A stretch of 64,000 bases of DNA, from sequence record KJ019095.1. The stretch is one strand, 5' to 3'. Positions 1-64,000 of this stretch are shown here, piece after piece. Position 1 is the first letter of the stretch. Each line of letters opens with the position of its first letter. A program made the translations under genes and the position numbers. The notes below the pieces were generated by a model that was not told where the DNA came from, did no database searches, and saw only the letters and a list, made by a program, of their open reading frames with translations.

Positions 1-1266
1 GAAGTTGAAAAGGAGTACTATGAACTCCTATTTGGTGATGGAATCTTTGGTAAGAAGCTAAAACAGGGACAACAACCTGTTGCAAGTTACATTTTGACTG
101 ATGGGTCATCAGGAAATGGACCTTCTAAGTTCAGTTATTCGGGTTCTGTGGTTAGTTCGACTGGTGGAGTGATAATCCCTACCAATACCATCGATATAAC
201 CACTGTAGAGAGTGCTAGGAATGGTGCAAATATTGAATCTGTTGACTCTGTAAGGTATTATGCACCCAAACTCTATGGTGCTCAGTATAGAAGTGTAACT
301 GCTCGTGATTACGAGGGTATTATTAAGGAAATTTACCCAAATACGGAGTCTGTCTCTGTTGTTGGTGGTGAAGAACTCGATCCACCCCAGTTTGGTAACG
401 TTTTAATCAGTATCAAACCGGTAAATGGTACCGAAGTCTCTGATTTTGACAAAAAGAACATATTGGAGGGGTTGAAACAGTACACAATCGCTGGAATCAA
501 CCAACAACTAGTGGATCTTAAGATTCTATTCGTCGAATTGGACTCTTATGTCTATTATGATGTAACTAAAGTGGCATCTGCTGACTCTTTGAAGACAGAA
601 GTCATTGGTTCACTCAATACTTACGCAAAATCAGTCGATCTTAACAAGTTTGGCGGTAGATTCAAGTATTCGAAGGCACAGAAGGTAATTGACGACACCA
701 GTATCGCTGTTACATCCAATATTACTCGTGTTGTTATCCGTAGAAACCTATCTGCAGCGATTGGGCAGTTTGCACAGTATGAATTGTGCTTTGGTAACGG
801 TTTTCACATCAAAGCATCAGGTGGAAACATCAAAACCACTGGTTTCCGCATTACTGGGTTGAATGATGTTGTATACTTAACAGATACACCAAATAAAGAT
901 GCAAATGGAAATGTAGATAACTCAGGGAAGGGTAAGATTTCCGTAATTACTGGAATTGCCGATGATAATGGTAGTTTCCGATATACTGTTGTTATTGATA
1001 AGGCAGGAACAGTGGATTATACAAAAGGAGAGATAATGTTGAACACTTTACAGATAAGTTCTACTGTTAAACCCAATAGAATTGTTGAAGTGCAGGCATA
1101 CCCAACATCTAATGATATTATTGGTTTGAAGGACCTTTATGTGTCACTAGCTGTTCCTGATAGTGAGATAAATATGGTTAAGGATACTATTACCAGTGGT
1201 GAGCAAATCTCTGGTGTAGGATTCAAAGTAACCTCCAGTTACGGCAACGGCAAGTTAACACGGTAA
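1..1266 (+). CDS. gp6: Baseplate wedge subunit gp6, 5'-truncated by the window edge
   Basis: The frame is open from base 1 (EVEKEYYELLFGDGIFGKKL...). It carries gp6 motifs (SVRYYAPKLY, RSVTARDYE, GGEELDPPQFGNV, FGGRFKYSK) and lies directly upstream of gp7/gp8. Confidence 0.9.
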   Translation, partial: EVEKEYYELLFGDGIFGKKLKQGQQPVASYILTDGSSGNGPSKFSYSGSVVSSTGGVIIPTNTIDITTVESARNGANIESVDSVRYYAPKLYGAQYRSVTARDYEGIIKEIYPNTESVSVVGGEELDPPQFGNVLISIKPVNGTEVSDFDKKNILEGLKQYTIAGINQQLVDLKILFVELDSYVYYDVTKVASADSLKTEVIGSLNTYAKSVDLNKFGGRFKYSKAQKVIDDTSIAVTSNITRVVIRRNLSAAIGQFAQYELCFGNGFHIKASGGNIKTTGFRITGLNDVVYLTDTPNKDANGNVDNSGKGKISVITGIADDNGSFRYTVVIDKAGTVDYTKGEIMLNTLQISSTVKPNRIVEVQAYPTSNDIIGLKDLYVSLAVPDSEINMVKDTITSGEQISGVGFKVTSSYGNGKLTR

Positions 1267-1278
1267 TAGGTATTAAAC

Positions 1279-4200
1279 ATGATCGGTACTGAGCTAGGTA
1301 TTGACGTGAGAGTTAAGATTCAGGATGTGGTTTCCTCACAACTTCCTGATTATATTTTAAGTGAAGCTCCACTCACCGACGATTTTCTAAAACAGTTTTA
1401 CATATCTCAGGAATACCAAGGCGGTACTGTAGATTTTGCGTCAAACCTAGATCAATACCTCTCTCTGACAACACTTGGCAGTGAGAATCTTTATACTGCC
1501 TTTGAACTTACACAAGATGTAAGTATTGATGATACTATTATTCATGTTAATACTACAAGTACCTTCCCCAACGAATGGGGTCTTCTAAAGATTGATGATG
1601 AGATTGTCACCTATACCGGTCTCACCACAAACACCTTCACTGGAGTTGTAAGAGGTTTCAGTGGTATTTCTAGTTACAGAGATTCTGATAATCCTTCCGA
1701 ACTTGTATTTGAAACCACAACCGCTGCCACTCACACTACGGAAACTAATGTTGAGAATCTATCAACACTCTTCCTAAAGAATTTCTACGACAAACTCAAG
1801 TATACCTTTGCTCCTGGTTTTGAGAACCTAGAGTTCAATAGTGAAGTTAGTGTTGGTCAGTGGATTCGTCAGGCAAGATCATTCTACCAATCTAAGGGTA
1901 GTGAAGAGTCCTTCAAGATTCTATTCAGAGTATTATATGGTGAAGATCCTCTAGTTATTGATCTAGAGCAGTTCCTTATCAAACCTTCCCAAGCAGAGTA
2001 CTCTAGAAGGGACTATGCGGTTGCTATTCCAGTCAGTGGTAACCCTATAACCCTCAAGGGTAAGACAGTGTATCAGAGTGATGCAGAGGACGTGTTTGGT
2101 GCCATCTCAGAGATTGAGACATTTACTAGAGATAACAAATTATATTACAGAATCTACTTCTTTGTTAGTAATGATGAAATTGCTAATGAGAGAAAACTAT
2201 TCACTATCCCTGGTAGATCAAGAACACAGAGAGGATGGAATCAGGGTGACACTACAATCACTGTAGATACTACTCTTGGGTTTAGGGATAACAACGAGTT
2301 TATCACTGAAGATGGAACTAAGTTTACTTACTTGGAAAGGACTGTTAATCAGTTCCTAGGTGTTGAGTGTAGTGATACAGAGAAAACACTAGGTACTAAT
2401 GAAGATATCATTGATGATATTACTATCTTTGGTATTAATGATGCTGGTGAGACTGTCTCACTACGTATGACTGGCGTTATCTCTGATATTGAGTTCCCCG
2501 ATGAAGTCCCATTCACTACACCTGGAGAGAAGATATCTGTAGATACCTTAGGTGAGAATATCATCTCTGCTGATGTAACTAGAAGTGAGCCTACACAGAG
2601 ACAGATCATTGCTAATAGTTTCATCTATAACACTTCAGTAAGAATGGAAGTAGATGAACTCAATGGTTCTGATTTCCAAATCAATACTGCCTACTTAGAT
2701 AAAGCTTTCATTTCTCCTGGTGACTCTGTTGATATTCTCCAAAGAGGCTCGCAGCTTGTCTATGTCGCTAATCGCAAAGTAACCTCAGTTGACTATCTCA
2801 ATAGTATTATAACAATCAATGACTCATTTGGCATCCCTTTAGATCAATCACTTGATATCAGAAGGAATCAGAACTATGCAAAGAGTAGCACTACAGATAT
2901 TGAGTATGGTCAGAACTCTGTTCTATCCAATGTTCTGAACCTTTATGATGCAACAGAGTTTGATGGTAACTTCTATGTTGCAACTAACTCCCTACCTTCC
3001 TATGATATGGAAGTTAAAGTTGTTGAGAGTATTCTTACTGGAGTTACTACTTCTAACTTTGAAGGATATAACTCATTCACTGATCAGTACTCAACAATTA
3101 TCTTTGATTCTGCCACTTCATTCATAACTGGTGATCTAATTTCATATAGAGTTATCTCAGTAGAAAGAACAGGTATTCCCCTTATCACTGAAGGTGAATA
3201 CTTTGTAGAGGTTCTCAGCAACCCCAGAAAGATTAAACTATATGTATCACCTTCCTTTATTGGAAGTGATAACTTTGTTGGATTCGTGTATAACGATGCA
3301 GTAGGTGCTCATGCATTCACTCTAGAGGAACAGAAAGATAGAAGAATCAATACTAAGAATGTATTCAAGAAGATTCCCTTCACAGCAACCAAACAGAATA
3401 TCACTATCCCTAGAACACCCGATGTAACCCCCTCAGGTTCCCCTGTGGCAGTTCTTACTAATGGTGTAGAGGTATTGTCATATAAGTCACCAGATAAGGT
3501 GTTCTTGGGTCCTTTAGAAGAAGTTGTTCCTGTTGCTTCTGGTGAGGGTTATAGTGTTATTGGACCACCCAATATCCTAATCACACCACCTAATATTCAA
3601 GTTACAGATCCAACTGGTATTCCTACTGATGGTGGTGTTGCTAGAGTATCACCAGTTATCTCTGGTAGGTTGAAGAAGATCTATATCGATCCACAAGACT
3701 TTGATATTGAGGAAGTATTCTCAATCACTGTTGTTGGTGGTAACAGTCGTGGTGCCACAGCAAAACCACAGATTTCTAAGAGAACTCGTTCTATCCCCTT
3801 TGATACGAGACTTGATATCTACGGTGGTGGTATTAATCCAAATGAAGAGACCATCCTATTCTTAACTGAACACAAACTCGCCAAGGGTGATGCAATTATC
3901 TACGAAAACAACGATACACAAAGTATTGGTGTTAATGTTGCTGGTGGTAGTAACATCTATAATGGCCAGACACTATCTAACGGTGCTGTGTATTTTGCAG
4001 AACCCCTTAATAATGTAACCATTAAGATCTATGAGACTCTAGAAGATTTGAACTTGGGTATCAATACCGTTGGGTTCACTTCAAGTCAAACTGGGTTTGG
4101 TGTTCAGGACTTTACTACTATTCCTAGAAACCAACTCACTGGTGCTCTCATCACAGATGATGGTGGTGAGTTTGTATATCGTAAGATGGAGTTCCAACCA

Positions 4201-7200
4201 GAGAACATCTATCCTGAGTATGATGAGTTGAGATACGACGGTCATGGTTTCTCCAGTGGTGATTTGGTGGAGTATGGAACCTTTGGTTCTGTTGTTGGTG
4301 GTCTATCTACTGAGAAGCAATACTATGTTGATGCTTTAGATGAAAATATCATCAAACTATCTGATGCCGGTATTGGTGGAACAAGTAGGTTTGACTATGA
4401 TAGGAAGGACTATGTTGATTTCACCAACATTGGTGTTGGAACACAGTTTATCAAGTACCCTGATGTCACTGTCAATGTTGTAGTATCCTATGCCTCGTCT
4501 ATCACTGGTATCATTACAGCAACACCTATTATCCGCGGTGGTATTATTCAAACTTATGTTGATACTGGAGGATACTATGGTTCTGATATTCTCAACTTCG
4601 CCAAGACACCAGAAGTAACAGTTCAGACTGGTGAAGGTGCTAGAATCAAACCAGTTATTGTTAATGGTAAGGTTACCACAGTTCAGATTCTAAGTAAGGG
4701 TATCAACTACCCACCCACACCAGATCTTCGTGTTATTGATAAGTCTCGTAAAGGTGCTGGTGCTCTTCTTCGCCCAGTAGTTATTGATGGTGCTATCCAG
4801 AGTGTTGTTGTTATTAGCACTGGTGAAAACTATGATCCATTGAATACTGATATTACAGTAATTGATCCTGCTAGACGATGTATTCTTGTTCCTAGAATTA
4901 CACCTCTCACAGTTAATACCTTTGCTAGATTTGGATTCGAAGGTCTATCTAATAATGACTACTCGGTTGTTGCCTATGACAGAAAGATTCGTGAGGATGT
5001 ATATGGTGACCTAGGTGCTTCCCACTCACCCATCATTGGTTGGGCAAACGATGGTAACCCCATCTATGGTGGTTTTGGTTTCGATGATCCAGAGAACTCC
5101 AGTTCTGGTTTCCGGGCGATGAGAACTTCCTATGAACTCTTCCCTGGTGAGATCTATGGTCGTCCCCCACTAACACTATATCCTGCTGGTTCTTTTGTTG
5201 AGGACTACAAGTTTACAGATAATGGTGATCTAGACATCTATAATGGTAGGTATGGTAGAACTCCTGAGTATCCTAATGGTGTGTATGCATACTTCGCTGG
5301 TATCTCCACTGATACTCAGTCACTAGCAAGAGAACCACAATTCCCTTACTTCATTGGTCCTGAGTTTAGGGATGGATTGGGTATTCAAGATAATACTGTA
5401 TCCCAAGATTTTGATATTAATAATAAGGATATTTTCCGTAATACTTTCCCATATGCCGTAGGTAACCCTATTATCGGCAGTGAGTTCCTAGATCAATCAT
5501 ACTTAGAGGATACTCAGGATTCTATTATACAATCTATCAATAATGGTACTGTTGATAACTTAACCATCGTTGGTGCTGGTGTTAGTTACTCTGTTGGTGA
5601 TATTGTTAATTTTGATGATACTTTCGACTACATTAGTGTAGTTGTAGATCAGGTAGATGGTCCCGAGGTAACACAGATTCAAACTCTCATCAAGAGTTAT
5701 GGTAAAGCAGAAACCAAAGTCATTAAAGTTGATAACACAACTGTTCGTGTTTATGTTGATCCCTTCCACGAGTATCTTGATGGAGATAAAGTTGTAATTA
5801 GTGGTCTATCAACAAACACAGATCAACTCAACGGGACTCATGAGATTAACTTCATGAGGGAGCAAATGACAATGTTTGCTCCTATTCCTCCTACTTTGTT
5901 TGAGACAGTATCTGATATCTTTGTCAATACTATTTCAGATAAGGTTTCTGTTGGTTCTAGTATTACTGTTGGTCTTGGCACTCTATCGGAGGATATGGAA
6001 GTTATCAACATCTTCCCTATTAATAAGGCACTTCGGGTTAAGAGACCAGTAGGTTATGGTTTTACACACCCAATTGGTGATGCTGTTAACATTGCTCCTA
6101 ATTACTTTGATATTAAGAAGAATGTAGATTCATTCCCGTCTGAGATTGATGTTGAGTACTACTTCAACCCACACCAAACAGTGGCAGTTGGATTGGAGAC
6201 TGGTGTAAGTGTTGGTTTGGTGTATTCAATTGGTACTATCGATAAGAATATCTCAGTACAGACTCAAAGAATATATGCACCATCCCATGGTTTCAGAACT
6301 GGTGAGGAGATTACTTTTGAGAAGAATGATACTGATACTGCATTAGTTGTAACAGACGGTAGTACTGTATATACACTACCTGGTGTAGGTAATACAAGTA
6401 ACGCATATGTTGTATCACTATCCAAGAACTATATTGGTATTAGAACAGTAACAGATGGTCCTGATCTATTCTTCTCTACTGATGGTTCCGATTCTCCTCT
6501 ATATTCTATTAAGACTAATCGTTTCGCTGAGACTGCATTAGTAGATAGAATTCAGGCAGAAGTTAAAACGAAAACGGATCATAGGTTGGGGAATGACGAT
6601 CAGATATTTACTGATGTTATTTCTTCTGGAAAATCAGGTGTAGGTACTAACCCCAACATCAAACTTGAGTTCGATGATTCATCACAATCACTTATTGTAG
6701 ATCCATACTTCACACAACCTAGTGATATTGATACGGTTAATAACCTAATTAATATCAATAACCACGGTTATACTAATGGGGATATTGTTCTATATCAAAA
6801 CTATGGAAGTTCTATTGGTGGTTTAACAACTCATCACAAATATTACACTATTCCCTTTGATAGGGATAAGTTCTATGTTGCTGAAACATTTGTTGATGTA
6901 AGACCCGGAACTAAACTACCTGTGAATCTAACTTCTGTTGGTATTGGTTCCCATAAGTTCTCCAAGGTCAATCCACCACTACTCATCACTAATAATAATG
7001 ATATTGAGTTTGATGTGTCATCACCAACTCTATTTGGTAAAACACTAGAATTCTTCTTTGATCGGACTCTAACTGAAATATTTGATAATAACAGTATAGA
7101 CAATGTATTTGTTGTTTCTGGTGTATCTACTGAGGGATACGAGGATGCTAGGAAGTCTATTAGATACTCTGATAACAATCCAGATGTATTCTTCTATGGT

Positions 7201-10200
7201 ATTACTGAAGGTGGTTATATTTCCACTGCAGATACTGAAGTATCTAGAAACAACTCTATTAGATATGAGGCAAGTGAGTACGCAATTGAAGGTAGAGTAA
7301 CCGTTATAGACGATAGCACCTTTACCTATACACTCAATACTATTCCCGAGAAGCCACTATACACTAATCCTGATACACAACTCTCATACAAGACTTCCTC
7401 TAGTACTGCTCTAGGTGGTGTTGGTAGATTGAATATCATCTTCAGTGGTAATAACTTCCCAGCTCTACCTGAGTTTGAGGGTATTCAAACTGAGTATGGG
7501 CAGAACGCAACTATCAGAGCAGAGTCTGATGATATTGGAACACTTGCTTCCTTCAGAATCCAGAACGCTGGTTGGGATTACTCCGCTGATAATACACTTC
7601 GCCCCTTTGGTGTTATTCAACCAACCATTAGATTTGATAATAGTGACTTTGTTACTGAGGTTACTGTTCTTGATGGTGGTAATGGATATCAGAACCCCCC
7701 TAATGCTGTTCTAGTAGACTCTGTAACAAGAGAAGTAGTAGATAATGGATCTATCATCCTAGAGGTACAATCATCCACCATCACAGATGTTATTGTTGAG
7801 GTTGCTCCTTCTGGTTTATCCAAGGATCTCCAAGAACTATGGACTGTCAATAATAGTAATGGTATTCCTATCCTACTAATTGGTAACATTGATAATGTTG
7901 CTGGTGTAGTTACATATACAGTACAGACTCCTATTGAGGGTTATGCAACACCACCATTCTCAGTTGGTGATAGAGTATTTGTTGAGAATATTCTAGTAGA
8001 TCAAGATGCTCCCCCCTCTAAACTCAATTCTGGTGATTATGGGTATCAGTTCTTGGAAGTTGTTGCCGTAACACCAACAAACCCAATCACTATTGGTATT
8101 CAGTATCCTGAAGAAGCTATTGGTAACCTAGGTTATGGTGTTACTTTCCAACAGGCTTTCTCTGGTATTGTTAACGAGGATATCTATCCTAAGTTTGCAG
8201 TACAACAGACAACTGCAGTCTTCCTAGAGGGTGAGAGACTTTCTATCTTTGATTCCTTTGGTAATCTTGATGAGACTGACCTAGTTGTGGAAGAGTCCAA
8301 CACTAGTTTCTTTAAAGTTACTGGGAACTATGATTTATTGGTTGGTGATGTACTCAAGGGTAACAATAGTGGTGTTATTTTAACTGTTACTGAAATTGAC
8401 AGTAGTAGTTGTAGATATCTAGTTGATTCTATCTCCAGAATCAACACTGGTTGGAACGATAAGACAGGTTTCCTTAATGAGGAGACACAGAACCTACCAG
8501 ATAACGATTACTATCAGAATCTATCTTACTCAATTAAGAGTACAATTAACTTCGAGGAACTTATCAACCCAGTCAATAGATTAGTACACCCTTCCGGTCT
8601 AAAGAACTTCTCTGATACCAAGATTGAGTCTATCGGTGATATTGGTGTTGGTAGTAGTGAGAGCTCTGAGTCAACAGTTACTATTGACTTTATTGGTCTA
8701 ACTGATATAGCAGAAACTCCACTGAGAGTTGATCGCATCAATGTATTCGACTTGGGTTGGGATGCCAATGTCAATAACAACAGATCTAACGCCATTAGAC
8801 TTCAGAGTAGAACTCCTAACAAGAGACTAACTGACTATATCGAAGTTCGTACTAACAGAGTATTGATGCATGACGACATCAGTAACGAGTTTATTGACTC
8901 AGATAATGCCTCTTCCAAGTCCCCCTATAGTGAGTTCAATATTATCACTGGTGAATATACCAGAGGATTGGTTCAGGCAAGAAATCCCTTCACTGATCAA
9001 GTTCAATTCACTGAGATTATTGTTTTATCAGTTGATAACAGTGCCTTCACTTTACAGAAGGCGAGTATCTCTGATAATGATCTTGGTTATGGTATCTTTG
9101 AGGGTAGATCTTTAGCTAGTAGTGAATATCAAATGAGATTCACTCCCTTCAACACAGATGATTTTGATATTGACCTAAAACTACTATCCCATAAGTTTAT
9201 CTTTAGTGGTGAGTCAGCTGAAGAGATTGGATATGTAAACCTAGCCGGTAATACACTATCTACACCAGACGCTGCTAGTACTCAAATATATGGAGCTAGT
9301 AATAGTAATAATAGAGCAGTTGTTGTTCACGCAAATATTACCACAATTGATGGTCTTCTTTATTACTATGAGATATATGCTTTTACTGATGGTACTGATG
9401 TATACTATGCACCTTATGGTTATAGTAGTGATGTACTAAAGGGTTTCAATAGTGAGTTGGATGGTGATTTTAACGCCACACTACAAGGTGGTAAGTTGGC
9501 AATCTACTTCACTAATAATACTGGTGGTCCAGTTAGTATCACCACCAAGTCTATTGAGTTCAAGCAGTCTTTCAGTGGAACATCACCTTATAGATTTAAG
9601 AAAAATAATGTTCCTGATACTGAAGAAAGAAGTATTATTCTAGACTCAGTATCCACTGCGGGTGTTAGTACACAAACCACTGAGGTATTCAGATACGACA
9701 CCACTCTATTCCAGAGTGTTAGATCTATCGTTCATATCTCTGGTACGGATGTTGGTGCCATTCATCAGGTAATGACTATCAATAGTGATGGTTCTACTTA
9801 TTGTGAAGTGTATCCTTTCATTACTGAGGGTGATGAGGTAGATTCTACTTCTGGTATTGGTACCTTTGGTTCATCAATTGATGGAACTGATATGGTTCTA
9901 ACTTTCTATCCAGATGCAGCTATTGGAAGTCAGGCACTAACTCTCACCTCCTATAACGAAACATTCTATAGAGAATTGGATGAAGTTAACTACACATTCG
10001 GTAGACCATTAGTTTATTCTGAGAGTGAGGAGAACTACTACCTAGAGAGGTATATTGCTCCTCTAGGTTTGAGAAACAACCTACTTAGATTCCCTCTGAC
10101 ATACGAAGGTATTCCCATCTATGAGAAGGCATTTGATCCAGCAACTACAATTAGCATAAACAACGGTAATTTGACATTGTTCAACATTACTGAGCACTTC

Positions 10201-13200
10201 TTTAGTCCAGCTGAAGAACTATATTACCTACCAGATACAACTTTAGCTAACAACCTCAAATCTCCTATCGAGATTCAACCAGTTGTTGATTATAGAGGTA
10301 TAACAACTTCTACAATGCCTGACAGAGTGTATGCCATCAAGAGGGATCTAAATGTATTCCAACTAGCACCAACTGCATCTGATGCACTTGCTGGTCAAGC
10401 AATTGTTATCACTGGGTTTGGTACTGGTATTTCCCATAGATTGGGTATGATGAAGAAGCTAGAGAAGACTATCATTACCATTGATGGTGTTATCCAGTCT
10501 CCTATTACTAGCGCACTCAAAACATTCAATCTAGATGCACCACTAGGTTTTGATGACGAATATGCAGTTCTAACTGGTATTGGTACTATTCGTGTTGGTG
10601 ATCTATTTCTAATTGATGAGGAGTACTTAAAGATTGATAATGTTGGATTATCTACATCACAGACTGGTCCTATTAGTAATACTGGTACTATTCCTCTAAT
10701 TGAAATTAGTAGAGGTGTTGTTGGTTCTTCCGCAACTAGTCATACTAGTGGTTCTGATCTCGATCTATACAGAGGTAGCTTCAATATTGTTGAGAGTGAC
10801 GTTGTATTCACCGAAGCACCTGCTGGTAGGGGTGAGATTAATATCAATGAGTCCAACCTAGTACAGGTTAACTCATCATTCCAAGGTAGAACATTCCTAC
10901 AGAGAGAGTATGATCAGATTGCACTATTTGATGATATCAGTGATTTGTTCAATGGTTCAGATTATGAGTTCAACATTACTTCCGCTGGTAGTACTATTGG
11001 TGAGATTGAGAATGGTTCTGGTGTTCTAACCATCAACGATATCTACCAAACTCCAACTACCGATAACAACGCAGGTAACAACTATTTCTATAGTTATGGA
11101 GCACAAACTGGTATCAATACTCTAACCTTTACTGGTATTACTTCCACTAATGGTCAGAGAGTTGAGTCTAGATTTGATATCAATCAGAACCAGATTCCTC
11201 GCGGTGGTGTTATCGTATCACTAGGTTCTACACCTGGTTTGGGATACGCCCCACTCTATGGAGCAAAGATAACTCCAGTAGTTACTGGTGGTGTTATTAC
11301 TGATATTGTAACAACCAATAGAGTTGGTTTTACAACTGATGTTCTTTGGGCAGACTATGATAACGAAACTGGTGACTTGGTTGTTTCTGGTATTGGATCG
11401 GCACTAACCACACAGTTCAACATCACAGATGCCGACTATCGTAACACCTCCGGCGTCCTAATTATCACGAGCGCAACTTCTCTAATATCTGCTGGTATCA
11501 ACCCAGGTGATATTATGTATCTGAGAGGTATGGACTTCTCCTGTACTTCAGGTGGAGCACCTGCCACACTTACATACCCAGACCAAGACCCAGTATACGC
11601 TGTGGATAGGATTGTAGATGAGTTTAGGTTCTCAGTGAACGCTGGAATATCTACTATTCCACATACTTATGTTTCTGGTGGTACCTGGCAAAAGTATTCA
11701 CCATTCCAGTTTGGAAGGGAACAGATTAACCCCAAACAGGTTTATCTAAATGGTTTGGAGTTTGATTGTACCAATAGTCCATTCATCACTACCAATATCT
11801 TCCCTGATAGTTTCGAGTCAGCATCTTTTGTTACTCGTGATGATGATGCACACTTCAGACTAAACGTTGGTATCGCAAGTTTCACACACGACTATGTTGG
11901 TAGTGGAATCTTTGGTCAGTATATTGAAAACAACCCAGGTTCTGGTTATATCGATAGAGTTTCTATCGCAGTTACTGATCCCAACCACTCTGGAACACCT
12001 GCAGAGATTGTGGGTATCCCAACTGCTGGTGGTGAGTTATCATTCACAATTATTGGTGGTGGTTCTGGATATAACCAACCAACCACAGATACCTTTGCTC
12101 CTGATCCAGCATACTTTAACCTTCCAGTTATTGGTGTATCTAGGAGAAATGTTGGATTCACAACTATCACTGGTAAGAATCTCTTTGTAACTGTTGAGGT
12201 ATCTGCAGCAACCACCACGGCAATCGGTCGTAGTGAGTTCTTTGAAGTTAGTGGTTACCAAATCACTAACCAGGGTTATGGTTTTGAAGAAGGTGATGTT
12301 ATTGAGGTTGTTGGTATTCCTACTGATAAGAATCTATCCCAACCAATTGAACCCTTCCAACTCACAGTTCTAGACACCTTCACCGATAACTTCTCCGCCT
12401 GGAACTTCGGTGAAACTGATTATATTGATAGTATCAAGACTCTACAGGATGGTTCAAGACTTAACTTCCCACTTTCATACAAAGGTGAGGAACTATCCTT
12501 CGAATCAAATCCCTCCAATGAAGACTCTGCGGCAATTGATTTAGACGCTATCCTCCTCATCTATGTGAATACAGTACTACAAGTACCTGGTGTAAGTTAT
12601 GAGTTTACTGGTGGTAACACCTTTACATTCTCACAACCACCATTCCCACAGGATGATGTTGATATTTACTTCTATAGAGGTAAGAGGAATATTGATAGTA
12701 CAGTTATTACTGAAATTGATGAATCTATTAGACCTGGTGATCAGTTACAACTTGTTAAAAACAATAAGTACAATGACAATGTATTCATTGACCTAACCAG
12801 AACACAGGACCTTAGAACAGTCACAGAGATTGCTTCTTCTGACACAGTTAGAACTAATATCTACTTTGGTAACAAAGACTTAGATACTCTAAGAGAAAGG
12901 CAAGTCGGTTGGGAAAAACAGAAGAGAGATATCTTCATCTATGGTGAACCAGCACCTAAGACTAGAGATAGTCTAGAACCTGTTATTGTACCAACAGCGG
13001 CAATCATCAGAGATACCTCCAAATCACAAACAGAACTCTTTGTTAGTAACTCTGAGATATTTGTTTATGAAGAAGATGTTCCTGGTTCTAGTATTGTTCT
13101 AACCAATATCAGTGGTGAGATCTATAGACCAGTTGAGTATAAGTACAATCCACCAGTACTATTCGAACCCGCGTCAATACGCGCGAATGTAGATGGTAAT

Positions 13201-13956
13201 GGTAAAGTAACTTCACTCACAATCCTAGACGCAGGACAAGGTTACCCAACAGGTACTGAAATCACTATTGGTATTTCTTCCACGGGTGATAGGGCAGAGG
13301 TTGGTACTACTATCCTCAATCCAATTGATGGTTCTATTATCTCTGTTATCCTATCTAAGAGTGGATCTGGTTACAATCAAAGTAACCCACCATTCGTTCT
13401 TATTTCAGAACCACAGGTAGATATTGAACCTTTGGAACTTATTCCAAATATCCAAGGTTTCAGTGGTATTGTTACTGGTATTCAGGCAACTACAGGTTCC
13501 TCTGGGGCAACCAAGGGTATCCGGGTATTCTACACAGTAGATTCCACAGTTGTTGCTTCTGAACTAAATGCAGGTTACTCAGTTGTTCTATCTAATACTG
13601 TTGTTGGTAATGGTGTTGAAACTATCGGAACTAACGCAGCAACCGTGGTTGGTTTGGGAACACAGTTCCTAGATGCTGTTTATGAGATTAGGTCTAATGG
13701 TAACCTAGGAATAAATGGTGTATGGGAAGCAAATGTATCCAATGGAACTAACATATCTGGTATTGATATTTCTGGAGATAACCTCGGAAGTTTCAGCTGG
13801 GGTAGGTTATCCAATGTTCCAAGAGATATTGATTTGGCACTCTCATACAATGTAGATGGAACTACATACTCACCCAATATGGATAACTACCCAACTCTCA
13901 AGAGAAGTAGTGAAGGTCTCCGTAACGAAGGTGGTATCGCTAAGAGGGTTCTGTAG
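1279..13956 (+). CDS. gp7: Giant baseplate wedge initiator, gp7-like (4225 aa), with an internal YHYH-like module
   Basis: N-terminal FLKQFYISQEYQGG and ARSFYQSKGSEESFKILFRVLYG, a DNDYYQNLSYSIKS...VHPSGLKNF motif, repeated GxGY beta modules, and position between gp6 and gp8. Confidence 0.78.
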   Translation: MIGTELGIDVRVKIQDVVSSQLPDYILSEAPLTDDFLKQFYISQEYQGGTVDFASNLDQYLSLTTLGSENLYTAFELTQDVSIDDTIIHVNTTSTFPNEWGLLKIDDEIVTYTGLTTNTFTGVVRGFSGISSYRDSDNPSELVFETTTAATHTTETNVENLSTLFLKNFYDKLKYTFAPGFENLEFNSEVSVGQWIRQARSFYQSKGSEESFKILFRVLYGEDPLVIDLEQFLIKPSQAEYSRRDYAVAIPVSGNPITLKGKTVYQSDAEDVFGAISEIETFTRDNKLYYRIYFFVSNDEIANERKLFTIPGRSRTQRGWNQGDTTITVDTTLGFRDNNEFITEDGTKFTYLERTVNQFLGVECSDTEKTLGTNEDIIDDITIFGINDAGETVSLRMTGVISDIEFPDEVPFTTPGEKISVDTLGENIISADVTRSEPTQRQIIANSFIYNTSVRMEVDELNGSDFQINTAYLDKAFISPGDSVDILQRGSQLVYVANRKVTSVDYLNSIITINDSFGIPLDQSLDIRRNQNYAKSSTTDIEYGQNSVLSNVLNLYDATEFDGNFYVATNSLPSYDMEVKVVESILTGVTTSNFEGYNSFTDQYSTIIFDSATSFITGDLISYRVISVERTGIPLITEGEYFVEVLSNPRKIKLYVSPSFIGSDNFVGFVYNDAVGAHAFTLEEQKDRRINTKNVFKKIPFTATKQNITIPRTPDVTPSGSPVAVLTNGVEVLSYKSPDKVFLGPLEEVVPVASGEGYSVIGPPNILITPPNIQVTDPTGIPTDGGVARVSPVISGRLKKIYIDPQDFDIEEVFSITVVGGNSRGATAKPQISKRTRSIPFDTRLDIYGGGINPNEETILFLTEHKLAKGDAIIYENNDTQSIGVNVAGGSNIYNGQTLSNGAVYFAEPLNNVTIKIYETLEDLNLGINTVGFTSSQTGFGVQDFTTIPRNQLTGALITDDGGEFVYRKMEFQPENIYPEYDELRYDGHGFSSGDLVEYGTFGSVVGGLSTEKQYYVDALDENIIKLSDAGIGGTSRFDYDRKDYVDFTNIGVGTQFIKYPDVTVNVVVSYASSITGIITATPIIRGGIIQTYVDTGGYYGSDILNFAKTPEVTVQTGEGARIKPVIVNGKVTTVQILSKGINYPPTPDLRVIDKSRKGAGALLRPVVIDGAIQSVVVISTGENYDPLNTDITVIDPARRCILVPRITPLTVNTFARFGFEGLSNNDYSVVAYDRKIREDVYGDLGASHSPIIGWANDGNPIYGGFGFDDPENSSSGFRAMRTSYELFPGEIYGRPPLTLYPAGSFVEDYKFTDNGDLDIYNGRYGRTPEYPNGVYAYFAGISTDTQSLAREPQFPYFIGPEFRDGLGIQDNTVSQDFDINNKDIFRNTFPYAVGNPIIGSEFLDQSYLEDTQDSIIQSINNGTVDNLTIVGAGVSYSVGDIVNFDDTFDYISVVVDQVDGPEVTQIQTLIKSYGKAETKVIKVDNTTVRVYVDPFHEYLDGDKVVISGLSTNTDQLNGTHEINFMREQMTMFAPIPPTLFETVSDIFVNTISDKVSVGSSITVGLGTLSEDMEVINIFPINKALRVKRPVGYGFTHPIGDAVNIAPNYFDIKKNVDSFPSEIDVEYYFNPHQTVAVGLETGVSVGLVYSIGTIDKNISVQTQRIYAPSHGFRTGEEITFEKNDTDTALVVTDGSTVYTLPGVGNTSNAYVVSLSKNYIGIRTVTDGPDLFFSTDGSDSPLYSIKTNRFAETALVDRIQAEVKTKTDHRLGNDDQIFTDVISSGKSGVGTNPNIKLEFDDSSQSLIVDPYFTQPSDIDTVNNLININNHGYTNGDIVLYQNYGSSIGGLTTHHKYYTIPFDRDKFYVAETFVDVRPGTKLPVNLTSVGIGSHKFSKVNPPLLITNNNDIEFDVSSPTLFGKTLEFFFDRTLTEIFDNNSIDNVFVVSGVSTEGYEDARKSIRYSDNNPDVFFYGITEGGYISTADTEVSRNNSIRYEASEYAIEGRVTVIDDSTFTYTLNTIPEKPLYTNPDTQLSYKTSSSTALGGVGRLNIIFSGNNFPALPEFEGIQTEYGQNATIRAESDDIGTLASFRIQNAGWDYSADNTLRPFGVIQPTIRFDNSDFVTEVTVLDGGNGYQNPPNAVLVDSVTREVVDNGSIILEVQSSTITDVIVEVAPSGLSKDLQELWTVNNSNGIPILLIGNIDNVAGVVTYTVQTPIEGYATPPFSVGDRVFVENILVDQDAPPSKLNSGDYGYQFLEVVAVTPTNPITIGIQYPEEAIGNLGYGVTFQQAFSGIVNEDIYPKFAVQQTTAVFLEGERLSIFDSFGNLDETDLVVEESNTSFFKVTGNYDLLVGDVLKGNNSGVILTVTEIDSSSCRYLVDSISRINTGWNDKTGFLNEETQNLPDNDYYQNLSYSIKSTINFEELINPVNRLVHPSGLKNFSDTKIESIGDIGVGSSESSESTVTIDFIGLTDIAETPLRVDRINVFDLGWDANVNNNRSNAIRLQSRTPNKRLTDYIEVRTNRVLMHDDISNEFIDSDNASSKSPYSEFNIITGEYTRGLVQARNPFTDQVQFTEIIVLSVDNSAFTLQKASISDNDLGYGIFEGRSLASSEYQMRFTPFNTDDFDIDLKLLSHKFIFSGESAEEIGYVNLAGNTLSTPDAASTQIYGASNSNNRAVVVHANITTIDGLLYYYEIYAFTDGTDVYYAPYGYSSDVLKGFNSELDGDFNATLQGGKLAIYFTNNTGGPVSITTKSIEFKQSFSGTSPYRFKKNNVPDTEERSIILDSVSTAGVSTQTTEVFRYDTTLFQSVRSIVHISGTDVGAIHQVMTINSDGSTYCEVYPFITEGDEVDSTSGIGTFGSSIDGTDMVLTFYPDAAIGSQALTLTSYNETFYRELDEVNYTFGRPLVYSESEENYYLERYIAPLGLRNNLLRFPLTYEGIPIYEKAFDPATTISINNGNLTLFNITEHFFSPAEELYYLPDTTLANNLKSPIEIQPVVDYRGITTSTMPDRVYAIKRDLNVFQLAPTASDALAGQAIVITGFGTGISHRLGMMKKLEKTIITIDGVIQSPITSALKTFNLDAPLGFDDEYAVLTGIGTIRVGDLFLIDEEYLKIDNVGLSTSQTGPISNTGTIPLIEISRGVVGSSATSHTSGSDLDLYRGSFNIVESDVVFTEAPAGRGEININESNLVQVNSSFQGRTFLQREYDQIALFDDISDLFNGSDYEFNITSAGSTIGEIENGSGVLTINDIYQTPTTDNNAGNNYFYSYGAQTGINTLTFTGITSTNGQRVESRFDINQNQIPRGGVIVSLGSTPGLGYAPLYGAKITPVVTGGVITDIVTTNRVGFTTDVLWADYDNETGDLVVSGIGSALTTQFNITDADYRNTSGVLIITSATSLISAGINPGDIMYLRGMDFSCTSGGAPATLTYPDQDPVYAVDRIVDEFRFSVNAGISTIPHTYVSGGTWQKYSPFQFGREQINPKQVYLNGLEFDCTNSPFITTNIFPDSFESASFVTRDDDAHFRLNVGIASFTHDYVGSGIFGQYIENNPGSGYIDRVSIAVTDPNHSGTPAEIVGIPTAGGELSFTIIGGGSGYNQPTTDTFAPDPAYFNLPVIGVSRRNVGFTTITGKNLFVTVEVSAATTTAIGRSEFFEVSGYQITNQGYGFEEGDVIEVVGIPTDKNLSQPIEPFQLTVLDTFTDNFSAWNFGETDYIDSIKTLQDGSRLNFPLSYKGEELSFESNPSNEDSAAIDLDAILLIYVNTVLQVPGVSYEFTGGNTFTFSQPPFPQDDVDIYFYRGKRNIDSTVITEIDESIRPGDQLQLVKNNKYNDNVFIDLTRTQDLRTVTEIASSDTVRTNIYFGNKDLDTLRERQVGWEKQKRDIFIYGEPAPKTRDSLEPVIVPTAAIIRDTSKSQTELFVSNSEIFVYEEDVPGSSIVLTNISGEIYRPVEYKYNPPVLFEPASIRANVDGNGKVTSLTILDAGQGYPTGTEITIGISSTGDRAEVGTTILNPIDGSIISVILSKSGSGYNQSNPPFVLISEPQVDIEPLELIPNIQGFSGIVTGIQATTGSSGATKGIRVFYTVDSTVVASELNAGYSVVLSNTVVGNGVETIGTNAATVVGLGTQFLDAVYEIRSNGNLGINGVWEANVSNGTNISGIDISGDNLGSFSWGRLSNVPRDIDLALSYNVDGTTYSPNMDNYPTLKRSSEGLRNEGGIAKRVL

Positions 13957-13961
13957 GGTGT

Positions 13962-13969
13962 TATAAATA
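13962..13969 (+). promoter_or_regulatory. T4-type late promoter TATAAATA upstream of gp8
   Basis: Exact consensus in the intergenic gap. Confidence 0.8.
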
Positions 13970-14005
13970 GGGTTTAGGTACTGTATCCTAAATCCTGTAT
14001 ATACA

Positions 14006-15550
14006 ATGGCTGCTTTAATCACAGATGATTTTAGGCTGTTTAACGCCGACAACTTCATCGAATCTGTAACTGATCCGAATAACTCATATTATATCTTTGT
14101 AGGTCTTCCCAACCCGGTTGGTGGAGGCTATGGTAGATCCCTTAATTGGAATAATGATCCACCACAACCCATCGATAACTTCGCATACCTCCGTCATTGT
14201 TATGACACTATGATGTATGGACGAAGAATCACGCCTGGAAATGTCAAGAGGGTGATTCGTCGTATCAACTGGGTCAAGGGGACCAGATACGATCAGTATC
14301 GAGATGACTATAGTGTGAATAACGTTTCACCTAATACTGGTTCCACCAGACTATACGATGCCAACTATTACATTATTAATAGTGAGTTTAAAGTATATAC
14401 TTGTTTGAGTAATGGTTCTAACGGCAATAACCCTAAGGGTGCTGGATCTGAGGATGAACCTAACTTTGTAGACACTGAACCGTCCGCAGCAGGTTCCAGT
14501 GGTGATGGATACATATGGAAGTATTTGTTTACAGTATCTCCTTCCGACGTTATCAAGTTCGATAGTACCGACTACATCACTGTACCCAATGACTGGGGTA
14601 CAACTGATAACTCACAGATTGTTGCCATTAGAGAAAGTGGAGACTCCCTCATCAATGATAGTCAACTAAAACAAGTTTATGTTGATATCCAAGGTGTTGG
14701 ATATGCTGGAGGTATAGGTCAGGAGTTACCTATTATTGGTGATGGTGAAGGTGCTAGAGCCATTGTTGATGTCAACTCTGGACGTGTTACTAACGCTATT
14801 ATTGCCAAGGGTGGTAAGAACTATAGTTGGGGTTTGGTTGATCTTGGTACTATCAATCAGAGTGCTACAACAGCAGCCAAACTAGATGTTATCATCCCAC
14901 CCTCAAGGGGACATGGTTATGATATCTACCAAGAACTAGGTACCGACAGGGTTCTAGTATATGCTAGATTTGATGACTCTACTCAAGACTTCCCTATTGA
15001 TACTAAGTTTGCTCAGATTGGTTTAGTTAGAAACCCAACAGTTAATGGATCTAACCAGATCTTCACTGAGAACACATTCACTTCCTGTGAATCACTCAAG
15101 ATGTTATCTTTCAGTGGTGGTGTAGAAGTTGGTGATATTATCAATCAAGATACTACAGAAGGTACCGCTAGAGGATATGTTGTTTCCTTTGATGAGGAAA
15201 CAAAGGTTATGAAGTATATCCAGGATAGGTCACTATACTATAACCCCAATACATATGATAATACTGACTATGTTGGTATTACTACTAGTGGAAAGAAGAT
15301 ATCCTTTGAGTCTAATCTAAACCCAGTTATTACTAACGACGGTTTCCTATCTACTATTGATACAACCTTTAATGGATCTACCGAAACAGTGGGTGCCAAA
15401 TCAGTAGAACTCGGTGTAGAATTCACAAATGGGGTTGCAGTATCGGAGATAAATACTCAGAGTGGTGAGATACTTTACTTGGATAACAGACCAGTAGTAC
15501 CCAGGAATCCACGACAAAAAGAAGACGTTAAGATCATCTTGGAATTCTAA
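14006..15550 (+). CDS. gp8: Baseplate wedge subunit gp8
   Basis: MAALITDDFRLFNA, RRINWVKGTRYDQY, DGYIWKYLFTV and the C-terminal LYLDNRPVVPRNPRQKEDVKIILEF. Confidence 0.88.
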   Translation: MAALITDDFRLFNADNFIESVTDPNNSYYIFVGLPNPVGGGYGRSLNWNNDPPQPIDNFAYLRHCYDTMMYGRRITPGNVKRVIRRINWVKGTRYDQYRDDYSVNNVSPNTGSTRLYDANYYIINSEFKVYTCLSNGSNGNNPKGAGSEDEPNFVDTEPSAAGSSGDGYIWKYLFTVSPSDVIKFDSTDYITVPNDWGTTDNSQIVAIRESGDSLINDSQLKQVYVDIQGVGYAGGIGQELPIIGDGEGARAIVDVNSGRVTNAIIAKGGKNYSWGLVDLGTINQSATTAAKLDVIIPPSRGHGYDIYQELGTDRVLVYARFDDSTQDFPIDTKFAQIGLVRNPTVNGSNQIFTENTFTSCESLKMLSFSGGVEVGDIINQDTTEGTARGYVVSFDEETKVMKYIQDRSLYYNPNTYDNTDYVGITTSGKKISFESNLNPVITNDGFLSTIDTTFNGSTETVGAKSVELGVEFTNGVAVSEINTQSGEILYLDNRPVVPRNPRQKEDVKIILEF

Positions 15551-15553
15551 TCA

Positions 15554-18500
15554 ATGTCTCAGATTAACCTAGATACCAGCCCATACTTTGACGACTTCGA
15601 TCCGTCAAAGGACTACTATAAAGTACTCTTCAAGCCAGGATTCCCGGTTCAAGCAAGAGAACTTACCACTCTGCAATCAATTTTACAGAACCAGGTAAGT
15701 AACTTTGGAAAGCACCTCTTCAAAGAGGGATCCATGGTTATCCCTGGTAGTATAACTTATAATGCAAAGTATGAGTCTATTGTCATAAACAAACAACAGG
15801 GGGGTATCGACGTTTCTCTATATGCTTCTCGACTAGTTGGTAAAACTATTCAGGGTAAAACTAGCGGAGTTACCGCTAAGGTTATTAACTTCCTACTACC
15901 ACCAAATAACGGAGTAACAAGCCCAACAATTTTTGTTTCATATATCAATAGTGGTTCGGATGCGGCAACAACTGTTTTCGACAATAACGAGGAGTTAATT
16001 TCCACTTCCGACATTGTATATGGTAATACTACAATTACTGCCGGGACTACATTTGCTAGTACTATTTCAACTCTATCCACAGCGGTAGGTTCTGCTGCCC
16101 AGATCAGAGATGGTATCTACTTCATTCGGGGTTTCTTTGCTCAGGTTCGTGAAAGTGTAGTAATCTTAGAACCTTTTAGTAATACTCCTTCATATAGAGT
16201 TGGTCTACAGATCACTGAACAGGTTATTACTGCTGGTCAGGACAACTCACTATATGATAACGCCAAGGGGTTCAATAACTTCTCAGCACCAGGTGCAGAT
16301 AGACTAAAAATATCCACCAAACTTATTAAGAAACCACTAGACGATTATAATGATACTAACTTTGTAGAGTTATTACGTGTTGATAACGGTGAAGTTAAGA
16401 AAATTGCGGAGAATAGTGACTATAATATCATTAAGGACTACCTAGCACAAAGAACCTATGAGGAGTCTGGTGACTATACCCTGTTTGGTATGGGTATTAA
16501 AGTTGCAGAGTCATTAAGTGATAACTTAGGTAACGGTGGTGTATATCAGTTTGATCAGAAAACAGAGCAAGGGGGAACACCCACTGACGATCTAGCGGTA
16601 GTTAAAGTATCTGCTGGTAAGGCATATGTTCGAGGTTATGACATCAATAATCCTGGAACTGTTAACCTAGACATCAACAAACCCAGAACAACAGAGAACG
16701 TCGAAGCAAGTTCCGTTCCCTTTGAGATGGGAAGTAAGTTCTTCATCAATAACGTTACAGGAACTCCTGTTATTGGTCTAGACGTTAATGATAATATCGT
16801 CGAACTATACAATGGTCGTGTAGATGGTGCAGGATCCTCTACAGGAGACCTTATCGGTGAGTCTCGTGTATATTCCTATTCCCTAGAAGACGCACCCTAT
16901 ACAGGTCCTTCTACACCTTGGAACCTATATCTATATGATACTCAGATCTTTACCAAACTAACTCTAAATGTAGATGCAACTGGTAATATCCTAACTTCAT
17001 ATAAGGTGAGGGGTCTCAGTAGTAACGCTACTGGTTATGTTCGTTCTGTTAGTACCACAGAAGTAGTTCTAACTCAGGTATCTGGTGAATTTATCAGAAA
17101 CGAAGCTATTTCTGTTAATGGAAAGATATCCAGTTCACTTAGTGTATCTTTAGTTGATAGTTACAGGAATAACGATGTTAGATCCATTAGCCAGGCAAGT
17201 TCCTCACTAGATCCAAACATTGAAGTTGACTTTAGTGCAGATACTCTCCAATACTCTGCTATTCCAACTGGTTTCACAGCTTCAGATTCAGTTACAATCA
17301 CTACTGGTGGTGTTGTTACTTGTCCTGGTAGAATATTTGATGCTTTCCGAGTTGGTGATGTTATTGGATATCAGAAAGCTGGATCAGAAGTAATTACATA
17401 CAATCAAGTATTATCACTCAACGCCACTAACACCAGTATTACTGTTGATGCAGTTGCAAATGTTGCTGGTGTTTGTGATGGAACTTTACCTTCATCCGAA
17501 ACTAGATCTGGTATTAGGTTATACAACTCTAGACTCCTTAACCAAGAGATTTCTCAGTTATATGCAACTTTAGAAGAGAGGAATATTTCCAGTGTTGATT
17601 TGGCATCATCGTCATTAACCTTCGCCAAACAGATCAACAACTTATCTACAGATGCTAGTGGTGTTCTAACTGTAAATGTATCCGACCTAGATGTTTCTGG
17701 TGCGGTATTTGAAGCCTTTGATCAAGAGAGATATAGTATTCATTATTCCAATGGAACTACACAATCTCTTAGTTCTAGTCAGGTAACTATTACATCCTCA
17801 ACAGCAGAATTTACAAACTTACTCCCAAGTCAGACAACCAACGTAACACTCAATTGTACTGCTATCAAGACTGGTATTAAGTCTAAGACTAAAGTTCTAC
17901 TTAGGTCTCAACTATTAGAAGTTACCAAGGCAAGCAGTGGTATTTCTACTGTGGCTCAGGGTTTGGGACAAAATGACTACTATGGTTTAAGGGTTGATGA
18001 TGAAGAGATCTCACTAAATGTATCAGATGTAACTAATATTGTTGCTGTATATGAGTCATTGGATGATGGTACCCCAACGTTTGATGTTCTAGGTTTTGTC
18101 AATGGTTTAGAACTAGACACTAGAGTTGCAGTTGGAGAACAGATCAAGGGTGATGTATCTGGTGCTATTGCTCGGGTTGTTACAGTTGCAACACCTGCTT
18201 CAGTCAATATTGTATACCTAACTGAATCAACTTTTGAAGTTGGTGAATTAGTTACGTTTATGGAATCCAAGATTGAAACTAATCTTCAATCTATTACAGA
18301 AGGTAACTACAGTAACATTACAAACAGATTTACACTTGATAAAGGACAACGTGAACAGTTCTATGACTATTCTCGTCTAGTCAGGAATAAGAATGCTAAA
18401 GCACCTAACAAGAGAATACTAATCATCTATGATAGATTCGCTGTTCCAGTGAATGACAAAGGTGATTTCTACACTGCCAATAGTTACTCCGAAGAAGACT

Positions 18501-21500
18501 TCAGTAAAGGTGTTCCTATGTTGGCTGGTGGAACTCTCCGTGCCTCGGACACCCTAGATTTTAGACCCAGAGTCGCCGCCTTTACCTCACTCAACTCCTC
18601 ACCATTTAACTACACTTCTCGTGACTTTGGTGACAATGGTAATACTGTTATCCTAGTTACCAAACCAAGTGAAAGTATGGTTCTAGGTTATAGTTACTTT
18701 GTTGGAAGAAGGGATCGTATTGTACTAGGATCTAATGGAAAATTCAGTGTAATTGAAGGTACACCCGCTGAGTTCCCAACATTACCCACAATTGGTGATG
18801 GTGTAATGGAACTCGCCCAAATAACTTATCCACCATACCTATACTACATCGAAGACGTTCAAATTATCGAGGTTGATAATAGACGATATACGATGAGAGA
18901 TATTGGTAAGTTGGAAGATCGTATTGAGAACTTAGAAGAAGTTACGTCACTTTCACTACTAGAAAGGGAAACAGAATCACTACAAGTTTTGGATGAAGAT
19001 GGTAACGACAGATTTAAATCTGGTTTCTTTGCCGATGATTTCACGAATGCAGAATTTATTGATAATGATTATGAAGATACCAACATTGATGTTGAACCTG
19101 CAACTTCTTCCCTAGTCACTAGACAGTTATTTTCCACCATTCCATTAAGAGCTCAACTATCAGAAAGTATTGATGAGAACATAGTTGATTTGAGTGATAA
19201 CTTACCTCTAGTAGATACTAATCTACAAAAGACTGGTGATATAGTTACCCTATCATATGTTGAAGTTCCTTGGATTACACAACCACTATCTTCGAGAACA
19301 GAAAATGTTAACCCATTCAATGTTATTCTATTCAATGGTAGTATTACATTAAACCCAGCTTCTGATGATTTTGTTATTACTAGACAGATTCCAGGCAATA
19401 CTCAAACTATTGATGTATTTGGTGATGGAAACAGTTCTAATTTCGATCAGACGTTTGTTGAGAGTGTAGAAACTGCTCAGTGGATGAGATCACGTAACAT
19501 TGCTTTCCACGGTCGTGGAATCAAACCCTTCACTCAGTTCTATGCGTTCTTTGACGGAACTTCTGGTATTGATATTATCCCCAAACTTATTGAAATCACC
19601 ATGACTAACGGTGCTTTCTCCGTTGGGGAGAGGGTTGTTGGTACTACTGGAGGTAGAAGAATCTTTGCAGCTAGAGTAGCTACACCTAATCATAAGGAAG
19701 GTACTTTCAATAGTCCAGATAGAACTTTTGAGACAAATCCATATAATAGGGACGCTCAGTTGGCGTCTTCATACTCAGCCTCGTCTACAGTTCTCAATAT
19801 TGATACCAACTCACTAGCAGATATCACTGACTCACGTTTCTTTGGTTATATCACACCAGGAACTAGATTAGTTGGTCAGTCTAGTGGAGCTATTGCTGAT
19901 GTTACAGAAGTAAAATTAATCGCTGATACATTTGCTGAACTATATGGTGCTATTTGGTTGAGGGATCCATACGCATCCCCAACACCATCATTCAGACTTG
20001 CTACCGGTGTTCGTACACTAAAACTAACCTCTAGTACAACTAACGCACAATCTACACTTGGTGGAACAACGATCTCCTTTGCAGAGTCTAACTTCCAATC
20101 TAGTGGTTTGGTTCAGAACAGGCAGACTGATACTACTGTGGTAACAGTTAGACCCCTACCACCACCACCCCCACCAATTATTATTGACCAAACAGTTACT
20201 ATTGTCAATAACAATACGACAGTTATCGATAATACTGTTACTCAAAATATCGATAATACTCAAACTATTATCCGAGAAGTGGAAGTTGACGATGACGACC
20301 CATTGGCACAGACCTTTATGGTTGATGAGACCGGTGCGTTCCTAACCAGTATTGATCTGTTTATGGCTACTAAGTCTGAAACAGATAACTTAATTGTTCA
20401 GGTTAGAACTACTGAGTTGGCAACTCCAACCAACCTTCTTATTCAAGATTTTGCTGAGGTTGTTCTATCACCTGATCAAGTTAATGTATCAGAAGATGGG
20501 ACTGCGGTAACTAAAGTTACTTTCCCCTCTCCCATATATCTTGAGTCAGGTATAACATATGCCGTTGTACTACTTGCCCCAACTACTGACGAATACACTT
20601 CGTTTATTGCTGTTATGGGTGAGGAAAATATCTCTGGTGAGATTGATCCTAACTTAGATCTAAACGCAACACTACCTGAAGGTTCTACTCAGAGTAACTC
20701 CAATATCCCAGGAACTGCTATTATTTCTCAGCAGTATCTAGGAGGATCACTCTTTAAGTCTCAGAATGGTACTATCTGGACACCAACTCAGTTTGAGGAT
20801 CTTAAGTTCACTCTCAACAAAGCACAGTTTAACCAGACTCCAGGAACTCTATTCCTCAACAATCCACCACTAACTGAGACCGGAATTCTACCACCTGATC
20901 CAATTGAAACACTACCTAGAAAACTCAAGGTATCTGTAAGTTCTAATACTTACAACTTCAGTGAAGGTGATATCATTTCTTCTGTTGGTTCAGGTGCTAC
21001 CAATACCGCGTTGGTAACTGGTGACCTAGAGACCCTAGGTGGTCCACTAGCAACACTCGATGTAACTGACCCTGGTGTTGGTTTCATTGATGGTTCCTAC
21101 AGTAGTGTAACTGTATATCCAATTACCAGTTCTGGTTCAGGTGCTGAACTCAATGTTACCATTTCTGGTAATGTAATTACAGCAGCAACAGTAACTACTG
21201 GTGGTTCTGGTTATAGAGTTGGAGATACCATTGGTATTACAACCGCTGATGTTGGTGCCGCTGGTGGTGACTCTGTATTGACTCTCGATACCATTGGTGA
21301 TACAGATACACTATTCCTCACTAACGTACAAGGTGAGAAGATGGTTATAACAGAGAGTATTAAGGTATACGATACTGTTACTGAATCCCTAAGGACAACT
21401 GGTGTAGATATTACAACAGAATCTGAAGTTCTCAATCCAATGTATAATGGTAGTATCTTTGTTGCTAACATACCCAATCATGGTATGGAAGCAGACAACA

Positions 21501-22774
21501 ATGTGGTTAGTATCACAGATATCCAACCAGATACAATTGGTAGCCCACTAACACAGAGAGTTGATGTTTCCTCTAGTAGTTTGACAATTCAGGACTCTTC
21601 CTCATTCTCCACCTTTGAGGGTATTACTACCAGTATTGGTTATGCTCTAGTTGGTGGTGAGATTATTGAATACTCCAACAGTGGTAGTGGTACTATTGGT
21701 ATTACTTCTAGAGGTGTAGATAATAGTATTATTTCTACTCATAACGCTGGTGAGAGAGTATTCAAGTATGAACTCAGTGGTGTATCACTAAGGCGTATCA
21801 ATAGGGAACATTTGATTCCTAATGATAGTCTCTTAGGTAATACTAGAGAGATTAATAACTTACCCATACAGATTAGTAGAAGTCCAAGAGTATCTGGTAG
21901 AGATCAATTGAGCTTCAATCAGGAACAGACCGCAGGTGGAGCATTTGGTAGATCCTCTCAAAACTATGAGTATACTAGAATCCTACCCAATCTAGCAGCC
22001 TTTGGTTTCGGTGATTCTACTAGTATTAGATCCGTAGCAAGAACCATATCAGGTACAAGTGCTGGTGGTTCTGAAGTATCTTTCCTAGATCAGGGAAGTA
22101 TACCTGTGAATCTAAACACCTGGAACACTTTCCCCAGTGTGAGAATGGTTGCTTCTCAGGTCAATGAGATTGAATATCTACAAGATCTTCCTAGACAGAA
22201 GTCGTTTACACTAGGGTTGACACTAACCAGTACAGATCCCAACCTCTCTCCAGTAGTTGATCTTCAACAGGTTAGTTTGATTACCTCTAGAAACTCCCTA
22301 AACAAACCAATCACCAACTACGCAGATGATTCAAGAGTTAACTTACTAGTAGGTGATCCTCACGCTTCTATCTATGTTTCACAGGTGATCAACTTAGAAA
22401 CACCAGCTACCTCACTTGAGGTCATCATTAGTGCTTATCGTGATGTATCAGCTGACTTCCGTGTTCTCTATAGGTTGTATGGTCCCAACTCCAATAACTC
22501 CACAGAACCAACTTGGGAGTTATTCCCTGGTTACACCAACATGCTAGATACTACTGGTGATGGTGTTGGTAATAGAATTATTGATCCTTCCAAGAACAAT
22601 GGTTTACCAAATGCAAGAGTTAGGGATAGTAACATTGGTGAAGTTCTAGAGTATGGTTACCACGTAGATGAGTTATCTGAGTTTTCTGGTTTCCAACTTA
22701 AGATTGTCTTTAGTGGAACCAATGAAGCAAGACCACCACTATTTACCGATATTAGAGCAATCGCGTTGGCTTAA
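15554..22774 (+). CDS. Large virion structural protein, VrlC/DUF4815-like (2406 aa)
   Basis: MSQINLDTSPYFDDF...YKVLFKPGFPVQARELTTLQSILQNQ, APGADRLKI, DNRRYTMRDIGKLEDRIENLE and DPLAQTF motifs. It follows gp8, as in cyanomyoviruses. Confidence 0.78.
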   Translation: MSQINLDTSPYFDDFDPSKDYYKVLFKPGFPVQARELTTLQSILQNQVSNFGKHLFKEGSMVIPGSITYNAKYESIVINKQQGGIDVSLYASRLVGKTIQGKTSGVTAKVINFLLPPNNGVTSPTIFVSYINSGSDAATTVFDNNEELISTSDIVYGNTTITAGTTFASTISTLSTAVGSAAQIRDGIYFIRGFFAQVRESVVILEPFSNTPSYRVGLQITEQVITAGQDNSLYDNAKGFNNFSAPGADRLKISTKLIKKPLDDYNDTNFVELLRVDNGEVKKIAENSDYNIIKDYLAQRTYEESGDYTLFGMGIKVAESLSDNLGNGGVYQFDQKTEQGGTPTDDLAVVKVSAGKAYVRGYDINNPGTVNLDINKPRTTENVEASSVPFEMGSKFFINNVTGTPVIGLDVNDNIVELYNGRVDGAGSSTGDLIGESRVYSYSLEDAPYTGPSTPWNLYLYDTQIFTKLTLNVDATGNILTSYKVRGLSSNATGYVRSVSTTEVVLTQVSGEFIRNEAISVNGKISSSLSVSLVDSYRNNDVRSISQASSSLDPNIEVDFSADTLQYSAIPTGFTASDSVTITTGGVVTCPGRIFDAFRVGDVIGYQKAGSEVITYNQVLSLNATNTSITVDAVANVAGVCDGTLPSSETRSGIRLYNSRLLNQEISQLYATLEERNISSVDLASSSLTFAKQINNLSTDASGVLTVNVSDLDVSGAVFEAFDQERYSIHYSNGTTQSLSSSQVTITSSTAEFTNLLPSQTTNVTLNCTAIKTGIKSKTKVLLRSQLLEVTKASSGISTVAQGLGQNDYYGLRVDDEEISLNVSDVTNIVAVYESLDDGTPTFDVLGFVNGLELDTRVAVGEQIKGDVSGAIARVVTVATPASVNIVYLTESTFEVGELVTFMESKIETNLQSITEGNYSNITNRFTLDKGQREQFYDYSRLVRNKNAKAPNKRILIIYDRFAVPVNDKGDFYTANSYSEEDFSKGVPMLAGGTLRASDTLDFRPRVAAFTSLNSSPFNYTSRDFGDNGNTVILVTKPSESMVLGYSYFVGRRDRIVLGSNGKFSVIEGTPAEFPTLPTIGDGVMELAQITYPPYLYYIEDVQIIEVDNRRYTMRDIGKLEDRIENLEEVTSLSLLERETESLQVLDEDGNDRFKSGFFADDFTNAEFIDNDYEDTNIDVEPATSSLVTRQLFSTIPLRAQLSESIDENIVDLSDNLPLVDTNLQKTGDIVTLSYVEVPWITQPLSSRTENVNPFNVILFNGSITLNPASDDFVITRQIPGNTQTIDVFGDGNSSNFDQTFVESVETAQWMRSRNIAFHGRGIKPFTQFYAFFDGTSGIDIIPKLIEITMTNGAFSVGERVVGTTGGRRIFAARVATPNHKEGTFNSPDRTFETNPYNRDAQLASSYSASSTVLNIDTNSLADITDSRFFGYITPGTRLVGQSSGAIADVTEVKLIADTFAELYGAIWLRDPYASPTPSFRLATGVRTLKLTSSTTNAQSTLGGTTISFAESNFQSSGLVQNRQTDTTVVTVRPLPPPPPPIIIDQTVTIVNNNTTVIDNTVTQNIDNTQTIIREVEVDDDDPLAQTFMVDETGAFLTSIDLFMATKSETDNLIVQVRTTELATPTNLLIQDFAEVVLSPDQVNVSEDGTAVTKVTFPSPIYLESGITYAVVLLAPTTDEYTSFIAVMGEENISGEIDPNLDLNATLPEGSTQSNSNIPGTAIISQQYLGGSLFKSQNGTIWTPTQFEDLKFTLNKAQFNQTPGTLFLNNPPLTETGILPPDPIETLPRKLKVSVSSNTYNFSEGDIISSVGSGATNTALVTGDLETLGGPLATLDVTDPGVGFIDGSYSSVTVYPITSSGSGAELNVTISGNVITAATVTTGGSGYRVGDTIGITTADVGAAGGDSVLTLDTIGDTDTLFLTNVQGEKMVITESIKVYDTVTESLRTTGVDITTESEVLNPMYNGSIFVANIPNHGMEADNNVVSITDIQPDTIGSPLTQRVDVSSSSLTIQDSSSFSTFEGITTSIGYALVGGEIIEYSNSGSGTIGITSRGVDNSIISTHNAGERVFKYELSGVSLRRINREHLIPNDSLLGNTREINNLPIQISRSPRVSGRDQLSFNQEQTAGGAFGRSSQNYEYTRILPNLAAFGFGDSTSIRSVARTISGTSAGGSEVSFLDQGSIPVNLNTWNTFPSVRMVASQVNEIEYLQDLPRQKSFTLGLTLTSTDPNLSPVVDLQQVSLITSRNSLNKPITNYADDSRVNLLVGDPHASIYVSQVINLETPATSLEVIISAYRDVSADFRVLYRLYGPNSNNSTEPTWELFPGYTNMLDTTGDGVGNRIIDPSKNNGLPNARVRDSNIGEVLEYGYHVDELSEFSGFQLKIVFSGTNEARPPLFTDIRAIALA

Positions 22775-22998
22775 TGGGAAAGAAAAGGGTACAGGGTTAC
22801 AATAACCTTTATCGTAACGAATCCGGTGCTATCGTTAATACCGATACCACTGGTTATGTTGCATACAAAAAGAAAAGAGATTCCTCCAAACTGAAACAGG
22901 ATCAAATTGAATCCTTAGGAACTCAGTTAGAGGAAGCAAAGAATGAGATCAATGAGCTCAAGGATCTGGTCAAACAGATGATTAATAAGAACGTCTAA
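22774..22998 (+). CDS. Conserved phage hypothetical protein with C-terminal coiled coil (74 aa)
   Basis: Overlaps the previous stop (TAATG). Contains RVQGYNNLYRNESGAIVNTD and the heptad-like ELKDLVKQMI. Confidence 0.7.
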   Translation: MGKKRVQGYNNLYRNESGAIVNTDTTGYVAYKKKRDSSKLKQDQIESLGTQLEEAKNEINELKDLVKQMINKNV

Positions 22999-23001
22999 AT
23001 A
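22994..23001 (+). promoter_or_regulatory. Late promoter variant TCTAAATA
   Basis: One mismatch to TATAAATA, just upstream of the 23026 ORF. Confidence 0.5.
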
Positions 23002-23025
23002 TTAGAGTAATACTAGCTAATTCTC

Positions 23026-23559
23026 ATGGCAAGTGCCTACGTATCAAATATAACTATTGATCAGGGTGCTGACTTTTCTGCTTATTTCACATTAGATGAT
23101 GCTGGAACCTCGGTTCCTATCAATCTAACTAGATTTACTGCATATGGGCAACTTAGGAAACATCCTACTGCCCCTTTTGGTGTGCAGTTTGATATTAAGA
23201 TCGCTAAGCCAAAAACTGGCGAGATTATTATCTCATTGAACTCAGCACAGACCTCCGCTTTAGATGAGGGTCGTTATGTATATGATGTATATCTCAGAAG
23301 CACCACGAACGCTAAAGTGTATCGTGTTGTGGAGGGAATGGCACTAGTTAACCCCGGTGTAACCGACATGCAAACTGGAATTATCCCACCATCATACCCA
23401 CCCGTCGCTATCGGACCAACTCCACCCGCAGATCCCATCGAAGGGAATCTCTGGTGGAACTCTGAAGATGGGCGTATGTATATCTACTATATTGATAAAG
23501 ACTCAGCACAGTGGGTACAGACCAATCCAAGTAGTAAAGACACAGAGAGGACTAACTGA
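23026..23559 (+). CDS. Virion structural/adaptor protein (BppU-like N-terminal domain plus an LWWNS...QWV fibre-type module)
   Basis: ITIDQGADFS...GRYVYDV...RVVEGMALVNPGVT, then a Pro-rich linker and GNLWWNSEDGRMYIYYIDKDSAQWV. Confidence 0.6.
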   Translation: MASAYVSNITIDQGADFSAYFTLDDAGTSVPINLTRFTAYGQLRKHPTAPFGVQFDIKIAKPKTGEIIISLNSAQTSALDEGRYVYDVYLRSTTNAKVYRVVEGMALVNPGVTDMQTGIIPPSYPPVAIGPTPPADPIEGNLWWNSEDGRMYIYYIDKDSAQWVQTNPSSKDTERTN

Positions 23560-23816
23560 TGGCAAACTTACTCGATCAAATCGGTCAGAGAAATGTTGTT
23601 AGGGTAGTATCCCAAGGTGTCCCAGCAACATTATCTGGACTTTCAGATACAGACTTTAGTGGTATTGGTACTGGAATGGTACCAGTATGGGATGGTGATG
23701 CTTTCACACCAATAGTAGGAGGTGCCAACCAAAGTGTCTCCAATATCATTCTAACGACAAACCCAGTCACACACGCAACTGCATGGACTGATACTATTGA
23801 TGGTGGATTCTTCTAA
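23559..23816 (+). CDS. Hypothetical structural protein (85 aa)
   Basis: Translationally coupled on both sides (TGATG, TAATG). Ends in IDGGFF, a terminus typical of cyanophage tail-associated proteins. Confidence 0.6.
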   Translation: MANLLDQIGQRNVVRVVSQGVPATLSGLSDTDFSGIGTGMVPVWDGDAFTPIVGGANQSVSNIILTTNPVTHATAWTDTIDGGFF

Positions 23817-24709
23817 TGGCAAAACCTCACACACGACAAGAACTTGTCAATTATGGATTGAGGCAGTTGGGCGCTCCAGTTCTAGAGATTAATATTGCAG
23901 ATGAGCAAATTGATGATCTACTAGACGATACTATCCAACACTTCCAAGAAAGGCACTACGATGGTGTTGTTAGAACATATCTAAAGTATGAACTAACAAA
24001 AGAAGATATTGCACGCGGTGGTGACATCAATCCAATGGTGAATCCAGGTATCACTACAGTAGGACCAGTAACATATCCAAACCCACCCAAACAAGTAGAA
24101 GACAGGTACATAGAGAACTCCAATTGGATTCATCTACCTGATTATGTTATCGGTGTTGAGAAGGTCTATGTACCCCGAGAAGCGACTGGTGGTGTAGGTG
24201 GATATATAAACCTGATTGGTCCCGATGGGGGTCTTGGAGGAGGTTGTGGCGGTGGCGGACTCGGTGGTGGTGGTCTAGCCGGTATGGGTTATCTTGGTGG
24301 TGGAGATATAATTTCATATTTTATGGCTAAGCAATGGATGGCAACATATGACTATATGTTCAACCCAGACGCTGCTATTCGGTTCAATAAGAGAATGGAT
24401 CGTCTATATCTTGACATCAACTGGCGTCGCCTAACAGCAGGTGAGCTTATTGTTGTTGATTGCTACAGAGCACTTGATCCTGAACAATTTGTAGAAGTCT
24501 ACAATGATAGTTGGGTGAAGAAGTGGTTTACTGCTCTATTGAAAAAGCAATGGGGTCAGAACCTAATGAAGTTCAAAGGAACTAGACTTGCTGGTGGCAT
24601 TGAGATGAATGGTAGAGAAATCTACGATGAAGGTGTCAAAGAACTTGAGATCATTAAGAATGATATGTCTAGTCATTATGAACTTCCTCCATTGGATATG
24701 ATTGGTTAA
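23816..24709 (+). CDS. gp13: Neck protein gp13
   Basis: MAKPHTRQELVNYGLRQLGAPVLEINIADEQIDD, WVKKWFTALLKKQWGQNLMKF and YELPPLDMIG. Confidence 0.92.
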   Translation: MAKPHTRQELVNYGLRQLGAPVLEINIADEQIDDLLDDTIQHFQERHYDGVVRTYLKYELTKEDIARGGDINPMVNPGITTVGPVTYPNPPKQVEDRYIENSNWIHLPDYVIGVEKVYVPREATGGVGGYINLIGPDGGLGGGCGGGGLGGGGLAGMGYLGGGDIISYFMAKQWMATYDYMFNPDAAIRFNKRMDRLYLDINWRRLTAGELIVVDCYRALDPEQFVEVYNDSWVKKWFTALLKKQWGQNLMKFKGTRLAGGIEMNGREIYDEGVKELEIIKNDMSSHYELPPLDMIG

Positions 24710-24714
24710 GTAAA

Positions 24715-26193
24715 ATGGTTGTTAATCCCTTTTTCCTACATGGTTCCACTCAGGAACAAAACCTGATGCAGAATCTGGTCAATGAACAGATTCAAATGTA
24801 CGGGATCGATGTATATTACATCCCTCGTACATTTATTAGGGATGCGACCATCATGCGGGAGGTCACTTCCTCTGCATTTCGATCATACTTTGTTCTAGAA
24901 GCATACCTAGAGAACTTTGATGGATATGGTGGTCAAGGAGACCTCATGTCCAAGTTTGGTATTCAAGTCAAAGATGAAGTTACACTTACTATCTCTAGGG
25001 ATAGGTATGAGAATTATATTGCCCCATTCCTGAACTCCAGGATGTTGTATTTGATGGACTCACCCCAAGATGATGGGCAAATGATGACCATCCAGAGACC
25101 CAAGGAGGGGGATCTAATCTACTTCCCACTGGGTAGAAGACTATTTGAGATTAAGTTTGTAGAGCATGAGAAACCCTTCTATCAGTTAGGTAAGGGATAT
25201 GTTTATGAACTTCAGTGCGAACTATTTGAGTATGAAGATGAAGTCCTCGATACAAGTGTCGATGAGATCGATAGTACTCTACTTAATAAGGGTTATATTA
25301 CAACTATTAACCTTGTCCCCGTTAGTAACAGAGCTGTTGTTACACCCAAAACTGGCACTGGATACATCACAGAACTAACTATCTTCAATGAGGGTAGTGG
25401 ATATAAGTCACCACCTAGTATTGTTATTGATCCACCACAACTGGGAACAGATCCTAGTGTTGTTGCACTACTCACTAGACCAGATTCTAGTACCCCTGAA
25501 CCTGCCATCAAACAGGTTGTAGTATTTAATAGTGGTTCTGGATATGTGGAACCACCTAGTGTTATTGCAGTTGGTGGTGAAGGAGAGGGTTCTATTATTA
25601 GAGCAGGTATCAATAGCCTATCTGATGGTATTATTGATTTTGTTGTATCTGAGAAGGGTGCTGGTTATCCAGAAGATGTGGATATCATTGTATATGATGA
25701 TGACAATAATATTGTGGCACAGGGTAGGGGGCTATCTGATGGTGATCAGATTGTATCTGCTATTATCACAAACCCAGGAAAAGACCTACCATCCAGTGTG
25801 AGGGCTATTGTGGCAAAACCAGCAGATGAGGGTGATGGTGTCTTTGTCTACAATGAGATTGTAGTGGGACAACAGTCCGGTATGAGAGCGAGAGTTCGTG
25901 GATGGGATCAACCCAATTACCAACTACATATCACTAACTTAGATCCCACTCAGAAGTCTATTAACTTCCAAGCAGGTGAGACTATTGTTGGTGAAACCAG
26001 TGGTGCCAAGTATTCTCTCAAGAACTTTGTGGATACACAATCCAAAGCAGACTTCTACTCCGATAACGATAATATTGGAAATGAGGGTGAGGANATTGTG
26101 AATACNGATGACGAATATAACCANTTCTTTGATACTAATAGNAACTACTTTAACCCTGATTTCAGTAACAACGATCCCTTCGGTGAACAGTAA
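24715..26193 (+). CDS. gp14: Neck protein gp14, extended form, containing 4 ambiguous bases
   Basis: NPFFLHGSTQEQNLMQNLVNEQIQMYGIDVYYIPR, RPKEGDLIYFP and FYQLGKGYVYELQCELFEY. Confidence 0.9.
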   Translation: MVVNPFFLHGSTQEQNLMQNLVNEQIQMYGIDVYYIPRTFIRDATIMREVTSSAFRSYFVLEAYLENFDGYGGQGDLMSKFGIQVKDEVTLTISRDRYENYIAPFLNSRMLYLMDSPQDDGQMMTIQRPKEGDLIYFPLGRRLFEIKFVEHEKPFYQLGKGYVYELQCELFEYEDEVLDTSVDEIDSTLLNKGYITTINLVPVSNRAVVTPKTGTGYITELTIFNEGSGYKSPPSIVIDPPQLGTDPSVVALLTRPDSSTPEPAIKQVVVFNSGSGYVEPPSVIAVGGEGEGSIIRAGINSLSDGIIDFVVSEKGAGYPEDVDIIVYDDDNNIVAQGRGLSDGDQIVSAIITNPGKDLPSSVRAIVAKPADEGDGVFVYNEIVVGQQSGMRARVRGWDQPNYQLHITNLDPTQKSINFQAGETIVGETSGAKYSLKNFVDTQSKADFYSDNDNIGNEGEXIVNXDDEYNXFFDTNXNYFNPDFSNNDPFGEQ

Positions 26194-26200
26194 CTAAATA
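26193..26200 (+). promoter_or_regulatory. Late promoter variant ACTAAATA upstream of gp15
   Basis: CTAAATA core in the intergenic gap. Confidence 0.5.
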
Positions 26201-26228
26201 ACTTATCTAGTTATTATCATTAATACCC

Positions 26229-27029
26229 GTGGGTGAATATTTTTATCATGAGATCATCAAGAGAACTGTTGTCGGTTTCGGCAATCTCTTCAATGGTCTT
26301 ACTATCCAAAAGGTAGACAAGAAGCAAAACGTCATTAACGTGATGAAGGTGCCTCTTGCATATGGTCCTACCCAGAAGTTTCTGGCAAAGATTACTCAGC
26401 AGGGTGAGTTAAATCAACCTACTGAGATTACTTTACCACGTATGTCTTTTGAGATGAACTCTCTTGCATATGATGGATCGCGGAAGACCGCACCCACTCA
26501 GATGTTTAAGACACTAGATAACGGGGAGACACTTAAAAAGGTTTATCTTCCAGTTCCATATAATATTGGTTTTGAACTTAATATTATGACCAAGTTGAAT
26601 GAGGATGCTCTACAACTTGTCGAACAAATTCTTCCATATTTCCAACCTTCCTTTAATATTACTGTCGATCTAGTTGATCAGATTGGTGAGAAGAGAGATA
26701 TCCCTGTGGTACTTGACTCCATCAACTTCACTGACGACTATGAGGGAGACTTCACAGGTAGACGTATTCTAATCTATACTCTATCATTCACTGCCAAATC
26801 CTACATGTTTGGACCTGTCAGTGAATCTGGGGATGGTCTTATTCGTAAGGTTCAGGTTGATTATCATACTTCAACCGAGAGGGATTCACCTCGTGAGGTT
26901 CGTTACACAGCCACACCAGACCCAGTTGATGCCGAACCCACTGATGACTTTGGGTTTAGTGAAGAAACTGTAGTATACTTTGATTCTAAAGTATACAGTC
27001 CAACTCAAGGTGAGGATTACACTCCATGA
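26229..27029 (+). CDS. gp15: Tail sheath stabilizer/terminator gp15 (GTG start)
   Basis: YFYHEIIKRTVVGFGNLFN, VPLAYGPTQKFLA, LPRMSFEM and LQLVEQILPYFQP. Confidence 0.92.
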   Translation: MGEYFYHEIIKRTVVGFGNLFNGLTIQKVDKKQNVINVMKVPLAYGPTQKFLAKITQQGELNQPTEITLPRMSFEMNSLAYDGSRKTAPTQMFKTLDNGETLKKVYLPVPYNIGFELNIMTKLNEDALQLVEQILPYFQPSFNITVDLVDQIGEKRDIPVVLDSINFTDDYEGDFTGRRILIYTLSFTAKSYMFGPVSESGDGLIRKVQVDYHTSTERDSPREVRYTATPDPVDAEPTDDFGFSEETVVYFDSKVYSPTQGEDYTP

Positions 27030-27451
27030 GCTTTGAATCAATAGATGATGCACTGGATATTGAATCCAGTATTGTGAAAAAAGAAGAAGAGGTGGAGGTT
27101 ACTCCTACCAATTCTAAAGAGAAACCATCTACTCCCCAAACTGAACAAGATTACAACTATAGTAGGGGACAACTCTATTCTCTCATTGAGAAGGGACAAG
27201 AGGCGGTTAACAACGCATTAGAACTCGCCAACGAAGGTTCTAGTGCTAGATCATATGAGGTTGTTGGTGGTCTTATTAAGAATGTCGCAGACGTTACTGA
27301 TAAACTACTAGATCTCCAAAAGAAGGTTAAGGATCTGGATGAAATTTCAGTTACTAATAACCAAACCAATGTAACCAACAATTCGGTATTCGTCGGATCA
27401 ACTACTGAACTCCAGAAGATGTTGAAAGAAGGATTGTTGAATAACGATTAA
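27026..27451 (+). CDS. gp16: Terminase small subunit gp16
   Basis: DYNYSRGQLYSLIEKGQEA, ARSYEVVGGLIK and NNSVFVGSTTELQKML. Confidence 0.9.
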   Translation: MSFESIDDALDIESSIVKKEEEVEVTPTNSKEKPSTPQTEQDYNYSRGQLYSLIEKGQEAVNNALELANEGSSARSYEVVGGLIKNVADVTDKLLDLQKKVKDLDEISVTNNQTNVTNNSVFVGSTTELQKMLKEGLLNND

Positions 27452-27456
27452 CTACT

Positions 27457-27870
27457 ATGGCTTACGAAGAAGAAAATCAGTGTAACTCTACACCTGAGGG
27501 TGAAGATTGCCCTAAGCACAAGAAGAAGTGCTGCAATTCTGAGGAAAAGAAACGCAAAAAGGGGATGTACGGTCTCCAGGATGAGGATAGTGAAGGCGAT
27601 GAGTCCTCACAAGAGAATGGTGGCATGCCTCAGGATAGTGCCAATGAGGAAAGACAACTTAACCCAGACACTGACCTGAAGGACATGTCCAGTGATAGTA
27701 AGAAGAGGGCTATGGATTCTTTCCGTGAAAGAAGTTCTGAAGCTAAGAAAAGAAAATCAGATAAAGATAAGAAGGATGAATTGGCAACTGAACGCATGAC
27801 AAAGGGCATAAGGTTCTTTGACAAACAGGGTTCAGGTTATATTAAAAAAGGTAAAAAGAGTTACGACTAA
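27457..27870 (+). CDS. Hypothetical highly charged protein with a Cys/His motif (137 aa)
   Basis: CNSTPEGEDCPKHKKKCC, acidic and basic tracts, and phage-like codon usage. Confidence 0.65.
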   Translation: MAYEEENQCNSTPEGEDCPKHKKKCCNSEEKKRKKGMYGLQDEDSEGDESSQENGGMPQDSANEERQLNPDTDLKDMSSDSKKRAMDSFRERSSEAKKRKSDKDKKDELATERMTKGIRFFDKQGSGYIKKGKKSYD

Positions 27871-27872
27871 CC

Positions 27873-28484
27873 ATGACACTAATTAACGAACATAATCTTG
27901 GAGCTTGGAAAGCTTTAAACCCCCAAGACAAAAGACTACAAGCATTAACACTCTCAGAACTATTGGAGAATGCCGATCCAACTAGCGTAGATTTCAGTAG
28001 TATTACCTTTAAGGGTCGTACAGACGGTCTACTCGGAGATGGTCTCGATTGTGCTGAAAGTATTGGTTTTGTTGTATTTGATTGTGTATGTCTGTTCCTA
28101 GGAGCAGCAACACTAAGAGCTTCAGCCACTGCTGAGGTAGCCGAAGATATGGCTAAAGCTGCAGAACCTGTTGTTAACCAACTAACACAGTATATTAGAA
28201 CCATTTCTGATTCAGCATCATCAACATATGATGTTGCTTATGCTGTGTTTAAGGTAATCTCTACCATCTACAGTGGAGGTGCTTTAGGTGCTGTTTGTGG
28301 TGTGTTCTTCACGTCCCTAACTTGGTACAACGCTATTCTCTATGGAATGACTGCTGTTGGTACTATTATGGCTGCTTTGGCAACTGATGGTGCTGCTGAA
28401 ATTGGTATTATTGTTGTGGAAATAGCAACAGCTGGTTTCCTAATTTCCGACAGTGTTGCCTGCTCTAAAGCATGCAACTACTGA
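27873..28484 (+). CDS. Hypothetical multi-helix hydrophobic protein (203 aa)
   Basis: Fills the gap between neighbours exactly. It has 3-4 long hydrophobic segments and no signal peptide. Confidence 0.7.
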   Translation: MTLINEHNLGAWKALNPQDKRLQALTLSELLENADPTSVDFSSITFKGRTDGLLGDGLDCAESIGFVVFDCVCLFLGAATLRASATAEVAEDMAKAAEPVVNQLTQYIRTISDSASSTYDVAYAVFKVISTIYSGGALGAVCGVFFTSLTWYNAILYGMTAVGTIMAALATDGAAEIGIIVVEIATAGFLISDSVACSKACNY

Positions 28485-28487
28485 GTT

Positions 28488-28495
28488 GCTAAATA
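28488..28495 (+). promoter_or_regulatory. Late promoter variant GCTAAATA upstream of the 936-aa ORF
   Basis: CTAAATA core right after the previous stop codon. Confidence 0.5.
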
Positions 28496-28585
28496 TATCT
28501 GAAAGGCAATCTAGTCGTGGGCGGTATTTTAATATCGTTAACAATTGTCCATTGAAGCCTTTCCCACATTTACGGTTCAATAGAT

Positions 28586-31396
28586 ATGGGTAATCTACAC
28601 AAATGGTTTTCAGGTTCCAAGTCCAAAGACGGCAAGTCTGGATGGGTGAATGTAAAGACTGGTGGTACCTGTGCAAGTGATGAACCCGGAGAGGGCACAC
28701 CCAAGTGTGTGTCTTCATCTAAAAGAGCTAGTATGACCAAATCCGAAAGGGAGTCTGCTTCTCGTAGAAAGAAAGCTGCTGACCCTGGACAACAACAAAA
28801 GTCAGGTGCTGCTAAACCAACTTACGTATCTACCGACAAGCCTAAGAAGATGAAAAAAGAACATTTTTCTAATTGGAGGGATGATACACCAGAACCAATG
28901 GTCAATGAACTCTTTGGATTGGGTAAGAAGAAGGAAAAGAAAAACAACGGTTCTGGTGGTTCTTTCTCAGCTTCTACGGCAGAGGCGAATGCTAGATCCA
29001 GGGGGTGGAAACCTGAAAACGAAAAACCAAAACCCATGGGTGCTTTTGGTCCAGAAAAGGGAACGAGTAAATCCCCAGACCAATTCAGAAATGTGAAGAA
29101 AGCTTTGGGTATTCGTCCAAAACCAGAACCCAAAGTTACAAGTCAAACAAAACCAGAACCCAAAGTTACAAGTCAAACAAAACCAGAACCCAAAGTTACA
29201 AGTCAAACAAAACCAGATCCTACACCCAAGTCCAATCCATATTCTGGAAAGGATAAGTTAAAACCCCAAAGTTTTAGTACTGCAGTTAAATCTGGTACTA
29301 AAATGAAAAAGAGTACTCCATCAGCCCCAGGTAAAATTGTGACTCAACAAGGTAATCAAAAAGAGCAGTTTTCTAACTGGAGAGATAACTACGTAGCCAC
29401 TGAGCACGAGTTCATCGATCTCATCAAACCAGAACCTATGGTAGGTATCTCCGAAACCAAGGAAGGTCAGATGAAATCTGGTAGGGAGCAGTATAAGAAA
29501 GAGAAGGAGGAAGGTCGTTATGGTGGAACTAAACCTTCTAATGAGAGAGTCGCAAAACTCATGAAGAAGCTGAAGGAGGAGACCAAGCAAGATGGTCCCG
29601 AACCTACAACGAAACAGACTCGTGGTGCTATGAAGAACATTCGTAGTAAAATGAATACTGCAAGTCACAAAGACCCAGATAAGAAGAAGACAAAGCAAGA
29701 ACTAGCTTTCCAAAAGGCTAGAGCTAAGGCTTGGGGTATGACTGAAGGAAAGGAAGAGAAGAGAAAGGATGCAATGCCCGAGGGTGATGTTGGATATGAG
29801 ATTCATAAGAAAGCAGTTGCCCAATACAACAAACAGAACCCTAGTAAGAAGGTGAAGGAGGAAGTAGAAATCTCCGAAGAAGATAAGAAGGGTTCAGGTA
29901 GTGGTAAGAAAGACGCCTGTTACAATAAGGTGAAGGCATCAGCTTCTGTATGGCCATCAGCTTATGCTTCTGGTCGTTTAGTTCAGTGCCGTAAGAAAGG
30001 TGCTGCCAACTATGGCAAATCCAAGAATGAGGAGTTTATCAGTATTGTAGCCTCCGAGTATTTCATCAATGAAGGACTCAATGATGAGGGAGTGGCAGAA
30101 CTAGTTGATTTGTTGGGACCTATTCAGTTTGGTGAATTGGTTAATGAGATTGCTGAGGGTGTAGAAGAAGATCTACTTACTGAAGCTAGAGCTGGTGGAG
30201 TTAAGATTGAACCCAAGAATAAGTCTGGTACTAGAGTTTCAGATCTATCCAAGGGAGCTAGAACTAGAGCTATTAACACACTCCGTAAAGAGAAGGCAGC
30301 TAAGAGAGCTGGTGAAGGTGAAGGTGGCAAGGGCAGTCTAAAGGACTCCCTAAAATCACAAGCAAAGGCAGCTAAGAAACCAGAACCCAAAAAGGCTAAG
30401 AAGGAAGAACCCAAAAAGGAAGCAGCTAAACCAGCAGTTGAGAAGGCTAAAGCCACTCAACCTAAGAAGAGAGGTTTCTTAGATTCTGTAGCCCGTCAAG
30501 TTAATAAGGGTATGGATCGTCATAGAAAGGCAATGGAACTAGCCCGTGAAACTGGTAAGGTAGCTAAGAAGGCAGCCAATATTGGTGGTCAAGTTGCTAA
30601 AGGTGCAGTTCAAGGTGTTAAGGACACCGCCAAGACAACCAAAAACGTAGCTGATAAACTAAAAGAAGAATACGTATTGGTTGTATCTGAAGAGTGGAAG
30701 CCTGACCCCACTGAGAAACGTGAAAAGAAAGCTGCTAAGCTAGGTAGGGATGAAGAGATCGAGAAAGGCAAGTCCAAGAAATATGGACGCGATGAATCCA
30801 AGATTGACAAACTCTACAAGCGTCGTATGGCTGTTCAGTTCAAAAAGAAAATGAGTGAGGAAAGACTAGACGAACTCAAGTGTTGGAAAGGTTACAAGCG
30901 TAAGAAGGGTTCTACACCTGGAGCTCCTGGTTCCTGTGTGAAAGAAGGTTTCTCCAGTTGGAGAGACGACCTTGACCTTATGGAAGGTGTTGCAGCTTGG
31001 CAACGTAAGTTTGTTTCTGAAGAATCCAAAAGAGAACTTCAGATTCGTGCTTCGAAGGGTGACAAGGCAGCCATGAAGAAACTTCATCAACTTCGTGCCG
31101 ATGGTAAGATTGGTAAAGAACCTGGTTTTGAACCTAAGAGAGATCTTCCTGAAGGTGCAGCATGGACACGTAAAGAGGGAAAGAATAAAGCCGGGGGGCT
31201 TAACGAGAAGGGACGTAAGTCTTACGAACGAGAGAACCCCGGCAGTGACCTCAAAGCACCACAACCTGAGGGTGGTAGTCGCAAGAAGTCGTTTTGCGCA
31301 CGTATGAGCGGAATGAAGAAGAAACTAACCTCTTCTAAGACTGCTAACGATCCCGATTCAAGAATCAATAAGTCACTAAGAAAATGGAACTGCTGA
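28586..31396 (+). CDS. Modular Lys-rich protein (936 aa) with DUF5872-like and DUF6321-like modules; putative internal head polyprotein
   Basis: Modules NLHKWF...GWV...PKCV, KDACYNKVK...WPSAYASGRLVQCRKKG, KCWKGY...CVKE and AAWTRKEGKN...SFCARM...SLRKWNC are separated by E-rich linkers. Confidence 0.75.
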   Translation: MGNLHKWFSGSKSKDGKSGWVNVKTGGTCASDEPGEGTPKCVSSSKRASMTKSERESASRRKKAADPGQQQKSGAAKPTYVSTDKPKKMKKEHFSNWRDDTPEPMVNELFGLGKKKEKKNNGSGGSFSASTAEANARSRGWKPENEKPKPMGAFGPEKGTSKSPDQFRNVKKALGIRPKPEPKVTSQTKPEPKVTSQTKPEPKVTSQTKPDPTPKSNPYSGKDKLKPQSFSTAVKSGTKMKKSTPSAPGKIVTQQGNQKEQFSNWRDNYVATEHEFIDLIKPEPMVGISETKEGQMKSGREQYKKEKEEGRYGGTKPSNERVAKLMKKLKEETKQDGPEPTTKQTRGAMKNIRSKMNTASHKDPDKKKTKQELAFQKARAKAWGMTEGKEEKRKDAMPEGDVGYEIHKKAVAQYNKQNPSKKVKEEVEISEEDKKGSGSGKKDACYNKVKASASVWPSAYASGRLVQCRKKGAANYGKSKNEEFISIVASEYFINEGLNDEGVAELVDLLGPIQFGELVNEIAEGVEEDLLTEARAGGVKIEPKNKSGTRVSDLSKGARTRAINTLRKEKAAKRAGEGEGGKGSLKDSLKSQAKAAKKPEPKKAKKEEPKKEAAKPAVEKAKATQPKKRGFLDSVARQVNKGMDRHRKAMELARETGKVAKKAANIGGQVAKGAVQGVKDTAKTTKNVADKLKEEYVLVVSEEWKPDPTEKREKKAAKLGRDEEIEKGKSKKYGRDESKIDKLYKRRMAVQFKKKMSEERLDELKCWKGYKRKKGSTPGAPGSCVKEGFSSWRDDLDLMEGVAAWQRKFVSEESKRELQIRASKGDKAAMKKLHQLRADGKIGKEPGFEPKRDLPEGAAWTRKEGKNKAGGLNEKGRKSYERENPGSDLKAPQPEGGSRKKSFCARMSGMKKKLTSSKTANDPDSRINKSLRKWNC
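29118..29217 (+). repeat. Perfect 30-bp tandem repeat, about 3.3 copies (KPEPKVTSQT)n
   Basis: AACCAGAACCCAAAGTTACAAGTCAAACAA starts at 29121, 29151 and 29181, with partial flanking copies. Confidence 0.95.
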
Positions 31397-31500
31397 GAAC
31401 CGCCCTGTCCCACACTTGGTTTGTGGGAATTTTGTCATACTTACTGGTAACAATTCCCGTTATTGGAATTGATATAATCCACAGACAAGAAAACAACTAA
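31384..31500 (+). CDS. Small single-TM protein (38 aa), not in the ORF track
   Basis: MELLRTALSHTWFVGILSYLLVTIPVIGIDIIHRQENN*. It overlaps the previous stop and ends 2 nt before the next ATG. Confidence 0.55.
   Translation: MELLRTALSHTWFVGILSYLLVTIPVIGIDIIHRQENN
31470..31478 (+). promoter_or_regulatory. Possible extended -10 sigma70 promoter (TG-A-TATAAT)
   Basis: Consensus extended -10 about 25 nt upstream of the 31503 ATG. It lies inside a small ORF, so it may be coincidental. Confidence 0.3.
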
Positions 31501-31502
31501 CA

Positions 31503-32714
31503 ATGTCTATCCTAACTCACACTAATAATAACTACGAAAGGTACGATGAGGACAATGTTCTAGCGTCACCTCAGCCTGCATTTAGGAGTGAGAGTATGGA
31601 TGCAGTTGGTTGGACTAATTTTACCTGGAAAGATTTTGATGGTGATTATGTCAAGACTCTAGTGGGTGGTGGTATAACTTCTATTAATGAGTATGTGAAG
31701 AGAGACGTAGATAATAATATAGTCACTCAACCCCAATACATCAGGCACGATATAGACAATAACCCAGTAGGTAGTTTGAATCCACTAGAAATTGTAGGTG
31801 TTGGTAATATCACAGCACCTAACGGATTTGCTGTCGGTAGGGATATGGCTGGTCAGGTTGCTGGTTATCAGGGTGGTACTGAACCCATCACTGTTGAAGG
31901 TCAGTTACAGAAACAAGAAACCCCTGGTGGTGCTTGGATTGGTATTAGTCCTTGGACGGCAGTTGATACTGCAGTAAAAGAAATAGACTCTTCTTTGGTG
32001 GGAGCTAAACTTCGTATTTCTACTAGAATTCAAGATGCCATAATCGCTCCATCATATCTCACTACCAATACTCCTGCTTCGGATGTTGTTGTTGGTGAGA
32101 TGACTCCCGATGTGAAAGGTACTCTTACTTCTAGTGGAGCGGACCCTGCATATCCAGGAGATGTACTTACTCAGACAGAAGGCACTATAACCGGTGGTAT
32201 CGCTCCATTTACTAAGTCATATCAATGGTTTAGAAGAGAAACTGGCACCACGAATGCGTATGCATTCTTTGGTGCTCCAGATGGATTGACTTATACTATT
32301 CAGTATAGTGATATTGGTTATGATGTTAAAGCAAGAACTAGGTGGCAAGATTCATATAACTATCTTAGAACCGTCGGTACGGTTCCAAACCACATTGAGG
32401 TTATAGCAGAACCACTAGAATTGGTATCAAAGGGAACTCTCGATGGAATTGGGCGATCAGGCACAGTCCTAACACAAACTGCAGCAGTATTCAGTGGTGG
32501 TGTTCCCCCATTCACTTATAGATATGAATGGGTTAGGAGAGTGACTGGTGAGTCTGGATTCTTCGAGTTTGGTGCTCCAGATGGTCTTCAGTATATTATT
32601 AGGTCTTCTGATATCGGTTATGATATTAGAGGAAGAACCGAAATCTTTGACTCCCTAGGAAATTCGAAGAGTAGTAGTTCTACTATTCCTGGAGATGTTT
32701 CAGTAACATCATAA
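31503..32714 (+). CDS. Putative virion decoration protein with tandem Ig-like domains (403 aa)
   Basis: Two clear ~100-aa repeats (GTL...G.VLTQT...GG..PFT..Y.W.RR...FGAPDGL.Y.I..SDIGYD) and a degenerate third. Confidence 0.6.
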   Translation: MSILTHTNNNYERYDEDNVLASPQPAFRSESMDAVGWTNFTWKDFDGDYVKTLVGGGITSINEYVKRDVDNNIVTQPQYIRHDIDNNPVGSLNPLEIVGVGNITAPNGFAVGRDMAGQVAGYQGGTEPITVEGQLQKQETPGGAWIGISPWTAVDTAVKEIDSSLVGAKLRISTRIQDAIIAPSYLTTNTPASDVVVGEMTPDVKGTLTSSGADPAYPGDVLTQTEGTITGGIAPFTKSYQWFRRETGTTNAYAFFGAPDGLTYTIQYSDIGYDVKARTRWQDSYNYLRTVGTVPNHIEVIAEPLELVSKGTLDGIGRSGTVLTQTAAVFSGGVPPFTYRYEWVRRVTGESGFFEFGAPDGLQYIIRSSDIGYDIRGRTEIFDSLGNSKSSSSTIPGDVSVTS

Positions 32715-32743
32715 CCCCTACATAAGGTAGGTATAATATTATT

Positions 32744-34390
32744 ATGGCGGATACTAAGTATCTTGGGAATCCAAACCTGAAGAAGGCGAACGTTGCTGTC
32801 AACTTCACTTTGGAACAGGTGAAGGAGTATGTTAGATGTAAAGAAGACCCAATCTTTTTTGCCAGGAACTACATTAAGATTGTGTCCCTGGACCATGGTC
32901 TTGTGCCATTTAAGTTGTATGATTTCCAGGAAGACTTAGTTAGAAGTTTCCATGAGAAGAGATTTACTATCTGTAAGATGCCTAGACAGACAGGTAAGTC
33001 TACAACCTGTGTGGCGTTTCTTCTCCACTACTTGGTATTCAATGATAATGTCAACGTCGGTATCCTAGCAAACAAAGCAGCAACTGCTAGAGAGATTCTA
33101 GGACGACTACAGATTGCATATGAAAACTTACCGTCGTGGATGCAACACGGTATTGTATCTTGGAACAAAGGTTCAGTGGAGTTAGAAAATGGCAGTAAGA
33201 TATTGGCAGCTTCTACGTCTGCAAGTGCTGTCCGAGGTATGTCTTTTAATATCATCTTCCTCGATGAATTTGCGTTCGTTCAGAACAATATTGCAGAGCA
33301 GTTCTTTGCCTCTGTTTATCCTACTATTACTTCTGGTAAATCAACGAAAGTAATCATCGTTTCCACGCCACATGGTATGAACCACTTCTACCGAATGTGG
33401 CATGATGCTGAGAGGGGTATAAATGAGTACAATCCAATTGAAGTTCACTGGTCTCAGGTACCGGGAAGAGACTCCATATGGAAAGAACAAACTATTAAGA
33501 ACACTTCTGCTGAACAGTTCAAGGTTGAGTTTGAGTGTGAATTCATTGGTTCTGTTGATACTTTGATTGCTCCATCTGTTCTCAGGGCGATGGAATACAG
33601 AGAACCAATTAGGAAGCAAAAGAGTTTAGATATATTCTACGAACCAGAAAAAGATAACATCTATGTAATCACCGTAGATGTCGCCAGAGGGGTCGGAAAG
33701 GATTACTCTGCCTTTGTGGTGTTTGATGTCACAAAGTTCCCCTACAAGGTCGTGGCGAAGTATAGAGACAACGAAATCAAACCAATGGTATTCCCCAGTA
33801 TCATTGAGAGGGTGGCAAAGTCATATAATAGGGCGTGGTGTCTTATTGAGGTGAATGATATTGGTGACCAAGTTGCCTCTATCCTAAACTATGATTTGGA
33901 GTATCCCAACCTCATGATGTGTGCTATGAGAGGTAGGGCTGGTCAGCAACTAGGTGCGGGTTTCAGTGGGTCCAAGACTCAGTTGGGTGTGAAGATGAGT
34001 GTTGCCACCAAGAAACTAGGTTGCTCCAACCTCAAGACTCTGGTGGAGGAAACTAAACTAATCTTTGAAGACTACAATATTGTTCAGGAACTGACGACCT
34101 TTATTCAAAAGAACAACTCATTCCAAGCGGAAGAGGGGTGTAATGATGACTTGGCTATGTGCTTGGTTATCTTCTCTTGGGTAGTGGCTCAGGACTACTT
34201 CAAAGAGATGACTAACAATGATGTGAGAAAGGAGATATACAATGAAAAGGAGAACCAGATTGAACAGGATATGTCACCATTTGGTTTCTTCTCTGACGGA
34301 ACTGAAGAGGGTACCTTTGTAGATAATAGTGGGGACGTGTGGCACACTGATGAATATGGGGATATGAGCCACATGTGGGAATATATGTAG
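32744..34390 (+). CDS. gp17: Terminase large subunit gp17
   Basis: Walker A region KMPRQTGKST, Walker B IIFLDEFAF, and nuclease ITVDVARGVGKDYSA and GCNDDLAMCL. No intein is evident. Confidence 0.97.
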   Translation: MADTKYLGNPNLKKANVAVNFTLEQVKEYVRCKEDPIFFARNYIKIVSLDHGLVPFKLYDFQEDLVRSFHEKRFTICKMPRQTGKSTTCVAFLLHYLVFNDNVNVGILANKAATAREILGRLQIAYENLPSWMQHGIVSWNKGSVELENGSKILAASTSASAVRGMSFNIIFLDEFAFVQNNIAEQFFASVYPTITSGKSTKVIIVSTPHGMNHFYRMWHDAERGINEYNPIEVHWSQVPGRDSIWKEQTIKNTSAEQFKVEFECEFIGSVDTLIAPSVLRAMEYREPIRKQKSLDIFYEPEKDNIYVITVDVARGVGKDYSAFVVFDVTKFPYKVVAKYRDNEIKPMVFPSIIERVAKSYNRAWCLIEVNDIGDQVASILNYDLEYPNLMMCAMRGRAGQQLGAGFSGSKTQLGVKMSVATKKLGCSNLKTLVEETKLIFEDYNIVQELTTFIQKNNSFQAEEGCNDDLAMCLVIFSWVVAQDYFKEMTNNDVRKEIYNEKENQIEQDMSPFGFFSDGTEEGTFVDNSGDVWHTDEYGDMSHMWEYM

Positions 34391-34408
34391 TTCTAAAATA
34401 CATATTTC

Positions 34409-34416
34409 TATAAATA
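34409..34416 (+). promoter_or_regulatory. Late promoter TATAAATA upstream of gp18
   Basis: Exact consensus. Confidence 0.85.
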
Positions 34417-34458
34417 TTTCTAGATTAATTTCGGACTTTCAAAAGGGAGAACCAAAAG

Positions 34459-36654
34459 ATGCCAGTAAACTTAGCATCGCCCGGAATTGTCGTAAGAGAG
34501 GTGGACCTTACCCTAGGTAATGTACAGACTTCTACGGACAAGACCGGCGCAATTGTTGCCTCTTTCGCAAGAGGACCTGTTGATAAGCCAACCCTAATCG
34601 CAAGCGAGAACGAGCTTCTCGATGTCTTCGGACAACCCTCATCTACTGATAGGCAGTATGAAGGATGGCTATCCATTTCTTCTTATTTGTCATATGGCGG
34701 TATTATGCAGGTTGTTCGTTCTGACAACGAGAAACTCAATAATAGCTTTGTGGGCACGGCCAGCAGCATTAAAATTAAAAGCTTAGAGGATTATAACGAT
34801 CTAGCTTATGATGAGAACCAGATTCCTGGTGTCACGGTAGCATCCAGAAACCCAGGATCCTGGGCAAACGGTATTAAGGTAGCGTTTATTGATGGTAAAG
34901 CTGACCAATATGTCAGTTCAGTGGGTCTTGGCACTTCAGCCACTTCTTCCATTGCTCTAGGACAGGGTGTAATTCAAACTATCAGCAAAGTTGCTGCTGG
35001 TGCGGGCACTACACAATTAGTAGAAGGAGACCTTAAGGGTATTATTACTGGAGTAAACACCTCCACGGATCAACTAGAAGTTAAAGTCCTTTCATTCACT
35101 CCCTCAACTGGTTCAAACGCAGGCGTACAATTCGAAGTTGATTATCAACAGGGTGGTACTTGGTCGTTTGTAACTGGACTCTTCCAGGTATATTCTAGCG
35201 TAGGTCTAGTGACCTCAGTAGTAGCCGGTGGAGCATCAGATTGGTTTGATGATCAAACTATCTCCGTTCAAGGTGGTAGAACAACAGTTAATTGGAACTC
35301 CCTAGCCAACAGACCAACCACAACTGAGTTCGCAAGAACTAGAAACGCTCGTTTCGATGAATTCCACATTGTCATTTTTGATGACACAGGTGATGTTACT
35401 GGTAATGCCGGTACCATTCTAGAGAAGAATATTGGAATGTCCAAGGGTACAGATGCTGAGTTCTCAGCTGGTACTCCTTCTTACTGGAGAAAGTATCTAG
35501 CTAACACTTCTTCTTATCTCTTTGGTGGATCATCCCCAGTTGGTGTTGTTACAACTTCCTTTGAGCCCGATAACGGTAATGGTTTCGTTCCTGAAACTGG
35601 CGGTGAGTGGGATCAACAGACCCGTAATAAGAACTTCTATTCCTGTGGTAACCTAGCGGTAACTATGGAGGGTGGTAAGAACTACGACGGTGGAACTGAT
35701 ATCGATGCAATCGGTGCGTTAAGAGTAGATGTTGGTGATATCGCAGCAGGTTACGACAACTTTGAGTCCGATGACGAGACTGATATTGATTTCCTAATTA
35801 TGGGATCAGCAGCCTACAACGAACCTGAAACTCAGTCACTAGCTAACAAGATCATCTCGATCGCAGAACTACGTAAGGACGCTATGGCGTTCATTTCACC
35901 TTACAGAGGTTCTCAGATTACTGATTCTGGATCAGGTGCTCAGGTTACTATCAACTCTAACAAGATTACTGATAACCTAATCAGTTTCTACTCAACTGTA
36001 GCTTCTTCCAGTTACGCCGTATTGGACACTGGTTACAAGTACATGTATGATAGGTTCGCAGACAAGTTCAGATATGTTCCTATGAACGGGGACATCGCTG
36101 GATGTTGTGCAAGAACCGATCAAGTAGCTTTCCCTTGGTTCTCACCAGCAGGAACTACAAGAGGAGCAATCCTCAATGGTGTAAGACTAGCTTACAACCC
36201 AACACAACAACAGAGAGATCGCCTCTACTCCGCTAGAATCAATCCTGTCATCTTCGCTAATGATGTTGGTGGTATTGTTCTCTTCGGTGATAAGACAGCC
36301 CTATCAGCCTCTTCCGCTTTCGATAGAATCAACGTTCGTCGTTTGTTTATCTACGTAGAAGACGCTGTTAGTTCAGCCGCCAAGGATCAACTCTTTGAAT
36401 TTAACGATGAAGTTACTAGAACTAACTTCGTGAATATTGTAGAACCTTTCCTTCGTGATGTTCAAGCGAAAAGAGGTATTACAGACTTCATTGTAGTTTG
36501 TGACGAAACCAATAACACACCTGCTGTTGTTGATAGAAACGAGTTCGTCGCTGACATCTTCATCAAACCAACCCGTTCCATTAACTTCATCGGTCTAACG
36601 TTTGTTGCTACCCGCACTGGCGTAAGTTTCGAAGAGGTTGTTGGTACTGTTTAA
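34459..36654 (+). CDS. gp18: Tail sheath protein gp18
   Basis: LASPGIVVREVDLT, PWFSPAGTTRG, SAFDRINVRRLF and IFIKPTRSINFIGLTFVATRTGVSFEE. Confidence 0.97.
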   Translation: MPVNLASPGIVVREVDLTLGNVQTSTDKTGAIVASFARGPVDKPTLIASENELLDVFGQPSSTDRQYEGWLSISSYLSYGGIMQVVRSDNEKLNNSFVGTASSIKIKSLEDYNDLAYDENQIPGVTVASRNPGSWANGIKVAFIDGKADQYVSSVGLGTSATSSIALGQGVIQTISKVAAGAGTTQLVEGDLKGIITGVNTSTDQLEVKVLSFTPSTGSNAGVQFEVDYQQGGTWSFVTGLFQVYSSVGLVTSVVAGGASDWFDDQTISVQGGRTTVNWNSLANRPTTTEFARTRNARFDEFHIVIFDDTGDVTGNAGTILEKNIGMSKGTDAEFSAGTPSYWRKYLANTSSYLFGGSSPVGVVTTSFEPDNGNGFVPETGGEWDQQTRNKNFYSCGNLAVTMEGGKNYDGGTDIDAIGALRVDVGDIAAGYDNFESDDETDIDFLIMGSAAYNEPETQSLANKIISIAELRKDAMAFISPYRGSQITDSGSGAQVTINSNKITDNLISFYSTVASSSYAVLDTGYKYMYDRFADKFRYVPMNGDIAGCCARTDQVAFPWFSPAGTTRGAILNGVRLAYNPTQQQRDRLYSARINPVIFANDVGGIVLFGDKTALSASSAFDRINVRRLFIYVEDAVSSAAKDQLFEFNDEVTRTNFVNIVEPFLRDVQAKRGITDFIVVCDETNNTPAVVDRNEFVADIFIKPTRSINFIGLTFVATRTGVSFEEVVGTV

Positions 36655-36694
36655 TTCACTTCTACCTAAACAAATTTTCAAGGAGCAACCCTAA

Positions 36695-37291
36695 ATGGCA
36701 AGCACAAGATCTCAGGTAGAGGGTCCAGTATTGAGGACGCTGAGTGACTTTAAAGCTAAAATGACTGGTGGCGGTGCCCGCCCCAATCTATTTGAAGTCG
36801 TTCTTCAGTTCCCAATCTCAGCACCTACCGATACCGATACACTACAGAAAACACGTTTCTTAGTTAAGGCAGCTGCACTTCCAGCTTCAAACATTGGTCC
36901 CATCGAAGTTCCCTTCCGTGGTCGTGTTTTGAAACTAGCAGGTGACAGAACCTTCGATACCTGGACTATTACAGTTCTAAACGACACGGATTTCTCAATC
37001 CGTTCAGCGTTCGAGAAGTGGATGAACTCCATGAATCGTATGGAAGACGCAACTGGTACTCAGGATCCAGCTTTCTATCAGTCAGACGCATATGTCTATC
37101 AGTTAGACAGAGATGGTTCAACTCTACGTACCTATCGTTTCCACGACGTGTTCCCCAATAACCTATCTTCTATGGATCTCAACTATGAGACCACAGATAG
37201 CATCCACGAATTCACAGTGGAAATGCAGGTTCAGTGGTGGGAAGCAATCAGAGGAACCGGACGTAATGCCGGTGGTGAAGATATCTTCTAA
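36695..37291 (+). CDS. gp19: Tail tube protein gp19
   Basis: GGGARPNLFEV, VPFRGRVLKLAGDRTFDTWTITVLND and EFTVEMQVQWWE. Confidence 0.96.
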   Translation: MASTRSQVEGPVLRTLSDFKAKMTGGGARPNLFEVVLQFPISAPTDTDTLQKTRFLVKAAALPASNIGPIEVPFRGRVLKLAGDRTFDTWTITVLNDTDFSIRSAFEKWMNSMNRMEDATGTQDPAFYQSDAYVYQLDRDGSTLRTYRFHDVFPNNLSSMDLNYETTDSIHEFTVEMQVQWWEAIRGTGRNAGGEDIF

Positions 37292-37307
37292 ACCTAGTTC
37301 AGTACAA

Positions 37308-37337
37308 GAGACCTCCTCAAAAAGGGGGTCTTTTTTT
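37308..37337 (+). terminator. Rho-independent terminator after gp19
   Basis: GACCTCCT-caaaa-AGGGGGTC stem followed by T7. Confidence 0.85.
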
Positions 37338-37341
37338 ATGC

Positions 37342-37349
37342 GCTAAATA
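37342..37349 (+). promoter_or_regulatory. Late promoter variant GCTAAATA upstream of gp20
   Basis: CTAAATA core immediately after the terminator. Confidence 0.6.
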
Positions 37350-37399
37350 TATTCACGGGTCGTACCCATACATGTTATTATAGGAAGAAAATACTCGTT

Positions 37400-39160
37400 A
37401 TGGGAAGGTTATTCGGTTTTTCAATTGAAGAAGACGACATCCAACGCCCTGGATCGATAAGTCCGGTTCCCGAAAATAACCAGGATGGTGTAGATTACTA
37501 TGCCTCTGGTGGTGCGTTTGGTTCTTCTTACGTTGATATTGAAGGTGTATTTAGAACAGAGTATGATCTGATTCGTAGATACAGAGAAATGGCACTCTAC
37601 CCCGAAGTGGATTGTGCGGTAGAAGATATTGTCAATGAAGCAATTGTTAGTGACCTATATGAATCACCAGTTCAGATTGAACTCAGTAATGTAGATGCTA
37701 GTGAGAAAGTAAAGAATATTATTCGTGATGAGTTCAAATACATCAAGGAGATGTTGGACTTTGATAAGAGAGCACACGAGATTTTCCGTAACTGGTATAT
37801 CGACGGTCGTATGCACTACCTAAAGGTTATCGACTTCGAGAGACCCCAAGATGGTATTATGGATCTACGATATATTGATCCTATGAAGATCAAGTTTGTT
37901 CGTAAGATCAATAATAAAGCACAAAATAGTCCCATTGCGAGTAAGGTACTAACACTAAACAATACTGGAGCACAGATTCCTAACGGTAGAAACGATGCTT
38001 TCAGTGCTGGTATTGATGAGTATTATGTTTATACTCCTGGTGCATCTACTGGTGGTTGTGGAACTGCGGGTATGGCAGTTGGTAACTCAGCACAATCATC
38101 TATCAAGATTGCTAAAGATTCAATTGCCTACTGTAACTCTGGTCTAGTTGATAGAAACGCACAGACAGTTTTATCCTGGATTCACAAGGCAATCAAAGCG
38201 GCCAATCAACTCCGTATGATTGAAGACTCTATTGTTATCTACAGACTATCAAGAGCACCAGAAAGAAGAATCTTCTATATTGATGTTGGTAATCTACCCA
38301 AAGTAAAGGCAGAGCAATACCTACACCAGGTGATGCAGAGATATAGAAATAAGATGACGTATAACGCATCTACTGGTGAGATGAAGAGTGATAAGAAAGT
38401 ACTTTCTATGTTGGAAGACTTCTGGTTGCCTAGAAGAGAAGGTGGTAGAGGAACAGAAATCTCCACACTTCCCGGTGGTCAGAACCTAGGTGAGATCAGT
38501 GACCTAGAGTATTTTAGGAATAGACTATATGATTCCCTAAACGTACCTCGTTCCAGACAACCTGGTTCCAGCGATGGTTTTAGTTTGGGACGTTCCAGTG
38601 AAATTCTAAGGGATGAAGTTAAGTTCTCCAAGTTCGTAGCTAGACTCCGTAAGAGATTTGCTGGTCTATTCAATGATATCCTAAAGACTCAACTGATTCT
38701 CAAGAATATCATTACTCCCGAAGATTGGGAGATGTTAAAGGATAACATCCAGTATGATTTCCTCTATGACAACCATTTTGCCGAACTCAAAGATACTGAA
38801 CTTATGCAGGAGAGATTCAATCTCCTAGCACAGGCAGAACCTTATATCGGTAAGTATTATTCTCAACAGTATATCAGAACTAAAATCCTCCGTCAAACTG
38901 ACGGTGAGATGGTAGAGGAAGATAAGCAGATTGAGAAAGAGATTGAGAGTGGGGCTATTCCAGATCCCGCTCTTATTGATCCCATTACTGGGGAACAAAT
39001 GATTCCTGGTGGTGAATCTCCACCTGTTCCAGGAGAAGATCAACCTCAAGATGGTGTTGGTGGTAAAGCTGAAATGGGAGCCCCTATTCAAGATAATGAT
39101 GTAAAGGTTAACATTGATCGGTCTACCAAAATGCCTGAAAAGGGATTAGGTGAAATCTAA
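37400..39160 (+). CDS. gp20: Portal vertex protein gp20
   Basis: YRLSRAPERRIFYIDVGNLPKVKAEQYL and EDFWLPRREGGRGTEISTLPGGQNLGE. Confidence 0.97.
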   Translation: MGRLFGFSIEEDDIQRPGSISPVPENNQDGVDYYASGGAFGSSYVDIEGVFRTEYDLIRRYREMALYPEVDCAVEDIVNEAIVSDLYESPVQIELSNVDASEKVKNIIRDEFKYIKEMLDFDKRAHEIFRNWYIDGRMHYLKVIDFERPQDGIMDLRYIDPMKIKFVRKINNKAQNSPIASKVLTLNNTGAQIPNGRNDAFSAGIDEYYVYTPGASTGGCGTAGMAVGNSAQSSIKIAKDSIAYCNSGLVDRNAQTVLSWIHKAIKAANQLRMIEDSIVIYRLSRAPERRIFYIDVGNLPKVKAEQYLHQVMQRYRNKMTYNASTGEMKSDKKVLSMLEDFWLPRREGGRGTEISTLPGGQNLGEISDLEYFRNRLYDSLNVPRSRQPGSSDGFSLGRSSEILRDEVKFSKFVARLRKRFAGLFNDILKTQLILKNIITPEDWEMLKDNIQYDFLYDNHFAELKDTELMQERFNLLAQAEPYIGKYYSQQYIRTKILRQTDGEMVEEDKQIEKEIESGAIPDPALIDPITGEQMIPGGESPPVPGEDQPQDGVGGKAEMGAPIQDNDVKVNIDRSTKMPEKGLGEI

Positions 39161-39164
39161 ACCT

Positions 39165-39172
39165 AATAAATA
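39165..39172 (+). promoter_or_regulatory. Late promoter variant AATAAATA
   Basis: One mismatch to consensus, intergenic. Confidence 0.55.
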
Positions 39173-39191
39173 AAACATATATCTTTTTATT

Positions 39192-39419
39192 ATGGAAATC
39201 GACACATCGGTTGTGGATGCCATTGTGAGTGGTGAAACACCCGCAGGTATTACACAATCCATTAAGGATCTTCTGTATGCAAAAGCAAGCGAAAGGGTTG
39301 ATACCTATCGTGATGTAGTAGCAGACAGAATGTTTGGTGGTTCCGAAGTTCCCGAAGGGGAAACAGAAGAACCAGTAGCCGAACTTGAGAGTGATGAGGA
39401 AGAGGTAGAAGAAGAGTGA
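39192..39419 (+). CDS. Small acidic prohead-core-like protein (positional equivalent of T4 gp67/gp68)
   Basis: Lies between portal and protease, with IKDLLYAKASERVD and a Glu-rich tail. Confidence 0.6.
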   Translation: MEIDTSVVDAIVSGETPAGITQSIKDLLYAKASERVDTYRDVVADRMFGGSEVPEGETEEPVAELESDEEEVEEE

Positions 39420-39673
39420 TTAAGATTGTATTCTCCGAGGTTGATAGTCCAACGGACTCTGACCAGGCAATCAGTCTCAACAACTCTAGTGGTGTTAGGG
39501 CAATTAATTGTTCTAAAAAACCATATCTACTCTACCTAATCGATAACATAAGTGGAGAGACTAGATCACTTACATTAGTGAGTAATGAAAGTCTTATCCT
39601 CAAAAAACACAGTTACGATAAGGTATATGCTTCATCGAAAACTGTTCGTATCGCTGGAGTAAGCATCTACTAA
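39416..39673 (+). CDS. Conserved hypothetical protein (85 aa, GTG start)
   Basis: Coupled to both neighbours. SLTLVSNESLILKKHSYDKVYAS resembles a small cyanomyovirus head-region ORF. Confidence 0.6.
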   Translation: MIKIVFSEVDSPTDSDQAISLNNSSGVRAINCSKKPYLLYLIDNISGETRSLTLVSNESLILKKHSYDKVYASSKTVRIAGVSIY

Positions 39674-39674
39674 C

Positions 39675-40325
39675 ATGAAACTAATTACAGAAGAAATTAA
39701 CAAGGTTGAATTTATTGTCGAAGAAAACAATGGCAAACAGTCATGTTTTATTGAGGGAAACTTCCTTCAGGGCAATATTAAAAACCGAAATGGTCGTGTC
39801 TATAGAACCGAGACACTAGCTCGTGAAGTTGCTCGTTACAATGAACAGTATGTTCAGAACGGACGAGCTCTCGGTGAACTTGGGCATCCTGATGGACCCA
39901 CAGTTAACTTGGACCGAGTATCACATAACATTATTTCACTTCGTCAAGAGGGAAATAATTTCATAGGTAAGGCAAAACTTCTTGATACTCCTATGGGAAA
40001 TATCGCTAAGAGCCTTATTGGTGAAGGTGTTAAACTTGGAGTTTCTTCTCGTGGTGTTGGTTCCATTAGTGAAACGAAGCAAGGATATAAGCTTGTTGGT
40101 GAAGACTTTATGTTGGCAACCGCAGCTGATATTGTAGCTGATCCTAGTGCCCCAGACGCTTTTGTTCAGGGTATCATGGAAGGAAAAGAGTGGGTTTTTG
40201 TTAATGGACTCTTGAGAGAGAGTGACATTAAGAGCACACAGTCTACAATTGACAAACTAGTTGTCACAAAGGAACTTGAGGAGAAGAAGATTCAACTTTT
40301 TCAAGATTTTCTTTCAAATCTATAA
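39675..40325 (+). CDS. gp21: Prohead core protease gp21
   Basis: MKLITEEI, RALGELGHPDGPTVNLDRVSH, KLGVSSRGVGS and DIVADPSAPDAFV. Confidence 0.96.
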   Translation: MKLITEEINKVEFIVEENNGKQSCFIEGNFLQGNIKNRNGRVYRTETLAREVARYNEQYVQNGRALGELGHPDGPTVNLDRVSHNIISLRQEGNNFIGKAKLLDTPMGNIAKSLIGEGVKLGVSSRGVGSISETKQGYKLVGEDFMLATAADIVADPSAPDAFVQGIMEGKEWVFVNGLLRESDIKSTQSTIDKLVVTKELEEKKIQLFQDFLSNL

Positions 40326-40329
40326 ACTC

Positions 40330-40337
40330 TATAAATA
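40330..40337 (+). promoter_or_regulatory. Late promoter TATAAATA upstream of gp22
   Basis: Exact consensus. Confidence 0.85.
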
Positions 40338-40393
40338 AACATAGATTTATATTATATAAATTACACTCGTCGGTAGCAATCTAATTACAAGAC

Positions 40394-41497
40394 ATGGAAA
40401 ACGTAGTAACGAAAGGTGCTAAGTCGGCTGAGGCTATGGATAAAGTCTCACCCAGCGTAGTACCCGGACAGTCAATCACCGATCTCGGTGGTCCTACTCC
40501 CGAAAACTATACTAATGAGCCTGACGGCTCTGCGAAGCTTAATGACGCCGGTGGTCCCCTCAAGAAAGTTGAGGATGTGGTCACCAAAGGCGCTAAGAAG
40601 TCAGAAGGTATGGAAAAGGCATCCCCAGAACCACCATCTGGTGGAACAACTGATGCCCGATCCGCTTCTTCACAAGCTGAGAAAGTAACAACCAAACCCC
40701 CCGGTCAAACCACTAAGGAAGAGACTGAGGTAGAGGAAGAGGAAGTTCTTATTTCAGAAATTGATATTGAAGAAGACGTAACTGCACTTCTAAGTGGTGA
40801 GGAGCTCTCTGAAGAATTTCAGAGTAAGGCTCGTACCATCTTTGAAGCGGCCATCCGTAACAAGGTTGCTATCGCTAAAGAAGAACTCCAAGTAGCATAC
40901 GAAACTCGCCTAGTTGAAGAACTAGAGCTAGTACGTGAGTCAGTCGCTAGTCGAGTTGACGCATACTTAGAGTACGTAGCCGATGAGTGGATGGCTGAAA
41001 ATGCCATCGCCGTCGAACATGGACTAAGAACTGAAATGACAGAGAGCTTTATCTCTGGCATGAAGCAACTATTTGACAGTCACTATGTTTCAATCCCTGA
41101 AGAGAGATTTGATGTAGTAGAGTCCATGGTTGAGAAACTTGATGAAATGGAAGAAAAACTCAATGAGCAAATTGAGCGTAACATCACCCTAAACAGCCGT
41201 TTAGGTCAAACTGTTGCTGAAGGTATCTTCATAGAAGTATCTGAAGGATTAGCTGAAACCCAAAAGGATAAGCTTATCGCCCTTGCTGAAAACGTTGAGT
41301 TTGATAGTGAAGCAGGTTATCGTGAGAAACTAGAGAGTCTCAAGGAATCTTATTTCCCTGGTAGACCCTCAACTATCGCGAGCAGAAACAGTGTAGAGGA
41401 CCTTACTGAAGAGGTTAACGTTGGTGGGGAAGCCCGTCAGGTTACCGGTTCAATGGCCGCCTACCTACAGACACTCGATAGAGTTTCTAAAAAGTGA
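40394..41497 (+). CDS. gp22: Prohead core scaffold protein gp22
   Basis: ELSEEFQSKARTIFEAAI, VDAYLEYVADEWM, GLRTEMTESF and YREKLESLKESYF. Confidence 0.94.
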   Translation: MENVVTKGAKSAEAMDKVSPSVVPGQSITDLGGPTPENYTNEPDGSAKLNDAGGPLKKVEDVVTKGAKKSEGMEKASPEPPSGGTTDARSASSQAEKVTTKPPGQTTKEETEVEEEEVLISEIDIEEDVTALLSGEELSEEFQSKARTIFEAAIRNKVAIAKEELQVAYETRLVEELELVRESVASRVDAYLEYVADEWMAENAIAVEHGLRTEMTESFISGMKQLFDSHYVSIPEERFDVVESMVEKLDEMEEKLNEQIERNITLNSRLGQTVAEGIFIEVSEGLAETQKDKLIALAENVEFDSEAGYREKLESLKESYFPGRPSTIASRNSVEDLTEEVNVGGEARQVTGSMAAYLQTLDRVSKK

Positions 41498-41550
41498 ATT
41501 CTAAATTATTAGATCAAACAAAACATTTTTAACAATAGGTTTTAAAACAA

Positions 41551-42954
41551 ATGTACAATTCCGCAAACTCCGAATTTCTCCAGGAGAAGTGGGCACCAAT
41601 CCTCGAGCACGGTGAGTCCATCCAGGACGCACACAAGCGTGCCGTAACTGCCCAACTTCTAGAGAACCAGGAAGTAGCCCTTTCCGAAGAGCGTGCTTTC
41701 CTTTCAGAAGCCCCAACAGTTAACACCGACCCTAACGCAACTGGCAACGCTGGTTTCTCTGGTAATGGTGATCAATCAGTAGCTGGTTTCGATCCAGTAC
41801 TCATCAGCCTCATCCGTCGTTCAATGCCTAACTTGATGGCATACGACCTTTGTGGTGTTCAGCCAATGAACGGTCCTACCGGTCTTATCTTCGCGATGAG
41901 AAGCCGTTATGACTCACAGACAGGCGACGAGACCTTCTACAACGAAGTCAACTCTGCCTTCTCCGCACAGAACCAGTCCGGTACAGCTACTCAGGGTAAC
42001 TACTCTGGTCAGGTTGGCGCTGGTAACACAGTTGGTTTCGGTACAACCGCACAACGTGGTTCTAACCCTTCTATCCTCAACCCCGAGCCCGGTGACCAAG
42101 TTGGTTACAACGTAGGCCAGGGTATGTTGACCCAGGACGCTGAGAACCTTGGCGAAACTGGTACAGAGTTCAATGAGATGGGCTTCTCAATCGAGAAGGT
42201 CACCGTAACTGCTAAGTCACGGGCACTCAAGGCTCAGTACAGCATGGAATTGGCTCAGGATCTCAAAGCGATCCACGGTCTAAACGCCGAAGCTGAACTA
42301 TCTAACATCCTCGCCTCTGAAATTCTTTCAGAGATCAACAGAGAAGTTGTTAGAACTATCTACAAGTCAGCTGTATTCGGTGCTCAGAACAACGTAGCCA
42401 CTCCTGGTGTATTTGACCTAGACGTTGATTCCAACGGTAGATGGTCAGTTGAGAAGTTCAAAGGACTTATCTTCCAGATCGAAAGAGACGCTAACGCGAT
42501 CGCGCAACAAACTCGTAGAGGAAAGGGTAACTTCATCCTTTGTTCCGCGGATGTTGCTTCAGCTCTAACCATGGCTGGTGTACTTGACTACACCCCAGCA
42601 CTCAACGCTAACCTTAACGTTGATGACACCGGTAACACCTTCGCTGGTGTTCTACAAGGTAAGTATAGAGTCTACATTGACCCATACGCAGCTAACGTCA
42701 GCAACAACCAGTACTATGTCGCTGGTTACAAAGGTTCCTCACCTTATGACGCTGGTCTATTCTATTGTCCTTACGTTCCTCTCCAGATGGTTCGTTCAGT
42801 TGGACAGGACACCTTCCAGCCACGGATCGGATTTAAGACCCGCTACGGCATGGTCGCTAATCCTTTCGCTGAAGGTCTTGAGGCTGGATACGGACGTATC
42901 ACCCCTAACTCCAACGTCTACTACAGACGCGTTCAAGTCAAAAACCTTATGTGA
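41551..42954 (+). CDS. gp23: Major capsid protein gp23
   Basis: LQEKWAPIL, FDPVLISLIRRSMPNL, GVQPMNGPTGLIFAMR, KSRALKAQYSMELAQDLKAIHGL and FQPRIGFKTRYG. Confidence 0.98.
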   Translation: MYNSANSEFLQEKWAPILEHGESIQDAHKRAVTAQLLENQEVALSEERAFLSEAPTVNTDPNATGNAGFSGNGDQSVAGFDPVLISLIRRSMPNLMAYDLCGVQPMNGPTGLIFAMRSRYDSQTGDETFYNEVNSAFSAQNQSGTATQGNYSGQVGAGNTVGFGTTAQRGSNPSILNPEPGDQVGYNVGQGMLTQDAENLGETGTEFNEMGFSIEKVTVTAKSRALKAQYSMELAQDLKAIHGLNAEAELSNILASEILSEINREVVRTIYKSAVFGAQNNVATPGVFDLDVDSNGRWSVEKFKGLIFQIERDANAIAQQTRRGKGNFILCSADVASALTMAGVLDYTPALNANLNVDDTGNTFAGVLQGKYRVYIDPYAANVSNNQYYVAGYKGSSPYDAGLFYCPYVPLQMVRSVGQDTFQPRIGFKTRYGMVANPFAEGLEAGYGRITPNSNVYYRRVQVKNLM

Positions 42955-42992
42955 TCCAATAGCTCCGACGAGTTATCACATATGTGTTTCAC

Positions 42993-43017
42993 GAGGACCC
43001 TTCGGGGTCCTTTTTTT
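42993..43017 (+). terminator. Rho-independent terminator after gp23 with a UUCG tetraloop
   Basis: AGGACCC-TTCG-GGGTCCT followed by a T-tract. Confidence 0.92.
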
Positions 43018-43086
43018 ATGCACTCATAATTGGGAGCAAAGTGGTGATATCCCTACATCATGTTGCCGGACGCAAATACTTAATGT

Positions 43087-43094
43087 TATAAATA
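43087..43094 (+). promoter_or_regulatory. Late promoter TATAAATA upstream of the porin-like gene
   Basis: Exact consensus. A TG-T-TATACT extended -10 also lies at 43119-43127. Confidence 0.75.
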
Positions 43095-43154
43095 CTAGGA
43101 ATACATACCTAGTGTATGTGTTATACTTAACAGTCCGTATTCGGAGAAGAATTA

Positions 43155-43562
43155 ATGAGTCTTAAAATGATTGCGCTAGCTAGTCTAGCTGCCCCCGCTG
43201 CACTACTAGCAGCACCTTCAGCACAAGCTGAAGTAATCTTTGCTGGCGAACCACAAGAACTAAGTGGTTTCTATGTAACCACCGAAGCCAACTCTGGTTG
43301 GACCGGTGATGACTACAGAGGATCCATCATTGATGTTCGCGCTGGTTACGAAGCCGCACTTACAGACACAATCGACGCATATGTCGAAGTAGGTCCTGCC
43401 TTCCTAATGCCTGATGGTAGTGACAACACAACCGAAGTCGGAGCTGAGGTAGGTGCATCTATTGCCGCCACCGATCACCTAGAATTCTACGGAGAATTCG
43501 AAGTCATCTCTGGTGATCTTAATGATTATGGCACCAAGTTTGGCGCAACATATCGCTTTTAG
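43155..43562 (+). CDS. Small outer-membrane beta-barrel (porin-like) protein with signal peptide (135 aa)
   Basis: Ala-rich signal peptide ending AQA, alternating beta-strands (GFYVTTEAN, VRAGYE, AYVEVGP, FYGEFEV) and a C-terminal BAM-type signal GATYRF. Confidence 0.75.
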   Translation: MSLKMIALASLAAPAALLAAPSAQAEVIFAGEPQELSGFYVTTEANSGWTGDDYRGSIIDVRAGYEAALTDTIDAYVEVGPAFLMPDGSDNTTEVGAEVGASIAATDHLEFYGEFEVISGDLNDYGTKFGATYRF

Positions 43563-43576
43563 TGTTATAATGTAAG

Positions 43577-43627
43577 TAGCTTGGGAAGCTGAGTTACTCA
43601 CCCCTACCCAAGCGGTGGGGGTTTTTT
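43577..43627 (+). ncRNA. Candidate ~50-nt small RNA or attenuator (two hairpins, ends in a terminator)
   Basis: An extended -10 (TG-T-TATAAT, 43563-43571) is followed by the hairpin GTAA..AGCT-TGGGA-AGCT..TTAC and the terminator ACCCCTACC-caagc-GGTGGGGGT-T5. Confidence 0.35.
43600..43627 (+). terminator. Rho-independent terminator downstream of the porin-like gene
   Basis: 9-bp stem with one G-U pair, 5-nt loop and T-tract. Confidence 0.8.
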
Positions 43628-43646
43628 ATTGCCTAGATAAACAACT

Positions 43647-43907
43647 ATGAACGGATCATTAGACCCAGACGAAAGAGTGTTGAGTGCTAACTCCAAACTA
43701 TCAGAAGTACCAGTATCCCTACAAAGGGCTATTGATATTCTTGGTTGGAATGATATAGACGACATTCGTGTAGAGATTGGTGGATGTGCTACTAGTGGTA
43801 TTCACCAGAAAGAAGACGCAAACCCAAAGTGGTCTCGTGAATTTGGTGATACTGTCTATAACAAGGACGCGTTTATTGTTATCAAAAATAGAAGCAGAAG
43901 TCAATGA
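43647..43907 (+). CDS. Conserved cyanophage hypothetical protein (86 aa)
   Basis: MNGSLDPDERVL...SGIHQKEDANPKW...YNKDAFIVIKNRSR, coupled to gp3 (ATGA). Confidence 0.65.
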   Translation: MNGSLDPDERVLSANSKLSEVPVSLQRAIDILGWNDIDDIRVEIGGCATSGIHQKEDANPKWSREFGDTVYNKDAFIVIKNRSRSQ

Positions 43908-44485
43908 CCAACATCTACTACAAACAACTAGATAATAGAAACTTTATGAGTCCTATTGGATTCCAGTTTTCTATTGCTAGATATCCTAAAGTTTCTTTCT
44001 TTAGTAATAAAGCAGGACTACCTGAGATTCGTTTGGGTGGGGCAGAACAAGCCAATTATCTAAAACAGATTATGCACCCTGGAGACAGGGTAGAGTATGG
44101 TGAACTCAATATTGAGTTCCTAGTTGACGAAGATATGTTGAACTATACTCTCATTCATAACTGGATTACTGGNTTGGGATTCCCAGAGACTCCCCAACAA
44201 TTCAAAGATATCACCACCAATCAAAAAGGTGAAGATGATATGAAGATCCAGTATAGTGATGGAACACTTGCTATTTTGAATAGTAACTATAATACTATTG
44301 CGAAAGTTAAGTTCTGGGATCTATATCCCACTTCACTATCAACTCTTGAGTTCTCTGCTACAGATGCTGATATCAATTACTTCATTGCAAGTACAACATT
44401 CAGTTTCTTGTACTATCAGATCTTGGGTAAGGATAATGAACCCCTAACTCCCGAATTTGTAAACCAATCATTGAATACTCGATGA
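43904..44485 (+). CDS. gp3: Tail completion / tube terminator protein, gp3-like
   Basis: NRNFMSPIGFQF, YGELNIEFLVDEDMLNYTLIHNWI and FWDLYPTSLSTLEF. Confidence 0.78.
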   Translation: MTNIYYKQLDNRNFMSPIGFQFSIARYPKVSFFSNKAGLPEIRLGGAEQANYLKQIMHPGDRVEYGELNIEFLVDEDMLNYTLIHNWITXLGFPETPQQFKDITTNQKGEDDMKIQYSDGTLAILNSNYNTIAKVKFWDLYPTSLSTLEFSATDADINYFIASTTFSFLYYQILGKDNEPLTPEFVNQSLNTR

Positions 44486-44916
44486 ACCTTGATGAACTTC
44501 AATCCATGTGGGAGCGTGACTCCAAGATGGATATGGATAACTTACACGATGAATCACTAAAGATACCCCAACTTCACCAGAAATACTTTACCCTGTATAC
44601 TACTACCAAACTTCTAAAGAAGAAGGCAGAGGATACTATCAGTAAGGTGAGGTTGGAACGCCACAACTACTATAGTGGCAAAGCTTCCGCAGAGGTATAT
44701 GTGGAGGAACCCTTTCCATATAAGGTAAGGGACAAAGAATCTATGAACCTACACCTGAACGCAGATGAAAAACTGACGAAGGTGAAGTTGAAAATACAGT
44801 ATTACGAAATGATGTTGGAGTATCTTGAGGATGTCCTCAGGATGATTCATGCACGTGGATACCAAATTAAAAACAGTATAGATTTCCTCCGGTTCCAAGC
44901 AGGGATCGGCATGTAA
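44482..44916 (+). CDS. uvsY: Recombination mediator UvsY
   Basis: ESLKIPQLHQKYF, YYSGKASAEVY...PFPYKV and RGYQIKNSIDF. Confidence 0.9.
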   Translation: MNLDELQSMWERDSKMDMDNLHDESLKIPQLHQKYFTLYTTTKLLKKKAEDTISKVRLERHNYYSGKASAEVYVEEPFPYKVRDKESMNLHLNADEKLTKVKLKIQYYEMMLEYLEDVLRMIHARGYQIKNSIDFLRFQAGIGM

Positions 44917-44921
44917 CAACT

Positions 44922-45110
44922 ATGAAACAATACGACTACTCAGTAGATCTCACAATAGCTGATGTAAAACTCATCCACCATTGTGTAACCAAGAGGATTG
45001 AAATGTGGGAGGGTTCTCCTGCACGTCCCCCAGAAGAACAAGAACACTTGTGGGCACTAAGGGATGGGTTTTTCACTATCATCCTAGAAGAAACATTTAA
45101 TAGAAAGTAA
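44922..45110 (+). CDS. Hypothetical protein (62 aa)
   Basis: Fills the uvsY-uvsW gap. Contains MWEGSPARPPEEQEHLWALRD. Confidence 0.6.
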   Translation: MKQYDYSVDLTIADVKLIHHCVTKRIEMWEGSPARPPEEQEHLWALRDGFFTIILEETFNRK

Positions 45111-45157
45111 TACTATTTGATGGCATATACATACTAATAGGTTATGCCTATTACATT

Positions 45158-46621
45158 ATGTCATCTGACTTGACTATAACCAAAGTTAATGAAGTATATT
45201 TAAAAGTAGATTGTGACCCTCATATTCAGTATGAGTTGAGGGATGCCTTCTGCTTTGAAGTTCCTGGTGCTAAATTCCATCCGTCATACAGAAAGAAGTT
45301 CTGGGATGGAAATATTCACCTGTTCTCACCACAGACTAGACAACTATACGTAGGTCTATTGGATAGACTGATTGCCTTCTGTGATCAGTATGGGTATACG
45401 TATGCCTTTAAAGATAATAAGTTCTATGGTCTCCCATATGAGATTAACGAGAACATCTCCCCAGAAGGGGTTACAGACTGGGTGAAGTCTATTACCAGTT
45501 ATAAACCCCGTGACTACCAGTTGCATGGTATCTACGCCGCTCTAAGGTCCAATAGGAAGTTGATTGTATCTCCTACTGCATCTGGTAAGTCATTAATGAT
45601 CTATGCCTTGGTGGCATACTACACACAGAAACACGAAAATATATTGATTGTTGTTCCTACTACATCTCTAGTGGAACAGATGTATAAGGATTTTGCAGAC
45701 TACGGGTTTGATGTGGGAACGAACTGCCATAAGATATACGCTGGTAGAGAAAACACAACAGATAAACAAGTAACTATTACAACCTGGCAGTCTATCTACA
45801 AGTTACCTAAGACATACTTTCAGAAGTATAGTGTAGTGATTGGGGATGAGGCACACAACTTCAAGTCCAAGTCTCTAGTATCCATTATGAGTAAGTTGTG
45901 TGATGCAAAGTATAGATATGGGTTCACAGGTACTTTAGACGGGTCACAGACCCATAAGTGGGTGTTAGAGGGGTTGTTTGGTCCTTCATACAATACCATC
46001 AGAACAAAAGAGTTGATGGAGGCGGGTCATGTTGCCAAACTAGACATCAAAGTTCTTCTACTAAAACATGATGAACAAATCTTTCCAAGATTTGAGGATG
46101 AAATCCAATATCTAATTGGACATGAGAAGAGAAACAAGTTTATCAGTAACTTATCTTTAGATCTAAAAGGTAACACTCTAGTTCTCTTTGCTAGGGTGGA
46201 GAAACACGGAGAGGTCCTCTACAATCTAATAAATAGTAAGGCAGAAGAGGGTAGAAACGTCTTCTTCGTTCATGGTGGTGTTGATGTAGAGTCCAGAGAA
46301 CAGGTACGAACTATTACTGAGAGGGAGAACAATGCTATTATCATTGCCTCTTATGGAGTTTATAGTACGGGTATTAACATTAAAAACCTACACAACGTTA
46401 TCTTTGCTTCCCCATCTAAGTCCAGGATCAGGAACCTGCAATCGATTGGTAGGGTACTGAGAAAGGGAACAAATAAAGATAAGGCAATGTTATATGACAT
46501 TGCTGATGACTGCACAAAAGGATCAAGAAGAAACTACACACTTAATCATCTTATAGAGAGGATCAAGATTTACAACAATGAAAAGTTCAATTATGACATA
46601 GTAAATATCAATCTAAGGTAA
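45158..46621 (+). CDS. uvsW: DNA helicase UvsW (SF2)
   Basis: PRDYQ, SPTASGKSL, IGDEAH, GFTGTL and NLQSIGRVLRK. Confidence 0.95.
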   Translation: MSSDLTITKVNEVYLKVDCDPHIQYELRDAFCFEVPGAKFHPSYRKKFWDGNIHLFSPQTRQLYVGLLDRLIAFCDQYGYTYAFKDNKFYGLPYEINENISPEGVTDWVKSITSYKPRDYQLHGIYAALRSNRKLIVSPTASGKSLMIYALVAYYTQKHENILIVVPTTSLVEQMYKDFADYGFDVGTNCHKIYAGRENTTDKQVTITTWQSIYKLPKTYFQKYSVVIGDEAHNFKSKSLVSIMSKLCDAKYRYGFTGTLDGSQTHKWVLEGLFGPSYNTIRTKELMEAGHVAKLDIKVLLLKHDEQIFPRFEDEIQYLIGHEKRNKFISNLSLDLKGNTLVLFARVEKHGEVLYNLINSKAEEGRNVFFVHGGVDVESREQVRTITERENNAIIIASYGVYSTGINIKNLHNVIFASPSKSRIRNLQSIGRVLRKGTNKDKAMLYDIADDCTKGSRRNYTLNHLIERIKIYNNEKFNYDIVNINLR

Positions 46622-46625
46622 TCTT

Positions 46626-47030
46626 ATGAATGAGGTAAGACTAGCAGCAATCAAATTAGATAGTGGTGAAGAAATTATATGCTATGTCGTAGACGTAGTA
46701 GATAGGGGTTTGAATAAGAACCTTATAATTAAAGATCCACTTAAAGTTGAATATGTAGAAAGTACTAGAAAGAAAGCATATAAATTTACTCCATGGTTTC
46801 TACTAACTACAAGTAGGGAACATGAAATAGACATGAATAAGATCTTTGCTATCACAGGTGTCTATGATGAAGAAGTTAAAAAAGAATACACTAAATCATT
46901 TCACTTACAAATTGGACCACATAGTTTCAACCATACCAGTGAAACTGGTTATGTTGGATCAGTGAATAGGTTTAGAAAGCTTTTAGAAAAGATCTATAAG
47001 GAGGTGCCAAGTTCTCCTGATGAATGCTAA
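46626..47030 (+). CDS. Conserved hypothetical protein, Sm-like small beta-barrel family
   Basis: IKLDSGEEIICYV...IIKDP...FTPW pattern, in the usual uvsW-gp55 position. Confidence 0.65.
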   Translation: MNEVRLAAIKLDSGEEIICYVVDVVDRGLNKNLIIKDPLKVEYVESTRKKAYKFTPWFLLTTSREHEIDMNKIFAITGVYDEEVKKEYTKSFHLQIGPHSFNHTSETGYVGSVNRFRKLLEKIYKEVPSSPDEC

Positions 47031-47057
47031 GCGACCCCTTTTCAACTCCACAAGAGT

Positions 47058-47086
47058 ATTATAACGACCACCGGTCCAAATGGCAA
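47058..47086 (-). promoter_or_regulatory. Antisense sigma70-type promoter TTGCCA-17bp-TATAAT
   Basis: On the minus strand, -35 = +strand TGGCAA 47081-47086, -10 = +strand ATTATA 47058-47063, with a 17-nt spacer. Confidence 0.55.
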
Positions 47087-47109
47087 GTATGAACCCCAAG
47101 GTATTCGTG

Positions 47110-47118
47110 TGTTATAAT
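47110..47118 (+). promoter_or_regulatory. Extended -10 sigma70 promoter for gp55
   Basis: TG-T-TATAAT about 30 nt upstream of the ATG. Confidence 0.65.
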
Positions 47119-47148
47119 ATAAACATACTCAGATCCTAAGGAAATGAC

Positions 47149-47625
47149 ATGGCAAAGGCTAAATCAGAACACTACGTAAACAATAAAGAGTTGCTAGCAG
47201 CACTCATCGATTATCGTGATAGGTTGGATATCGCAAGAAGAAGAGATTTACCTAAACCACGTATCAGTAACTACGTAGGAGAGTGTTTCCTTAAGATTGC
47301 CACTCACCTTTCATACAAACCCAACTTCGTTAACTACATGTTCCGTGAGGACATGATCTCGGATGGTATCGAGAACTGCGTACAATACATTCACAACTTT
47401 GACCCTAATAAGTCCAGAAACCCCTTTGCCTACTTCACTCAGATCATCCACTATGCTTTTCTGCGTAGGATCCAAAGAGAGAAGAGACAACTAGACATCA
47501 AGAACAAGATTGTCGAGAAGACTGGTTTTGAGTCTCTGATGACAAGTGACACTAACTTGACAAACGAGTATAGGAACGATTATAATGCCATCAGGGAAAA
47601 CATTATTAACAAACTGAACTCATGA
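47149..47625 (+). CDS. gp55: Late-transcription sigma factor gp55
   Basis: HYVNNKELL, YVGECFLKIATHLSYKPNFVNYMFREDMISDGIENC and NPFAYFTQIIHYAFLRRIQREK. Confidence 0.96.
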   Translation: MAKAKSEHYVNNKELLAALIDYRDRLDIARRRDLPKPRISNYVGECFLKIATHLSYKPNFVNYMFREDMISDGIENCVQYIHNFDPNKSRNPFAYFTQIIHYAFLRRIQREKRQLDIKNKIVEKTGFESLMTSDTNLTNEYRNDYNAIRENIINKLNS

Positions 47626-47786
47626 ATCAGTACCCCACATCTTCTGATAATAGAAGGAATGATGCACATCAAGAAGGCAGAACAACTTATATTAGTGAAT
47701 CTGAATGCAAGGAATGTGGGTGTGTAGTCAAACTCGTATGGTCCAATCGGTGTCATTTCTGCACCATCAATAAATCAAACTCATAA
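47622..47786 (+). CDS. Small putative zinc-ribbon protein (54 aa), not in the ORF track
   Basis: MNQYPTSSDNRRNDAHQEGRTTYISESECKECGCVVKLVWSNRCHFCTINKSNS*. ATGA overlap with the gp55 stop and two CxxC pairs. Confidence 0.55.
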   Translation: MNQYPTSSDNRRNDAHQEGRTTYISESECKECGCVVKLVWSNRCHFCTINKSNS

Positions 47787-47801
47787 AGGGAACAAACTAG
47801 A

Positions 47802-48095
47802 ATGACATGGATGAGACCAAAACAAGAGTATAGATTCGGTCTGAGTGAGAAAACTGTGGTGAAGACATTAGCAGTTGTTGGTGTTTCATCAACAGTCGCA
47901 ACCACCATCACTGGACTTCACTTCGTTCTTGATGGGTTCAAACCACGAAGTGGACTTGATCAAATTATTGGTTTAGTTCTTTGTTTCGGAGTGTTCTGGC
48001 TTGCAGCTAAGGCGTTTTATCCGGCTATGGATATAACGGCAAAAGTTCTCACAAAGGGTGATAAAGAAAACATTCACAAAGGTAATCGACTCTAA
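47802..48095 (+). CDS. Hypothetical membrane protein with two TM segments (97 aa)
   Basis: Hydrophobic TLAVVGVSSTVATTITGLHFVL and IIGLVLCFGVFWLAA. TAATG coupling to gp47. Confidence 0.6.
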   Translation: MTWMRPKQEYRFGLSEKTVVKTLAVVGVSSTVATTITGLHFVLDGFKPRSGLDQIIGLVLCFGVFWLAAKAFYPAMDITAKVLTKGDKENIHKGNRL

Positions 48096-49144
48096 TGGCA
48101 TTGATCGCAGTTATAACTGACACTCACTATGGGGCGAGAAAGGGTGCTCAGTATCTTCATGATCACTTTGAGAAGTTCTACTCTGAGGTATTCTTCCCCA
48201 CACTAAAGGAGAGAGGTGTTAAAACCATTCTCCACATGGGTGACGCCTTTGATAGTAGGAAGTCTATTGGGTTTGAGGTACTCAACTGGGCAAAGAGAGT
48301 TGTATTCGATCCTATGGCAGAATACGATGTACATATGATCGTGGGAAATCATGATTGTTATTACAAATCTACCAACAGAACTAACTCTCCAGACCTACTA
48401 CTCAAAGACTACGACAATATCACCACCTATCATAGACCTACAGAGGTAACTCTAGAGGGTATGGATACACTCCTACTCCCTTGGATTTGTGATGACAACA
48501 GGGAAGAGTCCCTGAAGATGATCAAGTCTTCCAAGTCTAAGTTTGCTGCTGGTCACTTAGAACTAGATGGGTTTGAGGCATATAGGGGACATACTTACAG
48601 AGATGGTAAGTTGGACAATGGGGTATTCAATAACTTCGATAAAGTATTCTCTGGACACTTCCATACTCGTTCAGACAACGGAAAGATTTTCTATGTGGGT
48701 AACCCTTATGAGATGTTCTGGAACGATGTAAATGATCCCAGAGGGTTTGTTCTACTGGATACTGAAACTCTAGAGGTTGAGTATATCAACAACCCACATA
48801 CCCTTTTCTCCGTTATCTACTATGAAGATACCAACTATAAACTCTTCAATGCCAAAGAGTATGAAGGTAAGATTGTAAAGGTTATTGTCAGAAAGAATAC
48901 TGACAGGAAACTCTTTGATAAGTTTCTAGACAAACTTATGAAGACCAATATCCTAGACATGAAGATCGTAGAGAACTTCAATATTCAGGAGGGGGAGGAC
49001 TTCCAGGTAGAAGATATCGAAGAGAACACCCTATCAATTCTCAACCGATATGTAGATGAAGCAGACTATGAAGATAGTTCTATTCAGAAAGATGATATTA
49101 AGAATCTTATCTCTCAAATCTACCGAGAGGCATGTGAAGTATGA
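48095..49144 (+). CDS. gp47: Recombination nuclease gp47 (Mre11/SbcD-like)
   Basis: ITDTHYGAR, HMGDAFD, IVGNHD, GHLE and FSGHFH phosphoesterase motifs. Confidence 0.96.
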   Translation: MALIAVITDTHYGARKGAQYLHDHFEKFYSEVFFPTLKERGVKTILHMGDAFDSRKSIGFEVLNWAKRVVFDPMAEYDVHMIVGNHDCYYKSTNRTNSPDLLLKDYDNITTYHRPTEVTLEGMDTLLLPWICDDNREESLKMIKSSKSKFAAGHLELDGFEAYRGHTYRDGKLDNGVFNNFDKVFSGHFHTRSDNGKIFYVGNPYEMFWNDVNDPRGFVLLDTETLEVEYINNPHTLFSVIYYEDTNYKLFNAKEYEGKIVKVIVRKNTDRKLFDKFLDKLMKTNILDMKIVENFNIQEGEDFQVEDIEENTLSILNRYVDEADYEDSSIQKDDIKNLISQIYREACEV

Positions 49145-49434
49145 GAGACGCATGTTATATCATTACTGCATCAGAAGCAAAGGGTATGGATGTATACACC
49201 ATCAAATCTGAGGGTGTGAAGAATGTTCTAATCTTTGAGAAAGGTGAAGACGCTGAGAGGTATGTTATAATGTTGAATGAAGATGAAGGATACATTGTGG
49301 GTGAAACACTAGAACTGGAAGTTTTTGAGGTTCCACTATCTGCCGTGGTAGAATCCCTGAACGAGAAAGGCTATAGTTACATCTATGTTAAACCCGATGA
49401 CCTGTTTATTCCACCTGATGCCAAGAAAGTTTAA
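49141..49434 (+). CDS. Hypothetical protein, DUF3110-like
   Basis: VLIFEKGEDAERYVIML...PDDLFIPP, between gp47 and gp46 as in cyanomyoviruses. Confidence 0.55.
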   Translation: MRDACYIITASEAKGMDVYTIKSEGVKNVLIFEKGEDAERYVIMLNEDEGYIVGETLELEVFEVPLSAVVESLNEKGYSYIYVKPDDLFIPPDAKKV

Positions 49435-49436
49435 TT

Positions 49437-51164
49437 ATGTTGTTGTTTAAGAAACTAAGATGGCAGAACTTCCTATCCACTGGAGACAAGGGTATTGAAG
49501 TTGATTTCCTAATGAACAATACCAATCTTATCATTGGTAGTAATGGTGCTGGTAAGAGTACCCTTTTGGATGCTCTTACCTTTGTTCTATTCAATAAGCC
49601 ATTCAGGAAGATCACCAAACCTCAACTAGTTAATAGTATCACTGAGAAGAGGTGTGTAGTTGAGATTGAGTTTGAAACAAACAATAAGAGTTACTTGGTT
49701 CGCCGTGGAATCAAACCTAATGTATTTGATATCGTAGTAGATGGGAAACTATTAGACAAGCGTGGTGATGACAGGGATAACCAGAAACTATTAGAAGAGA
49801 ATATTCTTAAGGTTAATTATAAATCATTCACTCAGGTGATTATCCTTGGGGCATCTACCTTCGTCCCCTTTATGCAACTCACTGCCTCCAATCGTAGAGA
49901 TGTGATTGAGGATCTACTAGACATCCGTGTATTTAGTCAGATGTCAGGTATCGTCAAGGATCGTATCAGGCAACTCCGTGAAGATATCAAGATTCTAGAT
50001 CTCAAGAGGGGATCTCTTAGAGATAAGTCTGAGATGCAGAAGAACTTTATCAATGAGATTACTAAGAAGGGTGAGAGTAATATTGAATCCAAAGGAGAGA
50101 AGATCAAGACTCTATTGTTTGAGAAGCAAACTCTAGAAACCGAGAATATCACAACTCTAACTAAACTGAAAGAACTTCAGGATGAGTTGGAGGGACTAGA
50201 GGATGCTTCTGATAAACTACGTAAGTTGGGTAGTCTAAGGGGTAAGATTTCCCAGAAGATTACTACACTCACTAAGGAACACAAGTTCTTCAAAGACAAT
50301 GCTTCCTGTCCTACCTGTACTCAGGATATTGATGAAGAGTTTCGTAGTGTCAGACTAAGTGAGTTGGGTGACAAAGCAAAGGAGATGAACAAAGGGTTTA
50401 AAGAACTAGAAGATACTATTGAACGAGAAGAGAACCGAGAGAATGAGTTTAAGAGTATCTCCAAACAGATTCTAGAACTCAACACCCAGGTAAGTACCAA
50501 TAATACAAAGAACACCAGTATCAGTATGAATATTGGTGATCTCGAAAGTGAGATTGGATCTATCAGGCACTCCATTGATAACCAAACAGAGGAGAAAGAG
50601 AAACTAGATCGTTTCCAAGATGACCTGAGTCGAGTATTTGATACTCTCTCCACCAGAAACTCTGAGATGGATAACAATAAGTTTATCTATGAGTTACTAA
50701 AAGATGGTGGAGTGAAGACTAATATCATCCGCAAGTATATTCCCTTCATCAACAAACAGGTGAATAGGTATCTCCAGATGATGGAGTTCTATATTAACTT
50801 CGAGTTAGATGAAGAGTTTAATGAGACTGTAGTATCACCTATTCATGAGAACTTCTCATACTCTTCCTTCTCTGAGGGTGAGAAGATGAGAATTGACTTG
50901 GCACTTCTATTCACCTGGAGAGAAGTTGCTAGGGTTAGAAACTCTGTGAATACAAACCTCCTAATTATGGATGAGGTGTTTGATAGTTCTCTAGATGGTT
51001 TTGGAACAGAAGAGTTCCTCAAAATCATCAGATATGTTGTACAAGATGCTAATGTATTCATTATTAGTCACAAACAAGAACTCCACGAACGTTTCGATAG
51101 TGTTCTACGATTTGAAAAGGATAGAGGGTTCTCCAAACTAACTCTAAATAAAACAAACGATTAA
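49437..51164 (+). CDS. gp46: Recombination ATPase gp46 (Rad50/SbcC-like)
   Basis: Walker A GSNGAGKST, hook CPTC, signature FSEGEKMRIDL, Walker B LIMDEVFDSSLD and IISH. Confidence 0.96.
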   Translation: MLLFKKLRWQNFLSTGDKGIEVDFLMNNTNLIIGSNGAGKSTLLDALTFVLFNKPFRKITKPQLVNSITEKRCVVEIEFETNNKSYLVRRGIKPNVFDIVVDGKLLDKRGDDRDNQKLLEENILKVNYKSFTQVIILGASTFVPFMQLTASNRRDVIEDLLDIRVFSQMSGIVKDRIRQLREDIKILDLKRGSLRDKSEMQKNFINEITKKGESNIESKGEKIKTLLFEKQTLETENITTLTKLKELQDELEGLEDASDKLRKLGSLRGKISQKITTLTKEHKFFKDNASCPTCTQDIDEEFRSVRLSELGDKAKEMNKGFKELEDTIEREENRENEFKSISKQILELNTQVSTNNTKNTSISMNIGDLESEIGSIRHSIDNQTEEKEKLDRFQDDLSRVFDTLSTRNSEMDNNKFIYELLKDGGVKTNIIRKYIPFINKQVNRYLQMMEFYINFELDEEFNETVVSPIHENFSYSSFSEGEKMRIDLALLFTWREVARVRNSVNTNLLIMDEVFDSSLDGFGTEEFLKIIRYVVQDANVFIISHKQELHERFDSVLRFEKDRGFSKLTLNKTND

Positions 51165-51169
51165 ATCTT

Positions 51170-51298
51170 ATGAAAAGGTTCTTGTTATTTGGTGCTATAT
51201 TTGCACTAGTTGGGGCTGGACTATCACATGGTCAGTTCCACCTCTACAACTCTTCTGTTCCACATGTTCATGAAAATGGAGTAATTCATTCACACTAA
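51170..51298 (+). CDS. Small secreted/membrane-anchored His-rich peptide (42 aa), not in the ORF track
   Basis: MKRFLLFGAIFALVGAGLSHGQFHLYNSSVPHVHENGVIHSH*. It fills the gp46-oxygenase gap. Confidence 0.6.
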   Translation: MKRFLLFGAIFALVGAGLSHGQFHLYNSSVPHVHENGVIHSH

Positions 51299-51302
51299 TA
51301 TT

Positions 51303-52025
51303 ATGCAAGGTCTAGATCTAGTTATTGAATACCCAAACGTATTTCCCGATGATCTATGTGATGAGATGATCGAGAGGTTTGAGGAGGATGATAGGAAAAG
51401 TAAGGGACATAACGGCTCCTTTGGACCTGAATTTACAACAGATAAGGTATCAATAGACCTATACTATACAGGACTACCCGAATGGGTTGATATTGATACT
51501 AAATCATTTGAGTTAATAACACCCTATGTTGCGGAATATGTGAATTTATTGAGTGATAACTTCCACATGAAGGAAACTGCTTTTATAAATGACCAGGGAT
51601 ATCAGATACAGAGAACTGATCCTGGTGGTTTCTTTAGTTGGCACTGTGACCATACTTCATATCCAATACTAGACCAACGCCTTATCAATACGCAGGGTGG
51701 TGATTCATATTGTATTCGTGATAGGATAGCTACCTATATCATATACCTAAATGACAGAACTGGACTATCTGATGGAGTTACAGAGTTTGGGTTTGGTGAT
51801 AACTTGAAGACAGTCACTGCAGAAAAAGGAAAACTCATCATGTTTCCTGCTAACATTTTATATCCACATAGGGGAACTACCCTGGAAAATGGAGTAAAAT
51901 ACTTAATGACAGGTTGGGTAGTCCGTGACGCAGTGATGAGATCTGAAATTTCACCACAAGATTATGAAGAAAGGTTTGAGAGATACGAGAGGATGCCCTA
52001 CCTCACTCCAGTGGACAATCGATAA
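51303..52025 (+). CDS. 2OG-Fe(II) oxygenase (prolyl-4-hydroxylase-like)
   Basis: FSWHCD (HxD), IIYLND, GVTEF, GKLIMFP, PHRG (distal His) and KYLMTGW. Confidence 0.85.
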   Translation: MQGLDLVIEYPNVFPDDLCDEMIERFEEDDRKSKGHNGSFGPEFTTDKVSIDLYYTGLPEWVDIDTKSFELITPYVAEYVNLLSDNFHMKETAFINDQGYQIQRTDPGGFFSWHCDHTSYPILDQRLINTQGGDSYCIRDRIATYIIYLNDRTGLSDGVTEFGFGDNLKTVTAEKGKLIMFPANILYPHRGTTLENGVKYLMTGWVVRDAVMRSEISPQDYEERFERYERMPYLTPVDNR

Positions 52026-52034
52026 ACTGTCCAC
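52011..52034. promoter_or_regulatory. Palindromic operator-like site GTGGACA-N10-TGTCCAC
   Basis: Perfect 7-bp inverted repeat upstream of the TG-C-CATAAT extended -10 (52061-52069). A related site lies at 54240-54261. Confidence 0.5.
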
Positions 52035-52057
52035 CCCCACCAGTCATGGGGGTTTTT
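52033..52057 (+). terminator. Terminator-like hairpin after the oxygenase, overlapping the next promoter
   Basis: ACCCCCA-ccagtca-TGGGGGT followed by TTTT. Confidence 0.6.
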
Positions 52058-52093
52058 CTATGCCATAATAGGTTCATACCAAGGGAAACACCT

Positions 52094-54238
52094 ATGATCA
52101 ACCTAGAAGTCAAAGGACAACTAGCGAAGCTCCTAGCAACTGAGGATCTTATTGTGGAACACCGCAATGTAGATACCGCTATGTTCAATGTAGATACTCG
52201 TGTCCTGACTCTTCCTAGGTGGGAAAAGGCAAGTAATACTGTATTTGATCTTCTAATCTCACATGAGGTTGGCCACGCTCTCTTCACTCCCAATGAAGAC
52301 TGGACTAGTAAGGTATCTTGTCCAAAGATGTTTGTGAATGTAACTGAAGATGCTCGTATTGAGTCTCTGATGAAGCGTAGGTTTGGTGGACTACCCAAGA
52401 CTTTCTATAACGGATATAAAGAGTTATACAATGAAGACTTCTTTGGTATTGGTGATGAAGATCCATCTGGTATGCAGATCGCAGATAGGGTAAACCTACA
52501 CTTCAAAGTTGGCAACTTTATCAAGATCCCCTTCACTAAAGAGGAACAGGTTGTTGTTGATCAGATTGCTAGTGCAAAGACTTTCAAAGACGCATTAGAA
52601 TCCGCTGAAGCGTTATACGCCCTTCATAAAATAGAGAAAGAAGAGAAGGAGAAAGAGGTGGTGGCACCAATATCAGGTGATGATGGTGGCGGTGAATCTG
52701 ATCAAGAAGATACAGATGGTGAGGAAGAAACAATCCAAACAGAAACTGATAGTGGGGTTGAGGGTGGAGATAATACTGATGATGAACCAGGAGATTCTGA
52801 ATCTAATACAGAAGACACAGTAGATAGTTCTGGTGGTGGAGATCAGAGTGATATAGATGATGACATAGTGAAGACTATGGAGAATGTGGAGGATAAACTA
52901 AAAGATCTAACCAACCCAAACCTCAGTGGTGAACCAATATATCTTACCCACCCTAAGATTGATTTGGATAAAGTTGTTATTTCCAATGAAACAGTTCACG
53001 AACGCATTGCCAGACACTGGAATATTCGTTTGTCACTACTCAAAACTGAGGATGAATCGAAACTAAAGGAAGTTGAATACTTTATCCATAGGGATTATGG
53101 TAGACATGAAGAAAGTTTCAGGAAGTTTAGGAAAGATATTCAACCTGAAGTTAACTATATGGTGAAAGAGTTTGAGTGTAAGAAGTCCGCAGATGCATAC
53201 TCACGGGCAACAGTTTCTAAGACTGGTGTTCTGGATTGCACCAAACTACATACTTACAGATACAATGAAGATCTGTTCAGGAAAGTAACAACTCTCCCTG
53301 AAGGTAAGAACCATGGTTTGATCTTTGTTCTTGACTGGAGTGGTTCCATGTGTGAGGTTCTTTCCAACACTGTGAAGCAACTCCTATCACTGGTTATGTT
53401 CTGTGATAAAGTTGGTATTCCTTTTGATGTGTATACCTTCACCAATGACTACAACAAATATGATCCATATGCTCCCAGAGAACTTGGGGAGGTGAATACC
53501 TTTGATCTAGGTGGCAATTTCAATATGGTGAATATTCTAACTAGTAAGGTTAATCGTAAGACTCTAACCAAACAGATGGAGAGAATCTATATGATTGCCG
53601 AAATGTTTACCTATGGTAACTATGGATGTGTTCCTGATTGTATGTGCCTCTCAGGAACTCCCCTGAATGAAGCTATCCTTACTCTTCACTCAATTCTCCC
53701 TAAGTTCCAGAGTGAAAACAATGTTCAGAAAACACATACTATCATCCTTACTGATGGTGAAGCGGGTGGTTCTAGATGTGTAAAGGAAAATAACCAGGAA
53801 GGTGGACGTGGTAAGTATGTTAGTCGTTTTGTTGGTAACCATACTTACCTCCGTAATAGGAAAACAGGTGTAACTCGTAAGATTGAAACCTTTGGTGTTA
53901 CTAAAGACCTATTAGAAGATCTCCGTGAAACCTTCCCCCACAGCACTTTCACCGGGTTTCGTATTCTAGAAATTGGTGGTAGTTGGTTTGTTCGTCAGGC
54001 TGTTGGTTATGATCAACAGAAACTAACAGAATGGAAAAAGAACAAATCAATTTGTTTAGAAAACCAAGGTTATAATAAATACTTTGTTATACAATCAAAC
54101 AAACTCAAGTATGATACTGAGTTTGATGTTGATGAAGGAGCTACAAAGGCGAAGATCAAATCCTCATTCGCCAAGTCCCTTAAAGGGAAGAAGAACAACA
54201 AACGTATCCTAGGTGATTTTATTGGAATGATCGCCTGA
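52094..54238 (+). CDS. HExxH metallopeptidase-like N-domain plus vWA domain protein (CobT-like partner); likely start ATG 52094
   Basis: LISHEVGHALFT, vWA MIDAS FVLDWSGSM, SGTPLNEA and IILTDGE. The ORF-track start 52046 overlaps the promoter. Confidence 0.8.
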   Translation: MINLEVKGQLAKLLATEDLIVEHRNVDTAMFNVDTRVLTLPRWEKASNTVFDLLISHEVGHALFTPNEDWTSKVSCPKMFVNVTEDARIESLMKRRFGGLPKTFYNGYKELYNEDFFGIGDEDPSGMQIADRVNLHFKVGNFIKIPFTKEEQVVVDQIASAKTFKDALESAEALYALHKIEKEEKEKEVVAPISGDDGGGESDQEDTDGEEETIQTETDSGVEGGDNTDDEPGDSESNTEDTVDSSGGGDQSDIDDDIVKTMENVEDKLKDLTNPNLSGEPIYLTHPKIDLDKVVISNETVHERIARHWNIRLSLLKTEDESKLKEVEYFIHRDYGRHEESFRKFRKDIQPEVNYMVKEFECKKSADAYSRATVSKTGVLDCTKLHTYRYNEDLFRKVTTLPEGKNHGLIFVLDWSGSMCEVLSNTVKQLLSLVMFCDKVGIPFDVYTFTNDYNKYDPYAPRELGEVNTFDLGGNFNMVNILTSKVNRKTLTKQMERIYMIAEMFTYGNYGCVPDCMCLSGTPLNEAILTLHSILPKFQSENNVQKTHTIILTDGEAGGSRCVKENNQEGGRGKYVSRFVGNHTYLRNRKTGVTRKIETFGVTKDLLEDLRETFPHSTFTGFRILEIGGSWFVRQAVGYDQQKLTEWKKNKSICLENQGYNKYFVIQSNKLKYDTEFDVDEGATKAKIKSSFAKSLKGKKNNKRILGDFIGMIA

Positions 54239-54239
54239 T

Positions 54240-54261
54240 GTGACACTCCACAAACTGGCAC
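54240..54261. promoter_or_regulatory. Operator-like imperfect palindrome GTGACA-N10-TGGCAC
   Basis: Same 10-nt spacer ending AAAC as the 52011 site. Confidence 0.45.
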
Positions 54262-54270
54262 AATGGGGGG

Positions 54271-54298
54271 TTGCAGGAATCCCCTTCCCGTGTATAAT
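54271..54298 (+). promoter_or_regulatory. sigma70-type promoter TTGCAG-16bp-TATAAT
   Basis: Near-consensus -35 and -10 upstream of the AAA+ ATPase. Confidence 0.65.
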
Positions 54299-54331
54299 AG
54301 TTGTATACCAAACAAGGAAACCACAAACTCA

Positions 54332-55465
54332 ATGGCCCGACTCGCTATGACAACTGATCAAATTGTTGAGAAACTGAAAGAGACCTATGGTGAGAACGTA
54401 ACTACAGCTGAACTCAAAGCCTTCTGTGCTATGAATGATTGTGGTTACCCTACAGTCACTCGTCGATTGGAAGAATATAAGTCTGGTCGTGGTCGTTGGA
54501 ATCTAACCCTAAACGAGAAGTTGGAACAAACCTATCAAGGACCATCCGGTGTCCCTGCTGTTATGGATATTTCAGAAACAAACCTTGTTCCAGACAAAGA
54601 TAGTAACTTTGTTTCATTCGGTAACTTCACTGATTTGAAACAAGTCATCAAGTCTGGTATCTTCTATCCTACCTTTATCACTGGTTTATCTGGTAACGGA
54701 AAAACCTTTGGTGTAGAACAAGCTTGTGCTCAACTTGGTAGGGAACTGATTCGAGTAAATATTACAATTGAAACCGATGAAGACGATCTTATTGGTGGTT
54801 TCCGTCTCATTGATGGTGCTACTGTTTGGCATAATGGTCCAGTCATCGAGGCTCTGGAACGGGGAGCTGTTCTTCTTCTAGATGAGATTGATCTGGCTTC
54901 TAACAAGATTCTTTGTCTTCAATCTATCCTAGAAGGTAAGGGAGTATTCCTCAAGAAGATTGGTAAGTTTGTGAGACCTACCAATGGGTTCAACGTGATT
55001 GCAACCGCAAACACAAAAGGTAAGGGTTCTGACGATGGTAGGTTTATTGGAACTAATGTTCTGAATGAAGCATTCCTAGAACGTTTCCCTGTAACCTTTG
55101 AGCAGGAATATCCAGTAGCATCAGTAGAAACTAAACTCCTGAAGAAGTATGCTTCTTCATTGGGTATCGTAGATGATAAGTTTTGTAAGTATCTGGCAGA
55201 CTGGGGTGATATCATCCGTAAAACATTCTATGATGGTGGTGTAGATGAGGTTATCTCCACACGACGTTTGGTTCACATCCTTCGAGCATACAGTATCTTT
55301 GATGACAAATCAAAGGCAGTTGCTATCTGTCTAAACAGGTTTGATGATGAAACCAAACAAGCCTTTATGGATCTTTACGACAAGATTGACAACGAAGTCA
55401 CCTTTCAATTTGGTGAAGGTACAGATAACGTTCAGTACTCTGAAACACCAGATACAAACTTCTAA
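54332..55465 (+). CDS. MoxR-family AAA+ ATPase (CobS-like); likely start ATG 54332
   Basis: Walker A GLSGNGKT, Walker B LLLDEID, IATANTKG and EAFLERF. Confidence 0.88.
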   Translation: MARLAMTTDQIVEKLKETYGENVTTAELKAFCAMNDCGYPTVTRRLEEYKSGRGRWNLTLNEKLEQTYQGPSGVPAVMDISETNLVPDKDSNFVSFGNFTDLKQVIKSGIFYPTFITGLSGNGKTFGVEQACAQLGRELIRVNITIETDEDDLIGGFRLIDGATVWHNGPVIEALERGAVLLLDEIDLASNKILCLQSILEGKGVFLKKIGKFVRPTNGFNVIATANTKGKGSDDGRFIGTNVLNEAFLERFPVTFEQEYPVASVETKLLKKYASSLGIVDDKFCKYLADWGDIIRKTFYDGGVDEVISTRRLVHILRAYSIFDDKSKAVAICLNRFDDETKQAFMDLYDKIDNEVTFQFGEGTDNVQYSETPDTNF

Positions 55466-55906
55466 ATGATTTATCCTACTATGAACTCCTGGTCTATGTT
55501 ATTCGATGAAATTGGTGAAATCAATTTTGATGACTCCGAATACACTGAAGACGTTATTATTCAACCTAACACTATGAAAGAAACAACTAAAGACGAAACA
55601 TTTTGGAGGTATGATGAGGGTAAAATTCTCCGTGAAGTAGAAGCTTACCTCTCAAGTACATATAAAGGTCACTACGTTGGTGGTGAAACCAAGATTCAAA
55701 CACTAGACCTTATTGATTCCATTGGTGACTCTGAGTCATTTTGTAGATCTAACGCAATCAAATACCTCTCTAGGTTTGGGAAGAAGGAGGGTAAAAACCA
55801 GAAGGATCTCCTAAAGGTTATTCACTATGCCATCCTCCTTTACCACTTCGCAGGACTACCCTTCACAGAAGATGCTGTGGAAACTCACTCGCCTACTGGG
55901 CGTTAA
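55466..55906 (+). CDS. DUF3310/SaV-like protein (T7 gp1.7-related fold)
   Basis: GHY...QTLDLI...FCRSNAIKYLSRFGKKEG...DLLKVIHY pattern. Confidence 0.65.
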   Translation: MIYPTMNSWSMLFDEIGEINFDDSEYTEDVIIQPNTMKETTKDETFWRYDEGKILREVEAYLSSTYKGHYVGGETKIQTLDLIDSIGDSESFCRSNAIKYLSRFGKKEGKNQKDLLKVIHYAILLYHFAGLPFTEDAVETHSPTGR

Positions 55907-55916
55907 CCCATATCTG

Positions 55917-55925
55917 TGTTATAAT
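55917..55925 (+). promoter_or_regulatory. Extended -10 sigma70 promoter for gp45
   Basis: TG-T-TATAAT upstream of the gp45 ATG. Confidence 0.6.
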
Positions 55926-55962
55926 ACACAGGAAACCATCTCATCCTTTATCTTTTATATTA

Positions 55963-56631
55963 ATGAAACTATCTGACGAAACTATTGCAGTGTTGAAGAA
56001 CTTCTCTTCTATCAACCAGAGTATTATTGTGGGTGAGGGTAACACCTTAAGAACTATCTCAGTGATGAAGAACATCCTTGCTGAGGCAAAAGTCTCTGAG
56101 AACTTTGAGAAGTCCTTTGCTATCTACGACCTCAATGAGTTTCTAAATGGTTTATCACTTCATGACAACTACGCATTGGATTTCACCAATGACACATTCG
56201 TTGTTATCCGTGAAGGTCGTCGCCGTGTGAACTATCACTTCGCAGACCCTGAAGTTATTGTTGCTCCACCTGATAAGCAACTCCAACTTCCCTCTGAGGA
56301 TGTATGTTTCCAATTGGATCACAGCCAACTCCTACAACTAGTGAAAGCTGCTTCTATCTACAAACTCCCTGATCTATCTGTTGTTGGTGAGAATGGTACT
56401 ATCTCCCTAGTTGTTCGTGATAAGAAGAACGACTCATCCAATGTGTATTCTGTGGATGTTGGTGAGACTACCGATGACTTCACCTTCAACTTCAAGGTTG
56501 AGAATACTAACAAGATTCTCGCTGGTAACTACGATGTGGTTATCTCTCAGAAACTACTCGCCAAGTTCACCGGACAGAAAAACAATGTTGAGTATTTTAT
56601 CGCTTTAGAACCAGACAGCACCTTTGGGTGA
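55963..56631 (+). CDS. gp45: Sliding clamp gp45
   Basis: MKLSDETIAVLKNFSSINQSI, FAIYDLNEFL and YFIALEPDS. Confidence 0.96.
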   Translation: MKLSDETIAVLKNFSSINQSIIVGEGNTLRTISVMKNILAEAKVSENFEKSFAIYDLNEFLNGLSLHDNYALDFTNDTFVVIREGRRRVNYHFADPEVIVAPPDKQLQLPSEDVCFQLDHSQLLQLVKAASIYKLPDLSVVGENGTISLVVRDKKNDSSNVYSVDVGETTDDFTFNFKVENTNKILAGNYDVVISQKLLAKFTGQKNNVEYFIALEPDSTFG

Positions 56632-56637
56632 TATTAT

Positions 56638-56662
56638 GGGAGGGTAACACCTCCCTTTTTTT
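56638..56662 (+). terminator. Rho-independent terminator after gp45
   Basis: GGGAGG-gtaaca-CCTCCC followed by T7. Confidence 0.85.
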
Positions 56663-57190
56663 ATGAACATATTCGTTACAGATCACTCACCCTATGCTAG
56701 TGCAGTTGTATTACCTGACCGCCATGTAAATAAAATGGGTTTAGAAGCATGTCAGATGGTGGCTATCATCTACTCTCACTGGTATTACAACTGGGGTGAG
56801 ATACACAAAGCGAACGGAGAACCATACTCTACTGAGAAGGGGGCGTTTCGCAACCACCCCTGCACCAAGTGGGCAGCAGAGAGTATGTACAACACAGCCT
56901 GGTTGATCGCTCATGGTCTAGCACTCTGTACTGAATACACTGCTAGGTATGGTAAGGTCCACTCTTGTGCTAAGACCTTGTTTGAAGCCAAGAAGATGTT
57001 CCATAGATACACTGGTGAGACCATCCTATGTTACAATATGGTGGAGGACTTCACCCGTGCCATGCCTGATGAGTTCAAGCTTGACACTGGTATCTCTACC
57101 TTTGATGCGTATAAGATGTATATTTCATCCAAACCTTGGGTGAAAGATAACTATCTCCGCAAACCTGAACGCAAACCCTCTTGGGTTTGA
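56663..57190 (+). CDS. Pyrimidine-dimer DNA glycosylase / endonuclease V family protein
   Basis: MNIFVTD...LPDRHVNKMGLEACQM, HPCTKWA and GLALCTEYTARYGKVH. Confidence 0.75.
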   Translation: MNIFVTDHSPYASAVVLPDRHVNKMGLEACQMVAIIYSHWYYNWGEIHKANGEPYSTEKGAFRNHPCTKWAAESMYNTAWLIAHGLALCTEYTARYGKVHSCAKTLFEAKKMFHRYTGETILCYNMVEDFTRAMPDEFKLDTGISTFDAYKMYISSKPWVKDNYLRKPERKPSWV

Positions 57191-57211
57191 TTACTTTATT
57201 ATCTTTTTATT

Positions 57212-58162
57212 ATGAACGAACGCACTGATTTCCTATGGACAGAGAAATACCGCCCACAGGTTATTGATGATTGTATTCTCCCCGATCACGTAAAGAATAC
57301 ATTCAAGGAGTTTGTTGCTAAGGGTGAGATCCCTAACCTCTTGTTATCTGGTCCTCCTGGTATTGGTAAGACCACAATTGCCAAAGCTCTTTGTAATGAG
57401 ATTGGTGCCGACTACTATGTAATCAATGGATCCGATGAGGGAAGATTCCTTGATACAGTCCGTAACCAAGCAAAGAACTTTGCTTCCACAATGTCCCTTA
57501 CCTCGGAAGCAAAACACAAGGTCATCATTATCGATGAGGCAGATAACACAGGTAGTGATGTTCAGATGTTGCTTCGTGCAAACATCGAGGCATTCTACAA
57601 GAACTGTCGTTTCATCTTTACCTGCAACTATAAGAACAAGATCATTGAACCCCTCCACAGTAGGTGTGCAGTGGTTGAGTTCTCCGCTAAGGGTAAGGAT
57701 AGACAACAGATCGCCGCGTCCTTCTTCCAGAGACTCTCTGGTATCTTAGAAAAGGAACATGTAGAGGCTGACAAGAAGGTTCTGGTAGAACTAGTTCAGA
57801 AACACTTCCCTGACTTCAGGAGGGTTCTAAATGAGGTTCAGAGGTATTCCAGTAGTGGTAAGATCGACTCTGGTATCCTAGCAACCTTCTCTGAAGTTAA
57901 GGTAGAGGACCTTATCAAACACCTTCGTGAGAAGAACTTTGTTGAAGTCCGTAAGTGGGTTGTTGCTAACTTAGATAACGATACTAATAGTATCCTCCGT
58001 AAGTTATACGACACCCTATCTACACAACTAAAAGGTCCTTCTATCGCTGCTGCTGTATTGGTTATCGCCAAGTATCAGTATCAGGGAGCCTTTGTAGCTG
58101 ACCAGGAGATCAACCTCCTAGCAGCTCTAACCGAAATTATGATTGAATGTGAGTTTTCCTAA
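57212..58162 (+). CDS. gp44: Clamp loader large subunit gp44
   Basis: FLWTEKYRPQ, GPPGIGKTT, IIIDEAD, SRC motif (LHSRCAV) and HFPDFRR. Confidence 0.96.
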   Translation: MNERTDFLWTEKYRPQVIDDCILPDHVKNTFKEFVAKGEIPNLLLSGPPGIGKTTIAKALCNEIGADYYVINGSDEGRFLDTVRNQAKNFASTMSLTSEAKHKVIIIDEADNTGSDVQMLLRANIEAFYKNCRFIFTCNYKNKIIEPLHSRCAVVEFSAKGKDRQQIAASFFQRLSGILEKEHVEADKKVLVELVQKHFPDFRRVLNEVQRYSSSGKIDSGILATFSEVKVEDLIKHLREKNFVEVRKWVVANLDNDTNSILRKLYDTLSTQLKGPSIAAAVLVIAKYQYQGAFVADQEINLLAALTEIMIECEFS

Positions 58163-58164
58163 TT

Positions 58165-58455
58165 ATGAATGTCAAACTAATCCGTATGAACTCTGGCGAA
58201 GATGTTATCGCCGACCTCATCAGTGAGACTGATGATACACTAGTTCTATCCAACCCTATTGTTTTAGTTCCTGGTCAAGGTGGAACACTAGGTTTCGCAC
58301 CATGGTCACCAGTTATCTCCCCAGATGTTAAAGAGATTACTATTCGGGCTAACTATGTTGTATTCATGAGTGAGCCAAATGAGGATGTAGTGGATAACTA
58401 CAACCAAATCTTTTCCCCCATTGTCACACCAAGCAGTAAAGGATTAATCTTATGA
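58165..58455 (+). CDS. Conserved hypothetical protein, Sm-like small beta-barrel family
   Basis: VKLIRMNSGEDVIADL...LSNP...FAPW. Confidence 0.7.
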   Translation: MNVKLIRMNSGEDVIADLISETDDTLVLSNPIVLVPGQGGTLGFAPWSPVISPDVKEITIRANYVVFMSEPNEDVVDNYNQIFSPIVTPSSKGLIL

Positions 58456-58694
58456 TGGATACAGTTGTACTCTATACAAACAACGGTCAGGAGTCGGAGA
58501 GAATCCAACAACTACTGACTAGTGTAGGTGGTGAGTTTCATATCTATACCTTAGATCAAGACTTCACACAGGACCAATTCCGTAAGGAGTTTGGTGTATC
58601 TGCGGAATACCCACAGGTCGCCATAGGTTATAATCATATTGGGGGTCTCAAGGAAACCCTACATTATCTAACGGACGAAGGACTTATTAAATGA
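58452..58694 (+). CDS. Glutaredoxin-fold protein lacking cysteines
   Basis: VVLYT start, cis-Pro YPQVAIG and HIGG motifs. QESE sits where CPYC would be. Confidence 0.65.
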   Translation: MMDTVVLYTNNGQESERIQQLLTSVGGEFHIYTLDQDFTQDQFRKEFGVSAEYPQVAIGYNHIGGLKETLHYLTDEGLIK

Positions 58695-59101
58695 CCCTGG
58701 AACTCAAAGACTGGTTGAATAGTTTAAACATGAGTAAGGAAGACCTTATTGATGGAGATCCTGATGTGGAGAAAGAGTATCCACCATTCATTGTCAATAA
58801 GTGTATGTCTGGTCAGATGGACGCACTTATGTTTGCTAATGAGATGAATAAGTTCCCCTCACTAGATAAAAAGTTACAATATGATTTTTATCTAAATAGT
58901 TTGCGGAAGAGAAAGCGTTTCTCTCCTTGGTTAAGGAAGGATAAGATTAAACACCTTGAGACCGTTCGTAAGTTTTATGGCTTTTCCACTGAAAAAGCAG
59001 AACAAGCTTTGAATATTTTATCCAATGAACAACTTGACTTTATCTATGATAAGCTTGACACTGGGGGAACCAAACCATGCAAACGGACGAAAGGGGGGTA
59101 G
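58691..59101 (+). CDS. gp62: Clamp loader small subunit gp62
   Basis: LKDWLNSLN, YPPFIVNKCMS, LQYDFYLNSLRKRKRFSPW and C-terminal TGG. Confidence 0.92.
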   Translation: MTLELKDWLNSLNMSKEDLIDGDPDVEKEYPPFIVNKCMSGQMDALMFANEMNKFPSLDKKLQYDFYLNSLRKRKRFSPWLRKDKIKHLETVRKFYGFSTEKAEQALNILSNEQLDFIYDKLDTGGTKPCKRTKGG

Positions 59102-59505
59102 TATCTTGGGACCCCTCATATATGATAGAAGTATTTTTGTCAGAACCTGACGACTTCCTAAAGGTACGAGAAACTCTTACTCGTATTGGTGTGGCATCTC
59201 GCAAAGAAAAGAAGATATACCAGTCTTGTCATATTCTACATAAACAGGGAAGATACTTTATAGTTCATTTTAAGGAACTCTTTGCCCTTGATGGTAAGCA
59301 TACTACAATTACCTTGAATGATATACAGAGACGCAATCGTATTGTTAAACTACTATCCGATTGGAACTTGATTGAAGTTTCAGATAGTATCGATATTACA
59401 GATGTTGCCCCTCTGAATCAAATAAAAGTTCTCTCATATAAAGAAAAAGAAGACTGGATACTAGAACCGAAATATAACATTGGAAGTGTGAAACGTTCAG
59501 AATAA
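59077..59505 (+). CDS. regA: Translational repressor RegA
   Basis: PDDFLKVRETLTRIGVAS, QSCHILHKQGRYFIVHFKELFALDGK and RRNRIVKLLSDW. Confidence 0.96.
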   Translation: MQTDERGVVSWDPSYMIEVFLSEPDDFLKVRETLTRIGVASRKEKKIYQSCHILHKQGRYFIVHFKELFALDGKHTTITLNDIQRRNRIVKLLSDWNLIEVSDSIDITDVAPLNQIKVLSYKEKEDWILEPKYNIGSVKRSE

Positions 59506-59520
59506 CCGAACATCATATGG

Positions 59521-59546
59521 GGGGAGTTCCACACTCCCCTTTTTTT
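59521..59546 (+). terminator. Rho-independent terminator after regA
   Basis: GGGGAG-ttccaca-CTCCCC followed by T7. Confidence 0.88.
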
Positions 59547-59624
59547 GTGCCTATGCTATATAATACAGGGGTAGTCGCCACTCAGGGACTACACCTTATA
59601 CATCTCGCTTATTAGGAGAAACAC

Positions 59625-60068
59625 ATGTCTGGATTAGCACGCTATTATGGTTCTGGGGATATTGAGAAGTTCCTCAAGGACGTTGATAAGTATTCAATCG
59701 GAATGGATGAATGGTTCCATAGGTTCGGAGCACTTCACCAAACAGAAGCAAACTACCCACCCTACAACGTTATTCAGGAGAATGCAGTCTCCTATCGTGT
59801 AGAGGTTGCAGTTGCTGGATTTGCAACAAAAGAACTAGAAGTATTCACAGAGAACAACAAACTCTACGTGGAGGGTCAGAAGGAACTGGCGGAACCTAAG
59901 GAGGGTGAGTCCTACGTTCATCGTGGAGTGGCTGCAAGGTCCTTTAAGAGGGTCTGGACCATCTCTGACGACGTGGAAGTGAAGGACGTGGAGGTTTCCA
60001 ATGGTCTCCTCACCATCCGACTCTCTCGTATCGTTCCTGACCACCAGAAGAGACGTTCCTATCTCTGA
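59625..60068 (+). CDS. hsp20: Small heat shock protein (Hsp20/IbpA family)
   Basis: NYPPYNV, VEVAVAGF, YVHRGVAARSFKRVW, NGLLTIRL and IVPDHQK. Confidence 0.94.
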   Translation: MSGLARYYGSGDIEKFLKDVDKYSIGMDEWFHRFGALHQTEANYPPYNVIQENAVSYRVEVAVAGFATKELEVFTENNKLYVEGQKELAEPKEGESYVHRGVAARSFKRVWTISDDVEVKDVEVSNGLLTIRLSRIVPDHQKRRSYL

Positions 60069-60129
60069 CCTATATACCAGTGAGACTATTTTCTCCGGGA
60101 GTATTGATCTCCCAAATATCGTCGCACCT

Positions 60130-60166
60130 GGGGGGTCCTGTCACAAAACAGGGTTGCCCCCTTTTT
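60130..60166 (+). terminator. Terminator hairpin after hsp20, overlapping a sigma70 promoter (TTGCCC 60154, TATAAT 60176)
   Basis: GGGGG-TCCTG...CAGG-GTTG-CCCCC followed by T5. Confidence 0.7.
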
Positions 60167-60196
60167 GGTGCATGTTATAATATAGTATAAACTAAA

Positions 60197-60583
60197 ATGA
60201 ACAATGATTATGATAGGGAACTTCCTTCCCCAACCGGATCTACGGGGGCAGTTGAACTAATGATTGAATCTATTGACCAGATGAGCAACAATGATCCAGT
60301 AGTAAAACTAGTTCTACTGAAGAATAATGAAACTATTATTGCTGAGGTTCGTGAGAGTATCGATGGAAGTAGTGTTCAGCTCATTGACCCTCGTGTAGTT
60401 CTACTACAGGCAGCAAGACCATCTGATGACGGACAGACCACAACAACTGCCATCTCATATACCGACTGGTTACCTTTGTCTGAGAGTAGAAACTTCACTA
60501 TTGCTGGTGATTATGTGGTCCTTATCACTGATCCCATTGAAAGTTTAGTAGAAAGTTATACACAGGCACGACAAAATGGATGA
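60197..60583 (+). CDS. Hypothetical protein, Sm-like small beta-barrel family (start uncertain: 60197/60260/60281)
   Basis: VKLVLLKNNETIIAEV...LIDP...YTDWLPLS...VVLITDP. Confidence 0.65.
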   Translation: MNNDYDRELPSPTGSTGAVELMIESIDQMSNNDPVVKLVLLKNNETIIAEVRESIDGSSVQLIDPRVVLLQAARPSDDGQTTTTAISYTDWLPLSESRNFTIAGDYVVLITDPIESLVESYTQARQNG

Positions 60584-60857
60584 AACTATTAGAGTATTGG
60601 TCTTGACCAATGGAAAAGTCCTTATCAGTAAGATCGAAGAGATAGGAGGTGCTGATATCGGGGAGCCAGACTGCCGTCTAACCGACCCAGTATGGTATAA
60701 TGATGAGGTGGAGGAAATGACTGAAGGGTTCAAACGCTTTCCTGGTAAGGGGATAACACCCGATACCAAGTTGGCCATCTCTTCTGTCAATATCTTGACT
60801 CTGGTTACCCCAGATAATAAACTCCTCAGTGAATACCTCGTGTTTATTAGTGATTAA
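60576..60857 (+). CDS. Hypothetical protein, Sm-like small beta-barrel family
   Basis: IRVLVLTNGKVLISKIEE...EPDCRLTDP...ILTLVTP, coupled to gp43. Confidence 0.65.
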   Translation: MDETIRVLVLTNGKVLISKIEEIGGADIGEPDCRLTDPVWYNDEVEEMTEGFKRFPGKGITPDTKLAISSVNILTLVTPDNKLLSEYLVFISD

Positions 60858-62332
60858 TGTCTAACAAGTTCTACACCAATGTTCAGCTTTATGGTAACAA
60901 CATCCTCCTACGCGGGTATGAGAACGGAGAGAAGTTTCACACTAGGGAACAATACTCTCCCACACTATATGTGAGTTCTAAGAAACCTAGTGAGTGGAAA
61001 ACACTTACTGGTGAGAATGTTCAACCAGTGAAACCCGGATCTATTAGAGATTGTAGGGATTTTATCAAGAAGTATAAAGATGTAGAGAACTTTAATGTGT
61101 TTGGTAATGAGAGGTTTGCCTTTCAATACATTGCAGACAACTATCCTGGGGAGATTGAATATGATCCTCAGTTGATTAATATCTTGAGTTTGGATATTGA
61201 GGTTGAGTCTGAACATGGTTTCCCAGATCCAGAGTCTGCTAATGAGGAAGTACTACTCATTACTATTCAGGACTATGTTACCAAACAAATCATTACTTGG
61301 GGTCAGATAAAGCATGGGGAGTTTGATAACCAACAGGATAATGTAGATTTCCGTCCCTGTGAGAGTGAGTATCACCTACTGAGTGCCTTTATTCAGTGGT
61401 GGCAACAGAACCCACCTGATGTTATCACTGGGTGGAACATTGACTATTACGATATTCCATACCTCGTTAGACGTATGAAGAGGGTGTTGGGTGATAAACT
61501 AGCAAGCACTATCTCCCCTTGGAAGTTCGTAACAGACGAAGAGCACTTCTTCAAGGGTATGAATAAACTATATTATAATATCGCTGGTATTACCCAACTA
61601 GACTACCTAGTTTTATACACTAAGTTCACATATACGAACCAAGAGTCATACAGACTAGACCACATTGCTAATGTGGAGTTGGGTCAGCAGAAGTTAGACC
61701 ACTCTGAGTTTGAAACTTTCAAAGACTTCTACCGAAAAGGTTGGCAGAAGTTCGTAGAATATAACATCGTTGACGTGGAACTGGTTGATAGGATGGAAGA
61801 GAAGTTGAAACTCATTGACCTTGCCATCACTATGGCGTTTGATGCCAAGGTTAACTTCCAGGATGTATTCTCACAGGTGAGACTATGGGATACTATTATC
61901 TATAACTATCTCAGGGATAGGAACATTGTTATCCCTCAGAAGGAACAGACTAGTAAGAGTGAGAAGTTCGCTGGAGCATATGTAAAAGAACCCAAACCCG
62001 GTCTATATGAATGGGTGGTGTCCTTTGACCTTAACTCCCTGTATCCTCACCTACTAATGCAATACAACATCTCTCCAGAAACATTGATGGAAGAGAGGTG
62101 TCCTAATATCTCCATTGAAAAGGTTCTCAATGAAGAAGTAACCTTTGAGATGTATAAAGACTATGCTGTTTGTCCTAATGGGGCAATGTATCGCAAAGAT
62201 GTCCGCGGGTTCCTACCAACCCTAATGGAAAAGATGTATGATGAACGAAAGGCGTTCAAACAAAAGATGTTGAAGTCCAAACAAATCCTCGTTGATATCG
62301 AGGCTGAAATGAAAAGAAGAGGTGTATTATGA
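60857..62332 (+). CDS. gp43A: Family B DNA polymerase, N-terminal half (gp43A: exonuclease plus Pol motif A)
   Basis: ExoI LDIEVESE, ExoII GWNIDYYDIPY, ExoIII YNIVDV and motif A SFDLNSLYP. It stops in the fingers domain. Confidence 0.93.
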   Translation: MSNKFYTNVQLYGNNILLRGYENGEKFHTREQYSPTLYVSSKKPSEWKTLTGENVQPVKPGSIRDCRDFIKKYKDVENFNVFGNERFAFQYIADNYPGEIEYDPQLINILSLDIEVESEHGFPDPESANEEVLLITIQDYVTKQIITWGQIKHGEFDNQQDNVDFRPCESEYHLLSAFIQWWQQNPPDVITGWNIDYYDIPYLVRRMKRVLGDKLASTISPWKFVTDEEHFFKGMNKLYYNIAGITQLDYLVLYTKFTYTNQESYRLDHIANVELGQQKLDHSEFETFKDFYRKGWQKFVEYNIVDVELVDRMEEKLKLIDLAITMAFDAKVNFQDVFSQVRLWDTIIYNYLRDRNIVIPQKEQTSKSEKFAGAYVKEPKPGLYEWVVSFDLNSLYPHLLMQYNISPETLMEERCPNISIEKVLNEEVTFEMYKDYAVCPNGAMYRKDVRGFLPTLMEKMYDERKAFKQKMLKSKQILVDIEAEMKRRGVL

Positions 62333-62487
62333 GTTTTCGTCACAAAACATATGGTGGTCTAGTTCATTATGACCACAATGATAAGATTATAGTCATTGAA
62401 CGTCGATTGAATCCAATGCAACATCACGCTATGCTTGTGAGTAAGTTGAAGGAAGAGTATCCAGAGTATCAAGTAGTTACTGGATAG
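62329..62487 (+). CDS. Small hypothetical protein (52 aa) inside the split polymerase, not in the ORF track
   Basis: MSFRHKTYGGLVHYDHNDKIIVIERRLNPMQHHAMLVSKLKEEYPEYQVVTG*. ATGA overlap and SD GAGGTG. Confidence 0.6.
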   Translation: MSFRHKTYGGLVHYDHNDKIIVIERRLNPMQHHAMLVSKLKEEYPEYQVVTG

Positions 62488-62702
62488 TGAGTGGTTTAGT
62501 TGCTGAGATTATGCAAGTCGTTACTATGATTACTATGCTATTCAATATGTGCAATAGTAATGAGTTCAACAGACAAGCATGTATGAAAGACTGGGATACT
62601 TGGTTATTACCTGAGATATCCCGTGCGTGGCAAATTAAAACAGGTCAGGAAGCCCCTTACCAAAACGAGGAAGATGTGGTAGAATGGCACCAACAGCAGT
62701 GA
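62487..62702 (+). CDS. Hypothetical protein (71 aa) inside the split polymerase
   Basis: GTG overlaps the previous TAG (alternative ATG at about 62510). Contains C...ACMKDWDTWLLPE...AWQIKTG...PYQ. Confidence 0.6.
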   Translation: MSGLVAEIMQVVTMITMLFNMCNSNEFNRQACMKDWDTWLLPEISRAWQIKTGQEAPYQNEEDVVEWHQQQ

Positions 62703-62703
62703 G

Positions 62704-63873
62704 GTGTTTATCGGTTATCTTATTGGTGGTTCGAGTGAAGGACCCGATGAGGAGATTGTACAATCAGATAGTGACTATTCTAAACTATCTGATAAGCAAC
62801 TGCAATACCTAAGAGCACAAACCATAAAGGATATTGCTAAGTTTTATAACTTCCAGCAAGTAAGGAAAATTACCCTAAACTCCGCTTATGGTGCTTTGGG
62901 TAACCAATACTTCAGATACTACAAACTGGCGAACGCGGAGGCAGTGACCTTCTCTGGTCAGTTAAGTATCCGTTGGATTGAGAATAAGATGAATGGATTC
63001 ATCAATGAGATTCTAAAAACAGAGGGTAAGGATTATGTGATCGCCTCTGATACTGACTCTATCTACATTAACTTTGGTGATGTGGTAGATAAGTTCTTGA
63101 AGAAGTTTGATGGTGATAAGGAGAAGACTGTATCAATGGTAGATAAGATCTGTAAGGATCAACTAGAACCCTTCATTGATAAGTGCTATTCTCAGTTGGG
63201 TGAGTATGTGAATGCATACGAACAGAAGATGCAGATGAAGAGAGAGAATATTGCAGACAGGGGTATCTGGACAGCAAAGAAGAGATATATCCTAAACGTA
63301 TGGGATAGTGAGGGTGTTCGTTATGAGGAACCCAAACTGAAGATGATGGGTATTGAGGCTGTGAAGTCATCTACACCTGCCCCTTGTAGAACTATGATCA
63401 AGGATGCTCTCCGTATTATCATTGAGAAATCTGAGGATGAAGTCATTGACTACATTGATGATTGTAGGAAGAAGTTCAAACAGATGAAACCAGAGGAGAT
63501 CGCGTTTCCTCGTTCCGTTAGTGATATGATCAAGTTTCGTTCTGGGACAACAATATATGCTAAGAGTACTCCTATGCATGTGAGGGGGGCGTTACTATTC
63601 AATCATCACATTAAGAAGGGTGGGTTGGAGAACAAGTATTCTCTCATCAATAGTGGTGAGAAGATCAAGTTCTGCTACCTCAAGATTCCTAATCTAATTG
63701 GTGAGAATGTTATCTCATTCATCTCCGACTTTCCTAGGGAACTTAAGTTGGAGAAGTATGTTGATTATGATACCCAATTCAATAAAGCATTCCTAGATCC
63801 ACTCAAGATCATCTTGGATGCTATTGGTTGGAACTGTGAGAAGCAGATGTCCTTGGAGTCATTTTTTACCTGA
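62704..63873 (+). CDS. gp43B: Family B DNA polymerase, C-terminal half (gp43B: motifs B and C, thumb, clamp-binding tail)
   Basis: Motif B RKITLNSAYG, motif C SDTDSIY, WTAKKRY and a C-terminal clamp-binding-like QMSLESFF. The start codon is non-ATG. Confidence 0.93.
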   Translation: MFIGYLIGGSSEGPDEEIVQSDSDYSKLSDKQLQYLRAQTIKDIAKFYNFQQVRKITLNSAYGALGNQYFRYYKLANAEAVTFSGQLSIRWIENKMNGFINEILKTEGKDYVIASDTDSIYINFGDVVDKFLKKFDGDKEKTVSMVDKICKDQLEPFIDKCYSQLGEYVNAYEQKMQMKRENIADRGIWTAKKRYILNVWDSEGVRYEEPKLKMMGIEAVKSSTPAPCRTMIKDALRIIIEKSEDEVIDYIDDCRKKFKQMKPEEIAFPRSVSDMIKFRSGTTIYAKSTPMHVRGALLFNHHIKKGGLENKYSLINSGEKIKFCYLKIPNLIGENVISFISDFPRELKLEKYVDYDTQFNKAFLDPLKIILDAIGWNCEKQMSLESFFT

Positions 63874-63901
63874 TATATAAAACCCCCAGAGGAGATCACC
63901 A

Positions 63902-64000
63902 ATGGAAAAACAAAATCTAGCGATGGATCTATTCATCGAGTCTGTAATCAAACCAGACAGTGACCTTAGGGGTCAAGCATCAGAACAGGGTTGTCTAGAA
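63902..64000 (+). CDS. Hypothetical protein, 3'-truncated by the window edge
   Basis: SD GAGGAG upstream. MEKQNLAMDLFIESVIKPDSDLRGQASEQGCLE is open to the end of the window. Confidence 0.55.
   Translation, partial: MEKQNLAMDLFIESVIKPDSDLRGQASEQGCLE

Follow-up and report, generated by a model that had tools for sequence, protein, structure and literature searches.

A modular 936-aa protein of Synechococcus phage ACG-2014f as a putative capsid-loaded precursor of small basic peptides

Synechococcus phage ACG-2014f presumably encodes a precursor protein that is loaded into the capsid and cut to small peptides by the head protease; based on comparative evidence we assign this reading a probability of roughly 60%. 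The open reading frame encodes 936 amino acids and is located in a 64,000-nt stretch of sequence record KJ019095.1, which was analysed as a whole and is referred to as the window (Table 1). Its product strings together autonomous basic mini-modules, which are strongly conserved, and Lys-rich segments; acidic/hydrophobic junctions (hydrophobic-x-Glu followed by a small residue) lie between them. A capsid-loaded precursor cut by gp21 had been proposed in an initial annotation made from the sequence alone. The core of this idea is supported by five independent comparative lines, namely the detection of homologs in virions by mass spectrometry (MS), a leader on single-module orthologs in the same gene slot, junction logos like that of the MCP, the restriction of the junctions to phages with T4-type heads and the occurrence of the modules as separate genes elsewhere. 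Four of the sites proposed at that time (FINE, LLTE, VVSE and FVSE) are without comparative support among the relatives.

Late in infection the precursor would co-assemble into the prohead core via junction elements resembling the capsid-targeting leader of T4. The gp21-type serine protease (Peptidase_S77) encoded in the window would cut after the junction glutamates, as at the FLSE↓A site of the MCP (arrows mark the bond after Glu). The acidic linker pieces would exit the head like the scaffold fragments of T4, and the basic modules would be retained together with the packaged DNA and would probably accompany it into the host.

The ORF is uninterrupted and its product is as basic as initially noticed (pI 9.87; 17.7% Lys, 5.3% Arg, 9.5% Glu). 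The protein was assigned to cluster T4-GC119 (Sullivan et al. 2010), is labelled 'DUF6321 domain-containing protein' and matched PHROG 3477 over residues 1-936 in a profile search (E = 0). Modules A-D are common to this protein, PSSM4_160 and SSSM7_236, the latter two being annotated as T4-GC 119. Beyond DUF6321, scans of the protein pieces and the neighbouring proteins against Pfam, NCBIfam and PHROG revealed nothing informative, and a literature search for DUF6321 found no paper. With the Pfam family DUF6321 (PF19846) and the T4-GC119 'structural protein' of cyanomyoviruses it shares a bona fide DUF6321 as its C-terminal module and the membership of the whole protein in T4-GC119; these entries are, unlike the modular reading proposed here, without functional or architectural interpretation.

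The protein comprises four highly conserved mini-modules with two cysteines each (A, B, C and D, the last being DUF6321) and several Lys-rich segments, with hypervariable linkers in between. The cysteine pairs reported before are present, as the eight cysteines are distributed as one pair per conserved module (C29/C41 in A, C445/C468 in B, C765/C784 in C, C904/C936 in D). The previous count of about ten modules is fair in so far as cutting at the candidate sites would give approximately nine fragments of basic character, along with a cluster of small acidic fragments, but just four of these are conserved mini-domains. According to structure prediction the non-conserved modules are Lys-rich low-complexity or helical segments; the net charges of the basic modules range from +3 to +26.

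Table 1. Features of the 936-aa protein gene and of the proposed processing system in the window
Feature	Coordinates	Strand	Remarks
936-aa ORF (putative precursor), T4-GC119 / DUF6321-containing family	28586..31396	+	locus tag Syn7803US34_126 (KJ019095.1); PHROG 3477 full length
Module A, aa 2-85 (..LHKWF..GWVNV..C29..C41..RRKKAADP..PTYV)	28589..28840	+	begins right after Met1; conserved in 91 family members
First FSNWRD motif and PEPMVNE108 candidate cleavage site	28859..28909	+	sequence
30-bp tandem repeat x3.3 (PEPKVTSQTK x3)	29118..29217	+	copy number varies among sibling isolates
Second FSNWRD motif, EHEFIDLIKPEPMVGISE290 candidate site	29363..29455	+	sequence
GMTE387 candidate site	29735..29746	+	AMTE↓G/AKDKKGKGSG is the pre-B junction in S-SCSM1 and contig L180
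Pre-B junction EVEISE431↓EDKKGSGSGKK	29861..29878	+	like GETIEE↓EDKKGSGSGTK
Module B, aa 436-480 (GKKDACY..WPSAYASG..C..KKGA)	29891..30025	+	sub-threshold DUF5872; two confident predicted helices
Acidic helical linker, aa 481-533, net charge about -11	30026..30184	+	five clustered hydrophobic-x-E sites: E496, E505, E521, E524, E533
Lys/Ala-rich basic segment, aa 534-702, net +26	30185..30691	+	one long predicted helix 629-702, ending at VVSE702
Basic segment, aa 703-763, ending at pre-C junction RLDE763↓LKCW	30692..30874	+	predicted helix 737-762 terminates at the site
Module C, aa 764-786 (KCWKGY..C)	30875..30943	+	predicted beta-hairpin bracketed by the Cys pair
Third FSSWRDD motif, DLME800↓GVAAWQRK, then FVSE812	30944..31021	+	relatives show FSNWREELSE↓GAAWTKK
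Pre-D junction KRDLPE856↓GAAW	31139..31153	+	Glu856 invariant in 91 relatives
Module D, aa 857-936 (DUF6321, PF19846)	31154..31393	+	predicted small four-helix domain, Cys904/Cys936 pair
Terminator-like hairpin and T-run	31408..31428	+	12 nt past the stop codon
gp21 prohead protease (Peptidase_S77), proposed processing enzyme	39675..40325	+	E 7e-33
MCP maturation site F-L-S-E53↓A54, yardstick for protease specificity in ACG-2014f	41698..41712	+	alignment to T4 gp23

The DUF6321-like module suggested by the initial annotation turned out to be a true family member, scoring 74.8 bits against PF19846 (cut-off 28.5; E 9e-21) over residues 865-934 and the full profile (positions 1-72), and 81.6 bits as an isolated piece. 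The 'DUF5872-like' module shows the claimed resemblance but not membership (PF19197: 18.3 bits, cut-off 27.5, profile positions 5-42 of 116). Module D is 65-90% identical across unrelated phage types, which suggests a partner that is specific and universal, and not just the neutralisation of charge, and DUF6321 proteins of 80-150 aa with more than 80% identity number in the thousands. The model of module D (pLDDT 70) had no PDB match and retrieved only other DUF6321 proteins from BFVD; deriving a function from the fold was therefore rejected. Module A, which is disordered in the AF2 prediction, occurs as a stand-alone gene in roseophage CRP-901. The segments between the modules also recur, since the FSNWR..E↓G junction type of the first FSNWRD element is seen again ahead of module D in relatives, the S-SKS1 element EYSDWRDDF..EYEFVDIIKAEP..IDE↓LKCW resembles the second one, and PSSM4_156 carries a comparable acidic stretch downstream of module B. 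From its sequence, DLME800↓GVAAWQRK looks like a junction followed by the opening residues of a degenerate D module.

All eleven hydrophobic-x-Glu motifs listed previously are present (residues 105-108, 287-290, 384-387, 428-431, 493-496, 530-533, 699-702, 760-763, 797-800, 809-812 and 853-856). The pattern [ILVM]-x-E occurs 22 times compared to about 13 times in local shuffles (P about 0.005), which is weakly above chance, and an out-of-register control (hydrophobic at i, Glu at i+3) gave 21 occurrences. As the register-shift control was not exceeded, the count within the single sequence was dropped as evidence. A further site outside that list, MPE399, is not conserved in a sibling isolate. 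In the predicted structure E496, E702 and E763 are located at helix ends, E856 in a disordered stretch and E800 inside a helix. The N-terminus (M|GNLHKWF) is without a T4-type targeting leader, and a scan of all ORFs in the window detected no T4-like N-terminal leaders. Internally, only one match to the full leader pattern (FGELVNE521) was found, besides partial ones such as YFINE496.

The MCP site AFLSE↓AP pointed out in the initial annotation is present and aligns with the known FLTE↓A site of T4 gp23, the mature chain of which comprises 456 of 521 aa. Across this phage group, FLSE↓A, FLTE↓A, MLNE↓Q, SLME↓A and MINE↓A were found as the maturation sites of the MCP.

The actual signal emerged from the comparison with the relatives, where in contigs with T4-type head genes a hydrophobic-x-Glu followed by a small residue is almost always located ahead of modules D and B. 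Among 80 viral contigs encoding module D, sorted by T4-type markers, the Glu junction directly precedes the module in 35 of the 36 contigs with such markers, whereas the gene starts with the module itself (MAKS|PAW..) in 37 of the 43 contigs without them; the contrast is pronounced (Fisher p 6e-15) but confounded by phylogeny, since the same division also separates sequence clades of the module. Of the 41 distinct D junctions, 38 (93%) are hydrophobic at P3 or P4, compared to 33% for the other glutamates of the same proteins, and P1' is G, A, V or S. The Syn9-type subfamily deviates from the strict L/I-x-E rule of T4, its pre-D junction being EEV(T/Q)NE↓G, where P3 is polar and P4 hydrophobic. 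Ahead of module B, hydrophobic-x-E was found at 47 of 49 loci in T4 context (96%; 24% of random windows), with I17, L9, V6, M4 and F1 at P3 (I/L in 26 of 37) and mostly A, G or V at P1'. For this module the contrast between T4-type and marker-less contigs is weak (p 0.02), junctions being present in many marker-less contigs as well. One of these (L175), which carries a leader-bearing module B, encodes a DNA polymerase of the T4 superfamily; the presence of the protease on this fragment was not confirmed.

The comparison of module order suggested earlier was carried out and gave A-C-B in S-CREM2, K-A-B-C-..-D in S-SCSM1 and A-..-B-..-C-..-D in ACG-2014f. Junction and module travel as one cassette, hydrophobic-x-E always being placed ahead of each module. 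Non-T4 phages (T7-like cyanopodoviruses, a pelagiphage, a crAss-like phage and roseophage CRP-901) carry the modules as mini-genes of their own, which begin at the module and lack acidic leaders; CRP-901 has three such ORFs in tandem, for B, A and a further module. In sibling isolates of ACG-2014f changes in repeat copy number of +40/+35 nt frameshift the gene into two ORFs, indicating that the parts need not be covalently joined. The hallmarks of a viral polyprotein, that is autonomous units, conserved protease-type sites between them and the occurrence of the units as separate genes in relatives, are thus present at the sequence level.

Members of the family have been detected by MS in purified virions of S-SM1 (T4-GC119, 13 peptides; PMC3037559 Table S8) and in virions of S-CREM2 (ORF160 with modules A-C-B, 7 unique peptides; PMC10665884 Table 3), the authors of the latter study cautioning that basic proteins can co-purify with virions (PMC10665884). 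In S-SCSM1 the family member is ORF29, encoded between terS and terL; it bears the flag 'virion protein', which in that record marks detection by MS. The presence in virions hence concerns homologs from three cyanomyoviruses. Virions of Syn9 did not yield the syntenic homolog gp114, possibly because Lys/Arg-rich fragments yield poor tryptic peptides.

A leader of the form MKTYK(D/E)FITE↓VA or similar starts 11 of the best 120 stand-alone module-D proteins. T4 IPIII and IPII start with MKTYQEFIAE↓A (NC_000866), and 7-8 of the 10 residues are identical, including positions 4, 7, 8 and 10. In T4 these positions were mapped to targeting (4, 7) and processing (8, 10), two functions that are separable (PMC9026906). 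On three contigs a 90-aa gene consisting of module D and the 10-residue leader occupies the same slot (gp16..gp17), and these contigs encode Portal_T4, Peptidase_S77, the T4 scaffold and Gp23. A literature search for capsid-targeting sequences in cyanophages found nothing specific.

The late-promoter variant postulated in the initial annotation is not supported, as neither NATAAATA nor TATAAATA was found upstream of the ORF, where only GCTAAATA is present about 95 nt ahead of the ATG; all nine ATAAATA copies in the window are located elsewhere. The position within a head/packaging cluster is not a conserved trait, the homolog being located elsewhere in P-SSM4, S-SSM7, S-CREM2 and Sf-FS3. The flanking ORFs of 203 and 403 aa were rejected as conserved neighbours, since they are not homologous to Syn9 gp113 or to the S-RIM2 'virion structural protein'.

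Packaging of the protein might take place essentially without cleavage. It would then be a beads-on-a-string internal or core-associated virion protein with a few sites trimmed at most, its junctions acting as multivalent scaffold-binding (targeting) elements or charge-balancing spacers. The peptide counts from virions of homologs, which cannot tell intact from cut protein, are compatible with this scenario, as are the polar P3 of the Syn9-type junction, the scaffold-like appearance of the predicted long helix 629-702 and of helices 792-838 with E800 inside a helix, and the finding that Asp at position 10 of the T4 leader allows targeting without cleavage (PMC9026906). Nevertheless, P1 is invariantly Glu and followed by a small P1' exactly like in the MCP maturation sites, and binding alone needs neither. 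Taking furthermore into account that single-module orthologs keep Ile and Glu at the processing positions of the T4 leader and that in other phages as well as in the split-gene isolates these modules function as small proteins of their own, an uncleaved protein seems rather unlikely.

Alternatively, the protein may not be a capsid component at all. Expressed late and very basic, it could bind nucleic acids or serve host takeover in the infected cell and just co-purify with virions, the junctions being lineage-specific N-terminal flanks of the modules. The lack of detection in Syn9 virions would fit, and so would the gene's slots (g16-g17 in myoviruses, the scaffold-MCP region in podoviruses), which also house metabolic cargo (petE, PTOX, zwf, gnd, hli, psbA), the adjacency of the P-SSM4 and S-CREM2 homologs to replication genes and the conservation of module D among phages with unrelated capsids. 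However, this is an improbable explanation for family members in three independent CsCl-purified virion proteomes and for a junction logo equal to that of the MCP sites, and the short leader near-identical to that of T4 is hard to explain otherwise than by capsid targeting. It could also be argued from the modest enrichment within the single sequence and the almost equally high i+3 control that the hydrophobic-x-Glu triplets arise from the composition of a disordered Lys/Glu-rich protein and are functionally meaningless. Such a chance pattern is already contradicted by the comparative data and is extremely improbable, given that the junction Glu is position-specifically conserved in 91 relatives, that the enrichment over background persists across junctions of both modules D and B, and that the pattern is tied to T4-type contexts.

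The internal proteins (IPs) of T4 and their capsid-targeting leader represent a classic system, the leader also being used as a tool for packaging foreign proteins. To our knowledge, this system is treated as a speciality of the T-even phages with one leader per gene. T4 IPI, IPII and IPIII (and Alt) resemble the system proposed here as small basic head cargo encoded by non-essential, hypervariable and exchangeable genes, in the 10-residue N-terminal leader ending in I-x-E↓ that is shared with the single-module marine orthologs, and in the dependence on a Peptidase_S77 protease with a conserved MCP site. In contrast to the IPs, the 936-aa protein concatenates many cargo modules via internal junctions without an N-terminal leader, and its modules are common to non-T4 phages. 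Searches of PHROG, Pfam and NCBIfam gave no internal-protein family match to the mature part. By analogy, the 936-aa protein may work like an IP without being an IP homolog.

In the T4 core proteins gp22, gp67 and gp68 and in inner-body/ejection proteins of giant phages (phiKZ, 201phi2-1, SPN3US) several sites are cut by gp21 homologs (PMC9026906). These systems have in common one precursor with multiple Glu-specific prohead cuts, some fragments being retained and others expelled (PMC9026906), the cuts being predicted in the case of ACG-2014f. The proteins cut there belong to the scaffold or inner body, and the resulting fragments do not represent independent conserved domains, whereas the modules described here are autonomous and occur as stand-alone genes elsewhere. 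Polyvalent proteins (Iyer et al. 2017, PMC5512222) likewise comprise several domains and are assumed to be capsid-packaged, to be delivered along with the DNA and to be separated into individual effectors. Their effector domains are enzymatic, however, and they usually include a peptidase of their own (MPTase), while for the 936-aa protein it is the head protease that would do the processing in trans. By Pfam, no enzymatic or peptidase domain was found in the 936-aa protein, its modules being non-enzymatic basic units of 25-85 aa, which sets it apart from polyvalent proteins; the work on the latter does not mention cyanophages or modules of the A-D type (PMC5512222). A multi-part version of the T4 internal proteins, which the system of modules A-D would represent, has probably not been described.

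It is conceivable, though doubtful at present, that a common toolkit exists among marine phages, made up of tiny, autonomous and extremely conserved basic modules (DUF6321, the WPSAYASG module, the CWxGY hairpin, the LRDWF module, DUF3008 and others) that serve as virion cargo delivered to the host. T4-like cyanophages would have captured them and strung them into protease-processed polyproteins with junctions derived from the T4 capsid-targeting/cleavage leader, resulting in a modular recombining cassette in which one gene loads ejected peptides for universal host targets.

If the protein is indeed packaged and cleaved, this would explain the extreme size variation of the T4-GC119 gene among cyanomyoviruses (276-2985 nt). 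The targeting and processing logic of T4 would then operate in oceanic cyanophages, extended to a polyprotein format, and would load modules that rank among the most abundant unannotated small proteins of marine viromes. It would also offer a first clue to the function of T4-GC119/DUF6321 and of the modules that accompany it, and yield a set of peptides that are candidates for ejection and might be active right at the first step in the infection of globally important phototrophs.

The window matches Synechococcus phage ACG-2014f isolate Syn7803US34 (KJ019095.1) at 100% identity; this phage is a T4-like cyanomyovirus in the family Kyanoviridae. Its 936-aa ORF is uninterrupted, and the product (pI 9.87, Lys 17.7%, Glu 9.5%) is annotated in the record as hypothetical and nothing more. 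The ORF is located, alongside three further unassigned ORFs, between gp16 (small terminase) and gp17 (large terminase) in a head gene cluster of the order gp13-gp14-gp15-gp16 ... gp17-gp18-gp19-gp20-gp21-gp22-gp23. This location, mentioned in the initial annotation, is common in relatives (Syn9, S-P4, S-T4, S-RIM2, S-SCSM1, S-SKS1) but not universal, and since the g16-g17 slot is also home to metabolic cargo genes, position by itself is weak evidence.

The late-promoter variant proposed for the gene found no support: the canonical cyanophage late promoter NATAAATA (PMC2984593) was not found upstream of the ORF, the closest resemblance being GCTAAATA approximately 95 nt upstream. A terminator-like hairpin lies 3' of the stop codon. 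Elsewhere in the window ATAAATA motifs are rarer than expected (nine versus 16 in shuffles), and four of the nine extend to the complete T4 late-promoter octamer and lie immediately upstream of gp18, gp22 and further late ORFs; these are probably genuine late promoters. Immediately downstream of the MCP gene, the composition of a 135-aa ORF is beta-rich and outer-membrane-protein-like, which is unusual for a head gene cluster. A 193-aa ORF has an X in its translation, owing to an ambiguous base in the window near nt 44170.

Parts of the 936-aa protein were matched in 513 phage records by protein-level searches. When aligned first with 7 and later with 90 family members, the protein showed four short, very strongly conserved modules with exactly one conserved Cys pair each, connected by linkers that are highly variable in length and sequence. 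PHROG 3477, which has no assigned function, spans the full length of the protein, and the corresponding cluster T4-GC119 shows gene lengths of 276-2985 nt in 16 cyanomyoviruses (Sullivan et al. 2010). The sole Pfam domain is the C-terminal DUF6321 (E 9e-21), and module D has 52 invariant columns across eight distant phages. The resemblance to DUF5872 that had been pointed out is present at aa ~444-478, but falls below the threshold for a family match.

Coordinates of the 936-aa ORF, its conserved modules and further features of the window
Feature	Position	Characteristics	Basis
936-aa ORF (+)	nt 28586..31396		
Module A	aa 2-85		family alignments
Module B	aa 436-480	..DACY..WPSAYASG..C..	family alignments
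Module C	aa 764-786	CWxGY...C	family alignments
Module D	aa 857-936	DUF6321 domain	family alignments
30-bp tandem repeat	nt 29118-29217	perfect, 3.3 copies, PEPKVTSQTK	
ATAAATA motifs (all +)	nt 1168, 13963, 15449, 34410, 39166, 40331, 43088, 46229, 54075		
75-aa ORF	nt 39192-39419	very acidic, between gp20 and gp21	
Start of gp21	nt 39675-39700	MKLITEE..	
135-aa ORF	nt 43155-43562	signal-peptide-like start MSLKMIALASLAAPAALLAAPSAQA..	
193-aa ORF	nt 43904-44485		

An AlphaFold model based on a 91-sequence alignment (mean pLDDT 57) predicted aa 1-320 to be disordered, module B to form two helices, module C a beta-hairpin and module D a small helical domain; the acidic linker 480-536 was predicted to be helical, with one long helix at 629-702. 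Comparison of module D modelled alone (pLDDT 70) with the PDB did not yield a structural relative. Many family members begin with a DUF3008-like element ..KKQQRFFGM..AKTKHKGLPE.. (S-SSM7, record L006, 4131-7115; S-RIM2, record L008, 3677-4726; alignment), and the homologs of P-SSM4 and S-SSM7 run past module D with added modules of the CKPIPKG.. type and a Gly/Asn-rich tail. The module repertoire therefore exceeds the four of the window.

The eleven hydrophobic-x-Glu tetrapeptides from which a protease-processed polyprotein had been proposed are all found in the intact ORF, so that the underlying observation was confirmed. The motif [ILVM]-x-E occurs 22 times versus 11.7 in global and ~13.5 in local shuffles (P ~0.005); however, this count is only weakly meaningful, as a register control with the Glu one position further gave 21. 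Since the claim can therefore not rest on the single sequence, related sequences were compared.

ACG-2014f encodes a prohead protease (Peptidase_S77), and the T4 gp23 site FLTE/A (slashes mark the cut or junction), which in solved structures leaves 456 of the 521 residues in the mature chain, aligns to FLSE53/A54 in its MCP, in agreement with the gp21-type site assumed there. The MCP sites of other marine T4-like contigs read FLTE/A, MLNE/Q, SLME/A, MLNE/V and MINE/A; the gp21 motif in T4 is L/I-X-E (PMC9026906). The start of gp21 in the window resembles the N-terminal L-I-E site of T4 gp21 (PMC9026906), and the acidic 75-aa ORF may by its position represent a gp67/68-like small core protein.

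Eighty viral contigs encoding module D were sorted by tblastn with ACG-2014f gp13-gp23. Glu immediately precedes the module in 35 of 36 contigs with such T4-type head markers (..VSE/GAAW, ..IEE/VAAW, ..ELSE/GAAW, ..FMVE/VAAW), whereas the gene begins at the module (MAKS/PAWQRK..) in 37 of 43 marker-negative contigs (Fisher p 6e-15, a nominal value given the relatedness of the sequences), the six exceptions being mostly short contigs or contigs with a gp17 match alone. Among 41 distinct D junctions P3 is hydrophobic in 25 and P3 or P4 in 38, compared with 20% and 33% for other glutamates of the same proteins, and P1' is G, A, V or S. Likewise, hydrophobic-x-E occurs at most 18 residues before DACY of module B in 47 of 49 marker-positive contigs versus 24% of random windows (P3: I 17, L 9, V 6, M 4, F 1; P1' mainly A, G, V). 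The marker contrast is weak for B (nominal p 0.02), because many marker-less contigs have junctions as well, at least one of which (record L175) carries a T4-superfamily DNA polymerase. Judged by their logos, these candidate D and B junctions equal the MCP maturation sites.

T4 internal proteins carry N-terminal capsid targeting sequences of 10-19 residues, in which residues 4 and 7 serve targeting and residues 8 and 10 processing (PMC9026906). Stand-alone module D proteins of 80-150 aa are extremely common in marine metagenomes (7981 matches); the best 120 all exceed 80% identity, and 11 of these 120 start with MKTYK(D/E)FITE/VA.., MKCYKEFISE/VA.. or MTFDEFITE/A.. According to the T4 database record, IPIII and IPII both start with MKTYQEFIAE/A.., and the leaders are therefore identical at 7-8 of 10 positions, including all four mapped ones. 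In three contigs, whose phages encode Portal_T4, Peptidase_S77, T4 scaffold and Gp23, 90-aa genes of this type occupy the gp16-gp17 slot, and thus "leader + module D" is the minimal occupant of the slot.

Within the 936-aa protein, comparison with relatives supports EISE431/E before module B, RLDE763/L before module C and DLPE856/G before module D, Glu856 being invariant in 91 relatives. It also supports GMTE387/G, a pre-B junction type of S-SCSM1 and others, and DLME800/GVAAW, which belongs to the FSNWR..E/GAAW type and precedes an apparently degenerate D start. A repeated FSNWRD..PEPMV element lies ahead of both MVNE108 and GISE290. The other four proposed sites (FINE496, LLTE533, VVSE702, FVSE812) are lineage-specific. 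Ends of predicted helices fall at E496, E702 and E763. An additional candidate, MPE399, is replaced by Asp in isolate C29. Hypothetical cutting at all candidate sites would release nine basic fragments (net +3 to +26), including the four Cys-pair modules, and small acidic peptides clustered in aa 497-533.

Members of T4-GC119 were detected in purified virions of S-SM1 (13 peptides); the cluster is absent from S-PM2, and Syn9 encodes a member that was undetected in its virions (PMC3037559, Table S8). ORF160 of S-CREM2, which contains modules A, C and B, was found in the virion proteome (7 unique peptides; PMC10665884, Table 3). ORF29 of S-SCSM1, located between terS and terL and containing modules A, B, C and D, is labelled "virion protein", a label denoting MS detection in that record. 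The family is therefore virion-associated in three independent preparations, with the caveat of co-purification voiced by the S-CREM2 authors themselves (PMC10665884). Homologs outside g16-g17 (P-SSM4, record L003, 3370-7878; S-CREM2, L102; Sf-FS3, L005) are accompanied by a cytidylyltransferase/NMNAT-like gene and by other small ORFs also present in virion proteomes (T4-GC190, 420-426; S-CREM2 ORF154-156, 160), and may form a conserved "virion cargo" cluster adjoining replication genes.

The module order changes between phages (A-C-B in S-CREM2, K-A-B-C-x-D in S-SCSM1, K-A-B-C in S-SKS1), and despite this hydrophobic-x-E is kept ahead of each module. Phages that have no T4-type head encode these modules as separate mini-genes lacking an acidic leader. 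Stand-alone D adjoins capsid or scaffold genes in the T7-like cyanopodoviruses P-SCSP1m and KBS-P-1A and in pelagiphage HTVC103P, and also occurs in a crAss-like marine phage. An unannotated 520-nt gap of roseophage CRP-901 (OQ401623.1, record L104, 2483-3003) holds three tandem mini-ORFs, namely stand-alone B (54 aa), stand-alone A and a PKGYHWM-type module. They directly precede an 85-aa "HVA1 family" gene; its C-terminus (..RRSNFRARHNC..RYWSCKAW) bears a loose resemblance to module D.

Length changes of the tandem repeat by +40 or +35 nt (isolates C9, L013, and C29, L014) divide the gene into two ORFs in several ACG-2014f siblings obtained by plaque isolation (at least 7 of 30 records listed), assembly errors aside. 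Either this non-triplet variation is genuine and acts as a contingency-like on/off or split switch, or assembly errors recurred in the repeat. In C29 (KJ019155.1) the C-terminal half of module D, equivalent to aa 908-935 of the window protein (nt 31307-31390), shows 20 differences in 80 positions and is similar to the version of cyanopodoviruses (KBS-P-1A-type), the remaining gene being ~99% identical. The pattern suggests recombination at module level between the gene pools of myoviruses and podoviruses.

The proposal of a capsid-targeted, gp21-processed polyprotein thus has partial support: several independent lines of comparison speak strongly for it, while cleavage and packaging of the 936-aa protein itself are inferred. 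Such a protein would work like the T4 internal proteins and like the core proteins that T4 and giant phages cleave at multiple sites, yet it is homologous to neither. Module D keeps 65-90% identity across myo-, podo-, crAss-like and pelagiphages, which suggests a specific, universal partner instead of simple charge neutralisation. What is new relative to the known systems is the concatenated format with modules common to non-T4 phages.

Follow-up and report, generated by a model that had tools for sequence, protein, structure and literature searches.

Split gp43 of cyanophage ACG-2014f: a probable two-subunit replicative DNA polymerase broken at the fingertip

Introduction

In the stretch of DNA analyzed here (64,000 nucleotides of sequence record KJ019095.1, hereafter the window), which is Synechococcus phage ACG-2014f at 100% identity, the DNA polymerase gp43 is encoded by two genes, gp43A and gp43B, with two small ORFs between them. 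This locus raises the question of how the phage obtains its replicative polymerase. We conclude that the sole replicative polymerase very probably consists of two polypeptides that are produced by translational coupling and assembled non-covalently. The cyanophage split gp43 belongs to the class described in Aeromonas and Acinetobacter T4-like phages, and the surprise is limited because the principle is already established for those phages; a full-text search of the literature, together with the S-CREM2 and S-N03 papers, returned no description of a gp43 split in a cyanophage.

The gp43 gene is a marker for cyanomyovirus diversity and encodes the core replicase of very abundant marine viruses. 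Its split form is widespread among ocean cyanophages, and the break point is a slot for varied extra genes. Because two-subunit gp43 is common, it can be mishandled by gene-calling software and by pipelines based on amplicons or markers.

Results

Architecture of the locus

The earlier note had described a gp43 that is split at the fingers with two unrelated ORFs in between, and all of its coordinates were confirmed, as was the placement of the halves in different frames. The four ORFs abut on the same strand (Table 1), and the 371-nt gap between gp43A and gp43B (62333–62703) is wholly occupied by ORF52 and ORF71. The neighbors of the split gene, gp44, gp62, regA, hsp20, uvsX, and gp41, form a T4-type replication module. 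The same four-CDS layout is present in 45 of 45 ACG-2014f GenBank records, which represent 41 separately sequenced isolates of this repeatedly isolated phage plus 4 RefSeq copies, and the independent metagenome contig L104 has a layout identical to that of the window; the claim that the split is not an assembly frameshift is thereby upheld. The 3017 bases of the locus show 100% identity in two isolates and 94–100% identity across the 45 records. GenBank already carries two "gp43 DNA polymerase" CDSs in the ACG-2014f records; the start codon of gp43B is wrong in several isolates, and one gp43A is labeled "adhesin."

Table 1. Features of the split gp43 locus, in window coordinates
Feature	Position	Strand	Description
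gp43A	60857..62332	+	N-terminal domain, 3'-5' exonuclease, first palm part (motif A), first fingers helix; 491 aa
First fingers helix and A tail (LMEKMYDERKAFKQKMLKSKQILVDIEAEMKRRGVL)	62222..62329	+	Placed by comparison with intact and split relatives
AAGAGG, Shine-Dalgarno-like	62317..62322	+	Within K-R-R-G codons of A tail, 6 nt 5' of ORF52 ATG; putative ribosome-binding site
ORF52	62329..62487	+	Small cargo gene, phrog_3538
ORF71	62487..62702	+	Small cargo gene, phrog_3571 (related to phrog_703)
GAGG, Shine-Dalgarno-like	62701..62704	+	5 nt 5' of ATC 62710; overlaps ORF71 stop
gp43B	62704..63873	+	Second fingers helix (motif B), remaining palm (motif C), thumb
GYLIGG head motif	62713..62730	+	gp43B N terminus; not in intact gp43
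Motif B, KITLNSAYGA	62866..62895	+	In gp43B
Motif C, SDTDSIY	63046..63066	+	In gp43B

The two halves and the break point

Between its ATG at 60857 and its TGA stop at 62330–62332, gp43A carries Exo I (LDIEVE), Exo II (GWNIDYYDIPYL), Exo III (YNIVDVEL), and motif A (FDLNSLYP), and it ends in …EAEMKRRGVL. Pfam assigns to it DNA_pol_B_exo1 (PF03104) and the beginning of DNA_pol_B (PF00136 positions 19–142), the remainder of which is found in gp43B, a reading frame of 389 codons if counted from GTG 62704. The pN/pS values are 0.00–0.05 for gp43A and 0.06–0.10 for gp43B, and both halves, including the codons of the gp43B head, are under strong purifying selection.

The best matches among solved structures are T4 and RB69 gp43 (E = 4e-79 and 5e-67). 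The alignment of gp43A to the two ends at about residue 490–493; for RB69 gp43, gp43A extends to about residue 493, and gp43B covers residues 531–901. The break is thus located at the fingertip, where a turn exposed to solvent joins the two long antiparallel fingers helices. In the intact long-finger relatives RN05-S and S-B68, the same turn is read through without interruption. The structure predicted for gp43B as a single chain has a pLDDT of 64.6 with palm segments below 50, which is expected if gp43B is half of a fold; the GYLIGG head is modeled with low confidence, and the model is uninformative on this element.

Every split form compared terminates its A half in K-(K/R)-R-G plus 0–2 residues. 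The AAGAGG within these codons in the window has an equivalent purine run 5' of the next cistron in all split relatives compared, and it would act as a ribosome-binding site.

Start of gp43B

The GYLIGG head is nearly invariant in two alignments (A3 and A5), and virtually every full-length gp43B-type protein among the 120 matches listed carries it. Differences between isolates in this segment are synonymous, which indicates that the head is translated. GTG 62704 is not conserved among ACG-2014f isolates, and therefore gp43B probably starts at ATC 62710, giving 387 codons. Of the five ACG-2014f haplotypes examined, four lack a canonical start 5' of the head, and all five keep the GAGG, which may help initiation. 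The codon preceding GYLIGG is ATG in nine lineages, TTG in one, and ATT or ATC in ACG-2014f and the lineages L016 and L030, and a purine-rich run lies 4–9 nt 5' of this codon in most lineages, with the exception of L029. ATC or ATT is an unusual start for the essential gp43B; in the window itself, initiation at GTG 62704 is possible.

Genes between the halves

The ATG of ORF52 at 62329 overlaps the stop of gp43A (ATGA). Its protein is identical in 44 of the 45 ACG-2014f records, and its frame is still open in the divergent contig L104 at 69% identity. The constraint on ORF52 is weak, as its pN/pS against L104 is 0.77, and its standing as a functional gene appears less secure. In MA01, S-N03, and S-H34, homologues of ORF52 adjoin a Dam methylase gene.

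The GTG of ORF71 at 62487 shares one base with the TAG of ORF52, and its TGA ends one base before 62704. ORF71 (pN/pS of 0.20–0.28) has an N-terminal hydrophobic segment (hydropathy 1.79 over the first 19 residues) and two conserved cysteines, features suggestive of a protein that is exported or sits in a membrane. The same gp43 junction holds a homologue in MA01 and S-N03, but in S-RIM2 the homologue follows mazG. A canonical phrog_703 copy near mazG in ACG-2014f was considered and rejected, the gene there being of a different family, phrog_3618. Neither ORF52 nor ORF71 has endonuclease similarity in Pfam or PHROGs, and no homing endonuclease gene was found between the halves in the window with these databases; such genes were found in L016, L030, and L058.

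Split and intact relatives

A search of relatives for intact versus split gp43 and for junction cargo found both forms and varied cargo. Relatives split at the same point, sharing the GYLIGG head of the B half and the K-(K/R)-R-G tail of the A half, are common in marine metagenomes. Their junctions hold nothing (a TAATG overlap of the two cistrons), a non-coding spacer, homing-endonuclease-like genes, purM, or small ORFs; the junction gene is phrog_374 in L016 and L030 (E = 2e-56) and phrog_655 in L058 (E = 2e-27), both of HNH/homing-endonuclease families. With at least eight different contents at the same break, the view of the junction as an integration site stands. The accompanying suggestion that the cargo is hard to lose does not, because close relatives (gp43 91–94% identical) differ in the presence of cargo and cargo-less forms are common; the cargo, absent or different in relatives, appears to be dispensable. 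A site within an essential gene is thus repeatedly reused for the insertion of accessory genes, including the auxiliary metabolic gene purM.

A first tree of the B half placed all split forms in one clade, which proved to be a sampling artefact: once 65 intact IMG/VR genes were included, the trees of both halves showed split forms scattered among intact ones. The idea that only the junction-proximal part was transferred was also rejected, as segment trees need 5–7 state changes everywhere. The window groups with L016 and L033 near the junction (97*) and with S-CAM7 elsewhere (98*); the S-CAM7 grouping is not rejected by the AU test (p = 0.45), and the differing placement near and away from the junction is suggestive only.

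Discussion

Proposed two-subunit polymerase

The genes gp43A, ORF52, ORF71, and gp43B most likely lie on one mRNA, on which translation would be coupled, each stop overlapping or abutting the next start (ATGA, TAGTG, and TGAgGTG…ATC). The K-R-R-G codons that end gp43A would double as the ribosome-binding site for the following cistron, and gp43B would most likely initiate at the ATC just 5' of GYLIGG with the aid of GAGG. The products, gp43A of about 57 kDa and gp43B of about 45 kDa, would pair through their extended fingers helices, with the palm completed by both chains, and the A tail and GYLIGG head may serve as a clasp. ORF52 and ORF71 would be passengers from small-protein families found elsewhere in cyanophage genomes rather than parts of the polymerase. 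As the earlier note had done, we infer a heterodimer of gp43A and gp43B from sequence; this assembly fits the pN/pS of 0.00–0.10 on both halves, the single polB locus per genome, and the viability of a phage that has been isolated 41 times. The cistrons of cargo-less relatives overlap as TAATG, and those relatives must therefore be two-subunit enzymes. Among the many natural fingertip-split family B variants, the conserved tail and head motifs may reveal how the halves hold together.

Alternative readings of the junction

A single full-length gp43 would result if the 371 nt were removed by splicing, as a group I or another kind of intron, which we regard as very unlikely. Joining the codon at 62329 to that at 62704 is in frame, by construction, and a group I intron reportedly lies in 43B of Aeromonas phage 25. 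However, Rfam gave no match at E ≤ 10 in 61800–63200 and none at the gathering score over the whole window, the predicted RNA fold of 62320–62720 is no better than that of shuffled sequence (z = +0.38), and the interval is full of two ORFs, one of which is under purifying selection by its pN/pS and belongs to a protein family; in relatives that share the tail and head, the stop and start overlap, so that an intron would not fit between them. Fusion of the halves into one chain by ribosome bypass or frameshift is just as improbable. Bypassing exists in the T4 phage group, in T4 gene 60, and in cargo-less relatives the halves overlap one frame apart; yet the window has 371 nt with two translated ORFs in the gap, and the cargo-less relatives have no conserved slippery sequence and carry a stop in the B frame a few codons 5' of the start. 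The codon preceding GYLIGG is, moreover, always of a start type, with the purine-rich run upstream of it in most lineages. An origin of the split in faulty assembly or sequencing, or in decay of the gene to a pseudogene, is scarcely credible: frameshifted polymerases are known in low-coverage contigs, and gp43A is broken in L104 (2.7x coverage) and L096 contains N, but the same structure recurs in the 45 records and in many independent metagenome contigs, both halves have the low pN/pS given above, and tblastn with gp43B finds a single place in each ACG-2014f record. A second intact polymerase, which the earlier note held would make this one a pseudogene, was looked for in each of these records by the same means and not found.

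Unlikely, though less so than the preceding readings, is the possibility that the split polymerase depends on ORF52, ORF71, or both as accessory subunits or assembly factors. In the distant MA01/S-N03 lineage, this junction likewise holds a phrog_703-type gene, which is the sole copy detected in the MA01, S-N03, and ACG-2014f genomes; members of the ORF71 family are located in replication or recombination modules, and tight coupling to the gp43 halves would match expression levels. Against this role, the junction of many split relatives lacks cargo or carries unrelated genes (an HNH-family gene, purM, or other small ORFs), the features of ORF71 point to the membrane or to export, and homologues of ORF52 adjoin dam elsewhere. 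Other known types of interrupted gene were also compared with the locus. A group I intron-interrupted gene was ruled out by the lack of a ribozyme fold in the intervening sequence, and a "fractured gene" with a split intein by the Pfam result of polymerase domains only in gp43A and gp43B; no more than 5 residues of the A tail lie beyond the homologous helix, and the B head comprises about 25 residues without intein blocks. A transposon-like insertion was rejected, no meaningful direct or inverted repeats flanking the insert. Matches to internal promoters or terminators in the junction are at chance level, and none is convincing.

Possible spread of the split allele

For the split polymerase itself, a tentative and rather doubtful extension is that the split-fingertip allele (tail, stop, Shine-Dalgarno sequence, start, and GYLIGG) is a cassette that spreads laterally in marine cyanomyoviruses and then becomes a landing pad for genes. 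Such a cassette would move into intact gp43 by short-tract recombination or endonuclease-driven homing, after which purM, endonucleases, and small membrane proteins would be gained and lost under the expression signals of the polymerase itself. If so, the split could alter nucleotide selectivity, as in Pfu, the AUU or AUC start of gp43B could set subunit stoichiometry, and the long intact forms RN05-S, S-B68, and L033 would be secondary re-fusions.

Comparison with known split enzymes

The precedent of split gp43 in Aeromonas and Acinetobacter phages, invoked in the earlier note, is correct. The halves lie 2 bp to 3 kb apart in the split phages listed, 133, 44RR, 31, 25, and 65 (PMC3061061), and those of phage 25 purify together and are active (PMC2988022). 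Among the closest known counterparts is Aeromonas phage 44RR2.8t, whose genes 43 (43A) and 43B are separated by untranslated sequence (Petrov et al. 2006, 2010). Like the window, it has a T4-type polB in a regA/clamp-loader neighborhood, cut at the fingertip, with both halves on one strand (A of about 498 aa and B of about 391 aa) and an A tail that likewise ends near R-G (…ILASRGVKLDH). In 44RR, unlike the window, the halves are separated by 49 nt of non-coding sequence that includes a hairpin and its own Shine-Dalgarno sequence but no ORFs, and the B head of 44RR (MELELFRDFNEEEL…) lacks GYLIGG. Phage 44RR belongs to the Straboviridae, whereas the window phage belongs to the Kyanoviridae, and the two breaks need not share an origin.

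Genes between the halves are shared with Aeromonas phage 25, in which a seg homing-endonuclease gene is inserted between 43A and 43B (PMC2988022), and with Acinetobacter phage 133 (about 3 kb). The cyanophage relatives L016, L030, and L058 resemble phage 25 in having HNH/homing-endonuclease-family genes at the break; the window differs from it in that its cargo ORFs have no endonuclease similarity and that there is no intron. Pfu PolB, a family B enzyme split at the fingertip and expressed from a bicistronic message by AUGA termination-reinitiation, retains wild-type activity (Hansen et al. 2011, PMC3061061), and the window uses ATGA-type coupling between gp43A and ORF52. The Pfu split, unlike that of the window, is artificial, in an archaeal enzyme with a short fingertip, and has no genes between the halves.

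The locus also resembles the "fractured genes" of marine metagenomes, in which cyanophage-like gp41 and nrdA are broken and carry split inteins; the gp43 of the window, in contrast, has no intein halves, and gp43 is not among the fractured genes reported (PMC2677866). A further likeness is to NrdA of Aeromonas phage Aeh1, where an essential enzyme gene is broken by a mobile gene, mobE, and is still functional (PMC2988022).

Organization of the gp43 locus

The T4-type DNA polymerase gp43 of the ACG-2014f window is encoded in two halves, gp43A and gp43B, with two small genes, ORF52 and ORF71, between them. Pfam divides the DNA_pol_B domain between the gp43A and gp43B ORFs, and motif location places Exo I-III and motif A in gp43A and motifs B and C in gp43B. 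All three forward frames are used across the four ORFs, and the non-polymerase interval spans 371 nt. In the window sequence, the gp43A stop and the ORF52 start form an ATGA, the ORF71 GTG shares one base with the ORF52 TAG, and a single base separates the ORF71 TGA from GTG 62704; base composition across the junction is not unusual. The two halves very probably form a two-subunit, translationally coupled polymerase.

Features of the window and junction contents of the compared loci (L-numbers, metagenome contigs or named phage records). Window genes are from the ORF listing and raw sequence; pN/pS values compare the window with four other ACG-2014f haplotypes and contig L104.
Locus	Feature	Coordinates	Strand	Description	pN/pS
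Window	terminator-like hairpin	59519-59541		strong; 9 bp and T-run; directly after regA	
Window	promoter-like site	60154-60181		best of the region; TTGCCC-16-TATAAT with TG; ahead of two DUF6561-type ORFs preceding gp43A	
Window	gp43A	60857-62332	+	ATG 60857, TGA 62330-62332; 491 aa; C-terminus ...LVDIEAEMKRRGVL	0.00-0.05
Window	ORF52	from 62329	+	ATG 62329; stop TAG	0.77 (against L104)
Window	ORF71	62487-62702	+	start GTG 62487; TGA 62700-62702	0.20-0.28
Window	gp43B frame	62704-63873	+	389 codons opening at GTG 62704	0.06-0.10
L012, L027/28, L031, L032	no cargo			nothing between halves; TAATG overlap	
L012	NUMOD3/phrog_314 gene	5168-5734		just after gp43B	
L024	spacer	1046-1140		95 nt, with hairpin, T-run and TATAAT; non-coding	
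L025, L026, L019	62-65-aa ORF	3313-3501 (L026); 520-708 (L019)		62 aa in L026 and L019; L019 also has a 78-aa ORF	
L016, L030	HNH-endonuclease-family protein	3508-3969 (L016); 1860-2315 (L030)		151-153 aa; phrog_374, E 2e-56	
L058	homing endonuclease	2828-3502		224 aa; phrog_655, E 2e-27; tail and head different	
L029 (IMGVR_UViG_3300037672_000034)	PurM	2535-3467		310 aa; full purM, AIRS and AIRS_C	
S-CREM2	hydrophobic ORF			98 aa, plus 86-nt spacer	
MA01, S-N03	phrog_703-type ORF			81 aa	

Over its 3017 bases the locus matches Synechococcus phage ACG-2014f isolates KJ019095 and KJ019150 at 100% identity; identity to 45 ACG-2014f records (41 isolates and 4 RefSeq copies; Kyanoviridae, Atlauavirus) is 94-100%. 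Two CDSs labelled gp43 DNA polymerase with hypothetical proteins between them are present in all 45, as are ORF52, whose protein is identical in 44, and ORF71. The independent metagenome contig L104 also has the four genes in this arrangement, neither small ORF being interrupted, at a synonymous divergence from the window of ~0.45 in gp43A, and tblastn reveals one polB locus per ACG-2014f genome. An assembly error and a dead gene are thereby both excluded. The earlier note had described these ORFs, which match the listing and raw sequence base for base; its rejection of a single-base assembly frameshift is borne out by the 45 records and L104, and its refuting condition of a second intact polymerase elsewhere in the genome is answered by the single polB locus.

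Within isolates, ORF52 differs at one position only, synonymously. Synonymous changes build up between isolates in the gp43B head (the N-terminal GYLIGG...), indicating that the head is translated. Two probable sequencing artefacts were left out of the split counts: a frameshift in gp43A of L104 (1648-3124; an ENA contig at 2.7x coverage) and an apparent split in L096 at the site of an N.

Position and nature of the break

In alignments with solved structures, gp43A matches the gp43 of T4 and RB69 as far as about residue 490-493, and gp43B matches RB69 gp43 from residue 531; the break thus falls within the tip that connects the two fingers helices. An intact gene with a short tip is the usual form of cyanomyovirus gp43, and the highly conserved tip sequence ...YEKTPTK.LEKEIARCNNIQMA occurs in 51 of the 53 intact genes from IMG/VR. 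A few intact genes, including those of RN05-S (...KLVDIESQLKNRDDPTLTKMKDQAIKDIAKFNNFQ) and S-B68, have a longer tip with helices matching the split forms; the tail of gp43A and the helix of gp43B in the window can be aligned to these genes, and the gp43A stop codon falls exactly at the turn. The gp43 of S-CAM7 (L003), to which the window's exonuclease domain is closest among intact relatives, carries just before the fingers a ~29-aa insertion (A1 columns about 418-447) that is absent from other cyanomyovirus gp43.

An intron, an intein, a transposon and a frameshift were each considered as the cause of the interruption and rejected. Rfam gave no match on 61800-63200 at E<=10, RNA folding of the gap is no stronger than that of shuffled sequence (z = +0.38), no repeats were found flanking the ORF52-ORF71 insert, and Pfam found no intein domain in gp43A or gp43B; the gp43A tail reaches only a few residues past the homologous fingers helix. 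Promoter- and terminator-like matches at the junction are at chance level. A scan of window 1-64000 gave no Rfam match at gathering score, so the 64 kb hold no tRNA gene or known riboswitch.

Start of gp43B and the gp43A tail

GTG 62704 is replaced by GTT in the other four ACG-2014f haplotypes, in which no ATG, GTG or TTG occurs from the upstream in-frame stop to the head. Among 17 loci compared, the codon directly before GYLIGG is ATG in nine lineages, TTG in one, and ATT or ATC in ACG-2014f, L016 and L030; a GAGG/GGAGG-like run lies 4-9 nt upstream of that codon in most lineages, L029 being without it. We infer from the sequence that gp43B would initiate at ATC 62710, by reinitiation after the ORF71 stop aided by GAGG 62701-62704. 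GenBank places the gp43B start of four records (KJ019148, KJ019101, KJ019059 and KJ019037; L105-L108) further downstream, at an ATG that is codon 53 or 65; the protein would then lack some of the second fingers helix or of motif B, and this start is almost certainly wrong. In the equivalent of window 62704-62900, the frame of these records stays open, and purifying selection acts on it, from the GYLIGG head on; together with the missing canonical start (GTT for GTG), this points to ATT or ATC.

Every gp43A ends in K-(K/R)-R-G codons (AAGAGGGG-like), and the start codon of the following gene, whatever that gene is, comes 3-9 nt after them; this placement may account for conservation of the tail even among distant lineages.

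Junction contents

Close relatives differ in cargo, the genes held in the junction, as in L012 versus L026 (gp43 91-94% identical) and L030 versus L032 (83-87%). The 62-aa cargo proteins of L026 and L019 are 85.5% identical, whereas their gp43B proteins are only 71% identical, suggesting that this cargo moved between junctions. The break thus serves as an insertion slot that is used repeatedly and whose contents turn over fast. The integration site proposed in the earlier note is upheld by the varied junction contents; its view that the cargo is hard to lose fails, since close relatives differ in it. Homing-endonuclease-family genes lie in or beside the split gp43 of several uncultured cyanomyoviruses (L012, L016, L030 and L058), and purM is a known cyanophage auxiliary metabolic gene.

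In ORF71 (phrog_3571, a relative of phrog_703), a segment at the N-terminus is hydrophobic, two Cys are invariant, and a D-W-L-PE...YQ-E pattern is present. Members of its family follow mazG in S-RIM2 and immediately precede a Rad52-like recombinase gene in S-CRES2 (L007 2923-3123), an unrelated 74-kb Synechococcus phage that is not T4-like; the usual phrog_703-family position in ACG-2014f is occupied by another family. Homologues of ORF52 (phrog_3538) adjoin dam in MA01-type phages. Both ORFs are treated as passengers because other split polymerases lack them.

Distribution and evolution of the split

A gp43B search limited to 214-680 aa, which excludes intact gp43, yielded 7611 matching proteins at E<=1e-30. 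The best 120 of these are 70-97% identical to the query, on contigs of up to 132 kb; 118 are 384-392 aa long, all but one of them with the (I)GYLIGG head. The matches lie in cyanomyovirus replication modules (regA, hsp20, DUF6561, uvsX, gp41, mazG). In an IMG/VR scan, gp43 is genuinely split in 10 of 76 classifiable loci, and the split is also found in cultured phages MA01, MA10, ME01, MC09, S-N03, S-H34 and S-CREM2. The S-CREM2 record labels the halves "DNA polymerase subunit A/B"; the gp43A half of S-N03 (NC_070959; L005 1005-2471) is labelled "adhesin" in RefSeq. Visible in GenBank annotation, the cyanophage split is yet apparently undescribed: the S-CREM2 and S-N03 papers do not discuss it, and the literature searched yielded no description of a gp43 split in cyanophages.

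In trees of both halves that include enough intact genes, split forms are scattered among intact ones. The window groups with S-CAM7, L031 with S-SKS1, L016 with L033, and L012 and L026 with RN05-S and L034 (L033, RN05-S and L034 being intact with the longer tip), and intact S-B68 falls inside the MA01/S-CREM2 group; no segment tree manages with fewer than 5-7 changes of state. Since the split forms share a GYLIGG head of clear homology, two histories are possible: lateral spread of the junction via short-tract recombination, perhaps with the help of an endonuclease, or an old split followed by several re-fusions. At the turn, the three long intact tips are all different, which fits independent re-fusions. 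In its exonuclease domain the window is closest to S-CAM7, and in residues about 360-580 to split forms; proximal and distal trees conflict (97* versus 98*), with a nonsignificant AU test (p = 0.45).

Comparison with known split polymerases

The account of natural fingertip splits in PMC3061061 (citing Petrov et al. 2006, 2010) names Acinetobacter phage 133 and Aeromonas phages 44RR, 31, 25 and 65, with halves 2 bp to 3 kb apart, and terms the fingertip an insertion-element hotspot; the precedent that the earlier note drew from such T4-like phages agrees with that account. The halves of phage 25, with a seg endonuclease gene between them, co-purify and are active (PMC2988022), and Pfu PolB split at the fingertip via AUGA termination-reinitiation is fully active (PMC3061061). 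The window is a cyanophage member of this class; the observation behind the earlier note is real and its interpretation largely right. What is added is a wide marine distribution, a conserved tail and head, a probable non-canonical gp43B start, and diverse cargo that includes purM and endonuclease genes. In 44RR2.8t (L111), read directly, gp43A ends ...ILASRGVKLDH, followed by a 49-nt hairpin spacer and gp43B starting MELELFRDF.... The break is at the same position as in the window, whereas the junction differs, 44RR2.8t gp43B lacking GYLIGG; its spacer is resembled in kind by the hairpin spacer of L024.
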